Assembly: GCA_947630865.1 (NCBI GenBank)
Contig: CANRJE010000002.1
Coordinates: forward strand, 1-49,042
DNA length: 49,042 nucleotides
Source: an uncultured Bacilli bacterium
GTDB lineage: Bacteria > Bacillota_I > Bacilli_A > RF39 > UBA660
Direction of reading: 5' to 3'
A model generated the notes under the pieces. The model was not told the origin of the DNA, did not search any database, and was given only the letters and a program-made list of their open reading frames with translations. The position numbers and the translations under genes were made by a program. This document shows, piece by piece, positions 1 through 49,042 of this stretch; positions within the stretch are counted from its first letter, which is position 1, and each line of letters begins with the position of its first letter.

Positions 1-24
1 AGTGTAAAATTTCGGGAGGATTTT

Positions 25-291
25 ATGAGTTATGAGATGAATGAGTATTTAGCTAATTTAGAACGCATGATAAGAATCAAAGAAGAACGTGATGAAGCTC
101 GTAGTATTGGTCACAAAGAAGGATACAGTAATGGACTTAAAGAAGGATATAATAATGGAACACAAGATGCTAAACGTGATATGGTTATTGCTTTAAATAA
201 AGAAGGTATATCTTTAGATATAATAACTAAAACTTCTGGATTAAGTATTACTGAAGTTAAAAAGATAATTGCTAATCCTAGTATAGAATAA
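25..291 (+). CDS. small hypothetical protein; the C-terminal half resembles the (E/K)EG-repeat plus HTH-like tail of Rpn/YhgA-type PD-(D/E)XK proteins
   Basis: Intact ORF with GGGAGGA RBS about 7 nt upstream of the ATG. Motif HKEGYSNGLKEGYNNG followed by GISLDIITKTSGLSITEVKKI. The family call is from memory only. Confidence 0.5.
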   Translation: MSYEMNEYLANLERMIRIKEERDEARSIGHKEGYSNGLKEGYNNGTQDAKRDMVIALNKEGISLDIITKTSGLSITEVKKIIANPSIE

Positions 292-305
292 ATAAGGAAG
301 GTTAC

Positions 306-767
306 ATGGAAAATAATTCATATTCTCTTAATCTAAAAGAGTACACGGAACATTTAAAAAAAATGTATGGTGAATATTATTTAATTAAATTTACTCAAGA
401 GGAAAAAGAAAAATATATTACTTTATATGCTAATTGTTTTAGAATGAATTTAAAAGATGCTAGAGAAAGAGTTTCAATAATGATTAAAACTGTTAAAAAA
501 GGATATGCTTTTGCAACTTTTAATAATTTTAAATCGAGTCTTAAAGAAAAATATGGTGAATTTTATTTTGTATATATGACTTTTGAAGAGAAAAATAAGT
601 TAGTTCATTATTATTATAAAGCGATGCGAGAAACTGGAAATAATATAACCGAAAGTGATGCTTTTTGGATTTTATATGAAGAAGAACATAAAAAATATCA
701 AGAAAAAATTCAGGAATATGAACATAATTTAGAAAGATTAGAATTTATGTTTAGTAAAAAAATCTAA
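306..767 (+). CDS. hypothetical protein with an internal tandem duplication
   Basis: AAGGAAGG RBS. Two related segments: LKKMYGEYYLIKFTQEEKEKY and LKEKYGEFYFVYMTFEEKNKL. Confidence 0.55.
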   Translation: MENNSYSLNLKEYTEHLKKMYGEYYLIKFTQEEKEKYITLYANCFRMNLKDARERVSIMIKTVKKGYAFATFNNFKSSLKEKYGEFYFVYMTFEEKNKLVHYYYKAMRETGNNITESDAFWILYEEEHKKYQEKIQEYEHNLERLEFMFSKKI

Positions 768-832
768 TCTTTTTTTATTTTTGTAAGTGTCAATTTTTTG
801 TTTAAATACAAGTAAAAAAAGTGTCTTATAAC

Positions 833-861
833 TTGTTTTCTTTTTAAAAATTCGTTATAAT
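833..861 (+). promoter_or_regulatory. sigma-A-type promoter candidate for parE-parC
   Basis: TTGTTT (833-838), 17-nt spacer, TATAAT (856-861). Confidence 0.45.
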
Positions 862-939
862 TAATATGGAAAATGTATAAAGTAAGAGGAATAATACTTA
901 GGGTATTATTTTCTCTTGTTAAAATTTAGGAGTGATATA

Positions 940-2850
940 ATGGCATACGATGAGAGTTCAATAAAAATATTAGAAGGATTAGAGGCTGTTCGAAAAAGAC
1001 CAGGTATGTATATTGGTTCAACTGATAAAAGAGGATTACATCATTTAGTTTGGGAGATTGTTGATAATTCAATTGATGAAGTTATAAATGGGTATGGTAA
1101 TCATATTATTATAACAATTCATAAAGATAAAAGTATTGAAATAGAAGATTTTGGTAGAGGAATTCCAGTTGGAATGCATGCAAGTGGAATATCAACACCA
1201 GAAGTTATTTATACTGTTTTACATGCTGGTGGTAAATTTGAACAATCAGGTTATAAAGTATCAGGTGGATTACATGGCGTTGGTGCATCAGTTGTAAATG
1301 CTCTTTCTAGTTGGCTTGAAGTAACAATTAGAAAAGATAAAGGGGAATACTATATTCGCTTTAAAGATGGTGGAAAAGTTGATGTTCCTTTAAAAAAGAT
1401 TGGAACTACTAATAAGACTGGTACAAAAGTAAGATTTATGCCCGATAGTAGTATTTTTTCAACGACCAATTTTTCTTTTACAACTATCTGTGAACGGATG
1501 CAAGAATCAGCCTTTTTATTGAAAGGTTTAACAATTGATGTATATGATTTAGAAGATAATCGTGAAGCCCATTTTTCTTATCAAGAAGGAATAAAAGAGT
1601 TTGTTTCTTTCTTAAATGAAGATAAAAATACTTTACATAATGTTGTATATTTTGAAGGTGATAAAGATAAGATGCATATTCAAGTTGCTTTTCAATATAC
1701 AGATACTTACAATGAAACGATTGAGTCTTTTGTTAATAATGTAAAAACTGGTGATGGTGGAACACATGAAGTTGGATTTAAAACAGCTTTAACTAAGGTT
1801 TTTAATGATTATGCAAGAAATAATGGTTTCTTAAAAGCTAAAGATAAAAATTTAGAAGGAAGCGATACTAGAGAAGGATTAACAGCAATTATTAGTTTAC
1901 AAATACCAGAAGCTATTTTGCAATTTGAAGGACAAACGAAAGGAAAATTAGGAACTCCTATAGCTCGTCCTGCTGTTGAGTCTTTGGTAACTGAAAAATT
2001 ACAATACTTTTTAGAAGAAAATAAAAAAGTAGCGACAGATATCATGGATAAGATGGTTAAAAGCAAAATTGCAAGAGAAGCAGCGAGAAAAGCAAGAGAT
2101 GAGGCTAGAAATGGTAAAAGTCGCGATAAAAAAGAAAAACTTTTAAGTGGTAAACTAGCACCAGCTGGAACTAAGAATCCTAAGAAAAATGAACTTTATT
2201 TAGTTGAAGGTGATTCAGCAGGTGGTAGTGCTAAAAGTGGACGCGATAGAACTTTTCAAGCTATTCTTCCTTTACGTGGTAAAGTTTTAAATACTGAAAA
2301 AACAAGAATGGACGAACTTTTCAAAAATGAAGAGATAAGTACAATTATTCATACGATTGGAGCTGGAGTTGGGTCAGATTTTGAAGCTGATGATTCTAAT
2401 TATGATAAAGTTATTATCATGACTGATGCTGATGATGATGGGGCTCATATTCAAATTCTTTTATTAACATTTTTCTATCGTTATATGAAAGGATTAATTG
2501 AAGAAGGAAAACTTTATATTGCTCTTCCTCCTTTATATAAAATTGATTTCAATAAAAAAACTATGTATGCTTGGGACGATACGGAAAAAGATGAAATCAT
2601 GAATAATGAAAAAACGAAAGCAACGAATGTTCAACGTTATAAAGGATTAGGTGAAATGAATGCTAATCAATTATGGGAAACAACAATGAACCCAGATACT
2701 AGAAGTTTAATTAAAGTAACAATAACTGATGCTTTACTTGCTGAAAGACGAGTAAGTGTTTTAATGGGTGATAAAGTTGAACCAAGAAAAGAGTGGATTG
2801 AAGAAAATATTGAATTTTCACTTGAAGATAATTATCAGATAGGAAGGTGA
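940..2850 (+). CDS. parE: DNA topoisomerase IV subunit B
   Basis: GHKL motif HHLVWEIVDNSIDE. Toprim motifs LVEGDSAGGSAK, PLRGKVLN and DADDDGAHI. Paired with a ParC-type partner. Start moved to ATG 940 behind AGGAG (the track ORF starts at TTG 916). Confidence 0.85.
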   Translation: MAYDESSIKILEGLEAVRKRPGMYIGSTDKRGLHHLVWEIVDNSIDEVINGYGNHIIITIHKDKSIEIEDFGRGIPVGMHASGISTPEVIYTVLHAGGKFEQSGYKVSGGLHGVGASVVNALSSWLEVTIRKDKGEYYIRFKDGGKVDVPLKKIGTTNKTGTKVRFMPDSSIFSTTNFSFTTICERMQESAFLLKGLTIDVYDLEDNREAHFSYQEGIKEFVSFLNEDKNTLHNVVYFEGDKDKMHIQVAFQYTDTYNETIESFVNNVKTGDGGTHEVGFKTALTKVFNDYARNNGFLKAKDKNLEGSDTREGLTAIISLQIPEAILQFEGQTKGKLGTPIARPAVESLVTEKLQYFLEENKKVATDIMDKMVKSKIAREAARKARDEARNGKSRDKKEKLLSGKLAPAGTKNPKKNELYLVEGDSAGGSAKSGRDRTFQAILPLRGKVLNTEKTRMDELFKNEEISTIIHTIGAGVGSDFEADDSNYDKVIIMTDADDDGAHIQILLLTFFYRYMKGLIEEGKLYIALPPLYKIDFNKKTMYAWDDTEKDEIMNNEKTKATNVQRYKGLGEMNANQLWETTMNPDTRSLIKVTITDALLAERRVSVLMGDKVEPRKEWIEENIEFSLEDNYQIGR

Positions 2851-2854
2851 CACG

Positions 2855-5356
2855 ATGAACGAACTTATTAAAAAAATATATGATACAACTTTAGAAGATA
2901 TAATGGAAGATAGATTTCGTAGGTATGCTAAAGCTATTATTCAAGATAGAGCCATTCCTGATGTAAGGGATGGATTAAAACCTGTTCAAAGACGTATTTT
3001 ATATGCAATGTATCATGATAGAAATACTTACGATAAGCAAACTAAAAAAAGTGCTAAAGCGGTAGGTAACATTATGGGTAATTTCCACCCTCATGGAGAT
3101 TCATCTATATATGATGCAATGGTTAGAATGAGTCAATGGTGGAAACAAAATACGCCTTATATTGAAATGCAAGGTAATAATGGTAGTATGGATGGAGATA
3201 GTGCTGCTGCTATGCGTTACACGGAAGTACGTCTTGCAAAAATTAGTAATGAGCTTTTAAAAGATATTGAAAAAGATACTGTAACTTGGGCACCTAACTT
3301 TGATGATACTTTAATGGAACCAACGGTTTTACCTGCTAAGTTTCCAAATCTTTTAGTAAATGGTTCAACGGGAATTTCCGCTGGATATGCAACTAATATT
3401 CCACCTCATAATTTAGGAGAAGTAATCGATGCTACGATTAAAAGAATCGATAGTCCAAATTGTCGTGAAGAGACAATATTCGATATTATAAAAGGACCGG
3501 ATTTTCCAACTGGTGGTATTGCAAGTGGCAAAGAAGGAATACTTGAAGCTTTAAGAACAGGACGCGGAAAGGTTGTTATAAGAAGTAAAGTTGAATATGT
3601 TAAAGAAAAAGGTAAAGAGCAACTAATTGTTCATGAAATACCATTTGATGTTAATAAAGCCATGTTAGTTAAAAGAATGAGCGAACTTGTTCTTGATAAA
3701 AAAATTGAAGGTGTTTCTGAAATTCGTGATGAATCTGACCGACATGACCCTGTAAGAATTGTAATTGATCTTAAAAAAGATGCTAATAAAGATGTTGTTT
3801 TAAATTATTTCTATAAAAATAGTGATTTACAAATAAATTATAATTACAATATGGTAGCAATAGTTGATAGATGTCCAATGACTCTTGGTGTTATTGAGAT
3901 ACTTGATGCTTATATTAAACATTTTGAAGAAGTTATCGTAAGAAGAACGAAGTTTGATCTTGAAACAGCTAAAAAGAGAATGCATGTTGTTGAAGGTATG
4001 ATTAAAGCTATTTCTATTTTAGATGAAGTAATTAAAACAATTAGGTCTAGTAAAAATAAAGCTGATGCTATTTTAAATTTACAAAAAGAATATGATTTTA
4101 CAGAAATTCAAGCTGATTATATTGTAACTCTTCAATTATATCGTTTAACTAATTCAGATATTTCAGAATTTAAAGAAGAATACAATAATTTATTAAAAAT
4201 AATTTCTGGTTTGGAACTTATTTTGTCAGATAAAGAAAAATTAAAAGATGTTATGAAAATGGAACTTAGAAATATTAAAAAAGAGTATGCTATTCCAAGA
4301 AAAACAACAATTGAAGATGAAATTTTAGATATTACTATCGATGAAAAAGCAATGATACCAAAAGAAGATGTTATTGTTTTAGTTACAAAAGATGGTTACA
4401 TAAAACGTTCAAGTATAAGGTCATATTCATCGAGTGATGCGGAACCTACTTTAAAAGATAGTGATTATCCAATTGGAATATATGAAGCCAATACTTTAGA
4501 TACTATATTATTGTTTACAAATCTTGGTAATTTCTTATATATACCAGTTTATACAATTCCTGATATAAAATGGAAAGATTTAGGAAAACATGTTAGTAAT
4601 TTAGTACCTCTTGAAGATTCCGAAGAAATAATAAGTGCTATTCTAGTCCCTAATTTTGAAAGTGATAGTGATATAACTTTAGCAACAATGAATGGTATGA
4701 TTAAAAGAACAAAATTAAGTGAATTTAAATTACTTCGTTATAATAAAGCTGTTAATTGTATGAAGTTAAAAGATGACGATAAATTAATAACAGCCTTTAA
4801 ATCTAAATATAATAATATCTTTGTTGCAACTAAAAAAGGTTATGGTCTTTGGTATGATATTACGGAGATTCCAGTTGTTGGTCTTAGAACAAGTGGTGTT
4901 AAATCAATTAATTTAAAAGATGACTTAGTTGTATCAGTTAATAACTTTGATGAAATTGATTATATTTCTTTGATAACTGATAAAAAAACTGGTAAACGAA
5001 TGAAGATAGGAGAGTTTGAAAAATCAACAAGAGCAAGACGTGGTTTAATGATTATAAAAGAGGTTAAATCTAATCCATATCATGTATTAAAAACTTTTAC
5101 TGAAAATCAATCAAAACATTTAATTTTAAGAAGTGATGAAGCTACTTTAATTAAACTAACAGAGTTACCAATTTTAGATAGATATTCAACAGGTTCAGTA
5201 TTTACAAAAAAGAGTATAACAGATGTTGCTCTTAATGTTGAACTTGAAAAGAAAAATTCAAAAGAGGAAATAAAAATTGAAACACCTACTGAAAAGCCTA
5301 GACCTTCTTTAAAAGAAATTGATGAAAAATTATTAACAATTGATGATTTCTTATAA
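2855..5356 (+). CDS. parC: DNA topoisomerase IV subunit A
   Basis: LEDIMEDRFRRYAKAIIQDRAIPDVRDGLKPVQRRILYAM, NFHPHGDSSIYDAMVRMSQWW, and catalytic AAMRYTE. I saw no GyrA-box (QRRGGKG-like) in the C-terminal domain. The N-terminus resembles Gram-positive GrlA/ParC. Confidence 0.85.
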   Translation: MNELIKKIYDTTLEDIMEDRFRRYAKAIIQDRAIPDVRDGLKPVQRRILYAMYHDRNTYDKQTKKSAKAVGNIMGNFHPHGDSSIYDAMVRMSQWWKQNTPYIEMQGNNGSMDGDSAAAMRYTEVRLAKISNELLKDIEKDTVTWAPNFDDTLMEPTVLPAKFPNLLVNGSTGISAGYATNIPPHNLGEVIDATIKRIDSPNCREETIFDIIKGPDFPTGGIASGKEGILEALRTGRGKVVIRSKVEYVKEKGKEQLIVHEIPFDVNKAMLVKRMSELVLDKKIEGVSEIRDESDRHDPVRIVIDLKKDANKDVVLNYFYKNSDLQINYNYNMVAIVDRCPMTLGVIEILDAYIKHFEEVIVRRTKFDLETAKKRMHVVEGMIKAISILDEVIKTIRSSKNKADAILNLQKEYDFTEIQADYIVTLQLYRLTNSDISEFKEEYNNLLKIISGLELILSDKEKLKDVMKMELRNIKKEYAIPRKTTIEDEILDITIDEKAMIPKEDVIVLVTKDGYIKRSSIRSYSSSDAEPTLKDSDYPIGIYEANTLDTILLFTNLGNFLYIPVYTIPDIKWKDLGKHVSNLVPLEDSEEIISAILVPNFESDSDITLATMNGMIKRTKLSEFKLLRYNKAVNCMKLKDDDKLITAFKSKYNNIFVATKKGYGLWYDITEIPVVGLRTSGVKSINLKDDLVVSVNNFDEIDYISLITDKKTGKRMKIGEFEKSTRARRGLMIIKEVKSNPYHVLKTFTENQSKHLILRSDEATLIKLTELPILDRYSTGSVFTKKSITDVALNVELEKKNSKEEIKIETPTEKPRPSLKEIDEKLLTIDDFL

Positions 5357-5389
5357 AAAAAGAAATAAATAATACATATTAACAGTTAA

Positions 5390-5423
5390 ATGATTTAAAG
5401 TCGTTGATTTTAAGTCATTTTTT
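5390..5423 (+). terminator. intrinsic terminator after parC
   Basis: ATGATTTAAA(G) / (T)TTTAAGTCAT stem with one G-U pair, 7-nt loop, then a T-run. Confidence 0.55.
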
Positions 5424-5451
5424 CTATATAATATTATGGTAGGTGAAGTTA

Positions 5452-6921
5452 ATGAATACTCTTTCTTATAATGATTTAGAAAAATTAGTTAAATCTTATG
5501 CTCCATTCGATATACCAAAACTTCGAAGGGCTTTTGATTATGCTAAAAAACATCATGAAGAACAAAAAAGAGCAAGTGGTGAACCGTATATTATTCACCC
5601 TTTAAATGTTGCCTATATTTTAGCTTCAATGCATGCTGATATTGACACTCTTTGTGCAGCCCTTTTGCATGATGTTGTTGAAGATACTGAATCAACTCTT
5701 GAAGAAATAGAACAAAAATTTAATAAAAATGTCAGAGATTTAGTTGATGGAGTTACTAAAATGACAAAGCTAGATTTCAACAATAAAAAAGAGTTATCAG
5801 CAATTAATATAAGAAGACTTATTGTAAGTTTAGCAAGAGATCCCAGAATTATTATTATCAAATTAGTTGATAGACTTCATAATATGAGAACTCTTGAATA
5901 TAAAAGTTTGGAAAAACAAAAGTCTAAAGCTCTTGAGACTTTAGAAATTTATGTACCTCTTGCTTATTATATTGGAGCTTGTCAAATTAAAGATGAGCTT
6001 GAAAATATAGCTTTTAAATATTTAAAACCTAGTTTATATGGTGATATAAATAAAAAACGCGAGGACTTAAAGAAAGAAACTAAAGATATTCTTGAAGAAA
6101 CTAAAAAGCAAGTTGAGGGAATATTTAAGAAAAATAGTTTAAAGGCTAAACTTGAAATACGTTATAAAGATAATTATAGTATTTATAAAAAAATAATAAC
6201 TAATAATAAGTTTGAAACAATTCATGATTTAATGACAATTAAAGTTTTAGTCAAAAATGTTAAAGATTGCTATACAGCATTAATGTTGATTCATGAAAAC
6301 TTTACACCAATTAATTATCGTTTTAAAGACTATATTGCTAAACCTAAAACTAATATGTATAAATCAATTCATACAACGGTATTTGGATATGATAATCATT
6401 TATTACAATTTCAAATTAGAACATATGATATGGAAAGAGTTGCCGTATTTGGCTTAACTTCATATTGGTTTAAATATAAAAATAATGCTCAAAATTTAAT
6501 GAAAAAAGATTTGGAAGATAATTTTCAGTTTTTTAAATCAATTAAGGAAATTGATAGTACAATCCTTGATAATATAGAGTTTGTATCTCGTGTTAAAAGG
6601 GAGTTATTTTCAAGTAATATCTATGTTTATACGATGAGTGGAGAAGTAGTTGAACTTCCAAATGGAGCAACAATTATAGATTTTGCTTATAAAATTCATA
6701 CGGATATTGGTAATAGTATGGTGGCAGCTATAGTTAATGATGAAGCAGTATCTTTAGATCATGTCTTGGAAAATCAAGATAGAGTTCGAATAATAACCGA
6801 TGAAGAAGCTTATGTTCCTAAAGAAGAATGGTTAAATAAAGCTATAACAACTAATGCTCGTAATAAAATAATGGAATTTATTCGAGAAAATGAAAATACA
6901 GAAGTTGACAAACCAAATTAA
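5452..6921 (+). CDS. RelA/SpoT-family protein (HD hydrolase + degenerate synthetase + TGS; C-terminal regulatory domains absent)
   Basis: HD motif HPLNVAYIL...AALLHDVVEDT and DRLHNMRTL. Synthetase-fold motifs RYKDNYSIYKK, RFKDYIAKPKTNMYKSIHTTV and QFQIRT. TGS-like IYVYTMSGEVVELPNGATIIDFAYKIHTDIG. Ends about 35 aa after TGS. Start ATG 5452 preferred over GTG 5443. Confidence 0.8.
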   Translation: MNTLSYNDLEKLVKSYAPFDIPKLRRAFDYAKKHHEEQKRASGEPYIIHPLNVAYILASMHADIDTLCAALLHDVVEDTESTLEEIEQKFNKNVRDLVDGVTKMTKLDFNNKKELSAINIRRLIVSLARDPRIIIIKLVDRLHNMRTLEYKSLEKQKSKALETLEIYVPLAYYIGACQIKDELENIAFKYLKPSLYGDINKKREDLKKETKDILEETKKQVEGIFKKNSLKAKLEIRYKDNYSIYKKIITNNKFETIHDLMTIKVLVKNVKDCYTALMLIHENFTPINYRFKDYIAKPKTNMYKSIHTTVFGYDNHLLQFQIRTYDMERVAVFGLTSYWFKYKNNAQNLMKKDLEDNFQFFKSIKEIDSTILDNIEFVSRVKRELFSSNIYVYTMSGEVVELPNGATIIDFAYKIHTDIGNSMVAAIVNDEAVSLDHVLENQDRVRIITDEEAYVPKEEWLNKAITTNARNKIMEFIRENENTEVDKPN

Positions 6922-6953
6922 TTAAGATAATATAAACCAAATGGAGGAAATTT

Positions 6954-8621
6954 ATGGACGATAAATTAAAAATTTTAGCTGATTTAATGTTTCCAGATGT
7001 TACCAAAACAATTCTTGATTATGAAAAAATGTATCCTGAAAGAGATTTAAAAGAAGGAGCAATTGTTTCTCGTTTTGCTCCAAGTCCAACAGGATTTGTA
7101 CATATGGGAAGTTTGTTATCAGCTTTTGAAGATAATAAAGTTGCTAAAGATACTAATGGTGTTTTCATATTAAGAATTGAAGATACTGATCAAAAGAGAA
7201 GTGTAGAAAATGGAATTGTTGGTATTTTAAATGATTTAAAAAATTTTGATATTATACCAGATGAAGGTATGATTGATGAAAATAATAGTGTTGGAAATTA
7301 TGGACCATATATTCAAAGTGAACGAAAAGAAATTTATCATACTTTTGCTAAAAGTTTAGTTTTAAGAGGCCTTGCTTATCCTTGTTTTTGTACATCTTCT
7401 GAACTTGATGAAACAAGAGAAATTCAGGAACTTAATAAGGAGAGAATTGGTTATTATGGTTCATTTGCTAAATGTCGTAATATTCCAGTTGATGAAGCTA
7501 TTAATAGAATTAAAAATGGAGAAGAATTTGTTGTACGTTTAAAGTCCCCTGGAGACTTTAATAAAAAAATTATTTTGCATGATTTAGTTAGAGGTGATAT
7601 TGAATTTCCAGAAAATGATTTAGATATTGTTTTAATTAAATCAACAGATAAACTTCCAACCTATCATTTTGCTCATTTAGTTGATGATCATTTAATGCGA
7701 GTAACTCATGTTATGCGTGGAGAAGAGTGGATTGCCTCATTCCCAATTCATGACCAATTATTTTCAATATTTAATTTTAAAAAACCTAATTATGCCCATC
7801 TTGGTTTAGTCATGAAAATAGATGAAAGTGGAACTAGACGTAAATTATCAAAACGAAAAGATCCTGAAGCAAGTGTTGAATATTATCATCAAGAAGGAAT
7901 TCCTAAAGAAGCTGTTAAACTTTATTTAATGACAGTTGCTAATTCTAATTTTGAAGAGTGGTTAGATAATAATCCTAGTGATGATTTTAGTGATTTTAAG
8001 TTTGATTTTAAAAAAGTAAGTGCCAGTGGAAGTTTATTTGATGTTTTAAAACTTTTAAATATTTCTAAAAATTATTTTGGTAGGCAAAAAGCTTCAACTA
8101 TTTATGATAATTTACTAGTTTGGACATCGGAATTTGACAAAGAATTTCATGATTTATTGGTAAAATATAAAGATTATTCAATTAAAGTTTTCAATATTGA
8201 AAGAGAAGTAGAAAAACCAAGAAAAGATTATACAAGTTATAAAAGTATAAGAAATTTTGTATTCTATATGTATGATGAACTATTTAAGAATCCTACTTAT
8301 GATACTCCTAAAATAACTGATAAAAAAGAAATTGAAACAATTTTAAATACTTATTATGATGAATATTTAGAATTAAATGATAAAGATTTATGGTTTTCAA
8401 AAATTAAAGAAATGTGTGATAAATTAGGTTATGCTTCTAACATAAAAGACTATAAGAAAAATCCAACTAATTATAAAGGCAATGTAAGTGATGTAACTGG
8501 TTTAATTCGTGTTAGTTTAACTAGTAAAATGAATACTCCTGATCTATTTTATATTATGGAACTTCTTGGTAAAGATAAAATAAAAGAAAGATTTACAAAG
8601 TATATTAATACTATTAAGTAA
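6954..8621 (+). CDS. gltX: glutamate--tRNA ligase (long form)
   Basis: RFAPSPTGFVHMGS (HIGH-type motif), RIEDTD, KLSKRK (KMSKS-type motif). GGAGG RBS. Confidence 0.8.
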   Translation: MDDKLKILADLMFPDVTKTILDYEKMYPERDLKEGAIVSRFAPSPTGFVHMGSLLSAFEDNKVAKDTNGVFILRIEDTDQKRSVENGIVGILNDLKNFDIIPDEGMIDENNSVGNYGPYIQSERKEIYHTFAKSLVLRGLAYPCFCTSSELDETREIQELNKERIGYYGSFAKCRNIPVDEAINRIKNGEEFVVRLKSPGDFNKKIILHDLVRGDIEFPENDLDIVLIKSTDKLPTYHFAHLVDDHLMRVTHVMRGEEWIASFPIHDQLFSIFNFKKPNYAHLGLVMKIDESGTRRKLSKRKDPEASVEYYHQEGIPKEAVKLYLMTVANSNFEEWLDNNPSDDFSDFKFDFKKVSASGSLFDVLKLLNISKNYFGRQKASTIYDNLLVWTSEFDKEFHDLLVKYKDYSIKVFNIEREVEKPRKDYTSYKSIRNFVFYMYDELFKNPTYDTPKITDKKEIETILNTYYDEYLELNDKDLWFSKIKEMCDKLGYASNIKDYKKNPTNYKGNVSDVTGLIRVSLTSKMNTPDLFYIMELLGKDKIKERFTKYINTIK

Positions 8622-8628
8622 ATCTTTT

Positions 8629-9090
8629 TTAATATCTTTTTTTAACTTTAACCATAATAGTAGGTTTTTTATTTCTTTGATAATAATTACTTTTTTCTTT
8701 AAGTTCAAGAATAGATAAACTATTTTTAATAATTAAATTAATTTCTTTATCGGACTTAATTTTTCTAAAAAGAAAATTTTGATAGTCTTTAGGAGTTACT
8801 TGCATTATCTTTTTAAAAGTTTCTGAAAAATATTCTTGACTATAAAATCCTGATTTAAGAGCAACATATAAGAAAGTATTATTTTTATTTTTTAATAATT
8901 CTAAGGAATTATAAATTTTCATTCGATTTAAATAATCAATGATAGTTATTCCCATTTCTTTTTTAAAAAGTCGCATAATATAAGCTTTATCAAAATTAAA
9001 AATTTTACTTATTTCATCTAAACTTATTTTTTGTTTAATATTACTATCTATATATTTTAAAACATTAATAATTAAATCATTGGAATACAT
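8629..9090 (-). CDS. AraC-family transcriptional regulator (short, HTH domain only)
   Basis: ISLDEISKIFNFDKAYIMRLFKKEMGITIIDYLNRMKI...ALKSGFYSQEYFSETFKKIMQVTPKDYQ is a typical double AraC HTH. Confidence 0.75.
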   Translation of the reverse strand: MYSNDLIINVLKYIDSNIKQKISLDEISKIFNFDKAYIMRLFKKEMGITIIDYLNRMKIYNSLELLKNKNNTFLYVALKSGFYSQEYFSETFKKIMQVTPKDYQNFLFRKIKSDKEINLIIKNSLSILELKEKSNYYQRNKKPTIMVKVKKRY

Positions 9091-9113
9091 ATTTCACCTA
9101 TAGATATTATAAC

Positions 9114-9130
9114 ACTTTTTAATAAAAAGT
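9114..9130. promoter_or_regulatory. perfect 8-1-8 palindrome in the divergent AraC / T4CP-like intergenic region
   Basis: ACTTTTTA-A-TAAAAAGT. Its AT-rich composition lowers significance. Confidence 0.25.
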
Positions 9131-9187
9131 CATTATTGTTTAAAAATATTGATTATTTTTATGATTTAATAAATTTAGGTGATGAAA

Positions 9188-10519
9188 ATGAAATATGCAA
9201 AATGGATGAGTGAAAAAGAAATTAAAGATGTCTTAGAAAAAGAAAATTTGAAAAAAATTACTAAGAGTGGAATACCGCTTTTTTGGGATAATGATATTCC
9301 TTATCTTGATGTAAGTGACAATCATACTTTATTAATTGGTGATACGGGAAGTGGAAAAACTCAGAGTATTATTTTACCTTATATTAAAACAACAATTCTT
9401 TCTGATGAATCTATGATTATCAATGACAAAAACGGAGAAATATATAAAAGATTAGCTGATAAAATCCAAAAAGAAGGTTATGAAGTTTATGTTTATAATT
9501 TTGAAAATAGCATTTTAGGAAATTCTTTTAATCCTTTAGAAATAGCTTACAGATTATATCAAGACAAAAAGATAGATGCTGCTTATAAAATAATTGAAAT
9601 TTTAGGAGAAAATTTCTTTAGAGATAAAGAAGAAAGTGACCCTTATTGGACTAATACAACGATTGATTTTTTTAAAGGTTTAACACTTTATTTATTTGAA
9701 AATGCTGAAGCTAATGAAATTAATTTAAATAGTATTTATAGCTTAGCAATGAGTTTAACTTCTGATGAGAAAACTAATAAATTTTTAAATAAAGTTAAAG
9801 AATATTCAACAATTTATATTTTATTGGCTGGTACAATAAATGCTCCTATTGAGACAAGAAACAGTATTATTTCCGTTTTCAACTATAAAATGAAAGAATA
9901 TTTAACAAGAGATGATTTAGCTAAGAGTTTAGCTGATACAAGTTTTTCACTTATAAATTTATTTGCTAAAAAGTTTGTTATATTTATAAATAACACCGAT
10001 AGTTCTTATAGTTCTAATTTAACAAATATATTGTTAGAAGAGATTTATTATCTTAAAAAAATAACCAATAATAAAGATAAATTAAATATTATCTTAGATG
10101 ATTTTGATGAACTTGAGCCAATTAAAGATTTTGCTAAAATACTTAGTAATTCAAGATATATGGGAATTAGATTCTTATGTACTATTAAAAGTTATACTAA
10201 TTTAAATTATAATTATGGTGCTTACAGTGAAATTATTAAAATGTGTTTTGCGAATATTATTTATTTAAGAAGTAATGATTTAACTACAATGGAAGAAATT
10301 AGTAGATTATGTGGCGAATATATGAAAAATGAACCTTTAATTAGTGTTGAAGAATTAAAAAGATTAAAAGTTTTTGAAGCTATTGTTCTTCTTCCAAGAA
10401 GATTACCATATAAAGCTAAACTTCTCCCTGATTATAAAATAAATTGGGGCTATGAAACTAAAGAAAGTGAATATAAAGAAAGAGAACTAAAAGATATTAA
10501 GATTTATCATCAAAACTAG
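9188..10519 (+). CDS. VirD4/TraG-like (type IV coupling protein family) ATPase, soluble domain only
   Basis: Walker A LLIGDTGSGKTQS. NPL and DPYW motifs. Walker B-like LNIILDDFDEL. ...IRFLCTIKSYTNL... I saw no N-terminal TM helices. Start ambiguous (GTG 9179, ATG 9182, ATG 9188); 9188 sits best behind AGGTGA. Confidence 0.65.
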   Translation: MKYAKWMSEKEIKDVLEKENLKKITKSGIPLFWDNDIPYLDVSDNHTLLIGDTGSGKTQSIILPYIKTTILSDESMIINDKNGEIYKRLADKIQKEGYEVYVYNFENSILGNSFNPLEIAYRLYQDKKIDAAYKIIEILGENFFRDKEESDPYWTNTTIDFFKGLTLYLFENAEANEINLNSIYSLAMSLTSDEKTNKFLNKVKEYSTIYILLAGTINAPIETRNSIISVFNYKMKEYLTRDDLAKSLADTSFSLINLFAKKFVIFINNTDSSYSSNLTNILLEEIYYLKKITNNKDKLNIILDDFDELEPIKDFAKILSNSRYMGIRFLCTIKSYTNLNYNYGAYSEIIKMCFANIIYLRSNDLTTMEEISRLCGEYMKNEPLISVEELKRLKVFEAIVLLPRRLPYKAKLLPDYKINWGYETKESEYKERELKDIKIYHQN

Positions 10520-10582
10520 TTCTTTTTTCTTGCAATATTTTAGAAAAAGAGATAGAATATTCAAAGTTTGAGAGGAATTAGT

Positions 10583-10990
10583 ATGTTTATAATACCTAAA
10601 AAAAGTAATGTTAATATTTATGATATAGAAGAATTAATAATAAAAATTGAAAAATGTCTTCCAGGTAGTAATGTCAATTTTTTCCGTAAATGGTTAGAAA
10701 GTGAAAGTAATAATTGTTCTTTTGAATGTTTAGATTTTATTTATCAAGCAATTAATATGTCATCTTGTGAATGGAAAAATTATTTTGATAAATTGTCAAA
10801 TACATTTCAATCAATAAATTTTCAAGATATTTTTGATTATGGATTTATAATGTTTTATTTAAATTGTAGTTTAGTAGCTAGATATTTAGTTAATGATGAT
10901 AAAAATTGCTTAATTATTTCTAGTTGTATTAATTATTTAGAAGATATGTATGATATTAAAATTAATGATGAGCAAAATAAAAAGAGTTAA
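10583..10990 (+). CDS. hypothetical acidic, Cys-rich small protein
   Basis: ORF behind a GAGAGGA RBS. No recognisable motif. Start ATG 10583 preferred over TTG 10568. Confidence 0.5.
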   Translation: MFIIPKKSNVNIYDIEELIIKIEKCLPGSNVNFFRKWLESESNNCSFECLDFIYQAINMSSCEWKNYFDKLSNTFQSINFQDIFDYGFIMFYLNCSLVARYLVNDDKNCLIISSCINYLEDMYDIKINDEQNKKS

Positions 10991-10994
10991 ACTC

Positions 10995-11855
10995 TTAATA
11001 TTTAGTTATTCTAAAAAGACTAATACTAGGGTGATTAAATAGACGAATATTTAAATTATTCCCTAGACCACTTGAAATATAAAACTCAGTTTCATCTAAC
11101 TTATAATAATTTTTGCTGTAGTGATGCCCATCAAATATGGCTACATCTAGAAAAGGTAATTGAATTTCTCCTCCTAAAGTGTCACCTGCTAAAGCTAAAT
11201 TACAGTTAATTTTTTTCTTAATTTCATCAATTTTATCAGGATTATTTAAAATGCAAATAGAGTAGTTATCAGAAACTTTTAAATCTGTTTTTAAATCAGT
11301 AGTATTAAAACCTATAACGTTAATAGGAACTATATCATTATTAAATAGTTGAATACTTTCATTATTTAAAACTTGAAAGTTACTATTTTCCATAATAACA
11401 TGAAAACTATCATCATCATTACTACCTATAACAGCATATTTAGAAATTTTAGCATCAAGATTTTTAAAGAAATTTTCTAAAGCTTTTATGTCTTCACTTT
11501 CTAAACTTAAATTTTCTTGTTTAAGATTACCAGTAAAAACTAAAATATCTGGTTTTAATTCATTAACTTTTTTTTCAAGTCTTTTTAAATCCTTAGCATT
11601 TAAACTATTATAAAGTAAATCACTTATTTGAACAACCTTTATTCCGTGAAAACTATCAGGAACTTTATTATTAGTAACTTTTACTTCTTTTACATCAATT
11701 ACTTTAGCTCCAATAAAAATGCCATATGTTAAAGTACCTAAAATAAATATTAGTACAATAACTATAATTTTAACAATTTTTTGAACTTTTTTATCTCTTT
11801 CTTCTCGAAATATTTCTTTTTGAATTTGAGAATTTTTTTCTTGTCTTGTTTTCAT
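10995..11855 (-). CDS. membrane-anchored metallophosphoesterase homolog (YkuE-like) with all canonical metal ligands substituted
   Basis: N-terminal TM. Motif positions read ISDLLY (for DxH), FTGNL (for GD), IGSNDD (for GNHD), ILNNP (for SHNP) and AGDTLGGEIQLP (for GHTHGGQ). The start overlaps the upstream stop as TAATG. Confidence 0.65.
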   Translation of the reverse strand: MKTRQEKNSQIQKEIFREERDKKVQKIVKIIVIVLIFILGTLTYGIFIGAKVIDVKEVKVTNNKVPDSFHGIKVVQISDLLYNSLNAKDLKRLEKKVNELKPDILVFTGNLKQENLSLESEDIKALENFFKNLDAKISKYAVIGSNDDDSFHVIMENSNFQVLNNESIQLFNNDIVPINVIGFNTTDLKTDLKVSDNYSICILNNPDKIDEIKKKINCNLALAGDTLGGEIQLPFLDVAIFDGHHYSKNYYKLDETEFYISSGLGNNLNIRLFNHPSISLFRITKY

Positions 11856-12589
11856 TACATCACCAAAGTCAATATTGACAATAAAGTAAGGGCTGTATTA
11901 TGAATTGTATGAAAAGTAATCGAGATAAAAATATTGTCAGTTTTATATAACATATAAGCAAATGCTGCTCCTAATAAACCATAAGGAATTACATAAAGAA
12001 AATCAAGTGCTGTTTCAAAACTAAAAACAACATGTAAAAGTCCAAAGAATAACCCACTTATAAAGACCATTAATTTGGTATTACCAAAAATATCACCTAA
12101 ACTTTTTCGAAACATCATTTCTTCTCCAAAAGGACCAACAATACCAGCACTTATTAAAGTAAGAATAGGAGCTTGTTTTAACATTTCTTGAACTAAAATT
12201 TCATTATTGGCTTCTCCAACGGGAGTAAGTTTTATAATTAAAGTATTACAAATAAACATTCCAACAACTCCTAAAAACCAAAGTTTTAGACCTAAATCAA
12301 AATATTTATTAAAATTCTTTTTAAAATCTTTAAATTTTTGAATCAAATACTTACGATAAATTAAAACAATTACTAATATTAAAACTAAATAACTAACAAG
12401 AGAACCTGCTGTTTGTAAGACATAATTTCCTCTATAATCAATTTTTAAAAGTGTAAGAGGAATTAAATAAATTAATTCTTTATATAAAAAGAAGATAAAT
12501 AAAAAAACAAAAATTAAAACATTTTTTATAATCTTTAGAATTTTATTATTTAATAACAACGTATCTTTCATCATATCACCTAATAACAT
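11855..12589 (-). CDS. CPBP-family intramembrane glutamic endopeptidase (CAAX protease-like)
   Basis: GPFGEEMMFRKSLG, FGLLHV and FHTIHN motifs. Multi-TM. The start could be one of the internal Met codons 15-18 nt downstream. Confidence 0.75.
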   Translation of the reverse strand: MLLGDMMKDTLLLNNKILKIIKNVLIFVFLFIFFLYKELIYLIPLTLLKIDYRGNYVLQTAGSLVSYLVLILVIVLIYRKYLIQKFKDFKKNFNKYFDLGLKLWFLGVVGMFICNTLIIKLTPVGEANNEILVQEMLKQAPILTLISAGIVGPFGEEMMFRKSLGDIFGNTKLMVFISGLFFGLLHVVFSFETALDFLYVIPYGLLGAAFAYMLYKTDNIFISITFHTIHNTALTLLSILTLVM

Positions 12590-12625
12590 TTTACCACAAA
12601 AATAAAAAAAGATTAACTAAATAAT

Positions 12626-12886
12626 CTAGATTTCATCACTTATTAATTCTACTTCTGTTATTTCTTCTATTTCATTAATTAAACTTTCTTTAAATAATTC
12701 ATTTAAAGTCATTATTTTCATAGGACAAGTAGCACAATGACCTAAAAATTTTAAATAACAAATACCATTTTCATAGTTTACGAATTCAATATCTCCACCA
12801 TCATCTAAAATATAAGGTCTCAATTTGTCTAATACATTTTCAACTTTATCTTTTATATCATTATCAACTTTTTTATTTTTATCCAT
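12626..12886 (-). CDS. NifU-like (Nfu C-terminal domain) Fe-S scaffold-type protein
   Basis: LRPYILDDGGDIEFV...GHCATCP is typical of the NifU C-terminal domain with a CxxC. Confidence 0.75.
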   Translation of the reverse strand: MDKNKKVDNDIKDKVENVLDKLRPYILDDGGDIEFVNYENGICYLKFLGHCATCPMKIMTLNELFKESLINEIEEITEVELISDEI

Positions 12887-12967
12887 AATCTTTTTCCTTT
12901 CATGGGTATTATAGCATATTTAATGCTAAAAAAATAGTAAAAATCATAAACTTAATTAGGTGATATC

Positions 12968-13879
12968 ATGAAAGACTTATTAAATTACTATTATTACATA
13001 ATTACAGATAGAATTAACATGTTAAATCATAATTATTACTTTACATATATGAATAATTATTTTTGTTTATATAGATATGATAAAGAGATAGATACTATTA
13101 AAGAAATATTTAATTTAAATACATACATGTTATATAACAATTATAAAATTAATAAAATTATTTTAAATAGAGAAAATTCTATAATAACTTATTATCAAAA
13201 TCATAGTTATGTTTTAATTCTTTTAGAAAATTATAATAAAAGATTAATTAATTTAAATGATATAATTATATTTAATCGGAGATTAACAAATCAAAGAAAT
13301 ATTTTAAATAGAACAAATTGGTTAGAACTTTGGAGTAGAAAAATAGATAATATTGAATATTCAATTAAACATTTAAGACTAAAATATAAACTTATTTATA
13401 ATTCAATTTATTATTATATAGGATTAACAGAAAATGCTATTAGTTATTTAAAATCTTTAAGAATTGAAAATCAAAATATAAGTATAAGTCACAGAAGAGT
13501 AGATATTGATGATACAATAACAGAGTTTTATAATCCTTTAAATTTAATTATTGATTATCATGTAAGAGATTTAGCAGAATATTTAAAATCGGGATTTTTT
13601 AAAAGAAAATTAAGTGTTGAAAATATAATTAGTTATTTAAAAAGAATAAAAATGAGTAATATAGATTATATATTTTTTTATGTTAGAATGCTTTTTCCTA
13701 GTTATTTTTTTGATTTGTATGATCTAATTATAAGTGGAAAAGTTAAGGAAGAAAAAATTTTAATGATAACTAAATATCAAAATGAATATGAATATTTATT
13801 ATATGAAATTTATATATTGATAAAAAGTCATATCAGTATTATTGGACTAGAGTGGATTAATAAGAAATTTATGTATTAG
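12968..13879 (+). CDS. hypothetical protein, possibly a CotS/YutH-like kinase-fold protein
   Basis: N/Y/I-rich. Segment ISHRRVDID...LIIDYHVRDLAEYLK loosely resembles the HxD...IDxD...DLA core of the CotS/APH fold. Weak call. Confidence 0.35.
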   Translation: MKDLLNYYYYIITDRINMLNHNYYFTYMNNYFCLYRYDKEIDTIKEIFNLNTYMLYNNYKINKIILNRENSIITYYQNHSYVLILLENYNKRLINLNDIIIFNRRLTNQRNILNRTNWLELWSRKIDNIEYSIKHLRLKYKLIYNSIYYYIGLTENAISYLKSLRIENQNISISHRRVDIDDTITEFYNPLNLIIDYHVRDLAEYLKSGFFKRKLSVENIISYLKRIKMSNIDYIFFYVRMLFPSYFFDLYDLIISGKVKEEKILMITKYQNEYEYLLYEIYILIKSHISIIGLEWINKKFMY

Positions 13880-13917
13880 TTTTCTTTTTTTCTGTTATAA
13901 TGAAGTTGGAGCTGTTT

Positions 13918-14703
13918 ATGGAAGTTAAAGAAATTTTAGTTAATCGATTTATTTCAAAATCCGAAATAGAAGGAATTGATTTTGTTATTAATTCCTATGT
14001 TGGATGTCCTAATGCTTGTAAATATTGTTATGCTTCATTTATGAAAAATCTAAAAAGTCATGATGAAAAGTGGGGAACTTTTTTAGATGTAAAAATGACA
14101 GATTATAAACTTCGAAAAAGAAGTATTGAAGGAAAAACATATTTAATGTCTTCAACTACTGATTGTTATAATATATATGAAGAAAAATATGAGTTAACTA
14201 GAAATATTTTAAAGCAATTAATTAATTTTGATTTTAAGTTAATCATTGAGACAAAAAATGCATTGATTTTAAGGGATATTAACTTGTTAAAACAAATGAA
14301 AAATTTAGAAGTTTTTATTTCTATAAGTACACTTTCTGAAAAAATTTTAAATGATATAGAAAAAGAAAGTTCTATTGAAAATAGATTACAAACAATAAAA
14401 AAATTACATGAGAATGGTATTAAAGTAGGAGTTTCAATTGCACCTTTTTTCCCATTTTTAACAGATTATAAAAAAATAATTGAAGAAACTAAAGATTATG
14501 CTTTTGAATACCACTTTGAATTTTTGAAATTAAAAGGGGAATCCAAACGAGAAATTTTAAAATATATTGGAGATAATTATAATGAATATTATTTAGAATA
14601 TGCTAATATTTACTTATTAAATAATGATGAATATTATAAAAAAATGCGATTAGAAATAGAAAATTATTGTGAAAATTTAAAGATAAGTTATAAAATATTC
14701 TAA
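13918..14703 (+). CDS. radical SAM protein, SplB/COG1533-like
   Basis: INSYVGCPNACKYCYASF (CxxxCxxC). GGAG RBS before ATG 13918 (the track ORF starts at 13900). Confidence 0.7.
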   Translation: MEVKEILVNRFISKSEIEGIDFVINSYVGCPNACKYCYASFMKNLKSHDEKWGTFLDVKMTDYKLRKRSIEGKTYLMSSTTDCYNIYEEKYELTRNILKQLINFDFKLIIETKNALILRDINLLKQMKNLEVFISISTLSEKILNDIEKESSIENRLQTIKKLHENGIKVGVSIAPFFPFLTDYKKIIEETKDYAFEYHFEFLKLKGESKREILKYIGDNYNEYYLEYANIYLLNNDEYYKKMRLEIENYCENLKISYKIF

Positions 14704-14785
14704 AAATATGAAAAATTCGTGAAAATTAATGTAAAAAATTGTATTTTCAAATAATAAATGTTATAATTTAAGAAAAAGGAAGGAT

Positions 14786-15535
14786 ATGTTTATGGAAAAA
14801 GAAAAAGCTAAAAAAGAAAAAAATGATGAAAAAGAAACAAAAAGGGTAAATGATTCTAAAAAGAATCCTGAAAAAACAGTTAAAGCTAGCAAAACAGCAA
14901 AAGAAACTAAAAAAACAACTAAAAAAGAAAAAGCAACTGAACCTTTAAAAGAAATAAAAAAAGCTAAAAAAGAAAATATAGAAGAGCCAGTAGTTCTTAA
15001 GAAAAAAGATAAAGAAGTAAAAAATGAAAAAAATAAAAAAGATAAAGATACTACTAAAATTAAAGAAAATATTTTTAAAGGTTTAGGAATATTTATAATG
15101 GTTGTTGCTGTTCTTGGACTTGCTTTTTGGACTTCTAAAACTTATGGAAGTGGAATAGGAGCTTATGAGTTTAATTATATAGATATTGATGAATACTTAG
15201 AATTTTTAGATTCAGAAGACAAACATATAGTTTATGTTGCAAGACCAAGTTGTTCTTATTGTCAAGTAGAAACTCCAATTATAAAAAGAATTGCTGGTAA
15301 ATATAAATTAGATATATATTACCTTAATACAGAAGAATTTTATGATAGTGAACTTAAAGATTATACTGAAGATGGGTATAAATTGATTAATTCAACTGAT
15401 ACTTTCAGTGAAGGTATTTCAACACCTAATACTTTGATTGTTCAAAATGGTAAAGTTATAGATGGTGAATATGGTTATGTTGAAGAAGATAGTTTAATTG
15501 ATTTATTTACCAGAAATGGTTATATAAATGAATAA
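14786..15535 (+). CDS. membrane-anchored thioredoxin-fold protein with a Lys-rich cytoplasmic N-terminal tail
   Basis: About 95 aa K/E-rich, then TM GLGIFIMVVAVLGLAFW, then VYVARPSCSYCQ (CxxC). ATG 14792 is an alternative start. Confidence 0.65.
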   Translation: MFMEKEKAKKEKNDEKETKRVNDSKKNPEKTVKASKTAKETKKTTKKEKATEPLKEIKKAKKENIEEPVVLKKKDKEVKNEKNKKDKDTTKIKENIFKGLGIFIMVVAVLGLAFWTSKTYGSGIGAYEFNYIDIDEYLEFLDSEDKHIVYVARPSCSYCQVETPIIKRIAGKYKLDIYYLNTEEFYDSELKDYTEDGYKLINSTDTFSEGISTPNTLIVQNGKVIDGEYGYVEEDSLIDLFTRNGYINE

Positions 15536-15959
15536 TCGAGTATATAATTTAGCTCTTCGTTTTAGAAGAAAATACTTTGGAACGATTGCTTTTAGATTGA
15601 GAGCCCATAGTAATATATTAGCTAAACATATTAATCCTGATGAAAAATTATTATATGTTTTTTGTGGACAAAAAGGGTATTCTAATCGTGAAATCTTTTC
15701 AACTTGTGTGGTTGCTCTTACTAATGAAAGAATAATTATAGCTACGAAAAGAGTTTTATGGGGATATTTTTTAACATCGGTTACCCCTGACTTATTTAAT
15801 GATTTAAAAGTTCAAGCAGGAATGGTTTTTGGAAAAGTTATCATTGACACAGCTAAAGAACTAATCATTATTTCCAATTTATCTAAAGATTCTTTACGAG
15901 AGGTTGAAACAGCTGTTTCATCATACATGGTTAAAGAGAAAAAGAAACTAAAAGATTGA
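15528..15959 (+). CDS. hypothetical protein, possibly bacterial PH-like domain
   Basis: ORF overlaps the upstream stop by 8 nt (ATGAATAA). No strong motif. Confidence 0.45.
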   Translation: MNNRVYNLALRFRRKYFGTIAFRLRAHSNILAKHINPDEKLLYVFCGQKGYSNREIFSTCVVALTNERIIIATKRVLWGYFLTSVTPDLFNDLKVQAGMVFGKVIIDTAKELIIISNLSKDSLREVETAVSSYMVKEKKKLKD

Positions 15960-15980
15960 GAAAAAAATCAATCTTTTTTT
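15951..15980 (+). terminator. intrinsic terminator
   Basis: AAAGATTGA / TCAATCTTT stem, 8-nt A-rich loop, then a T-run. The stop codon lies inside the stem. Confidence 0.6.
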
Positions 15981-16122
15981 GTAAAAGTTAAAGTATAAAT
16001 AATATAAAAAAAGAAATAATATAAAAATAAAGATAACTATTAATATATTTAAAAAAACAAATATACAAATAATTTTAGTTTTGTTATAATAAAATTAACG
16101 AGATTAGAAAGGAAGGTGAATT

Positions 16123-18984
16123 ATGTATATACCTCTTTATAATAAAACGACTTATACTTTTCTATCAAGTTTATTAGAAGTAGATGATTTAATAAATTTA
16201 GCTAAATATTACAATTTAAATAGTATTGCTATATGTGATGATAATATGTTTGGAGTAATGGAATTTATTAGAAAATGTGAAAGTAATAATTTAAATCCCA
16301 TTATAGGACTTGATTTAGGTGATAGACTTTTATTTGCTAAGAATTATAAAGGTTATCAAAATTTATTGAAACTTACAACTATAAAAAGTGAAAGAGATTT
16401 AACTATTGATGATTATAAAAATTATAAAAGTGATTTAATTTGTATTCCTTTAAAAGAGATAGAATTAATTTATACAGATATTTTTTATCCTTTAAATGAT
16501 GATAATAAAGATTTAGAAAATGTTATTTATTTAAATAAATTATTATATAAAGAAAAAAATGATTATGAAACATTAAAATATTTAGAGTTATTACGTGATA
16601 ATTTAACGATTATTGATGATTATATACCTAAAAAAGATTGTTATTATAAAAAGATTGATAATAATAATAGAGCAATTGAAAATACATTTAAGTTAGCAAG
16701 TATGTGTAATTTTAAATTACCGAAATATGAACTTAATTTAGCAATATTTGATTCTAAAATAGATGCTCCTTCATATTTAACTAATTTAGCTTATAAAGGA
16801 TTAACTAAAAGATTGGGAATGGAACCTAATTTAACATATAAGAAAAGATTAAAACATGAACTTGATGTTATTATAGAAATGGGTTTTGCTAATTATTTTT
16901 TAGTAGTTTATGATTTTATTAAATATGCTAAAAATAAAGGTATTCTAGTTGGGCCTGGAAGAGGGTCTGCAGCTGGTTCTTTAGTTAGTTATACTTTGGG
17001 AATTACCGATATTGATCCTTTAAAATATGATTTGCTTTTTGAAAGATTTTTAAATAGTGAACGTGTAACTATGCCAGATATTGATACAGATTTTCCAGAT
17101 ATTTATCGTGATTTAGTTATTAAATATGTAAAAGAAAAATATGGAGAAAGAAGAGTTTCTAATATTATAACGTTTGGAACAATGGGAGCTAAAATGTGCA
17201 TTAGAGATATAGGAAGAGTTATGAATGTTTCTTTAGCTGATGTTGATAATATTAGTAAAATAATTGGTTCAAGAAAAGATAAATTAAGTGATTTAATTAA
17301 AAGTGATATTAGATTACAAACTTTAATTGAAGATGACAACAAGATTAAAAAACTAATGGAAGTAGCTGTTAAAGTAGAAGGAATTAAAAGACATACATCA
17401 GTTCATGCTGCGGGTATTATTATAGCTAATATTGATTTAGATGAAATAGTTCCTCTTGTTTATGATGACAATTTATATATATCGGGTTATGAAGCTAGTT
17501 ATTTAGAAGATTTAGGACTTTTAAAAATGGATTTTTTGGGAATTAAAAATCTGACAACCATTATGGAGATTCAAGAAAATGTTTTTAGGGAAGAAGGAGT
17601 TAATATTGATTTTAAAAATATTCCACTTGATGATAAAAAAACGATTGAATTGTTTAAGAATGGTGATACAAATGGAATTTTTCAATTTGAAAGTTCTGGT
17701 ATGAAAAATTTTTTAAAAGAATTATCTCCAAATAACTTTAATGATTTAGTAAGTGCTATTGCTTTATTTCGTCCTAGTTGTGCTGCTTCAATTCCATCAT
17801 TTATTAAAAGAAAAAATGGTGAGGAAAAAATAGATTACTTTACGGATAGTTTAAAAAGTGTTTTAGAATCAACTTATGGCATTATTATTTATCAGGAACA
17901 AATTATGCAAATTGCATCTATCATCGGTGGTTATAGTTTAGGAGAAGCTGATATTTTAAGAAGAGCAATGTCTAAAAAGAAAAAAGAAATTGTTGAGGGA
18001 GAACACGATAAATTTATTCAAGGAGCATTAAATCGTTCTTATAGTTTAGAGTTAGCAGAGAGAATTTATGAATTGATTTTAAGATTTGCATCATATGGTT
18101 TCAATAAAAGTCATAGTATTGCTTATGCAATTGTTGCTTACAAAATGGCTTATTTAAAAGTACATTATCAAAAGTATTTTTATGTTAGTCTTTTAAATAG
18201 TGTTACATCAGATACAACTAAAACTAAAGAATATTTATATGAACTTAAAAAATATAATGTAGAAATTATGAAACCAGATGTTAATTTAAGTAATTGCACA
18301 TATCAAATTATTGATAATAAAATTTTAGCTCCTTTTAATATTATTAAAGGAATAAGTAAAATGGTCTGTGATAAGATAATTGAAGAAAGAAAAGAACCAT
18401 TTAAAGATATATATGATTTCTTTGCTAAAACAGGAACTTTAACCAAAACTAATTATGAAGCTTTAATAAATGCTGGTGCATGTGACAATTTTGGTTATAA
18501 TCGAAAAACTTTGATTATGAATCTTGATGGACTTCAAAATTATTCTAAATTATGTGAAGATTTAGATAAAGAATATGTTTTAAAACCTGAAATTGAAATA
18601 TATACGGAGTTTTCTGATTTAGAATTAATTGAAAAAGAAAAAGAATTATTTGGATTTTATATAACAAATCATCCAGTTTTAAGTTATAAATTGAAATTTA
18701 ATGATATAATAGATTTAGATAAGATAGAAAAATATTTCAATAAAGTTATTAATCTTATCGTTTTAGTTGAAAAAACAAGAGTTATTGAAACAAAAAAGGG
18801 AGATAAAATGATGTTTTTAACTGGAAGTGATGAGGAAAGAGTTGGAGATTTTACCTTATTTCCAAAAATTTATAATGAGTTTTTTGATATAAAAAAAGGT
18901 GATATTTTAAAAATTCTTGGTAGGGTAGAAAAACGTAATGGAAGTTATCAAATTATTGTTTCAAAAGTAGAAAAATTAAATTAA
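16123..18984 (+). CDS. dnaE: DNA polymerase III alpha subunit, DnaE type (short, degenerate PHP domain)
   Basis: GPGRGSAAGSLVSYTLGITDIDP, FERFLNSERVTMPDIDTDF, HAAGIII, LKMDFLGIKNLT, FRPS, IIYQEQIMQ, FNKSHSIAYA, and an OB-fold-like C-terminus. Confidence 0.85.
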   Translation: MYIPLYNKTTYTFLSSLLEVDDLINLAKYYNLNSIAICDDNMFGVMEFIRKCESNNLNPIIGLDLGDRLLFAKNYKGYQNLLKLTTIKSERDLTIDDYKNYKSDLICIPLKEIELIYTDIFYPLNDDNKDLENVIYLNKLLYKEKNDYETLKYLELLRDNLTIIDDYIPKKDCYYKKIDNNNRAIENTFKLASMCNFKLPKYELNLAIFDSKIDAPSYLTNLAYKGLTKRLGMEPNLTYKKRLKHELDVIIEMGFANYFLVVYDFIKYAKNKGILVGPGRGSAAGSLVSYTLGITDIDPLKYDLLFERFLNSERVTMPDIDTDFPDIYRDLVIKYVKEKYGERRVSNIITFGTMGAKMCIRDIGRVMNVSLADVDNISKIIGSRKDKLSDLIKSDIRLQTLIEDDNKIKKLMEVAVKVEGIKRHTSVHAAGIIIANIDLDEIVPLVYDDNLYISGYEASYLEDLGLLKMDFLGIKNLTTIMEIQENVFREEGVNIDFKNIPLDDKKTIELFKNGDTNGIFQFESSGMKNFLKELSPNNFNDLVSAIALFRPSCAASIPSFIKRKNGEEKIDYFTDSLKSVLESTYGIIIYQEQIMQIASIIGGYSLGEADILRRAMSKKKKEIVEGEHDKFIQGALNRSYSLELAERIYELILRFASYGFNKSHSIAYAIVAYKMAYLKVHYQKYFYVSLLNSVTSDTTKTKEYLYELKKYNVEIMKPDVNLSNCTYQIIDNKILAPFNIIKGISKMVCDKIIEERKEPFKDIYDFFAKTGTLTKTNYEALINAGACDNFGYNRKTLIMNLDGLQNYSKLCEDLDKEYVLKPEIEIYTEFSDLELIEKEKELFGFYITNHPVLSYKLKFNDIIDLDKIEKYFNKVINLIVLVEKTRVIETKKGDKMMFLTGSDEERVGDFTLFPKIYNEFFDIKKGDILKILGRVEKRNGSYQIIVSKVEKLN

Positions 18985-28362: not shown

Positions 28363-28397
28363 ATATTATTTGGATTATCTATTATATTAAAACTGTA

Positions 28398-28426
28398 TTG
28401 GAATTTTATCTTTGTTTTGTTATAAT
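28398..28426 (+). promoter_or_regulatory. sigma-A-type promoter for the 28475 operon
   Basis: TTGGAA, 17-nt spacer, TATAAT with TGT immediately upstream (extended -10). Confidence 0.5.
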
Positions 28427-28474
28427 AAAGAAGAAAGATGATGATGAATTCATTATTTTAAGAAAGAGGCAGAT

Positions 28475-29188
28475 ATGAATAAGATATTTTTATATTTTCT
28501 TTTATTTTTAATATATTCTTTTATGGGATGGTTAATGGAAGTAATTTTAACTGTTATCAAAGAACATAAATTTGTTAACCGAGGATTTTTAATAGGTCCA
28601 TATTGTCCTATATATGGTTCTGGTTGTCTTTTAATTATAATTTTACTTAATAGATATTTAGATTCTCCAATCATTCTTTTCTTTATGGCAATTATAATTT
28701 GTTCAATTCTTGAATATTTAACTAGTTATGTTATGGAAAAAATATTTAATGCAAGATGGTGGGATTATAGTGATAAAAGATTTAATTTAAATGGGAGAAT
28801 TTGTTTAGAAACCATGATTCCATTTGGAGTTTTAGGTACTTTGATTACCTATGTTATTAATCCTTTTTATGTTAAAATTTTAAGTTCAATTCCAGAAATT
28901 ATTTTAAATATTATAGCAATTATTTTATTTTTAGTATTTATAACTGATATTGGAGTTTCTTGTAACGTTGTTACAACATTGAAGAAAGAAATTAAAAAGG
29001 CTGAAAAAGATCAAACTGAAGAAATTACTAAGAAAATTAGAGCAGTTCTTGGTAAAAGAAGTATTTTACATAGACGTTTGGTTCATGCTTTTCCTAATTT
29101 AAAAACTTCGCGAGAAATATTACTTGAACTTCAAGCAAAAGTTAATAATGCTATTGAAAAAATTGATAGTAAGAAAAATAGAGGTTAG
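28475..29188 (+). CDS. polytopic membrane protein, 'putative ABC transporter type IV' (CmpB-like, PF06541-like) family
   Basis: YSFMGWLMEVIL...NRGFLIGPYCPIYGSG N-terminal signature as I recall it for this family. Confidence 0.6.
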   Translation: MNKIFLYFLLFLIYSFMGWLMEVILTVIKEHKFVNRGFLIGPYCPIYGSGCLLIIILLNRYLDSPIILFFMAIIICSILEYLTSYVMEKIFNARWWDYSDKRFNLNGRICLETMIPFGVLGTLITYVINPFYVKILSSIPEIILNIIAIILFLVFITDIGVSCNVVTTLKKEIKKAEKDQTEEITKKIRAVLGKRSILHRRLVHAFPNLKTSREILLELQAKVNNAIEKIDSKKNRG

Positions 29189-29190
29189 TT

Positions 29191-30408
29191 ATGGCAAATA
29201 TAAATGATTATTTAGAATGGAGAGGGGATATTCCTTTCAATAAAAATTTTCCTTTTAATGAAATTGATAGTATGATTTTAGCAAGATTTTCTTATTTATT
29301 ATTTGATAGAATTAAATTAGAAAAGAAAGAAACAATTAAAGATATTTCTTTAAAGATGAAAGATTTTAAAAATGAAGAATTTTTATATAATGGAGATAAA
29401 GAATTAATTACAAATTTAGGAGAAAGTAAGAGATTTAATAATTTAATTGTAACAGATTATGTGAAAAATAATGATAAAGCTCGTGAAAAACAATTTGGTG
29501 CTATTACAATTCATTTACCTAATCGAGAGATTTATATATCTTATATTGGAACGGATATGACAATTTATGGCTGGAAAGAAGATTTCAATATGGGATTTAT
29601 GGAAAACGTTCCTTGTCAAATAGCAGGACTAGAATATCTAAAAAAAATAACTAAAAAATATCCAACTAAAAGAATAAGAATAGGAGGACATTCTAAAGGA
29701 GGAAATGTAGCAGTATTTGCAGCAATTAGTAGTCCTCTTGAAATTCAAAAGAAAATTATTAAAGTCTATAATTATGATGGTCCAGGATTCAATAAAAAGA
29801 TAATTGAAAAATATGAAAATCAAAAGATTTTAGAAAAAATAGAAACTTATATACCACAAGATTCAATTATTGGTAGAGTGTTATATCATAAGGAAAAAAC
29901 AACGATTGTTTTAAGTCTTGAAAAAGGAATATTAGAACACGATATTTTTTCTTGGCAAGTATTTAAAGATGATTTAATAAAATTAGCTAAAAATACTAAT
30001 ATGAGTGAAACTATTGATAAGACTTTAACTGATTGGATTGAAAATACAACTGATATAGAAAGAGAAATATTAGTTGATTCAATATTTGATTTATTTTATT
30101 CAACTGATTCTAATACTTTTATGGATTTAGTATCAAATTTAAAAGATAATATTCCTAAAATTATGAAAAGATATAGTGTAATAGCACCTTCTGAAAAGAA
30201 ACTAATTGGTGAAATGATTATGAGAATAGTTAAAGCTTATATGAATATTGTTAAGAAGGAAAATTTGGATAAAATTGAGAATATAAAAAGTGAATATATT
30301 AAAAAAGGAAAATCAAAATTAGAAGAGTTAGACGAAAAATATTTAAGAAAAATAAAAACGGAATTTCAAAAAACAATTAATAATGAGAAAGAACGGTTGA
30401 AAAGCTAA
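29191..30408 (+). CDS. Mbeg1-like (DUF2974) alpha/beta-hydrolase family protein
   Basis: YLEWRGDIPF, ISYIGTD...GWKEDF, GGHSKGGNVAVFAA (GxSxG). 2-nt gap to the upstream gene. Confidence 0.65.
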   Translation: MANINDYLEWRGDIPFNKNFPFNEIDSMILARFSYLLFDRIKLEKKETIKDISLKMKDFKNEEFLYNGDKELITNLGESKRFNNLIVTDYVKNNDKAREKQFGAITIHLPNREIYISYIGTDMTIYGWKEDFNMGFMENVPCQIAGLEYLKKITKKYPTKRIRIGGHSKGGNVAVFAAISSPLEIQKKIIKVYNYDGPGFNKKIIEKYENQKILEKIETYIPQDSIIGRVLYHKEKTTIVLSLEKGILEHDIFSWQVFKDDLIKLAKNTNMSETIDKTLTDWIENTTDIEREILVDSIFDLFYSTDSNTFMDLVSNLKDNIPKIMKRYSVIAPSEKKLIGEMIMRIVKAYMNIVKKENLDKIENIKSEYIKKGKSKLEELDEKYLRKIKTEFQKTINNEKERLKS

Positions 30409-30453
30409 TAATCCTTGAAAAATAAGGAAAAATAAAGAATTTAAATGATGCCT

Positions 30454-30500
30454 AAAGGACTTGACTTGTAAGTTTACAGTCAAGTCTTTTAAATTTTTTT
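30454..30500 (+). terminator. intrinsic terminator
   Basis: (AAAG)GACTTGACT / AGTCAAGTC(TTTT) stem, 11-nt loop, T-rich tail. Confidence 0.7.
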
Positions 30501-30570
30501 AAGACTATTTTCCTTTAAAAATAACGGTTTAAAAAAGTTTAAAAAATATTAAATGTAAATTTTTTGTAAT

Positions 30571-30586
30571 TGTTGCAATTGCAACA
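30571..30586. promoter_or_regulatory. perfect 16-bp palindrome, candidate operator upstream of nrdD
   Basis: TGTTGCAATTGCAACA, about 20 nt upstream of an extended -10. Confidence 0.4.
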
Positions 30587-30605
30587 CTAAAAAGTGATTT
30601 TCCTT

Positions 30606-30614
30606 TGCTATAAT
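30606..30614 (+). promoter_or_regulatory. extended -10 promoter element for nrdDG
   Basis: TGCTATAAT, 27 nt upstream of the nrdD ATG, with an AGGAGG RBS between them. Confidence 0.5.
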
Positions 30615-30640
30615 TTGGTTATCGTAGGAGGATTAGAAAT

Positions 30641-32836
30641 ATGAAAATTATTAAACGAGATGGTACATTCGTTGATTTTGAACCAGAAAAAATTGAAAAT
30701 GCTATCAACAAAGCAAATGCTGAAGTTGATGAAGAAGAGAGAGTTTCAGAAACCCAAATTAAAAATATTGTTAGATATATAGAGAAGTTAAATAAAAAAA
30801 GAATTCTTGTTGAAGATGTTCAAGATATAATTGAAAAGAGAATTATGGCTCTTGGAAAGTATGAACTTGCAAAAAAATATATAACATACCGTTATACAAG
30901 AGAGTTAGTAAGAAAGGCTAATACAACTGATAGAACGATTAAAGAATTAATCAATGGAGAATCTGAGTATTGGAATACTGAAAATTCTAATAAGAATGCT
31001 AAAGTTGTTACTGTTCAAAGAGATTATTTAGCAGGAATTACTAGTACAGATATTACAAGAAGATTTTTACTTCCTGAAGATATTGTAAAGGCACATGACT
31101 CTGGAATTATTCATTTTCATGATGCTGATTACTTTGCTCAAAATGCTCTTCATAACTGTGATTTAATTAATCTTGAAGATATGCTTCAAAATGGAACGAA
31201 TATAAATGGAGTTATGATTGAAAAACCTCATCGTTTCTTAACGGCTATGACAATTGCAACTCAGTTAATAACTGCAGTTTCATCAAGTCAGTATGGAGGT
31301 TGTACAGTATCTTTAACACATTTAGCACCATTTGTAAGAGATAGTTATAATTTTTATTTAGATAAATATAAAAAGAGAAAATTTAAAAAAGCTGAATGTG
31401 AAAAATATGCTAAAGAAGATTTACGTAAGGAAATTATTGATGGTGTTCAAACTTTTCAATATCAAATTAATTCAATGACAACTACTAATGGTCAAGCTCC
31501 ATTTTTAAGTGTTAATATGTATTTAGGTGAAACTGAAGAATACAAAGAAGAACTTGCAATGATTATCGAAGAAGTTTTAAATCAAAGAATCAAAGGTATG
31601 AAAAATGAAAAAGGTGTTTATATAACTCCGGCTTTTCCTAAACTATTATATGTACTTGAAGAAGATAACATAAAAGAAGATGGAAAGTACTATTATTTAA
31701 CTGAACTTGCTGCTAAATGTACAGCAAAAAGAATGGTACCAGATTACATATCTGAAAAAGTAATGAAAGAATTAAAAATAAATGAATTAGGAGAAGGAGA
31801 ATGTTATCCTTGTATGGGTTGTCGTAGTTTCTTAACTCCTGATAGAAGTATTTCTCTTGGAAATATTGCTAAAGCTAAAAACTATGTTCCAGGAAAAGGA
31901 AAATATTATGGTAGGTTCAATCAAGGTGTTGTAACAATCAACTTACCAGATGTTGCTTTAACTTCTGAAAAAGATATGGATAGATTCTGGGAGATTCTTG
32001 ATGAAAGACTAGACCTTTGCCATAGAGCTCTTAAAATTCGTCATGATAGACTTTCTCATGCAACAAGTGATATAGCTCCTATCTTATGGCAACATGGTGC
32101 TCTTGCAAGACTTGAAAAAGGTGAATCAATTCATGAACTATTACATCATGGATATTCAACGATTTCTCTTGGTTATGCTGGTTTATATGAATGTGTAAAA
32201 TATATGACAGGACATTCTCATACTGATGGTGGCAAGGGCCATGATTTTGGAATTGAAATTATGGAACGACTAAATGATGCTTGTAAAAAATGGAAAGCTG
32301 AAGAAGATATTGATTACTCTGTTTATGGAACACCAATTGAATCTACGACTTATAAATTTGCTAAGAATTTAAAAGAAAGATTTGGGGTTATTAAGGGTAT
32401 AACCGATAGAGATTATATTACTAATTCATATCATGTACCAGTATTTGAAGAAATTGATGCTTTCAAAAAATTAAAACTTGAAAGTGAATTTCAAAAATTA
32501 TCTCCAGGAGGAGCAATCTCTTATATTGAAACACCTAATATGCAAAATAATATTGATGCTGTTCTTGAAATTATTAAATTTATTTATGATAACATTATGT
32601 ATGCTGAACTTAATACTAAGAGTGATTATTGTCAAGCATGTGGATATGATGGAGAGATTTTACTAGATGATAAATTAGAATGGTATTGTCCAAATTGTGG
32701 CAACAGAAATCATGATACATTAAATGTTGCTAGACGTACATGTGGTTATATAGGAACTAATTTCTGGAATAAAGGAAGAACTCAAGAGATAAAAGAAAGA
32801 GTTCTACATGTTGATAATAAAGTTGATGAAAAATAG
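30641..32836 (+). CDS. nrdD: anaerobic ribonucleoside-triphosphate reductase (class III)
   Basis: N-terminal ATP-cone (IIKRDGTFVDFEPEKI). C-terminal CQACGYDGE...CPNCG zinc site. Glycyl-radical motif RRTCGYIG. Confidence 0.9.
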   Translation: MKIIKRDGTFVDFEPEKIENAINKANAEVDEEERVSETQIKNIVRYIEKLNKKRILVEDVQDIIEKRIMALGKYELAKKYITYRYTRELVRKANTTDRTIKELINGESEYWNTENSNKNAKVVTVQRDYLAGITSTDITRRFLLPEDIVKAHDSGIIHFHDADYFAQNALHNCDLINLEDMLQNGTNINGVMIEKPHRFLTAMTIATQLITAVSSSQYGGCTVSLTHLAPFVRDSYNFYLDKYKKRKFKKAECEKYAKEDLRKEIIDGVQTFQYQINSMTTTNGQAPFLSVNMYLGETEEYKEELAMIIEEVLNQRIKGMKNEKGVYITPAFPKLLYVLEEDNIKEDGKYYYLTELAAKCTAKRMVPDYISEKVMKELKINELGEGECYPCMGCRSFLTPDRSISLGNIAKAKNYVPGKGKYYGRFNQGVVTINLPDVALTSEKDMDRFWEILDERLDLCHRALKIRHDRLSHATSDIAPILWQHGALARLEKGESIHELLHHGYSTISLGYAGLYECVKYMTGHSHTDGGKGHDFGIEIMERLNDACKKWKAEEDIDYSVYGTPIESTTYKFAKNLKERFGVIKGITDRDYITNSYHVPVFEEIDAFKKLKLESEFQKLSPGGAISYIETPNMQNNIDAVLEIIKFIYDNIMYAELNTKSDYCQACGYDGEILLDDKLEWYCPNCGNRNHDTLNVARRTCGYIGTNFWNKGRTQEIKERVLHVDNKVDEK

Positions 32837-32852
32837 AAAGTGACGTGATAAA

Positions 32853-33359
32853 GTGAGATACAATTTAATTAGAAAAATGGATATAGCCGATGGTCCAGGA
32901 ATTCGTGTTTCAATATTTTTACAAGGATGCGAATTTCATTGCAAAAATTGTTTTAATAAAGAAACATGGGATTTTGAAAAAGGGAAAGAATTTACGCAAG
33001 ATACAATTAACAGAGTTTTAGAATTAGCAGAAGAAGATTATGTTGAAGGCTTATCTATTCTTGGAGGTGAACCAATGCATCCAAGAAATATTGAAGGAAC
33101 AATCTCACTTGCTAAAGCATTTAAAGAAAAATATCCAAAGAAAGATATTTGGATTTGGACTGGTTATTTATATCAAAATATTGTTAATAAAGATATTTTA
33201 AATTATGCTGATGTAATTGTTGATGGAAGGTATCAAGAAGAACTTCATGATTTTAGATTAAAATATCGAGGTTCTTCTAATCAAAGAGTAATTGATGTTA
33301 AAGAAAGTGTTAAAAAAAATGAAATTTGTCTTTTAGAAGAAGCCATGCAACTTAATTGA
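32853..33359 (+). CDS. nrdG: anaerobic ribonucleotide reductase activating protein (radical SAM)
   Basis: IADGPGIRVSIFLQGCEFHCKNCFN. GTG start. The N-terminal MRYNLIRK segment resembles other NrdG N-termini. Confidence 0.85.
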   Translation: MRYNLIRKMDIADGPGIRVSIFLQGCEFHCKNCFNKETWDFEKGKEFTQDTINRVLELAEEDYVEGLSILGGEPMHPRNIEGTISLAKAFKEKYPKKDIWIWTGYLYQNIVNKDILNYADVIVDGRYQEELHDFRLKYRGSSNQRVIDVKESVKKNEICLLEEAMQLN

Positions 33360-33372
33360 TAAGATTATTAAA

Positions 33373-33407
33373 AAAGTTTTACCGTTTGGTAGAACTTTTT
33401 AGTTTTT
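33373..33407 (+). terminator. intrinsic terminator after nrdG
   Basis: AAAGTTTTACC / GGTAGAACTTT stem (one G-U), GTTT loop, T-rich tail. A second 9-bp hairpin follows at 33401-33422 (AGTTTTTAT/ATAAAAACT). Confidence 0.6.
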
Positions 33408-33425
33408 ATGAAGATAAAAACTATA

Positions 33426-33454
33426 TTGCAAGTTTTTAAATTTCTTAATATAAT
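33426..33454 (+). promoter_or_regulatory. sigma-A-type promoter for the GT2-glf pair
   Basis: TTGCAA, 17-nt spacer, TATAAT. Confidence 0.5.
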
Positions 33455-33475
33455 ATTGTTAAAGAGGTAGGACTT

Positions 33476-34480
33476 ATGAAATATATAACTTTTGCAGTAC
33501 CATGTTATAATTCAGAAAATTATATGGAACATTGCATTGAAACCTTATTAACAGGTGGCGATGATGTAGAGATTATTTTGATAAATGATGGTAGCACCGA
33601 TAAAACAAAGAAAATAATAGATAGATATGCTAAAAAATATCCAAATATCATTAGAGCAGTTCATAAAGAAAATGGTGGTCATGGTTCAGGTGTTAATAAG
33701 GGATTAGAACTTGCAACAGGACTTTATTATAAAGTAGTTGATTCTGATGATTGGGTTTCAAGTAGTGCTTTAAAAAAAGTTTTAAAAGCAATAAAAAAAC
33801 TTGAAAGTGATAAAACTTTAGTTGATTTATTTATTGTTAATTATGTTTATGAAAATGAAGATAGTAAACCTCGAACAATAAAGTATTTAAAAACTTTACC
33901 TGTTTCTAAGGTTTTTGATTGGAAGATGGTAGGTAAATTTAAAATAGATGAATATTTACTTATGCATTCTATAATTTATAAGACAGATTTTTTAAGAGAT
34001 ACAGGTTTAAAACTTCCTTTACATACTTTTTATGTTGATAATTTATTTGCTTATTATCCAATGCCTAAAGTTAAAACAATGTATTATTTAGATGTTGATT
34101 TTTATCGTTACTTTATAGGTAGAAGTGATCAATCAGTTAATGAAAAAGTAATGATTGGAAGAATTGAACAACAATTATTTATTACTAAGACAATGTTAGA
34201 ATATTTTAATCCTTATGATTACGTTAAAGAAAATAAGCGTTTAACAAAATATTTAATTCATTATTTAGACATTATGATGGCTGTTTCAACAATTCTGTGT
34301 CAAGTTTCAGGAACCAAGAAAAATCTAAATTATAAACATGATTTATGGAAATATTTAAAGAAAAAAAATAAAAAATTATATCTAACACTTTGTTTTTCGT
34401 TATCAGGTTTGACGAGATTTCCGAGATTTATTTCTGTTCGAGTCTATTGCATTGTACAAAAAAAATATAAATTTAATTAA
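33476..34480 (+). CDS. family 2 glycosyltransferase
   Basis: FAVPCYNSENYM, LINDGSTDKT and VVDSDDW motifs. Confidence 0.8.
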   Translation: MKYITFAVPCYNSENYMEHCIETLLTGGDDVEIILINDGSTDKTKKIIDRYAKKYPNIIRAVHKENGGHGSGVNKGLELATGLYYKVVDSDDWVSSSALKKVLKAIKKLESDKTLVDLFIVNYVYENEDSKPRTIKYLKTLPVSKVFDWKMVGKFKIDEYLLMHSIIYKTDFLRDTGLKLPLHTFYVDNLFAYYPMPKVKTMYYLDVDFYRYFIGRSDQSVNEKVMIGRIEQQLFITKTMLEYFNPYDYVKENKRLTKYLIHYLDIMMAVSTILCQVSGTKKNLNYKHDLWKYLKKKNKKLYLTLCFSLSGLTRFPRFISVRVYCIVQKKYKFN

Positions 34481-34492
34481 AAAGGATAAAGT

Positions 34493-35644
34493 ATGAAATA
34501 TGATATTATAATAGTTGGGTGTGGATTTGCTGGTAGCACGTTAGCTAGAAAGTTTGCAAATGCCAACAAAAAAGTTTTAATTTATGAAAAAAGAAATCAT
34601 ATTGGTGGCAATATGTATGAAGAAATTCTTGAAAATGGTGTACGGGTTCATAAGTATGGTCCGCATATTTTTCACACAAATAATAAAATTGTTTTTGATT
34701 TTTTAAAAAAATATAGTGATTGGTATTTTTATGAACATAAAGTATTAGGAAAAATTAATGATAATTTAGTACCTATTCCTTTTAATTTTAAATCAATAGA
34801 ACTTTTATATAATCAAGAAAAGGCAGAAAAAATTAAGAAAAAGTTACAAGAAAAGTATCCAAATGTTAAAAAAGTTTCTATTCTTGACTTGATAAATGAT
34901 TCTGATCCTACGATAAAAAAATTAGGTGAATTTGTCTATAAAAATGTATTTGAAAATTATACAGCTAAACAATGGAATATTCCAATTTCGGAAATTGATA
35001 AATCTGTAATTAATCGAGTTCCTGTTATTTTAGGATACGATGATAGATATTTTCAAGATAAATATCAATATATGCCAAAAGATGGTTATACAAAAGTATT
35101 TGAAAATCTTTTAAATCATAAAAATATAACTTTAGAATTAGAACATAATGCCTTAGAAGATATAAAAATAAAAGATAATAAAATTTATTTAGATAATAAA
35201 GAATATAAAGGAATAGTAATTTATACAGGAGAAATAGATGAACTTTTTGAATATAAATATGGAGCTTTACCTTATCGTTCTTTGAATTTAGTTTTTGAAA
35301 ATTATGATATGAATTATTATCAATCAAGAGCAGTTATCAATTATCCTAATGAAGAATTATTTACTAGAATTACAGAATTTAAATATTTAACGAATCAAAT
35401 TATTGATAAAAAAACAACTATTTTAAAAGAATACCCAAAGACTTATGACTATAAAGATAAAAATAATTTACCATATTATGCAATTATCAATGAAGAAAAT
35501 TTAAAAAAATATAATCAATATAAAGATTTAGTTTCTAAAATACCTAATTTATATTTATGCGGAAGATTAGCTGAATATAAATATTACAATATGGATGCAG
35601 TTATTGAAAGAGCATTGAATTTATATTTAGAAATTATGAAATGA
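34493..35644 (+). CDS. glf: UDP-galactopyranose mutase
   Basis: YDIIIVGCGFAGSTLA, EKRNHIGGNMY, HKYGPHIFHT, YTAKQWN, GRLAEYKYYNMD. Confidence 0.85.
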   Translation: MKYDIIIVGCGFAGSTLARKFANANKKVLIYEKRNHIGGNMYEEILENGVRVHKYGPHIFHTNNKIVFDFLKKYSDWYFYEHKVLGKINDNLVPIPFNFKSIELLYNQEKAEKIKKKLQEKYPNVKKVSILDLINDSDPTIKKLGEFVYKNVFENYTAKQWNIPISEIDKSVINRVPVILGYDDRYFQDKYQYMPKDGYTKVFENLLNHKNITLELEHNALEDIKIKDNKIYLDNKEYKGIVIYTGEIDELFEYKYGALPYRSLNLVFENYDMNYYQSRAVINYPNEELFTRITEFKYLTNQIIDKKTTILKEYPKTYDYKDKNNLPYYAIINEENLKKYNQYKDLVSKIPNLYLCGRLAEYKYYNMDAVIERALNLYLEIMK

Positions 35645-35794
35645 GAAAGATAGTTAAGATACTTTTTAATTAGGAGCTTGAAGAAAAAGATAAATATGTA
35701 AAATCAATATAAAATATTATATTACTAAAAAATAAACCTATGGTGTGTTTAAATAAATTCTTTTTTGTGATAATTTTATCTTAAGGGAGGAATT

Positions 35795-37042
35795 ATGAAT
35801 CAAGAGAAAATCGGGAAATTTATTGCACTTTCTCGGAAAAGAAAAAATTTAACACAAGAAGCATTAGCTGAGAAACTTGGAGTCAGTAAAAATGCTGTTT
35901 CTAAATGGGAACGGGGTTTATCTTTAATGGATATTTCTTTATTAAAACCATTAAGTCAACTATTAGATATTTCTATTTTAGAACTTTTAAATGGTGAAGA
36001 AATAGAAAAAGAAGAAAGAGATAAAAAAAGTGAAAAACTTTTAATTGAGACAATTGATTATTCAAATGAAAAAATAAAAAAAGTCAAAAAGAATAAGAAA
36101 ATTTTAGTTTTAATAACTATTGTCGTAACAATTTTAAGTTTTATTATCTTAGATACTATTGTTGCTTTAATATCAATTAATAGTCCACTTTTAAGTTTTA
36201 AAAAAGAGTTAGAAGGGGATAGTTATGTTGATAAAGGTCTTATTTTAAATACATACTATTGTAAAGAAAAAGATATTGTAACTGTTTATCAAAAGTTAAA
36301 TTCAACTTATTTTAGATGTCCAATAGAGACTGAAGAGGAAAATAAAATCTTTGAAACAACGAAATACCTTTATAGTTTAAAAAATAATCCTGAAGAATTA
36401 TTAGAACAATTAGACTTATCTTTTTATGGTCATTACAAATATGAAATTAAAAATAACAGTTTATTAATTACTTATAAAGATGAAGAAGGATTTGGAAATA
36501 TTTTAACTAATGATATAAAAGTAAAAGAAAAAACAATTATTATGTTAACCTTACTTGACGATATTAAAAGTGTTGAATGGAAAATATTAAACGATAATAA
36601 AAAAATTACAATTGATAGTTTAAAAGATATATATGGTAATTTAAAAAATTATAGTAAAAGTGAAGAAAGTTTTCAAAAATTACTTATTAATTTATATTAT
36701 TATGAAGTAGAAGAACCAATAACATCAAGTATTATTAAAGTAACTTCTGAGAAAATAAACTTTAAAGTTAAAAATAATTCAAATAAAAATTTTAATTATG
36801 GAGAGTCTTATAGTTTAGAAAAATTAGATGATGGTAAATTTATATGTATTAATAAAGATATGAATTTTAATCTTCCATCTTATAATCTAAAATCTGGTAT
36901 GTCTATTAATTATGAATATAGTTTTAATAAAAAACTTGAAAAAGGAACTTATCGAATTGTGAAAGAATATATTGAATCAAAAAATAACGATAATGAATAT
37001 GGAAAAAAATATTACGTTTTAGTTAATTTTGTAATTGAATAG
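35795..37042 (+). CDS. membrane-tethered XRE-family HTH regulator with a large extracytoplasmic domain
   Basis: HTH LTQEALAEKLGVSKNAVSKWERG. TM ILVLITIVVTILSFIILDTIVALI. C-terminal NNSNKNFNYGESYSLEKLDDGKF...GTYRIVKEY resembles Ig-like domains I recall from Clostridia. Confidence 0.7.
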   Translation: MNQEKIGKFIALSRKRKNLTQEALAEKLGVSKNAVSKWERGLSLMDISLLKPLSQLLDISILELLNGEEIEKEERDKKSEKLLIETIDYSNEKIKKVKKNKKILVLITIVVTILSFIILDTIVALISINSPLLSFKKELEGDSYVDKGLILNTYYCKEKDIVTVYQKLNSTYFRCPIETEEENKIFETTKYLYSLKNNPEELLEQLDLSFYGHYKYEIKNNSLLITYKDEEGFGNILTNDIKVKEKTIIMLTLLDDIKSVEWKILNDNKKITIDSLKDIYGNLKNYSKSEESFQKLLINLYYYEVEEPITSSIIKVTSEKINFKVKNNSNKNFNYGESYSLEKLDDGKFICINKDMNFNLPSYNLKSGMSINYEYSFNKKLEKGTYRIVKEYIESKNNDNEYGKKYYVLVNFVIE

Positions 37043-37096
37043 TTATTGCATGATAAAATATAATTTGCTATACTGAAATAGTAAGGAGTTTTACTT

Positions 37097-37723
37097 ATGG
37101 AAAAAAAGAAAAAAGAAAAAATTTGGGGAAGAGGTTTATTTAATTTTATAACAGCTTTTTTAGAATGTGCTTTTATAGTTGCTATTATTTGTAATACTGT
37201 TGCAATTTCTACTTCATTAGTTTCATTATTTATAGATATAAAAAATGATAATCTTGATAATTATTATGAAACTTTTGTTCCTAATATAGAACATGAAGAT
37301 AGATTAGTTTATGATTTTAAAGATGTGTGGTCTAGTGACGATGTAGCAAGAATTGAAAATGGAGAAGTGAAACCAGAAGAAATAGTAGCTGGAGCTTGGT
37401 TTTCAATGGTTTCTATTGAAATTGCTTTATATTCTATAATAGTAGTTTTGAAAAATTCAAGAAGATTTTTAAAGAAATGTCAGGAGAATGCTTTCAAAGA
37501 AGAAAATATTGCTATTTTACATAAGATGAAAAGATATCTAATTTTAAGTTTTATAGTACCATTTATTATTTCTATTATATCAATTATTTTCTCAAGCATT
37601 TCATTTAATTATTATCTAAGTATATTTACAGTTTTAGCTTTATATGCTTTATTTGATTTTGTTGAGTACTTAATAAGAAAAGGTATTGAATTAAAACCAG
37701 TAAAAAAAGAAAAAGAAGCCTAG
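37097..37723 (+). CDS. hypothetical 4-TM membrane protein, possibly DUF2975-like
   Basis: Four hydrophobic helices. ENAFKEENIAILHKMKRYLIL resembles the DUF2975 core as I recall. Weak call. Confidence 0.4.
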   Translation: MEKKKKEKIWGRGLFNFITAFLECAFIVAIICNTVAISTSLVSLFIDIKNDNLDNYYETFVPNIEHEDRLVYDFKDVWSSDDVARIENGEVKPEEIVAGAWFSMVSIEIALYSIIVVLKNSRRFLKKCQENAFKEENIAILHKMKRYLILSFIVPFIISIISIIFSSISFNYYLSIFTVLALYALFDFVEYLIRKGIELKPVKKEKEA

Positions 37724-37746
37724 TAAAAATAAATTAAAATTTTTCA

Positions 37747-37778
37747 AGAGAATGAATTAAAAAATCATCTCTTTTTTT
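37747..37778 (+). terminator. intrinsic terminator
   Basis: AGAG(A)ATGA / TCATCTCT stem, 9-nt loop, T6. Confidence 0.55.
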
Positions 37779-37795
37779 ATACTTAAATATTTTCC

Positions 37796-37809
37796 TTACG
37801 AATTTGTAA
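37796..37809. promoter_or_regulatory. BceR-type response-regulator box candidate upstream of the RR-HK genes
   Basis: TTACG-AATT-TGTAA (extended palindrome CCTTAC..GTAAGG), about 23 nt upstream of TGATATAAT (extended -10 at 37829-37837). Confidence 0.45.
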
Positions 37810-37855
37810 GGTTAAGCAATTAATTAAATGATATAATATAAATAGGTGGTTTACT

Positions 37856-38518
37856 ATGGCAAGAATAATGATTGTAGAAGATGATTTAATTACGGCTAAT
37901 GAATTAAAAGAACTTTTAGAAAATAATGGCTATCAACCAATTGTATTAAAAGATTTTAAAAATTCATATAATGAAATAATAAATGCAAAACCAGATCTAA
38001 TTCTTTTGGATATTAATATACCTTATTTAAATGGTGAAAAAATTCTTGAAAACTTAAGAAAAGAAATTAATACTCCAATTGTTATGGTTACAAGTAAAAA
38101 TTCTGAGATAGATGAAGCACTTTCTATTTCTTATGGAGCAGATGACTATATAACTAAACCTTATAATCCTAATATTTTATTACTTCGACTAGGTGCTGTT
38201 TTAAAAAGAAGCAACCAAATTTCTAATATTTTAATTTACAAAGATTTAAAAGTAAATATTCAAAAAGGTGTTATAGAAAAAGATAATAAAGAAATTACTT
38301 TAACCAAAAATGAAATGTTAATATTTTCTTATCTTTTAGCAAATCAAAATAAGATTGTTACTCGTGAAGAATTAATGACAACTTTATGGAACAATAATGA
38401 GTTTATAAATGATAATGCTTTAACTGTTAATATTAGCAGATTAAGAAGTAAATTAAGAGATTTAGGATTAGAAGAAATTATTGAAACAAGAAAAAAAGAA
38501 GGATACATATTATTATGA
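37856..38518 (+). CDS. OmpR-family response regulator, BceR-like
   Basis: Receiver domain (IMIVEDD, LILLDINIP, TSK). Winged-helix output (LTKNEMLIFSYLLANQNKIVTREELM..LW). Confidence 0.85.
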   Translation: MARIMIVEDDLITANELKELLENNGYQPIVLKDFKNSYNEIINAKPDLILLDINIPYLNGEKILENLRKEINTPIVMVTSKNSEIDEALSISYGADDYITKPYNPNILLLRLGAVLKRSNQISNILIYKDLKVNIQKGVIEKDNKEITLTKNEMLIFSYLLANQNKIVTREELMTTLWNNNEFINDNALTVNISRLRSKLRDLGLEEIIETRKKEGYILL

Positions 38519-39534
38519 AATTTTCAAAATATATAAAAGATAAACGTTATTTAATTATTATTTTTTTAGTAACTTATATTTTAATTATTTTAAATTTATT
38601 GGCTTATAAAACTGATAAATATTTAATCATTTCCATATCTTTATTATTAATTATCATGGTTTTAAGTTTTTTATTTATTGATTACTTTAGAAAGAAAAAG
38701 TTTTATCAAGAATTAGTAAATAATACAAAAAAGTTAGATAAAGCTTATTTAGTTTTAGAAACAATTTTAAAACCTGATTTTTATGAAGGAGAATTAGTAA
38801 GTGATATTTTATTTGATATTAATAAATCGATGATTGAAAATGTTAAAATTTATGAAGATCAGTTAATAGACTTTAAAGATTATATTGAAATGTGGATACA
38901 TGAAGTTAAAATTCCCCTTGCAAGTTTAGTTTTAACTATAAATAATCATAAAGATAAATATTCAAAAAAAGCCTTAAATAGTTTAAGAAGATTAGAAGAT
39001 TCTATTGATAAAGTTTTATATTATGTTAGAAGTGAAGAATCCTGGAAAGATTATTTTATTAAAGAAGTTAATTTAGGAGATATAATTAAAAACGTTGGAC
39101 TTAAAAATATGGAAGATTTATTAGATAATAAGATTGATTTTAAAGTTTTTAACGTTGATTTTAATGTAGAAACTGATGCTAAGTGGTTAGAATTTATTTT
39201 AAATCAAATTGTAAATAACAGTATTAAATACAAAAGAAATATAAAAAATTCTTATATTAAAATAGAAGCAATTAATGATAAAGATAAAGTAGTTTTAAAG
39301 ATTACAGATAATGGAATAGGAATACCAAAATCTGATTTGAAACAAGTTTTTGATAAAACTTTTACAGGTCAAAATGGAAGATATAAGATAGTATCAACAG
39401 GTATGGGGTTATATATTGCTAAAAGTTTATGTCAAAAGTTAGGTCATGAAATTACAATTGATTCCGTTTTAAATTCTAAAACTGAAGTTTCTATAATATT
39501 TTTTAAAAACAATTATTATGAAGTTTTAAAATGA
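38515..39534 (+). CDS. intramembrane-sensing histidine kinase, BceS-like
   Basis: Two N-terminal TM helices joined by about 5 aa (KTDKY). H-box HEVKIPL. N-box QIVNNSIKY. DNGIGI. GMGLYIAKSL. 4-nt overlap with the RR gene. Confidence 0.85.
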   Translation: MKFSKYIKDKRYLIIIFLVTYILIILNLLAYKTDKYLIISISLLLIIMVLSFLFIDYFRKKKFYQELVNNTKKLDKAYLVLETILKPDFYEGELVSDILFDINKSMIENVKIYEDQLIDFKDYIEMWIHEVKIPLASLVLTINNHKDKYSKKALNSLRRLEDSIDKVLYYVRSEESWKDYFIKEVNLGDIIKNVGLKNMEDLLDNKIDFKVFNVDFNVETDAKWLEFILNQIVNNSIKYKRNIKNSYIKIEAINDKDKVVLKITDNGIGIPKSDLKQVFDKTFTGQNGRYKIVSTGMGLYIAKSLCQKLGHEITIDSVLNSKTEVSIIFFKNNYYEVLK

Positions 39535-39548
39535 TTACAAAATTGTAA
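39535..39548. promoter_or_regulatory. BceR-type response-regulator box candidate upstream of the ABC transporter genes
   Basis: TTACA-AAAT-TGTAA immediately after the HK stop, about 44 nt upstream of TATATT (39592-39597). 12 of 14 positions are identical to the box at 37796. Confidence 0.55.
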
Positions 39549-39616
39549 GATTAAATAATATTAAAAAAACGACAAATAAAAAGAAATATCGTATATTTTA
39601 AGTGAAAGGAGAAATT

Positions 39617-40384
39617 ATGGAAAAAATATTAGAAGTTAAAAATATTGAAAAATATTATGGTAATAAATCTTCTTTAACTAAAGCAATTGATGGTATTTCT
39701 TTTGATATTGAAAAGGGAGAATTTGTTGCTATTATGGGTTCATCGGGAAGTGGCAAAACAACACTTTTAAATTTAGTTTCAACAATAGATAAAGTAACAA
39801 GTGGACATATTTTAGTTGAATGTCTTGATATTACTAAATTAAAGGGAGAAGAATTAAATAAATTCAGAAGAGAACAATTAGGTTTTATCTTTCAAGATTT
39901 TAATTTGTTAGATACGCTTACTGCTTATGAAAATATTGCTCTTTCTTTGGCTATTTTAAATATGCCATACAAAGAAATTGATGAAAAAGTTAGAAAGGTT
40001 GCTAAAGAACTTAACATTTTAGGAGTTTTAGAAAAATATCCTTATGAGATGAGTGGGGGAGAAAAGCAAAGAGTTGCTAGTGCTAGAGCGGTTATTACAA
40101 ATCCAAAATTGATACTTGCTGATGAACCAACTGGGGCACTTGATTCGAAATCTTCAAAGATGTTACTTGAAAAATTTAATTATTTAAATAATGATTTAGG
40201 TGCAACTATTTTAATGGTAACTCATGATGCTTTTACAGCCTCTTACGCTAGTCGTGTAATTTTTATTAAAGATGGAAAGATTTTTAAAGAGATTAATCGA
40301 GGAGATGATAACAGAAAAGAATTCTTTGATAAGATTATAGATGTAGTAACTTTACTTGGTGGTGACTTAAATGATGCTTTGTAA
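39617..40384 (+). CDS. ABC transporter ATP-binding protein, BceA-like
   Basis: Walker [10 protein letters not shown]. Signature [10 protein letters not shown]. Walker [21 protein letters not shown] before ATG 39617. Confidence 0.9.
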
Positions 40385-42446
40385 GTTATCTTTAAAAAAT
40401 ATTAAGAAAAGTATAAAAGACTATGCTATTTACTTTTTTACACTTATTCTAGGAATTTCTATTTTTTATGTTTTTAATGCTTTAGAAAGTCAAACAGTTT
40501 TAATGGATGTATCATCATCTACTAGAGATATTATTAAACTTATGATGACTATTGTTTCAAGCGTTAGTGTTTTTGTTTCGTTTGTCTTAGGTTTCCTAAT
40601 TATTTATGCTTCAAGATTTTTAATGAAAAGAAGAAGCAAAGAGTTTGGTATTTATTTAACCTTAGGAATATCTAAAAGAAAAATTTCAATGATTCTATTT
40701 TTAGAAACACTTTTTATTGGTATTTTATCACTTTTAGTAGGTCTTGGTTTAGGAATTATTGCATCTCAAATTATGAGTTTACTAGTTGCTAATATGTTTG
40801 AGGCTAATCTTACGAAGTTTACTTTTATATTCTCAGCATCATCTGCTATTAAAACAATTATTTATTTTAGTATCATGTATTTAATCGTGATGATTTTTAA
40901 TACCTTAAGTGTTAGTAAATGTAAATTAATTGATTTATTAAATGGAGCTAAAACAAGTGAAAAAGTAAAACTTAAAAATCCTTATCTTTGTATCATTATA
41001 TTTATTATAGCAGTTATTGTACTAGGAAAAGCCTATCATATGGTAACAGCAGAATTTTTAACATTACAAGAAGTTGATGATATCATAAAACCAATTATCA
41101 TGGGTGTAATATCTACATTTTTAATCTTTTGGTCTTTATCAGGCTTAATTTTAAGAATTGTTCAAAGTATAAAAAGATATTACTATAAAGGTCTAAATAG
41201 TTTTACCTTAAGACAATTTTCAAGTAAAATTAACACAACTGTATTTGGGACAACGATTATTTGCTTAATGTTATTTGTAACTATTTGTCTATTATCATCT
41301 TGTCTTACTATCAAAAATTCCATGAATAAAAATATCCGAGAACTTGCACCCGTTGATGCTATGTTTTCCCAAAATATAAATATGAATAAAAATTATGAAT
41401 ATTATAAAAATTATGGATATAATGACTTACAAATCAAGAATTCTAATTATACAGCCAAGGAAATGTTTGAATTATATAATTTTGATATTACTTCTTATTT
41501 TAAAAATTATATAGAAGTAAATACTTATGCAACTAAAGATTTAACAATGAATAATACTTTAGGTTCATTACTAGATTATGTTAGAACTAATTTTCCATTT
41601 TTAGCTTATGATACAATGGAAACAATCATGAAAATAAGTGATTATAATAAAGTAGCTAAGTTTTATGGTATAGATGAATACTTTTTAAATGATAATCAGT
41701 ATATGATTGTTGCTGATTTCAATTCAATGGTTGAAATTAGAAATATTGCTTTAAAAAATAAAGAACAAATTAGTTTATTTGGTCATACTTTAAATCCTAA
41801 ATATGAAAATTGCCAAGATGGCTTTTTAGAAATGTCTAGTAATCATATTAATACAGGAATTATATTAGTTCCTGATAATGTAATCGATGAAGATTATTTA
41901 TTTAAAAATTATTTGATAGGAAATTATAAAACAAGTGATAAAAATGAAATAATAAAAATTGAAAATAGTATAAATGAACTTGATAAAAGTTCTAAAACTA
42001 AAGAATATCTCCTTCCAATTGGTACAACTAAATTATCTATTAAAGAAGCAACCGTTGGATTATCTGCTATGGTAACATTTATTGGTCTTTACTTAGGAAT
42101 TATATTCTTAATTAGTAGTGCAGCCATTTTAGGTTTAAAAGAGTTATCTGAAAGTAGTGATAACAAAGAAAGGTTTAAAATGCTAAGAAAAATAGGTGTT
42201 TCTGAAAAGATGATTAATAAAGCTTTATTTAGACAAATTTTAATTTTCTTTATGTTACCTTTAATTCTTGCAATAATTCATTCAATCTTTGGAATAAAAT
42301 TTGCTATTCAAATATTAGAAGTCTTTGGTAACGAAGAATTATTACCTTCAATTATCATGACTAGTATCTTTTTAGTTTTAATTTATGGAGGATATTTTCT
42401 AATAACCTATAATTCTAGTAAAAATATTATAAAGGAAAGATTCTAA
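40371..42446 (+). CDS. ABC transporter permease, BceB-like (FtsX-domain, 10 TM with a large extracellular domain)
   Basis: About 690 aa. N-terminal LSLKNIKKSIKDYAIYF. Two FtsX-like TM blocks flank a soluble region of about 230 aa. Overlaps the ATPase gene by 14 nt. Confidence 0.85.
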   Translation: MMLCKLSLKNIKKSIKDYAIYFFTLILGISIFYVFNALESQTVLMDVSSSTRDIIKLMMTIVSSVSVFVSFVLGFLIIYASRFLMKRRSKEFGIYLTLGISKRKISMILFLETLFIGILSLLVGLGLGIIASQIMSLLVANMFEANLTKFTFIFSASSAIKTIIYFSIMYLIVMIFNTLSVSKCKLIDLLNGAKTSEKVKLKNPYLCIIIFIIAVIVLGKAYHMVTAEFLTLQEVDDIIKPIIMGVISTFLIFWSLSGLILRIVQSIKRYYYKGLNSFTLRQFSSKINTTVFGTTIICLMLFVTICLLSSCLTIKNSMNKNIRELAPVDAMFSQNINMNKNYEYYKNYGYNDLQIKNSNYTAKEMFELYNFDITSYFKNYIEVNTYATKDLTMNNTLGSLLDYVRTNFPFLAYDTMETIMKISDYNKVAKFYGIDEYFLNDNQYMIVADFNSMVEIRNIALKNKEQISLFGHTLNPKYENCQDGFLEMSSNHINTGIILVPDNVIDEDYLFKNYLIGNYKTSDKNEIIKIENSINELDKSSKTKEYLLPIGTTKLSIKEATVGLSAMVTFIGLYLGIIFLISSAAILGLKELSESSDNKERFKMLRKIGVSEKMINKALFRQILIFFMLPLILAIIHSIFGIKFAIQILEVFGNEELLPSIIMTSIFLVLIYGGYFLITYNSSKNIIKERF

Positions 42447-42452
42447 TTAAAA

Positions 42453-43544
42453 ATGCAATATATAGAAGCAATTAAAACTTCGATTCTTCTTTTTCCAATT
42501 ATTGCTTTAATTATTTTAATACCTTTTCTTTTATATCAATATCATCGATACACATCAATTAACCCCTTAAGAGTTTTTATAATTTATTCAATGATATTAT
42601 ATTTAATAACAATTTACTTTTTAGTAATTTTACCTCTTCCTTCTAAAACTGACGTTATAGAAAAAACTGGTATGATAAGACTTATTCCTTTTACTTTTAT
42701 AAAAGATATCATTTCAAACTCCGAATTCCTTTTAAATGATTCTAGTACTTATTTTAAGTTTTTAACAAAACCAGCCTTCTATACCGTCATTTTTAATATT
42801 ATCATGATGGTTCCTTTAGGTATTTATTTAAAATATTATTTTAACTGTTCTTTAAAGAAAACAATTTTAATAACTTTTCTTTTAAGTCTTTTCTTTGAAT
42901 TAACCCAGTTAAGTGGATTATATTTTATTTATCCTTATCCATACCGTGTCTTTGATGTTGATGATTTAATTATTAATACATTAGGAGGAATATTAGGTTA
43001 TTTTCTTGCTAAGAGATTTTTAAAATTTTTACCTACTCGCGAAGAAATAGATTTTATTTCCTATCAAAAAGGTGAAATTATTTCAGGATTAAGAAGAATT
43101 TTTGTTTTTTTCTTAGATATATTTCTTTATTTAATTATAAGTAGTACTGTGAATTTATTTATAAAATGCAAATATTTATATTTAATAATCTTTTTCCTTT
43201 ATTATGTAATATATCCTTATTTTAAAGAATGTGAGACGTTAGGTAGCAAATTTTTAAAAGTTAGATTAGTTTTTCAAAAAAGACGTTTCTTTAATCTTTT
43301 ATTTAGAATTATTTTCTTATTCATTTATTACTTTGGTATCTTTTATTTTCTGTTAATATTATCTAATATTTTAAAAAGTAATTTAAATTTAGATGTTATA
43401 TTTATATATGCTTTTAATTTTTTTGTAATAATTTTTATTATTTGTTTTTATATTATAAATGGTATTTGTCTTTTAAAAAATAAGAAAATGTTTTATGATA
43501 GGTTATTTAAAGTAGAATATCAAAATATTTTTAGAAAAAGTTAA
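42453..43544 (+). CDS. VanZ-family / RDD-domain fusion membrane protein
   Basis: N-terminal VanZ-like part (IPFTFIKD, NIIMMVPLGIYL, FELTQL, VFDVDDLIINTLGGILGYF). C-terminal part begins GLRRIFVFFLDIFLYLII (RDD-like). 6-nt gap after the permease gene. Confidence 0.6.
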   Translation: MQYIEAIKTSILLFPIIALIILIPFLLYQYHRYTSINPLRVFIIYSMILYLITIYFLVILPLPSKTDVIEKTGMIRLIPFTFIKDIISNSEFLLNDSSTYFKFLTKPAFYTVIFNIIMMVPLGIYLKYYFNCSLKKTILITFLLSLFFELTQLSGLYFIYPYPYRVFDVDDLIINTLGGILGYFLAKRFLKFLPTREEIDFISYQKGEIISGLRRIFVFFLDIFLYLIISSTVNLFIKCKYLYLIIFFLYYVIYPYFKECETLGSKFLKVRLVFQKRRFFNLLFRIIFLFIYYFGIFYFLLILSNILKSNLNLDVIFIYAFNFFVIIFIICFYIINGICLLKNKKMFYDRLFKVEYQNIFRKS

Positions 43545-43574
43545 TTATTTTTAACAGAATGTTAACTTTTTTTT
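43536..43574 (+). terminator. intrinsic terminator ending the Bce-VanZ unit
   Basis: AAAAGTTAA / TTAACTTTT stem, 17-nt loop, then TTTT. Confidence 0.5.
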
Positions 43575-43620
43575 CTAGTTAAAAGGCTTTTAATTTGGTA
43601 TTCTAAAGATGGAGGTGAAA

Positions 43621-44235
43621 ATGAATTTAGGAGAAAAATTAACTAAGTTAAGAAAGGAGAATAAGTTATCTCAAGAAAAACTAGCCGATATTTTAGGAGT
43701 AACAAGACAAACACTTTCAAATTGGGAAAGTGATATTACATCACCTGATTTAAAACAAGCTAAGAAAATTTCTGAAATATTTGAAGTATCTCTTGATGAA
43801 TTAACAGGTTGTCAAAATTTCTTGGAAAAGAAAATATTAAATACTGAAAAATTAGCCAAAAAGCAAGTTAAATTTACAAAAGTTTTACTATTAACAATTT
43901 ATATTTTAGTTTTAATAGGTTTACTGTCATTAGGAATTTATTGTTTTACTTTAAGAGATTTTACTAAGCCTTATCAAGAGAACTTCCTATGTGAACATGG
44001 TGATGAAAAAATTTCTATTTCTTTAAGTGGGGGAGGTAATCTTTATTATGATGAAGAAAAGCATGAAGAAATTTCAACAGGAGATATATGGAAAGTGATA
44101 GCAATTTCATATGAAGGTGATGATAAAGATGGTATAAAAACCGAAATGAGTGCAGGTTATTCTTATAAAGATGCTATTGAATCTCTTAACTACATTAAAA
44201 AAGCAATTGTTAGTTTAGGTGGAACTTGTCGTTAG
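43621..44235 (+). CDS. membrane-tethered XRE-family HTH regulator (small extracytoplasmic domain)
   Basis: HTH LSQEKLADILGVTRQTLSNWES. TM VLLLTIYILVLIGLLSLGIYCF. GGAGGTG RBS before ATG 43621. Confidence 0.75.
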   Translation: MNLGEKLTKLRKENKLSQEKLADILGVTRQTLSNWESDITSPDLKQAKKISEIFEVSLDELTGCQNFLEKKILNTEKLAKKQVKFTKVLLLTIYILVLIGLLSLGIYCFTLRDFTKPYQENFLCEHGDEKISISLSGGGNLYYDEEKHEEISTGDIWKVIAISYEGDDKDGIKTEMSAGYSYKDAIESLNYIKKAIVSLGGTCR

Positions 44236-44241
44236 TATAAG

Positions 44242-44284
44242 TTAGTTTAAATATCTTTAATAGTTATTTAAACTAATTTTTTTT
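44242..44284 (+). terminator. intrinsic terminator
   Basis: Perfect 12-bp stem TTAGTTTAAATA / TATTTAAACTAA, 11-nt loop, T8. Confidence 0.8.
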
Positions 44285-44354
44285 ATAAAATTTAAGTGGA
44301 ACTAAAGACTTTTTCTAAAGAATTTGATACAATTATTTTAGAGTGGGAGATAAA

Positions 44355-44840
44355 ATGAAACATAAAAAATTAATGATAATTATCTCGATTATTTTAATTT
44401 TAATTGGTTTAGTTTTGATAATAAAATCTAATGTTAAAAGTAAAAACGATGATAAAAAATCATATGATATTTTAGATAAAAATGAAAGTGAAGATAGAAG
44501 TATGGAAATAATTATAAATAATAAAACTTATGATGTTCTTTTAGAAAATAATGAAACAGTTAAAGAACTATTAGAAAAATTACCAGATAAAGTAATGATG
44601 ACGGAGTTAAATGGCAATGAAAAGTATTATTATTTTAATACAAGTTTTAAAAGTAATCCTGAAAATATTTCTTTAATTGAAACAGGAGACGTAATGTTAT
44701 ATGGGGATAATTGTTTAGTAATATTTTATAAAGATTTTAAAACATCTTATAAATATACAAGAATTGGAAAAATTAAAAATCCTATAGATTTAGAAAAAAA
44801 TCTAGGAGATAAAGAGGTTGAAGTTAGTTTTAAAAAATAA
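44355..44840 (+). CDS. membrane-anchored cyclophilin-like-fold protein (Cyclophil_like2-type)
   Basis: Signal anchor LMIIISIILILIGLVLII. IIINNKTYDVLLENNETVKELLEKLP, MTELNGNEKYYYF, GDVMLYGDNCLVIFYKDFKTSYKYTRIGKI. Family call from memory. Confidence 0.6.
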   Translation: MKHKKLMIIISIILILIGLVLIIKSNVKSKNDDKKSYDILDKNESEDRSMEIIINNKTYDVLLENNETVKELLEKLPDKVMMTELNGNEKYYYFNTSFKSNPENISLIETGDVMLYGDNCLVIFYKDFKTSYKYTRIGKIKNPIDLEKNLGDKEVEVSFKK

Positions 44841-44851
44841 GATGGTGATTT

Positions 44852-45502
44852 ATGAAAATAGTATTAAAAAAGGTTAAAGATTTAATTTTAAAAAATTTAA
44901 AATGGATAATATTATTTCTTTCATTGATAGAATTTCTTTGGTTACTAGAAGGAGTATTTAGTGAAGAAATTTTAGATTTTGATTTAAAAGGATATACACT
45001 TATTAAAACTTATTTGATGAGTGATTTTACAACTAGTGTTTTTAAAGTTATAACTAATTTAGGTGGAGGATTATTTATAATTATTTTAGCTTTTTCTTTA
45101 TTTTTAATTATTAAAAGAAGAGAAGTAGGTTTAGTAATATTTGCTAATCTCGGAATTATAACACTTTTAAATTTACTATTAAAAAATATTGTTTCACGAC
45201 CTAGACCAAGTGATTTTAGGATAATAGAAGAGAGTGGTTATAGCTTTCCATCTGGACATTCAATGATTAGTATGGCTTTTTATGGTTTATTAATTTATTT
45301 AATATATAAAAACTTTAAGAATAAATATATCAAGTGGTCTTTAATTGTTGTTTTAAGTTTATTAATTATTTTAATTGGTATTAGTCGTGTTTATTTAGGT
45401 GTTCATTATTTAAGTGATGTTTTAGCAGGATTTTTATTAGCAATTTCTTATTTAATCATTTATATAAGTGTTATAAATAAATATATTTTAGAAAGGAAGT
45501 AA
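44852..45502 (+). CDS. PAP2-family phosphatase, BcrC-like (probable undecaprenyl-diphosphate phosphatase)
   Basis: KNIVSRPRP (Kx6RP), PSGHS and SRVYLGVHYLSD (SRx5Hx3D) motifs. Polytopic. Confidence 0.8.
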   Translation: MKIVLKKVKDLILKNLKWIILFLSLIEFLWLLEGVFSEEILDFDLKGYTLIKTYLMSDFTTSVFKVITNLGGGLFIIILAFSLFLIIKRREVGLVIFANLGIITLLNLLLKNIVSRPRPSDFRIIEESGYSFPSGHSMISMAFYGLLIYLIYKNFKNKYIKWSLIVVLSLLIILIGISRVYLGVHYLSDVLAGFLLAISYLIIYISVINKYILERK

Positions 45503-45503
45503 G

Positions 45504-45905
45504 ATGATGAAATTATTTAGAAAAAAGATAAGAAAACCTAAAGTAAAAAAGTTAATTAACAGTTTTAAGTATGCTTTTAGTGGTATTTTAAGTTCTATTA
45601 AGTCTGAAAGAAATATGAAAATTCATTTAGGGTTTTTAGTTGCTGTAGTCATTTCCGGAATAATTTTTAAAATCAGTTATTATGAGTGGCTTATTTGCTT
45701 AATTTTATTTGCTATTGTTTTAGCAGGTGAAATGATTAATACATCTATTGAAACTGTAGTTGATATGCTAATGCCTTATCAAGACGATAAAGCAAAACTT
45801 GCCAAAGATATATCAGCTGGTGCTGTTTTAGTTTTAACTTTTATTTCAGCTTTAATTGGTTTAATAATTTTTATTCCTAAATTTTTAGAAATGATAGGGT
45901 TATAG
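45504..45905 (+). CDS. dgkA: DgkA-family lipid kinase (undecaprenol / diacylglycerol kinase)
   Basis: FKYAFSGILSSIKSERNMKIH, AGEMINTSIETVVD, three TM helices, about 130 aa. Confidence 0.8.
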   Translation: MMKLFRKKIRKPKVKKLINSFKYAFSGILSSIKSERNMKIHLGFLVAVVISGIIFKISYYEWLICLILFAIVLAGEMINTSIETVVDMLMPYQDDKAKLAKDISAGAVLVLTFISALIGLIIFIPKFLEMIGL

Positions 45906-45909
45906 TATT

Positions 45910-46659
45910 ATGAATGAGTTTAATAAAACTTTTCTTCTAGAAATGATAAAATCACCAATCGTTATTGCTTTTATTATTATAGGTTTATTTGGTTTATTTT
46001 TTTATAAAAAATTTCGTGGATTCATGGGAGAATTTTGGGTTCGAAAAGAATTATCAAAATTACCTAAAAAGGAATATTATGTTTTAAATAATATAATGTT
46101 AGAAAGTAGCAGAGGAATGCATCAAATAGATCATATTGTTGTTTCTAAATATGGCATTTTTGTTATTGAAATGAAAAACTTTTTTGGTCTTATTAAAGGA
46201 AATGAATATGATAAAAAGTGGATTCAACAATTTCATAATAAGAAGTATTATTTTCAAAATCCCATTCATCAAAATTATGGACATCTTCAGGCTTTAATAG
46301 AAATATTAGGATTACAAAAAGATGTTTTTATTCCAATTGTTTGTATTTCAAATCAAGCTAACTTAAAAGTAAAAACTACGAGTAATGTAGTTCAATTAGA
46401 TTTTTTAATTTCTTTAATAAAATCTTATCAAACTGTTATTGTAAATTGTGATTTGCAAACAATTAAAACAAAATTAGAAATGTTAAATATTAAAGATTAT
46501 AAAAAAAGACGTCTGCATATTTCAAATATTAAAGAAAATGTTAAAAATGAAGATATGATTTGTCCAAAATGTGGTGGTAAATTAATTGAAAAAAATGGTA
46601 AATATGGTAAATTTGTTGGTTGTAGTAATTTTCCTAAATGTCGTTTTGTAAAAAAATGA
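45910..46659 (+). CDS. NERD-domain protein with N-terminal TM and C-terminal topoisomerase-type C4 zinc ribbon
   Basis: GEFWVRKEL, HQIDHIVVSKYGIFVIEMKN (NERD core). CPKCGGKLIEKNGKYGKFVGCSNFPKCRF. Confidence 0.75.
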   Translation: MNEFNKTFLLEMIKSPIVIAFIIIGLFGLFFYKKFRGFMGEFWVRKELSKLPKKEYYVLNNIMLESSRGMHQIDHIVVSKYGIFVIEMKNFFGLIKGNEYDKKWIQQFHNKKYYFQNPIHQNYGHLQALIEILGLQKDVFIPIVCISNQANLKVKTTSNVVQLDFLISLIKSYQTVIVNCDLQTIKTKLEMLNIKDYKKRRLHISNIKENVKNEDMICPKCGGKLIEKNGKYGKFVGCSNFPKCRFVKK

Positions 46660-46718
46660 CATCTTTTTATCTATATCATAATCTTTTTTTAATGAATTTC
46701 TAATTTACTTTTAACCAT

Positions 46719-46760
46719 AAAAAAATTCCTTCTATATAAAATATAAACGGAATTTTTTTT
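46719..46760. terminator. bidirectional intrinsic terminator between the convergent NERD gene and pyrG
   Basis: AAAAAATTCC / GGAATTTTTT stem with A-run and T-run flanks and a 19-nt loop. Confidence 0.6.
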
Positions 46761-46784
46761 ATAATTTTTTAAATTTATTATTTT

Positions 46785-48430
<1,646 letters not shown>

Positions 48431-48495
48431 TAAAAATAACTAATTTGTTTAGTAGTTTAAAAGAATTTGTCTAAATTTAACAATAAAAAAAAATA

Positions 48496-48524
48496 TTGTC
48501 AACATATCAGACATTTGCTATAAT
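48496..48524 (+). promoter_or_regulatory. sigma-A promoter of small-peptide cassette 1
   Basis: TTGTCA, 17-nt spacer, TGCTATAAT (extended -10). Confidence 0.6.
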
Positions 48525-48584
48525 GACTTTGGAACATTTAATTGTTGGGTGATGCCAAACTTCTTAATGAAGGGAGGCGATAGT

Positions 48585-48668
48585 ATGAACAAGAAGGATT
48601 TTTTAATTCTATCTTTAGTAATTCTTATTTTCCTTTTAGTATTATTATTATTTATAGTTTTAATATAA
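48585..48668 (+). CDS. 27-aa hydrophobic peptide, candidate type I toxin (cassette 1)
   Basis: GGGAGG RBS 8 nt upstream. MNKKDFLILSLVILIFLLVLLLFIVLI. Not in the ORF track (too short). Paralog at 48912. Confidence 0.5.
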   Translation: MNKKDFLILSLVILIFLLVLLLFIVLI

Positions 48669-48780
48669 AAGAAAATCACCTAAACAACATGCTTAGGTGA
48701 TTAACCATATAAAATATTGGCAACACTCAACATGTGAAAATTAAGTGTTCCTTTTTTATTTTATGAAGTTTCCTTCATCT
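48665..48780 (-). ncRNA. predicted antisense small RNA convergent with cassette 1 (candidate type I antitoxin)
   Basis: Minus-strand promoter TTGACA (48815-48810), 17-nt spacer, TGTTAGTAT (-10 at 48792-48787). Minus-oriented terminator: 10-bp hairpin 48674-48702 followed on the minus strand by TTTCTTTTAT. Ends are approximate. Confidence 0.4.
48722..48762 (+). terminator. plus-strand intrinsic terminator of cassette 1 mRNA
   Basis: AACACT / AGTGTT stem followed by CCTTTTTTATTTT. Confidence 0.5.
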
Positions 48781-48822
48781 ATATACATACTAACATAATT
48801 TTAATGATTTGTCAAAGTAGCA

Positions 48823-48851
48823 TTGTCAACATATCAGACATTTGTTATAAT
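48823..48851 (+). promoter_or_regulatory. sigma-A promoter of small-peptide cassette 2
   Basis: TTGTCA, 17-nt spacer, TGTTATAAT. Near-identical to the cassette 1 promoter. Confidence 0.6.
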
Positions 48852-48911
48852 GACTTTGGAACATTTAATAGTTGGGTGAAGCCGAACTTCATAAAGAAGG
48901 GAGGTGATAAT

Positions 48912-48992
48912 ATGTCAAAGAAAGATTTTTTAATATCTTCATTGATTATCATTATCCTTTTACTTATAGGTTTATTGTTTATAACACTATAA
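48912..48992 (+). CDS. 26-aa hydrophobic peptide, candidate type I toxin (cassette 2)
   Basis: GGGAGGTG RBS. MSKKDFLISSLIIIILLLIGLLFITL. The 62-aa track ORF (48804..48992) is an in-frame upstream extension running across the promoter. Confidence 0.5.
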   Translation: MSKKDFLISSLIIIILLLIGLLFITL

Positions 48993-49042
48993 TAAAAGAG
49001 TCACCTAAACAACATGCTTAGGTGATTAACCAAATAATTGGC

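Follow-up and report, generated by a model that had tools for sequence, protein, structure and literature searches.

A type I toxin-antitoxin-like cassette with a predicted convergent antisense RNA in uncultured gut Bacilli

ShoB and the Ibs-type toxins of Escherichia coli are peptides of ~19-27 amino acids that are almost wholly hydrophobic. Toxins of this kind sometimes occur in tandem copies (PMC2887945); their antisense RNA Sib fully overlaps ibs, while OhsC is divergent from shoB (PMC8594479). In the toxin-antitoxin (TA) systems of type I from Bacillus subtilis, the antitoxin is an RNA of ~100 nt with several stem-loops, of which the terminator loop is likely the recognition loop, and a short helix rich in GC keeps the ribosome-binding site of the toxin inaccessible (PMC6562991, PMC8594479). 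These systems use strategies other than long inactive mRNAs (PMC6562991). Fst/RNAII (par of pAD1) and SprA1/SprA1as, also from Gram-positive bacteria, consist of convergent RNAs with a common terminator region and a small hydrophobic toxin (PMC8594479). In hok/Sok, with its fold-back, and in aapA/IsoA of Helicobacter pylori, a very stable mRNA is closed by 5'-3' pairing and carries hairpins that sequester the Shine-Dalgarno (SD) sequence (PMC6733600).

Here we describe a pair of cassettes at the end of a 49,042-nt stretch of DNA from an uncultured Bacilli bacterium, the whole of which is referred to as the window. We put at roughly 75% the probability that the cassettes are each complete in themselves as a type I TA-like module, in which two convergent, overlapping transcripts would specify a putative toxin and an antisense repressor. 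Its features fit a previously undescribed type I TA family.

The cassettes stand in tandem (48495-48822 and 48822 to the window end; module ~330 nt), as a preliminary description of this DNA had proposed, and are defined by a direct repeat of 178 nt (48495-48672 versus 48822-48999) with a period of 327 nt and a second repeated block with a period of 325 nt. That description was also right about the composition of each copy (near-consensus promoter, leader, GGGAGG, and a peptide with MxKKDFLI followed by a hydrophobic stretch) and about the window stopping inside cassette 2. This second cassette is truncated, since the window ends where its second 3' stem-loop begins, and its SL2, SL1, and antisense promoter fall beyond the end. 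The features are as follows.

48496-48524, plus strand: promoter of the cassette 1 peptide mRNA, TTGTCA-17-TGC-TATAAT, with extended -10 (11/12 matches, TG present).
48531-48558, plus strand: predicted 5' end of the peptide mRNA, GGAACAUUUAAUUGUUGGGUG-A-UGCCAA, 5' strand of the long-distance pairing (MFE fold).
48560-48577, plus strand: local hairpin (CUUCUU...GAAGGG) sequestering the GGGAGG SD at 48572-48577 (predicted fold).
48585-48668, plus strand: ORF1, 27 amino acids, MNKKDFLILSLVILIFLLVLLLFIVLI, with a charged N-terminus and one predicted transmembrane helix, putative toxin (ORF list, homologs).
48664-48780, minus strand: predicted antisense RNA (putative antitoxin), ~115 nt, three stem-loops (dG -36.8, z = -6.4).
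48664-48702, minus strand: SL3, the antisense intrinsic terminator, a 13-bp stem (48702..48674) followed by UUCUUUUAU (terminator scan).
48717-48757, unstranded: SL2 region, a stable antisense stem-loop on the minus strand; on the plus strand a weak hairpin and U-tract, 3' strand of the long-distance pairing (family folds).
48763-48778, minus strand: SL1, the 5'-proximal hairpin of the antisense RNA, AUGAAG-GAAA-CUUCAU (antisense fold).
48787-48815, minus strand: antisense promoter, -35 TTGACA (48815-48810), 17-nt spacer, TGT-TAGTAT extended -10 (48792-48787) (10/12 matches, TG present).
48823-48851, plus strand: promoter of the cassette 2 peptide mRNA, TTGTCA-17-TGT-TATAAT (11/12 matches).
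48858-48885, plus strand: 5' leader of the cassette 2 mRNA, GGAACAUUUAAUAGUUGGGUG then AAGCCGA (leader motif comparison).
48912-48992, plus strand: ORF2, 26 amino acids, MSKKDFLISSLIIIILLLIGLLFITL (ORF list, homologs).
49001-49042, unstranded: SL3 hairpin of cassette 2 (49001-49025) and the start of its SL2 flank, TTGGC (repeat and terminator scan).

Most of what had been reported on the similarity of the two copies was reproduced. Both promoters read TTGTCA-17-TATAAT with an upstream TG and match the consensus at 11 of 12 positions; the leader hairpin keeps its stem around a differing loop (CTTC-TTAAT-GAAG versus CTTC-ATAAA-GAAG); and the 32-nt block TCACCTAAACAACATGCTTAGGTGATTAACCA is the same at 48676-48707 and 49001-49032. 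Its 25-nt core occurs twice in the window against 0.00 matches expected, as does the leader motif GGAACATTTAATWGTTGGGTG (2 versus 0.00). A stretch of 58 nt said to contain two differences does so over its first 57 nt and contains three over the full 58; from the -35 box to the ATG, 8/89 positions differ between the copies. The coding regions have indeed diverged by substitutions and an indel (30/78 nt and 8/26 amino acids, plus one codon in length). The contrast between conserved flanks and diverged ORFs is real within the window, but selection on RNA is not accepted as its main cause: the two cassettes share 97% identity in the promoter spacer, a stretch that the family as a whole does not conserve. 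The pattern is mostly one of mosaic recombination. ORF1 and ORF2 represent two widespread peptide subtypes, ORF1 being 94% identical to the ORF of locus L075 and ORF2 91% identical in nucleotides to those of L013 and L003.

About 80 related loci were recovered from gut metagenomes. The family takes in seven proteins from a translated search, 76 metagenome loci carrying the leader motif, and one GTDB metagenome-assembled genome. An exact-match look-up of the PyrG protein encoded in the window, aimed at the sequence past 49042, returned no record. The 25-nt hairpin core was far less productive than the leader motif, identifying a single GTDB contig and having zero matches in JGI metagenomes or viral contigs. 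The leader motif likewise had zero matches in viral contigs, and blastn of cassette 1 against annotated plasmid and phage collections returned no match. The module is widespread among gut Bacilli; its hosts are uncultured and very AT-rich, and the gut metagenomes in which they occur include those of humans, sheep, and rabbits. Contigs often break inside a cassette, and L001 begins within one. Tandem or clustered copies are present in at least eight loci. Could the cassette instead have no expression of its own, being a repeat element of selfish or miniature type or else an artefact of assembly? Such an origin would account for a short, repeated, intergenic sequence that occurs in many contexts and in which contigs often break. 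We nevertheless consider it highly improbable, given the lack of terminal inverted repeats or a transposase and the presence in independent assemblies from several sources; in addition, one strand carries promoter, SD, ORF, and terminator, the other carries promoter and terminator, and selection acts on both coding sequence and RNA pairing.

Both ORFs begin with MxKKD and continue with ~22 hydrophobic residues, the small hydrophobic peptide, below ~60 amino acids, expected of a type I TA locus. About 62 distinct homologous peptides of 25-31 amino acids follow the consensus MxKKD[FL]LIxSL[IV]III[FL]LL..LLF[IV]VL[IK]. Contrary to the impression given within the window, the peptide is well conserved across the family: a pN/pS of 0.35 and codon-position diversities of 0.30, 0.13, and 0.40 (position 2 most conserved) indicate that it is under purifying selection. 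The earlier remark that the peptides match no nameable toxin family was borne out, with profile searches of Pfam and NCBIfam returning nothing at E<=10 beyond noise and the PHROGs and PADLOC libraries giving no meaningful match. They are devoid of the polar or aromatic C-terminal tail common among type I toxins. In size and shape the peptides also resemble the precursors of secreted hydrophobic signalling peptides (SHP or PrgQ-type pheromones), in which MxKK is followed by a hydrophobic stretch, and the antisense control of prgQ counts in favor of such a role. That the cassettes encode pheromone precursors of this type, or bacteriocins, is nonetheless hard to credit: the neighbors differ at every locus and do not consistently include a receptor of Rgg/PrgX/PlcR type, a processing protease, or an ABC exporter; the entire hydrophobic stretch is conserved, not a C-terminal mature peptide alone; and Pfam and NCBIfam contain no family that matches.

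The preliminary description had overlooked the putative antitoxin half of the cassette. A promoter and a terminator on the minus strand define a predicted antisense RNA of ~115 nt, for which we infer a transcription start near 48780. Its overlap with the predicted peptide mRNA gives perfect complementarity over the last ~90 nt of the latter, stop codon included, so that at the sequence level the antisense RNA is complementary to the putative toxin mRNA in the manner of type I systems. The 32-nt block, previously taken for a generic conserved 3' element, proved to be something else, namely the hairpin of the antisense terminator, with TTCTTTTAT next on the minus strand. A scan of the window found two such minus-strand terminators (48702..48674 and 49025..49001) where 0.2 were expected. 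On the plus strand, SL3 lies in the 3' UTR just past the stop codon. SL3 as a bidirectional terminator was considered and rejected, the plus strand having no T-run after it.

Conservation across the family extends to every part of this minus-strand gene. Among family loci, 63/65 have a -10 box in the corresponding place, 54/65 have TGn, and 58/65 have a terminator T-run. The SL1 hairpin, situated past the predicted mRNA 3' end, forms in 58/59 homologs with differing stems (for example GCAAG/CUUGC and AUGCAU/AUGCAU). The 7-bp core of SL2 is fully paired in 59/59 homologs on the minus strand versus 3/59 on the plus strand; the difference arises because each wobble pair reads G.U in the antisense RNA but C.A in the opposite strand. 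Mean dG is -11.6 kcal/mol for the minus hairpin versus -4.6 for the plus hairpin. SL3 keeps its stem while the loop varies, and its closing pair covaries (UA 24, CG 14, GC 9); the loop is a candidate site of loop-loop recognition. RNAalifold on the family alignment recovers SL2 and SL3, and in the antisense stems 96.2% of cells are paired, against 29-46% with partners slid, with 0/500 shuffles reaching the observed value. A covariance model (R1) scores the cassette 1 antisense RNA at 122 bits and picks up the module in almost every related locus to which it was applied. The type I TA-like reading put forward in the preliminary description is thereby supported, at the level of sequence, by a predicted convergent antisense gene with a conserved promoter, three stem-loops, and a terminator, and it is the finding of this gene that makes the reading much stronger.

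In at least five copies (L039, L060, L059, the second of L031, and the third of L069) the putative toxin gene is dead while the antisense module remains intact. The reverse loss is seen in one copy only, L003, which retains promoter, leader, SD, and ORF, while the antisense promoter, SL1, and SL2 are gone, a state unexpected for a strong toxin unless the antisense RNA is supplied by another copy. The imbalance between the two kinds of loss hints, indirectly, at toxicity, and like the tandem copies and the variable genomic contexts it is TA-like behavior at the population level. The orphan copies lacking an intact ORF, together with the standing of the antisense RNA as the best conserved structured element, would suit a scheme in which the minus-strand small RNA is the functional product, acting in trans, and the ORF is incidental or a decoy target. 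We judge this very unlikely, for the ORF has lost neither its start codon and SD nor its length and hydrophobic pattern while diverging synonymously (pN/pS 0.35), and the mRNA has a covarying long-distance structure of its own.

A less remote alternative, still an unlikely one, is that the cassette is a gene for a small membrane protein under the control of a cis-antisense RNA, whose peptide is not a toxin (for instance a membrane modulator induced by stress, or a micro-protein linked to sporulation). What the RNA-level evidence shows is tight regulation and not toxicity; a polar C-terminal tail is missing from the peptide; L001 and L002 adjoin the cotJ spore-coat operon; and L003 has the ORF without the antisense module. 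Set against this, the genomic context is not conserved, the neighbors including pyrG, pnp/cotJC, folD, a hydrolase, and a Mob_Pre/TrwB-like element. Tandem duplication and the retention of the antisense gene by ORF-inactivated copies also count against it, and three layers of translational silencing over a hydrophobic peptide of 27 residues are what type I toxins typically show (PMC6562991, PMC6733600).

The peptide mRNA of the type I TA-like module is predicted to be ~225 nt long, transcribed from a strong sigma-A-type promoter, beginning with GGAACA and ending at a weak hairpin and U-tract. We infer its start at ~48531, and 75/76 family upstreams have a -10 (>=4/6 matches) in the corresponding place, 47 of them with TGn. 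All transcript boundaries on both strands are placed from consensus signals, and in DNA of this composition (21-29% GC) hexamers resembling a -10 occur often; the mRNA 3' end is uncertain, since the terminator hairpin on the plus strand averages only -4.6 kcal/mol and is thus weak. In 51/57 family mRNAs, the predicted fold pairs at least four of the five SD nucleotides.

The first 21-28 nt of this mRNA pair with both arms of the 3' hairpin. In the MFE fold of cassette 1, nt 1-21 and 23-28 pair with 48717-48751 (z = -6.6), and pairing of leader and 3' end is present in the MFE folds of 56/57 family cassettes, the sole exception being an error in calling the 3' end. The leader:SL2 duplex has a mean dG of -30.9 kcal/mol. 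Invariance of the 21-nt leader is partly by construction, since most loci were retrieved with the leader itself, and the independent tests are limited to the extension helix and four variant paralogs. The extension helix covaries (G-C 27, A-U 12, G.U 7, A.C 0), counts which overstate the number of independent events because the sequences are related; the signal is specific to the long-distance pairing, since the covarying target nucleotide is a bulge in SL2. The four paralogs, retrieved with the antisense model and not with the leader, have diverged leaders and retain the pairing through compensatory changes, such as GGAUACGUUUGA/UCAAACGUAUCC. By sequence analysis, then, the predicted mRNA has covarying 5'-3' pairing and a sequestered SD.

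These features permit a closer comparison with the described systems. Like txpA/RatA, bsrG/SR4, bsrE/SR5, and yonT/SR6, the cassette has convergent transcripts that overlap at their 3' ends and a ribosome-binding site in a short helix, and the hosts in both cases are low-GC Gram-positive bacteria. Unlike TxpA and BsrG with RatA and SR4, it has no Pfam match (Hol_Tox is covered if in the library) and no Rfam match; its peptide, at 26-27 amino acids, is shorter than the B. subtilis toxins and carries its charges at the N-terminus, and its mRNA differs in having the covarying 5'-3' pairing. Closure of the full-length mRNA by 5'-3' pairing is shared with hok/Sok and aapA/IsoA. Those systems, however, are Gram-negative and place the antisense RNA over the 5' region or the ORF, whereas in the cassette it lies at the 3' end. 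The long-distance pairing of aapA masks the SD itself, a task that in the cassette falls to a separate local hairpin; a leader ORF like mok of the hok system is absent; and, unlike in hok or aapA, the 5' leader takes up part of the antisense target. The cassette peptides also differ from those of hok and aapA in having no Pfam match (Hok_Gef is covered if in the library).

Convergent RNAs and a small hydrophobic peptide are likewise shared with Fst/RNAII and SprA1/SprA1as. Those RNAs interact at 5' repeats close to the ribosome-binding site and not within the overlap; an interaction of this type was rejected for the cassette, where the non-overlapping 5' part of the antisense RNA is no more complementary to the mRNA 5' UTR than expected (mean z -0.22). 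The leader, unlike in Fst/RNAII, has the same sense as antisense SL2 and is not complementary to it, and the cassette has no Fst-type Pfam or Rfam match. Peptide design and tandem copies recall the ShoB and Ibs-type toxins, from which the cassette is set apart by absence of sequence similarity, by phylum, and by antisense geometry. The comparison with Rfam suggested earlier matched no family to the cassette: a search of 46000-49042 at E<=10 returned nothing but three chance matches to unrelated families, and the whole window at gathering thresholds had no matches and no Rfam-detectable rRNA. Literature searches yielded nothing on the peptide strings, nor on type I TA together with Erysipelotrichaceae. 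In its predicted RNAs the family combines the 3'-overlap layout of Gram-positive systems with an mRNA 5'-3' closure like that of hok and aapA.

The proposed mechanism starts from a putative toxin of 26-27 amino acids whose N-terminus, MxKKD, is charged and which has one predicted transmembrane helix. The 5'-3' interaction would close the whole mRNA, with the SD held in the adjacent local hairpin, and owing to these two structures the full-length mRNA is expected to be stable but poorly translated. From the convergent minus-strand promoter, an RNA of ~115 nt would be made whose 3' ~90 nt are the perfect complement of the stop codon and 3' UTR in the mRNA. By analogy with RatA and SR4 (PMC6562991), antisense pairing probably begins at the SL3 loops and proceeds to a long duplex, which would lead to RNase III-type decay or prevent translation. 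Surplus peptide would insert into the membrane and stop growth. In essence, the 21-nt leader is antisense SL2 without its loop, and it therefore occupies the site in the 3' UTR that the antisense RNA must bind. Tentatively, the mRNA 5' end might thus act as a built-in antitoxin mimic in a three-way RNA switch, from local hairpin to 5'-3' closure to antisense duplex, a possibility that we hold to be doubtful. The long-distance duplex may also be the real terminator stem, since it lies directly 5' of the U-tract and the local hairpin is kept imperfect.

Peptide ORFs of this length fall below the common minimum of gene callers. At the cassettes, gene callers instead report spurious extended ORFs of 39-76 amino acids. 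If the type I TA-like reading is correct, it adds a type I TA family that is invisible to current annotation, and the three-way RNA switch, if true, would be an arrangement undescribed for Gram-positive type I systems. The ~60 sequences and diverged paralogs provide enough natural variation to dissect the RNA logic by covariation, and the cassette is compact and could find new use as a device for post-transcriptional control.

One module occurs twice, head-to-tail, in the final 550 nt of the window. Each copy contains a promoter, a leader of ~55 nt, the Shine-Dalgarno (SD, ribosome-binding) sequence GGGAGG and a very short ORF; a second repeated block, with a period of 325 nt, lies 3' of each stop codon. 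Aligned from the -35 box to the ATG, cassettes 1 and 2 show 8 mismatches in 89 nt, and a 32-nt block 3' of each stop shows none; the ORFs show 30 mismatches in 78 nt, with 8 changes in 26 aa. Two occurrences of the core of this block and two of the leader motif were found, where chance would give 0.00. The preliminary description of these plus-strand parts (promoter, leader, RBS, ORF, identical block) was accurate apart from one-base shifts in coordinates and counts, but it overlooked a putative minus-strand gene with its own promoter and terminator. The features are as follows.

48495-48672 and 48822-48999: 178-nt direct repeat, period 327 nt
Both cassettes, plus strand: peptide-mRNA promoters, TTGTCA-17-TG(C/T)TATAAT, 11/12 consensus matches (promoter scan)
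48585-48668, plus strand: ORF1, MNKKDFLILSLVILIFLLVLLLFIVLI
48912-48992, plus strand: ORF2, MSKKDFLISSLIIIILLLIGLLFITL
48815..48787, minus strand: predicted antisense-RNA promoter, TTGACA-17-TGT-TAGTAT (promoter scan)
48702..48674, minus strand: predicted antisense terminator of cassette 1, the "identical block" as a 13-bp hairpin, then TTCTTTTAT (terminator scan)
49025..49001, minus strand: predicted antisense terminator of cassette 2, same hairpin (terminator scan)
Minus strand: predicted antisense stem-loops SL1 (5'-proximal), SL2 (central) and SL3 (terminator)

The terminator scan found two sites against 0.2 expected and scored the block on the minus strand only; promoter calls have to be read knowing that promoter-like hexamers are frequent in DNA of 21-29% GC. 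Promoter and terminator together predict an antisense RNA of ~115 nt, from about 48780 to about 48666, which folds into three stem-loops (dG -36.8, z = -6.4). Since the plus-strand transcript is predicted to start at about 48531 and to end at a hairpin and T-run at 48719-48757, the two RNAs would converge, with an overlap of ~90 nt over the stop codon and 3' UTR. The pyrG upstream region (48387-48451, minus strand) contains a promoter-like site with an extended -10 at 48451..48422, which is oriented back to back with the promoter region of cassette 1.

Searches with the leader motif, the hairpin core and the extended ORF brought out a family of loci. The leader motif GGAACATTTAATWGTTGGGTG matched 76 metagenome contigs, several with names pointing to human gut, sheep or rabbit samples, and no viral contigs. 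The hairpin core matched one GTDB metagenome-assembled genome of rabbit source (L001), whose contig starts within a third peptide variant; its SL3 hairpin has the same 25 nt as the window, and it may be where the corresponding array ends in a genome related to this one. The extended ORF, used as query in a translated search, returned seven unnamed proteins on contigs L002-L014. The ~62 distinct peptides (25-31 aa) share the consensus MxKKD[FL]LIxSL[IV]III[FL]LL..LLF[IV]VL[IK]. With pN/pS at 0.35 among 45 distinct 27-codon ORFs, and with codon position 2 the most conserved (diversity 0.30 at position 1, 0.13 at position 2, 0.40 at position 3), the ORF is a real coding sequence. Mechanical ORF calling gives extended plus-strand ORFs of 39 aa (GTG, 48549-48668) and 62 aa (ATG, 48804-48992) that take in the untranslated leader; the seven homologs (P0001-P0007; 51-76 aa, all unnamed) are similarly over-extended in public gene calls, so that the true 26-27 aa peptide is annotated nowhere. 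On a short metagenome contig (L012:1947-2102) a peptide ORF without promoter and leader is fused in frame to the N-terminus MSDEGVCKMAISYNKLWKLLIDNK, resembling the start of XRE/HTH_26-type regulators, which may reflect chimeric assembly or rearrangement.

Across the family, a minus-strand -10 box occupies the equivalent position in 63 of 65 loci, with an extended TGn in 54 and a terminator T-run in 58. RNAalifold on 59 aligned antisense sequences recovered SL2 and SL3; in a pair count, 96.2% of cells were paired, compared with 29-46% when partners were slid, and none of 500 shuffles came up to that value. The 7-bp core of SL2 is fully paired in 59/59 sequences on the minus strand versus 3/59 on the plus strand, because its variable positions toggle between C-G or U-A and U.G; mean hairpin energies are -11.6 and -4.6 kcal/mol, respectively. 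SL3 keeps its stem while its loop is free to vary, and its closing pair covaries (UA 24, CG 14, GC 9), although such counts, taken from related sequences, do not stand for independent events. SL1, with differing stems, was found in 58/59 sequences. Judged from these sequences, selection acts on the predicted antisense RNA itself, on the minus strand, and the strand asymmetry is the decisive point.

Sister subfamilies (antisense modules L069:4163-4298 and L048:6844-6984 with upstream ORFs; L022, L049, L047, L072) have the architecture in common and a nearly identical SL1 and antisense-promoter region; their peptides are different (MTKREKSQFFIILLLFTIIFILMYVIFFR, MTNREKSQF..., KK-tailed forms such as MKKKDLLISFLIFIIILLIVSVMILCIKK), and leader, SL2 and SL3 sequences are altered in concert.

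That the flanks are better conserved than the ORFs holds as a contrast, but within the window not mainly as a sign of RNA selection. ORF1 shares 94% identity with the L075 ORF and ORF2 91% with those of L013 and L003; identity between ORF1 and ORF2 is only 62% (pS 0.85). For the 36 nt preceding the transcription start, identity is 97% between the cassettes and 19-69% to other loci, so this stretch is not family-conserved; the SL3 loop does not differ between the cassettes. The array is thus a mosaic: two peptide subtypes, both widespread, are set in regulatory flanks that have been homogenised locally, which would have come about by gene conversion or by exchange of ORFs. It is the family comparison, not the window alone, that gives real evidence for the proposed RNA-level selection.

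The mRNA itself is predicted to close end to end. In the cassette 1 MFE fold (dG -62.6, z = -6.6), nt 1-21 and 23-28 pair with both arms of the 3' hairpin, its loop bulged out, and the SD lies inside an adjoining hairpin. This 5'-3' pairing was found in 56/57 family mRNAs, the lone exception being a 3'-end calling error, and 51/57 have at least 4/5 of their SD nucleotides in pairs; the mean energy is -30.9 kcal/mol for the leader:3'-end duplex versus -4.6 for the local plus-strand hairpin. Leader invariance proves nothing here, because most loci were retrieved via the leader motif, and the independent tests are two. First, the helix extension beyond the motif covaries (leader U[G/A]CC, target GG[C/U]A; G-C 27, A-U 12, G.U 7, A.C 0), the covarying target nucleotide being the SL2 bulge, which no other predicted helix constrains. 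Second, a search with a covariance model of the antisense RNA recovered extra cassettes with diverged leaders, and all four complete ones retain closure via compensatory changes (for example GGAUACGUUUGA/UCAAACGUAUCC in L069, GGAUAUACUUAAU/GUUAGGUAUAUCC in L048). As the leader has the same sense as antisense SL2, leader and antisense RNA would compete for one 3' UTR site. The plus-strand terminator hairpin is weak, which makes the mRNA 3' end uncertain; speculatively, the terminator stem might be the long-distance duplex, which immediately precedes the U-tract.

Genomic context differs by locus: pyrG in the window, elsewhere pnp/cotJC, folD/HIGH_NTase1-family gene, hydrolase/PEMT or a Mob_Pre/TrwB-like element. 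Copies are tandem or clustered in the window and in L021, L023, L028, L031, L048, L069 and L078. At least five have an inactivated peptide gene and an intact antisense module (L039, L060, L059, the second copy of L031 at 11502-11619 and the third of L069 at 5551-5688), through deletion of SD, start codon and N-terminus, ATG loss or 5' truncation. The reverse was seen in one copy only, L003:3660-4079, where promoter, leader, SD, ORF and SL3 hairpin are intact and the sequence 3' of SL3 (SL2, SL1, antisense promoter) has given way to sequence from upstream of a PEMT/ICMT-family gene. Such an excess, small in number, is what a toxin-antitoxin relationship predicts.

Mob_Pre relaxase and TrwB/DUF87-like ATPase genes a few kb from the cassette (L004:5001-8662, also L005) suggest that in that genome the cassette is carried on a mobilisable element. 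At L001:235-1279 and L002:5413-6407 the cassette lies directly upstream of a convergent cotJC/cotJB spore-coat operon, so these carriers are likely spore-formers; the window itself comes from an uncultured gut member of the Bacilli, very AT-rich and probably spore-forming. A 249-aa protein is encoded two genes away from the cassettes (45910-46659, plus strand); it has a transmembrane segment at its N-terminus (judged from translation), a NERD nuclease-related domain and, at its C-terminus, a topoisomerase-type C4 zinc ribbon. Rfam at gathering thresholds returned zero RNA families in the whole 49-kb window (21-29% GC), including no riboswitch, T-box, tRNA or ribosomal-protein leader.

The peptides matched no family in Pfam, NCBIfam, PHROGs or PADLOC; nor did the cassette region match Rfam families or plasmid and phage records, and a text search did not find the peptide strings in the papers covered. 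In the Gram-positive families of this layout, toxin mRNA and antitoxin overlap at the mRNA's 3' end, and in txpA/RatA and bsrG/SR4 the ribosome-binding site is hidden in a short helix (PMC8594479; PMC6562991); the cassettes share the overlap layout and the concealed SD, these two systems being closest. An Fst/RNAII-like arrangement was rejected, since complementarity between the non-overlapping antisense part and the 5' UTR is not in excess (mean z -0.22). Predicted 5'-3' closure resembles hok and aapA mRNAs of Gram-negative bacteria, where it is a hallmark (PMC6733600), and differs from B. subtilis, for which other strategies are reported (PMC6562991). The predicted convergent antisense RNA and apparent family-wide selection on both strands support the type I-like reading first proposed. 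Given the shared layout and the lack of a family match, we file the cassettes, with their putative toxin and predicted antisense RNA, as a new variant of the type I toxin-antitoxin kind, in no named family.

Follow-up and report, generated by a model that had tools for sequence, protein, structure and literature searches.

The last 650 bases of the window (the whole stretch of 49,042 nucleotides that was analysed) hold two tandem cassettes, the first of which is likely to be a type I toxin-antitoxin-like module made up of two convergent RNAs: a predicted mRNA for a small hydrophobic peptide and a predicted antisense RNA covering the 3' part of this mRNA. The cassettes represent a new sequence family, undescribed in the databases searched, and their predicted architecture is that of the bsrG/SR4 and txpA/RatA type I toxin-antitoxin systems. 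The evidence comes from the comparison of related cassettes, in which the promoter of the antisense RNA, the hairpins of this RNA and a long-range helix closing the peptide mRNA are conserved or covary.

Organization of the locus

The window has a G+C content of 24%, and the cassettes occupy the upstream side of pyrG. The features of the locus, together with the RNase III gene of the same window, are listed below.

21979–22650, plus strand: rnc (RNase III), with Pfam domains Ribonucleas_3_3, Ribonuclease_3 and dsrm
46785–48386, minus strand: pyrG
48496–48524, plus strand: promoter of peptide mRNA 1, TTGTCA, 17 nt, TGc TATAAT; 11/12 match to the consensus
48531–48760, plus strand: predicted peptide (putative toxin) mRNA 1, spanning about 230 nt between the predicted start (G48531) and the T-run
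48531–48558, plus strand: 5' arm of the mRNA closing helix, GGAACATTTAATTGTTGGGTGATGCCAA; predicted duplex with 48717–48751, with covariation
48554–48578, plus strand: local hairpin enclosing the SD, GCC..CTTC-ttaat-GAAG..GGC; SD GGGAGG at 48572–48577
48585–48668, plus strand: peptide ORF 1, MNKKDFLILSLVILIFLLVLLLFIVLI, 27 aa plus stop
48665–48702, minus strand: first hairpin, predicted intrinsic terminator of the antisense RNA; hairpin 48702–48674 and U-rich tail reaching the peptide stop codon
48666–48780, minus strand: predicted antisense RNA 1 (about 115 nt), composed of the 5' hairpin, an A-rich linker, the middle and terminator hairpins and a U-tail
48717–48751, both strands: second hairpin region; middle stem-loop of the antisense RNA (minus strand), 3' arm of the mRNA closing helix plus weak terminator stem (plus strand)
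48752–48762, plus strand: T-run ending the peptide mRNA (predicted), TTTTTTATTTT; A-rich linker of the antisense RNA when read on the minus strand
48763–48778, minus strand: 5' hairpin of the antisense RNA, AUGAAG-GAAA-CUUCAU, beginning 2 nt past the predicted start
48787–48815, minus strand: promoter of the antisense RNA, TTGACA (48815–48810), 17 nt, TGt TAGTAT (48792–48787); 10/12 match to the consensus
48823–49042, plus strand: cassette 2, cut by the window end; promoter 48823–48851 (11/12 match), 5' UTR from 48858, first hairpin 49001–49025
48912–48992, plus strand: cassette 2 ORF, MSKKDFLISSLIIIILLLIGLLFITL, 26 aa, with SD and sigma-A promoter

The leader of cassette 1 comprises 54 nt. 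The first hairpin (48674–48702) has 13 pairs and a 3-nt loop; the minus strand then reads TTCTTTTAT, and the plus strand has no T-run at this hairpin. Further along the plus strand lie a second, weaker hairpin, AACACT/AGTGTT, followed by TTTTTTATTTT (48719–48762), a T-run that abuts the last pair of the mRNA closing helix, and then a small hairpin, which on this strand reads ATGAAG-TTTC-CTTCAT (48763–48778). Cassette 2 begins 8 nt past cassette 1, the mutual identity of the two being 78–91%, and its first hairpin also has a T-rich tail on the minus strand. The promoter, hairpins and terminators named in a preliminary description of this DNA were all recovered from the sequence, as were the hairpin of cassette 2 at 49001–49025, with its T-rich minus-strand tail and its truncation by the window end, and the presence of rnc (21979–22650). 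Two details of that description require correction: the peptide ORF starts at 48585 rather than at 48586, and the minus-strand promoter is not the strongest promoter-like element, its match being 10/12, against 11/12 for the plus-strand promoters at 48496 and 48823.

The whole window is free of Rfam matches at the gathering score, and the best matches obtained for 48380–49042 at E <= 10 are to unrelated families (E >= 1.6). Nine peptides searched against Pfam, NCBIfam, PHROGs and PADLOC gave nothing significant, with no match to Fst_toxin, and blastn of the locus against plasmid and phage collections matched none of them. A text search of the literature for the peptide motifs found no paper. 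Both the antisense module and the B-type 5' UTR pattern were absent from the viral contigs scanned; the A-type 5' UTR pattern had three matches in viral contigs, which were judged to be due to chance.

Relatives and distribution

A scan of GTDB genomes with the core of the first hairpin gave one match only, in a rabbit-gut MAG labelled 'uncultured Bacilli' (L001), which keeps the block 3' of the hairpin, including the minus-strand promoter, though it has no second cassette. Metagenome contigs aligned to the locus provided many diverged variants from rabbit and bovine gut. A degenerate pattern comprising the T-run and the −10 element (CTTTTTTATTNTATGA-N19-CATAMTA) was then run on metagenomes, and retrieved at least 120 related loci from human, bovine and rabbit gut, several of the records being labelled human gut. 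Because the pattern itself fixed the T-run and the −10, these two elements are necessarily conserved in the retrieved loci, and close relatives of the module are over-represented in the sample. The family is common in the gut metagenomes of humans, cattle, rabbits and probably chickens, its carriers being uncultured Bacilli with very AT-rich DNA.

The encoded peptides form at least four subfamilies of 25–31 aa, each with an SD, a K/R-rich N-terminus and one hydrophobic helix.

27 aa: MxKKDFLI...
30 aa: MKKRNFVIKVLRY...VIKK
25 aa: MSKKEKSLHRII...
29 aa: MRKKDLLI...IKK

Arrays of two or three cassettes are present in 17 loci among the matches listed, and several arrays open with a 5'-truncated ORF whose antisense module is kept. 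In tandem relatives, such as L019, the second antisense module is complete. The cassettes of some loci adjoin tRNA and tmRNA genes.

Conservation of the minus-strand promoter

Promoter-like sites are no commoner in 46000–49042 than in shuffled sequences (22 found, 23.2 expected), so the single minus-strand site provides no evidence when taken alone. Terminator-like sites in the same region number two, against 0.7 expected, and both are the minus-strand first hairpins of the cassettes. Conservation of the promoter was scored in 99 non-redundant cassettes among the matches listed, at positions left unfixed by the search pattern. In this set of listed matches, the TG of an extended −10 precedes the minus-strand −10 in 95 of the 99 cassettes, and the best minus-strand −35 (TTGnnA) is found at a 17-nt spacer in 89/99. 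The −35 matches TTGACA at four or more of six positions in 91/99, taking the forms TTGAAA, TTGCAA, TTGACA and TTGATA, whereas shifted controls reach 2–3/6 only, and column conservation over the same 99 cassettes drops abruptly just past this element. The module is also present 113–121 nt past the stop codon of all eight genuine peptide ORFs in the same loci that were unanchored by the search pattern (8/8). The predicted minus-strand promoter is not a chance match, and it shows a sigma-A signature across related cassettes.

Structure and strand of the predicted antisense RNA

The predicted antisense RNA (about 48780 to about 48666) folds into three hairpins, with an energy of −36.6 kcal/mol (z −6.2). 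Alignment A1 comprises 39 antisense-RNA sequences with identities below 88%; applied to it, RNAalifold finds the middle hairpin as well as the terminator hairpin, with compensatory changes in 17/19 pairs. For the structure with three hairpins, 91% of the cells of A1 pair, versus 35–38% with slid partners, and 20 of the 27 pairs have changed on both sides; none of 500 shuffles matches the observed values. Compensatory changes affect all 11 pairs of the terminator hairpin (11/11), and the compensatory variants of the 5' hairpin include ATGAG..CTCAT, ATGAAT..ATTCAT and ATGAGC..GCTCAT. The 5' hairpin and A-rich module are nearly invariant across subfamilies, whereas the other parts have diverged to about 55% column identity. 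R1, a covariance model derived from A1, gives antisense RNA 1 a score of 105 bits on the minus strand, versus 29 bits on the plus strand, and it also finds a 5'-truncated antisense copy in cassette 2 (48993–49042, minus strand, 21.8 bits).

Either strand can form a given hairpin, but what is a G·U pair in one of them becomes a C·A mismatch in the other. Since G·U pairs are not carried over between strands, their asymmetry tells which strand is under selection. In the 99 cassettes among the matches listed, the non-Watson-Crick pairs are G·U on the minus versus the plus strand in 46 versus 4 cases for the first hairpin and in 60 versus 8 for the second. The corresponding counts in the alignment (minus:plus) are 70:23 for the second hairpin and 22:6 and 11:5 for the other two. 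Stability follows the same direction, with −15.6 kcal/mol on the minus strand versus −11.8 on the plus strand for the terminator hairpin, −12.9 (z −4.0) versus −5.8 (z −0.25) for the second hairpin, and −6.1 versus −4.0 for the 5' hairpin. Across the family, a plus-strand A-run precedes the first hairpin, and this run is the U-tail of the minus-strand terminator; the first hairpin is a predicted terminator of the minus strand only. At the level of sequence evidence, the antisense RNA gene has its own promoter and terminator, and its predicted transcript is complementary to the peptide mRNA. A minus-strand RNA of about 115 nt had already been proposed in the preliminary description, and the proposal is strengthened by the conserved −35 and extended TG, the three covarying hairpins, and the minus-strand bias in G·U pairs and stability.

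The block 48752–48815 is much better conserved than other parts of the cassette, an inverted repeat within it might act as an operator, and some cassettes adjoin tRNA or tmRNA genes. These observations would suit a quite different situation, in which there is no functional antisense RNA, the block is a DNA element (a site for recombination, a protein operator or one end of a mobile cassette) and the hairpins serve the mRNA alone. This seems very improbable, given that the conservation is that of a promoter (TTG, 17 nt, TG, −10, with a sharp end past the −35), that G·U asymmetry and stability favour minus-strand folding for all three hairpins, and that a T-tailed terminator lies about 115 nt downstream on the same strand.

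Contigs with related sequence from RNA runs (unstranded assemblies) have the same depth profile as those from DNA runs. One metatranscriptome contig of 166 nt stops within 2 nt of the predicted antisense start; its depth is 2.5, and it was given no weight. A mini-ORF of five codons in the antisense 5' hairpin (ATG AAG GAA ACT TCA TAA) was considered and rejected because its stop codon is not conserved, the variants being CATAAAAT, CATACAAT and CATATAAT.

The peptide mRNA and its closing helix

The fold of predicted mRNA 1, in which the 5' end is paired with the 3' end, has an energy of −62.6 kcal/mol (z −6.9). Its first 28 nt or so (48531–48558, GGAACAUUUAAUUGUUGGGUGAUGCCAA) are complementary to both arms of 48717–48751, with G·U pairs at the mismatches and a duplex energy of −34.7 kcal/mol. 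Duplexes between cognate 5' and 3' UTRs have a mean energy of −33 kcal/mol in 64 cassettes among the matches listed, versus −14 for shuffled and −23 for non-cognate partners, and the minimum-energy fold of the full-length mRNA joins both ends in every subfamily examined. Alignment A2 shows the closing helix paired in 84% of its cells, versus 37–46% in slid controls, and both sides have changed in 20/27 pairs, a value reached by none of 500 shuffles. The plus-strand −10 matches the consensus at five or more of six positions in 46/65 cassettes among the matches listed, and in 49 of these 65 listed cassettes it ends 7–8 nt before the first paired base of the mRNA, which is the predicted +1.

Given that the 5' end of the mRNA pairs with the second hairpin region and that this pairing covaries, the functional mRNA must include this region, and the peptide mRNA probably ends at the T-run (about 48757–48762). 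Read-through past the T-run may occur, as the plus-strand terminator stem is weak in the window (−5.8 kcal/mol, z −0.25). The predicted RNAs overlap over 48666–48760, or about 95 nt, with nucleotides 21 to 115 or so of the antisense RNA perfectly complementary to the 3' UTR of the mRNA. Comparative evidence thus bears out the complementarity of about 95 nt and the arrangement of the txpA/RatA and bsrG/SR4 type put forward in the preliminary description; the outcome that it had set against this arrangement, an mRNA stopping at the first hairpin, is contradicted by the covariation between the mRNA 5' end and the second hairpin region.

Termination at the first hairpin is also what a par/Fst-like organization would involve. 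The first hairpin would then be a shared bidirectional terminator and the sole overlap between the RNAs, and the 5' domain of the antisense RNA would act in trans on the ribosome-binding region. The first hairpin does lie directly 3' of the stop codon, strong conservation is seen in the antisense 5' domain (hairpin and A-rich linker), which the main overlap does not reach, and both SprA1/SprA1as and Fst/RNAII work via non-overlapping regions (PMC8594479). Such an organization is nevertheless scarcely tenable here: the first hairpin lacks a plus-strand T-run, the mRNA 5' end covaries with a region 3' of this hairpin, and there is no match to the Fst family of Pfam. The search for trans-complementarity outside the overlap, between the antisense 5' domain and the 5' UTR/start region, gave nothing significant, the pairing being about 2.7 kcal/mol better than in shuffles, at an inconsistent site.

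An element of the mRNA 3' region, TTTCCTTCAT, had been proposed to act as an anti-SD by pairing with the RBS. The sequence is indeed present, at 48770–48779 rather than at about 48766–48775, and it lies beyond the T-run, sharing bases with the 3' arm of the 5' hairpin of the antisense RNA. The duplex of this element and the RBS amounts to −12.4 kcal/mol in the window, with a family mean of −10.3 versus −8.1 for shuffles, a gain of only about 2 kcal/mol, and the anti-SD proposal is not supported. The conserved long-range contact of the predicted mRNA is the helix between its 5' end and the second hairpin region, instead of pairing between TTTCCTTCAT and the RBS. The plus-strand terminator stem being weak, the TTTCCTTCAT element could be within read-through transcripts.

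The SD is mostly sequestered in folding models (mean P(unpaired) of about 0.2), and other subfamilies have an equivalent anti-SD/SD hairpin (CCTCC..GGAGG). According to the folding models only, P(unpaired) of the SD is 0.22 in the free mRNA and 0.21 with the 3' UTR blocked, and the two values are similar in 50/67 mRNAs. With modelled SD accessibility unchanged, an SR4-like translational effect, with the SD more tightly sequestered upon antitoxin binding, is unsupported, which leaves the decay route alone, by pure analogy.

The predicted sequestration of the SD, together with the lack of a match between the peptides and any toxin family, would also fit an antisense RNA that regulates the mRNA of a harmless small membrane protein, in which case there would be no toxin-antitoxin pair. 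This is unlikely, although less so than the two alternatives discussed above. The peptides have a length of 25–31 aa and a single hydrophobic helix, repression would be multi-layered (closing helix, SD hairpin and antisense RNA), and the cassettes are amplified in tandem, some copies having a truncated ORF yet an intact antisense module; several such traits serve to identify type I toxins (PMC2887945, as described in PMC8594479; PMC6562991).

Proposed mechanism

If the locus is a type I toxin-antitoxin-like module, the sigma-A promoter at 48496–48524 would give rise to an mRNA of about 230 nt encoding a 27-aa peptide with one transmembrane segment, and the convergent promoter at 48815–48787 to an antisense RNA of about 115 nt, starting near 48780 and terminating at the peptide stop codon. 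By analogy with txpA/RatA and bsrG/SR4, the antisense RNA would pair with the 3' UTR of the mRNA. The first contact would probably be between the 8–10-nt loop of the antisense middle hairpin and a bulge left unpaired in the closing helix, since loop and bulge are complementary. Being able to pair with the 3' arm of this helix, the antisense RNA resembles the mRNA 5' end, which it should displace; its binding would expose the displaced end to decay, and the RNA duplex may be cut, again by analogy, by the RNase III encoded in the same genome. The peptide would be produced only when the antisense RNA runs short.

It is possible, if rather doubtful, that the antitoxin mainly mimics the mRNA 5' end and, separately, that the 5' hairpin/A-rich module is a common handle. 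As a mimic, the antitoxin would invade a closing helix of about 28 bp and strip both ends of the mRNA of their protection, instead of merely forming an RNase III substrate. The 5' hairpin/A-rich module, common to at least four peptide subfamilies that have otherwise diverged, could as a handle serve a protein partner, a ribonuclease or cross-talk between tandem cassettes.

Comparison with known type I systems

The small size of toxin and antitoxin genes alike keeps them out of annotations, and type I toxin-antitoxin systems are for this reason poorly catalogued beyond a few model Firmicutes and Proteobacteria. The present family would carry the bsrG/txpA-type architecture into new lineages; the gene signals of its two RNAs are clear and can be checked, R1 is available as a covariance model, and its peptides fall into four or more subfamilies. 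The gains may include better annotation of gut MAGs and new candidate membrane-active peptides and RNA regulators.

In B. subtilis, the two RNAs of a type I pair have 100–140 bp in common at the 3' end, their duplex is cleaved by RNase III, and the RBS is sequestered (PMC6562991). The family resembles bsrG/SR4, txpA/RatA, bsrE/SR5 and yonT/SR6 in combining the mRNA of a hydrophobic peptide with a convergent sRNA that has its own promoter (predicted here), in its 3'-end pairing (about 95 nt, versus the 100–140 bp of the B. subtilis pairs; PMC6562991), in having the RBS within a short helix and in the presence of an RNase III gene. It differs from these four pairs in that the RNA has no similarity in Rfam and the peptide no match in Pfam or NCBIfam. 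Unlike the B. subtilis antitoxins, the predicted antisense RNA is shorter (about 115 nt) and scarcely enters the ORF, and, unlike SR4, it is not predicted by folding models to change the SD. The hosts also differ: uncultured, very AT-rich gut Bacilli here, and Bacillus prophage regions for the B. subtilis pairs.

In Gram-positive type I families generally, the antisense RNA lies on the 3' side (PMC8594479). With E. faecalis par (Fst/RNA II) and S. aureus SprA1/SprA1as, the family shares the convergent genes, the terminator hairpin following the stop codon and a 5' domain of the antisense RNA that is not part of the overlap (PMC8594479). Complementarity outside the overlap acts in par (through direct repeats) and in SprA1 (through the 5' domain, on the RBS), whereas here the long overlap itself is complementary.

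The hok and aapA1 mRNAs are locked by long-distance pairing between their 5' and 3' ends, and in hok/Sok and aapA1/IsoA1 the antisense RNA binds the 5' part of the processed mRNA. As in hok/Sok and H. pylori aapA1/IsoA1, the two extremities of the predicted mRNA of the present family pair with each other and close the molecule, which is backed here by covariation; unlike in these two systems, the predicted antisense RNA targets the 3' arm of the closing helix. The family would provide a compact natural case of an antisense RNA directed at one arm of the helix by which its target mRNA closes on itself.

Conserved segments and pairing in the cassettes

The most strongly conserved part of the cassettes lies at the 5' end of the antisense module, and was compared with related metagenome loci (L002-L121):

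48752-48815, T-run, 5' hairpin, start site and promoter of the predicted minus-strand antisense RNA

This block is about 90–100% conserved among cassettes with strongly diverged ORFs and other hairpins, and its high conservation extends to the 19 positions left unfixed by the search pattern used to retrieve these loci. A trans target was sought for the conserved block, and none was found.

The extreme 5' end of the peptide mRNA (48531-48558) can pair with the region just upstream of the T-run (48717-48751), forming a helix of about 27 bp (-34.7 kcal/mol), for which covariation is seen across subfamilies. As this 5' end pairs with the region before the T-run, the antisense RNA resembles a copy of it. 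The antisense RNA model also gave a weak plus-strand match (29 bits) in the 3' UTR (48656-48756), in which the first hairpin takes the place of the middle hairpin and the second that of the terminator. The layout of two hairpins and a T-run is similar on both strands of this UTR.

Promoters and neighbours of the cassettes

Within 48474-48502 and 48810-48828, the -35 element of the peptide promoters (TTGTCAA in both) becomes TTGACAA when read from the opposite strand, and this accounts for a second minus-strand promoter-like site upstream of cassette 1 (TTGACA, 17 nt, TAAATT, with TG), directed toward pyrG. In the gap between the two cassettes, 7 nt separate the antisense promoter from that of cassette 2, and the two point away from each other.

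In several tandem arrays (L043, L054, L059, L060, L077, L108 and L116), the first cassette has an intact antisense module but a peptide ORF without its 5' half, promoter and leader; these look like orphan antitoxins. Some cassettes are immediately adjoined by a tRNA-Leu(CAA), tmRNA or other tRNA gene:

L093, 229-314
L097, 286-371
L114, 2341-2719
L019, about 515-600

Such cassettes may mark insertion hot spots, and adjoining tRNA/tmRNA genes probably explain the very high depth of contigs in X36, a chicken-gut metatranscriptome.

Remainder of the window

The G+C content of the window (1-49042) is 24%. In a search of the whole 49 kb with the Rfam models, no family reached its gathering score, which means that riboswitches, T-boxes, rRNAs and other RNAs catalogued in Rfam are absent at that threshold. 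Genetic code 11 fits the long ORFs well. The gene adjoining pyrG encodes a NERD protein, and two further genes lie just upstream of it:

45910-46659, plus strand, protein with a NERD nuclease domain and, at its C-terminus, a topoisomerase-type zinc ribbon
44852-45502, PAP2 phosphatase
43609-44235, HTH_3 regulator
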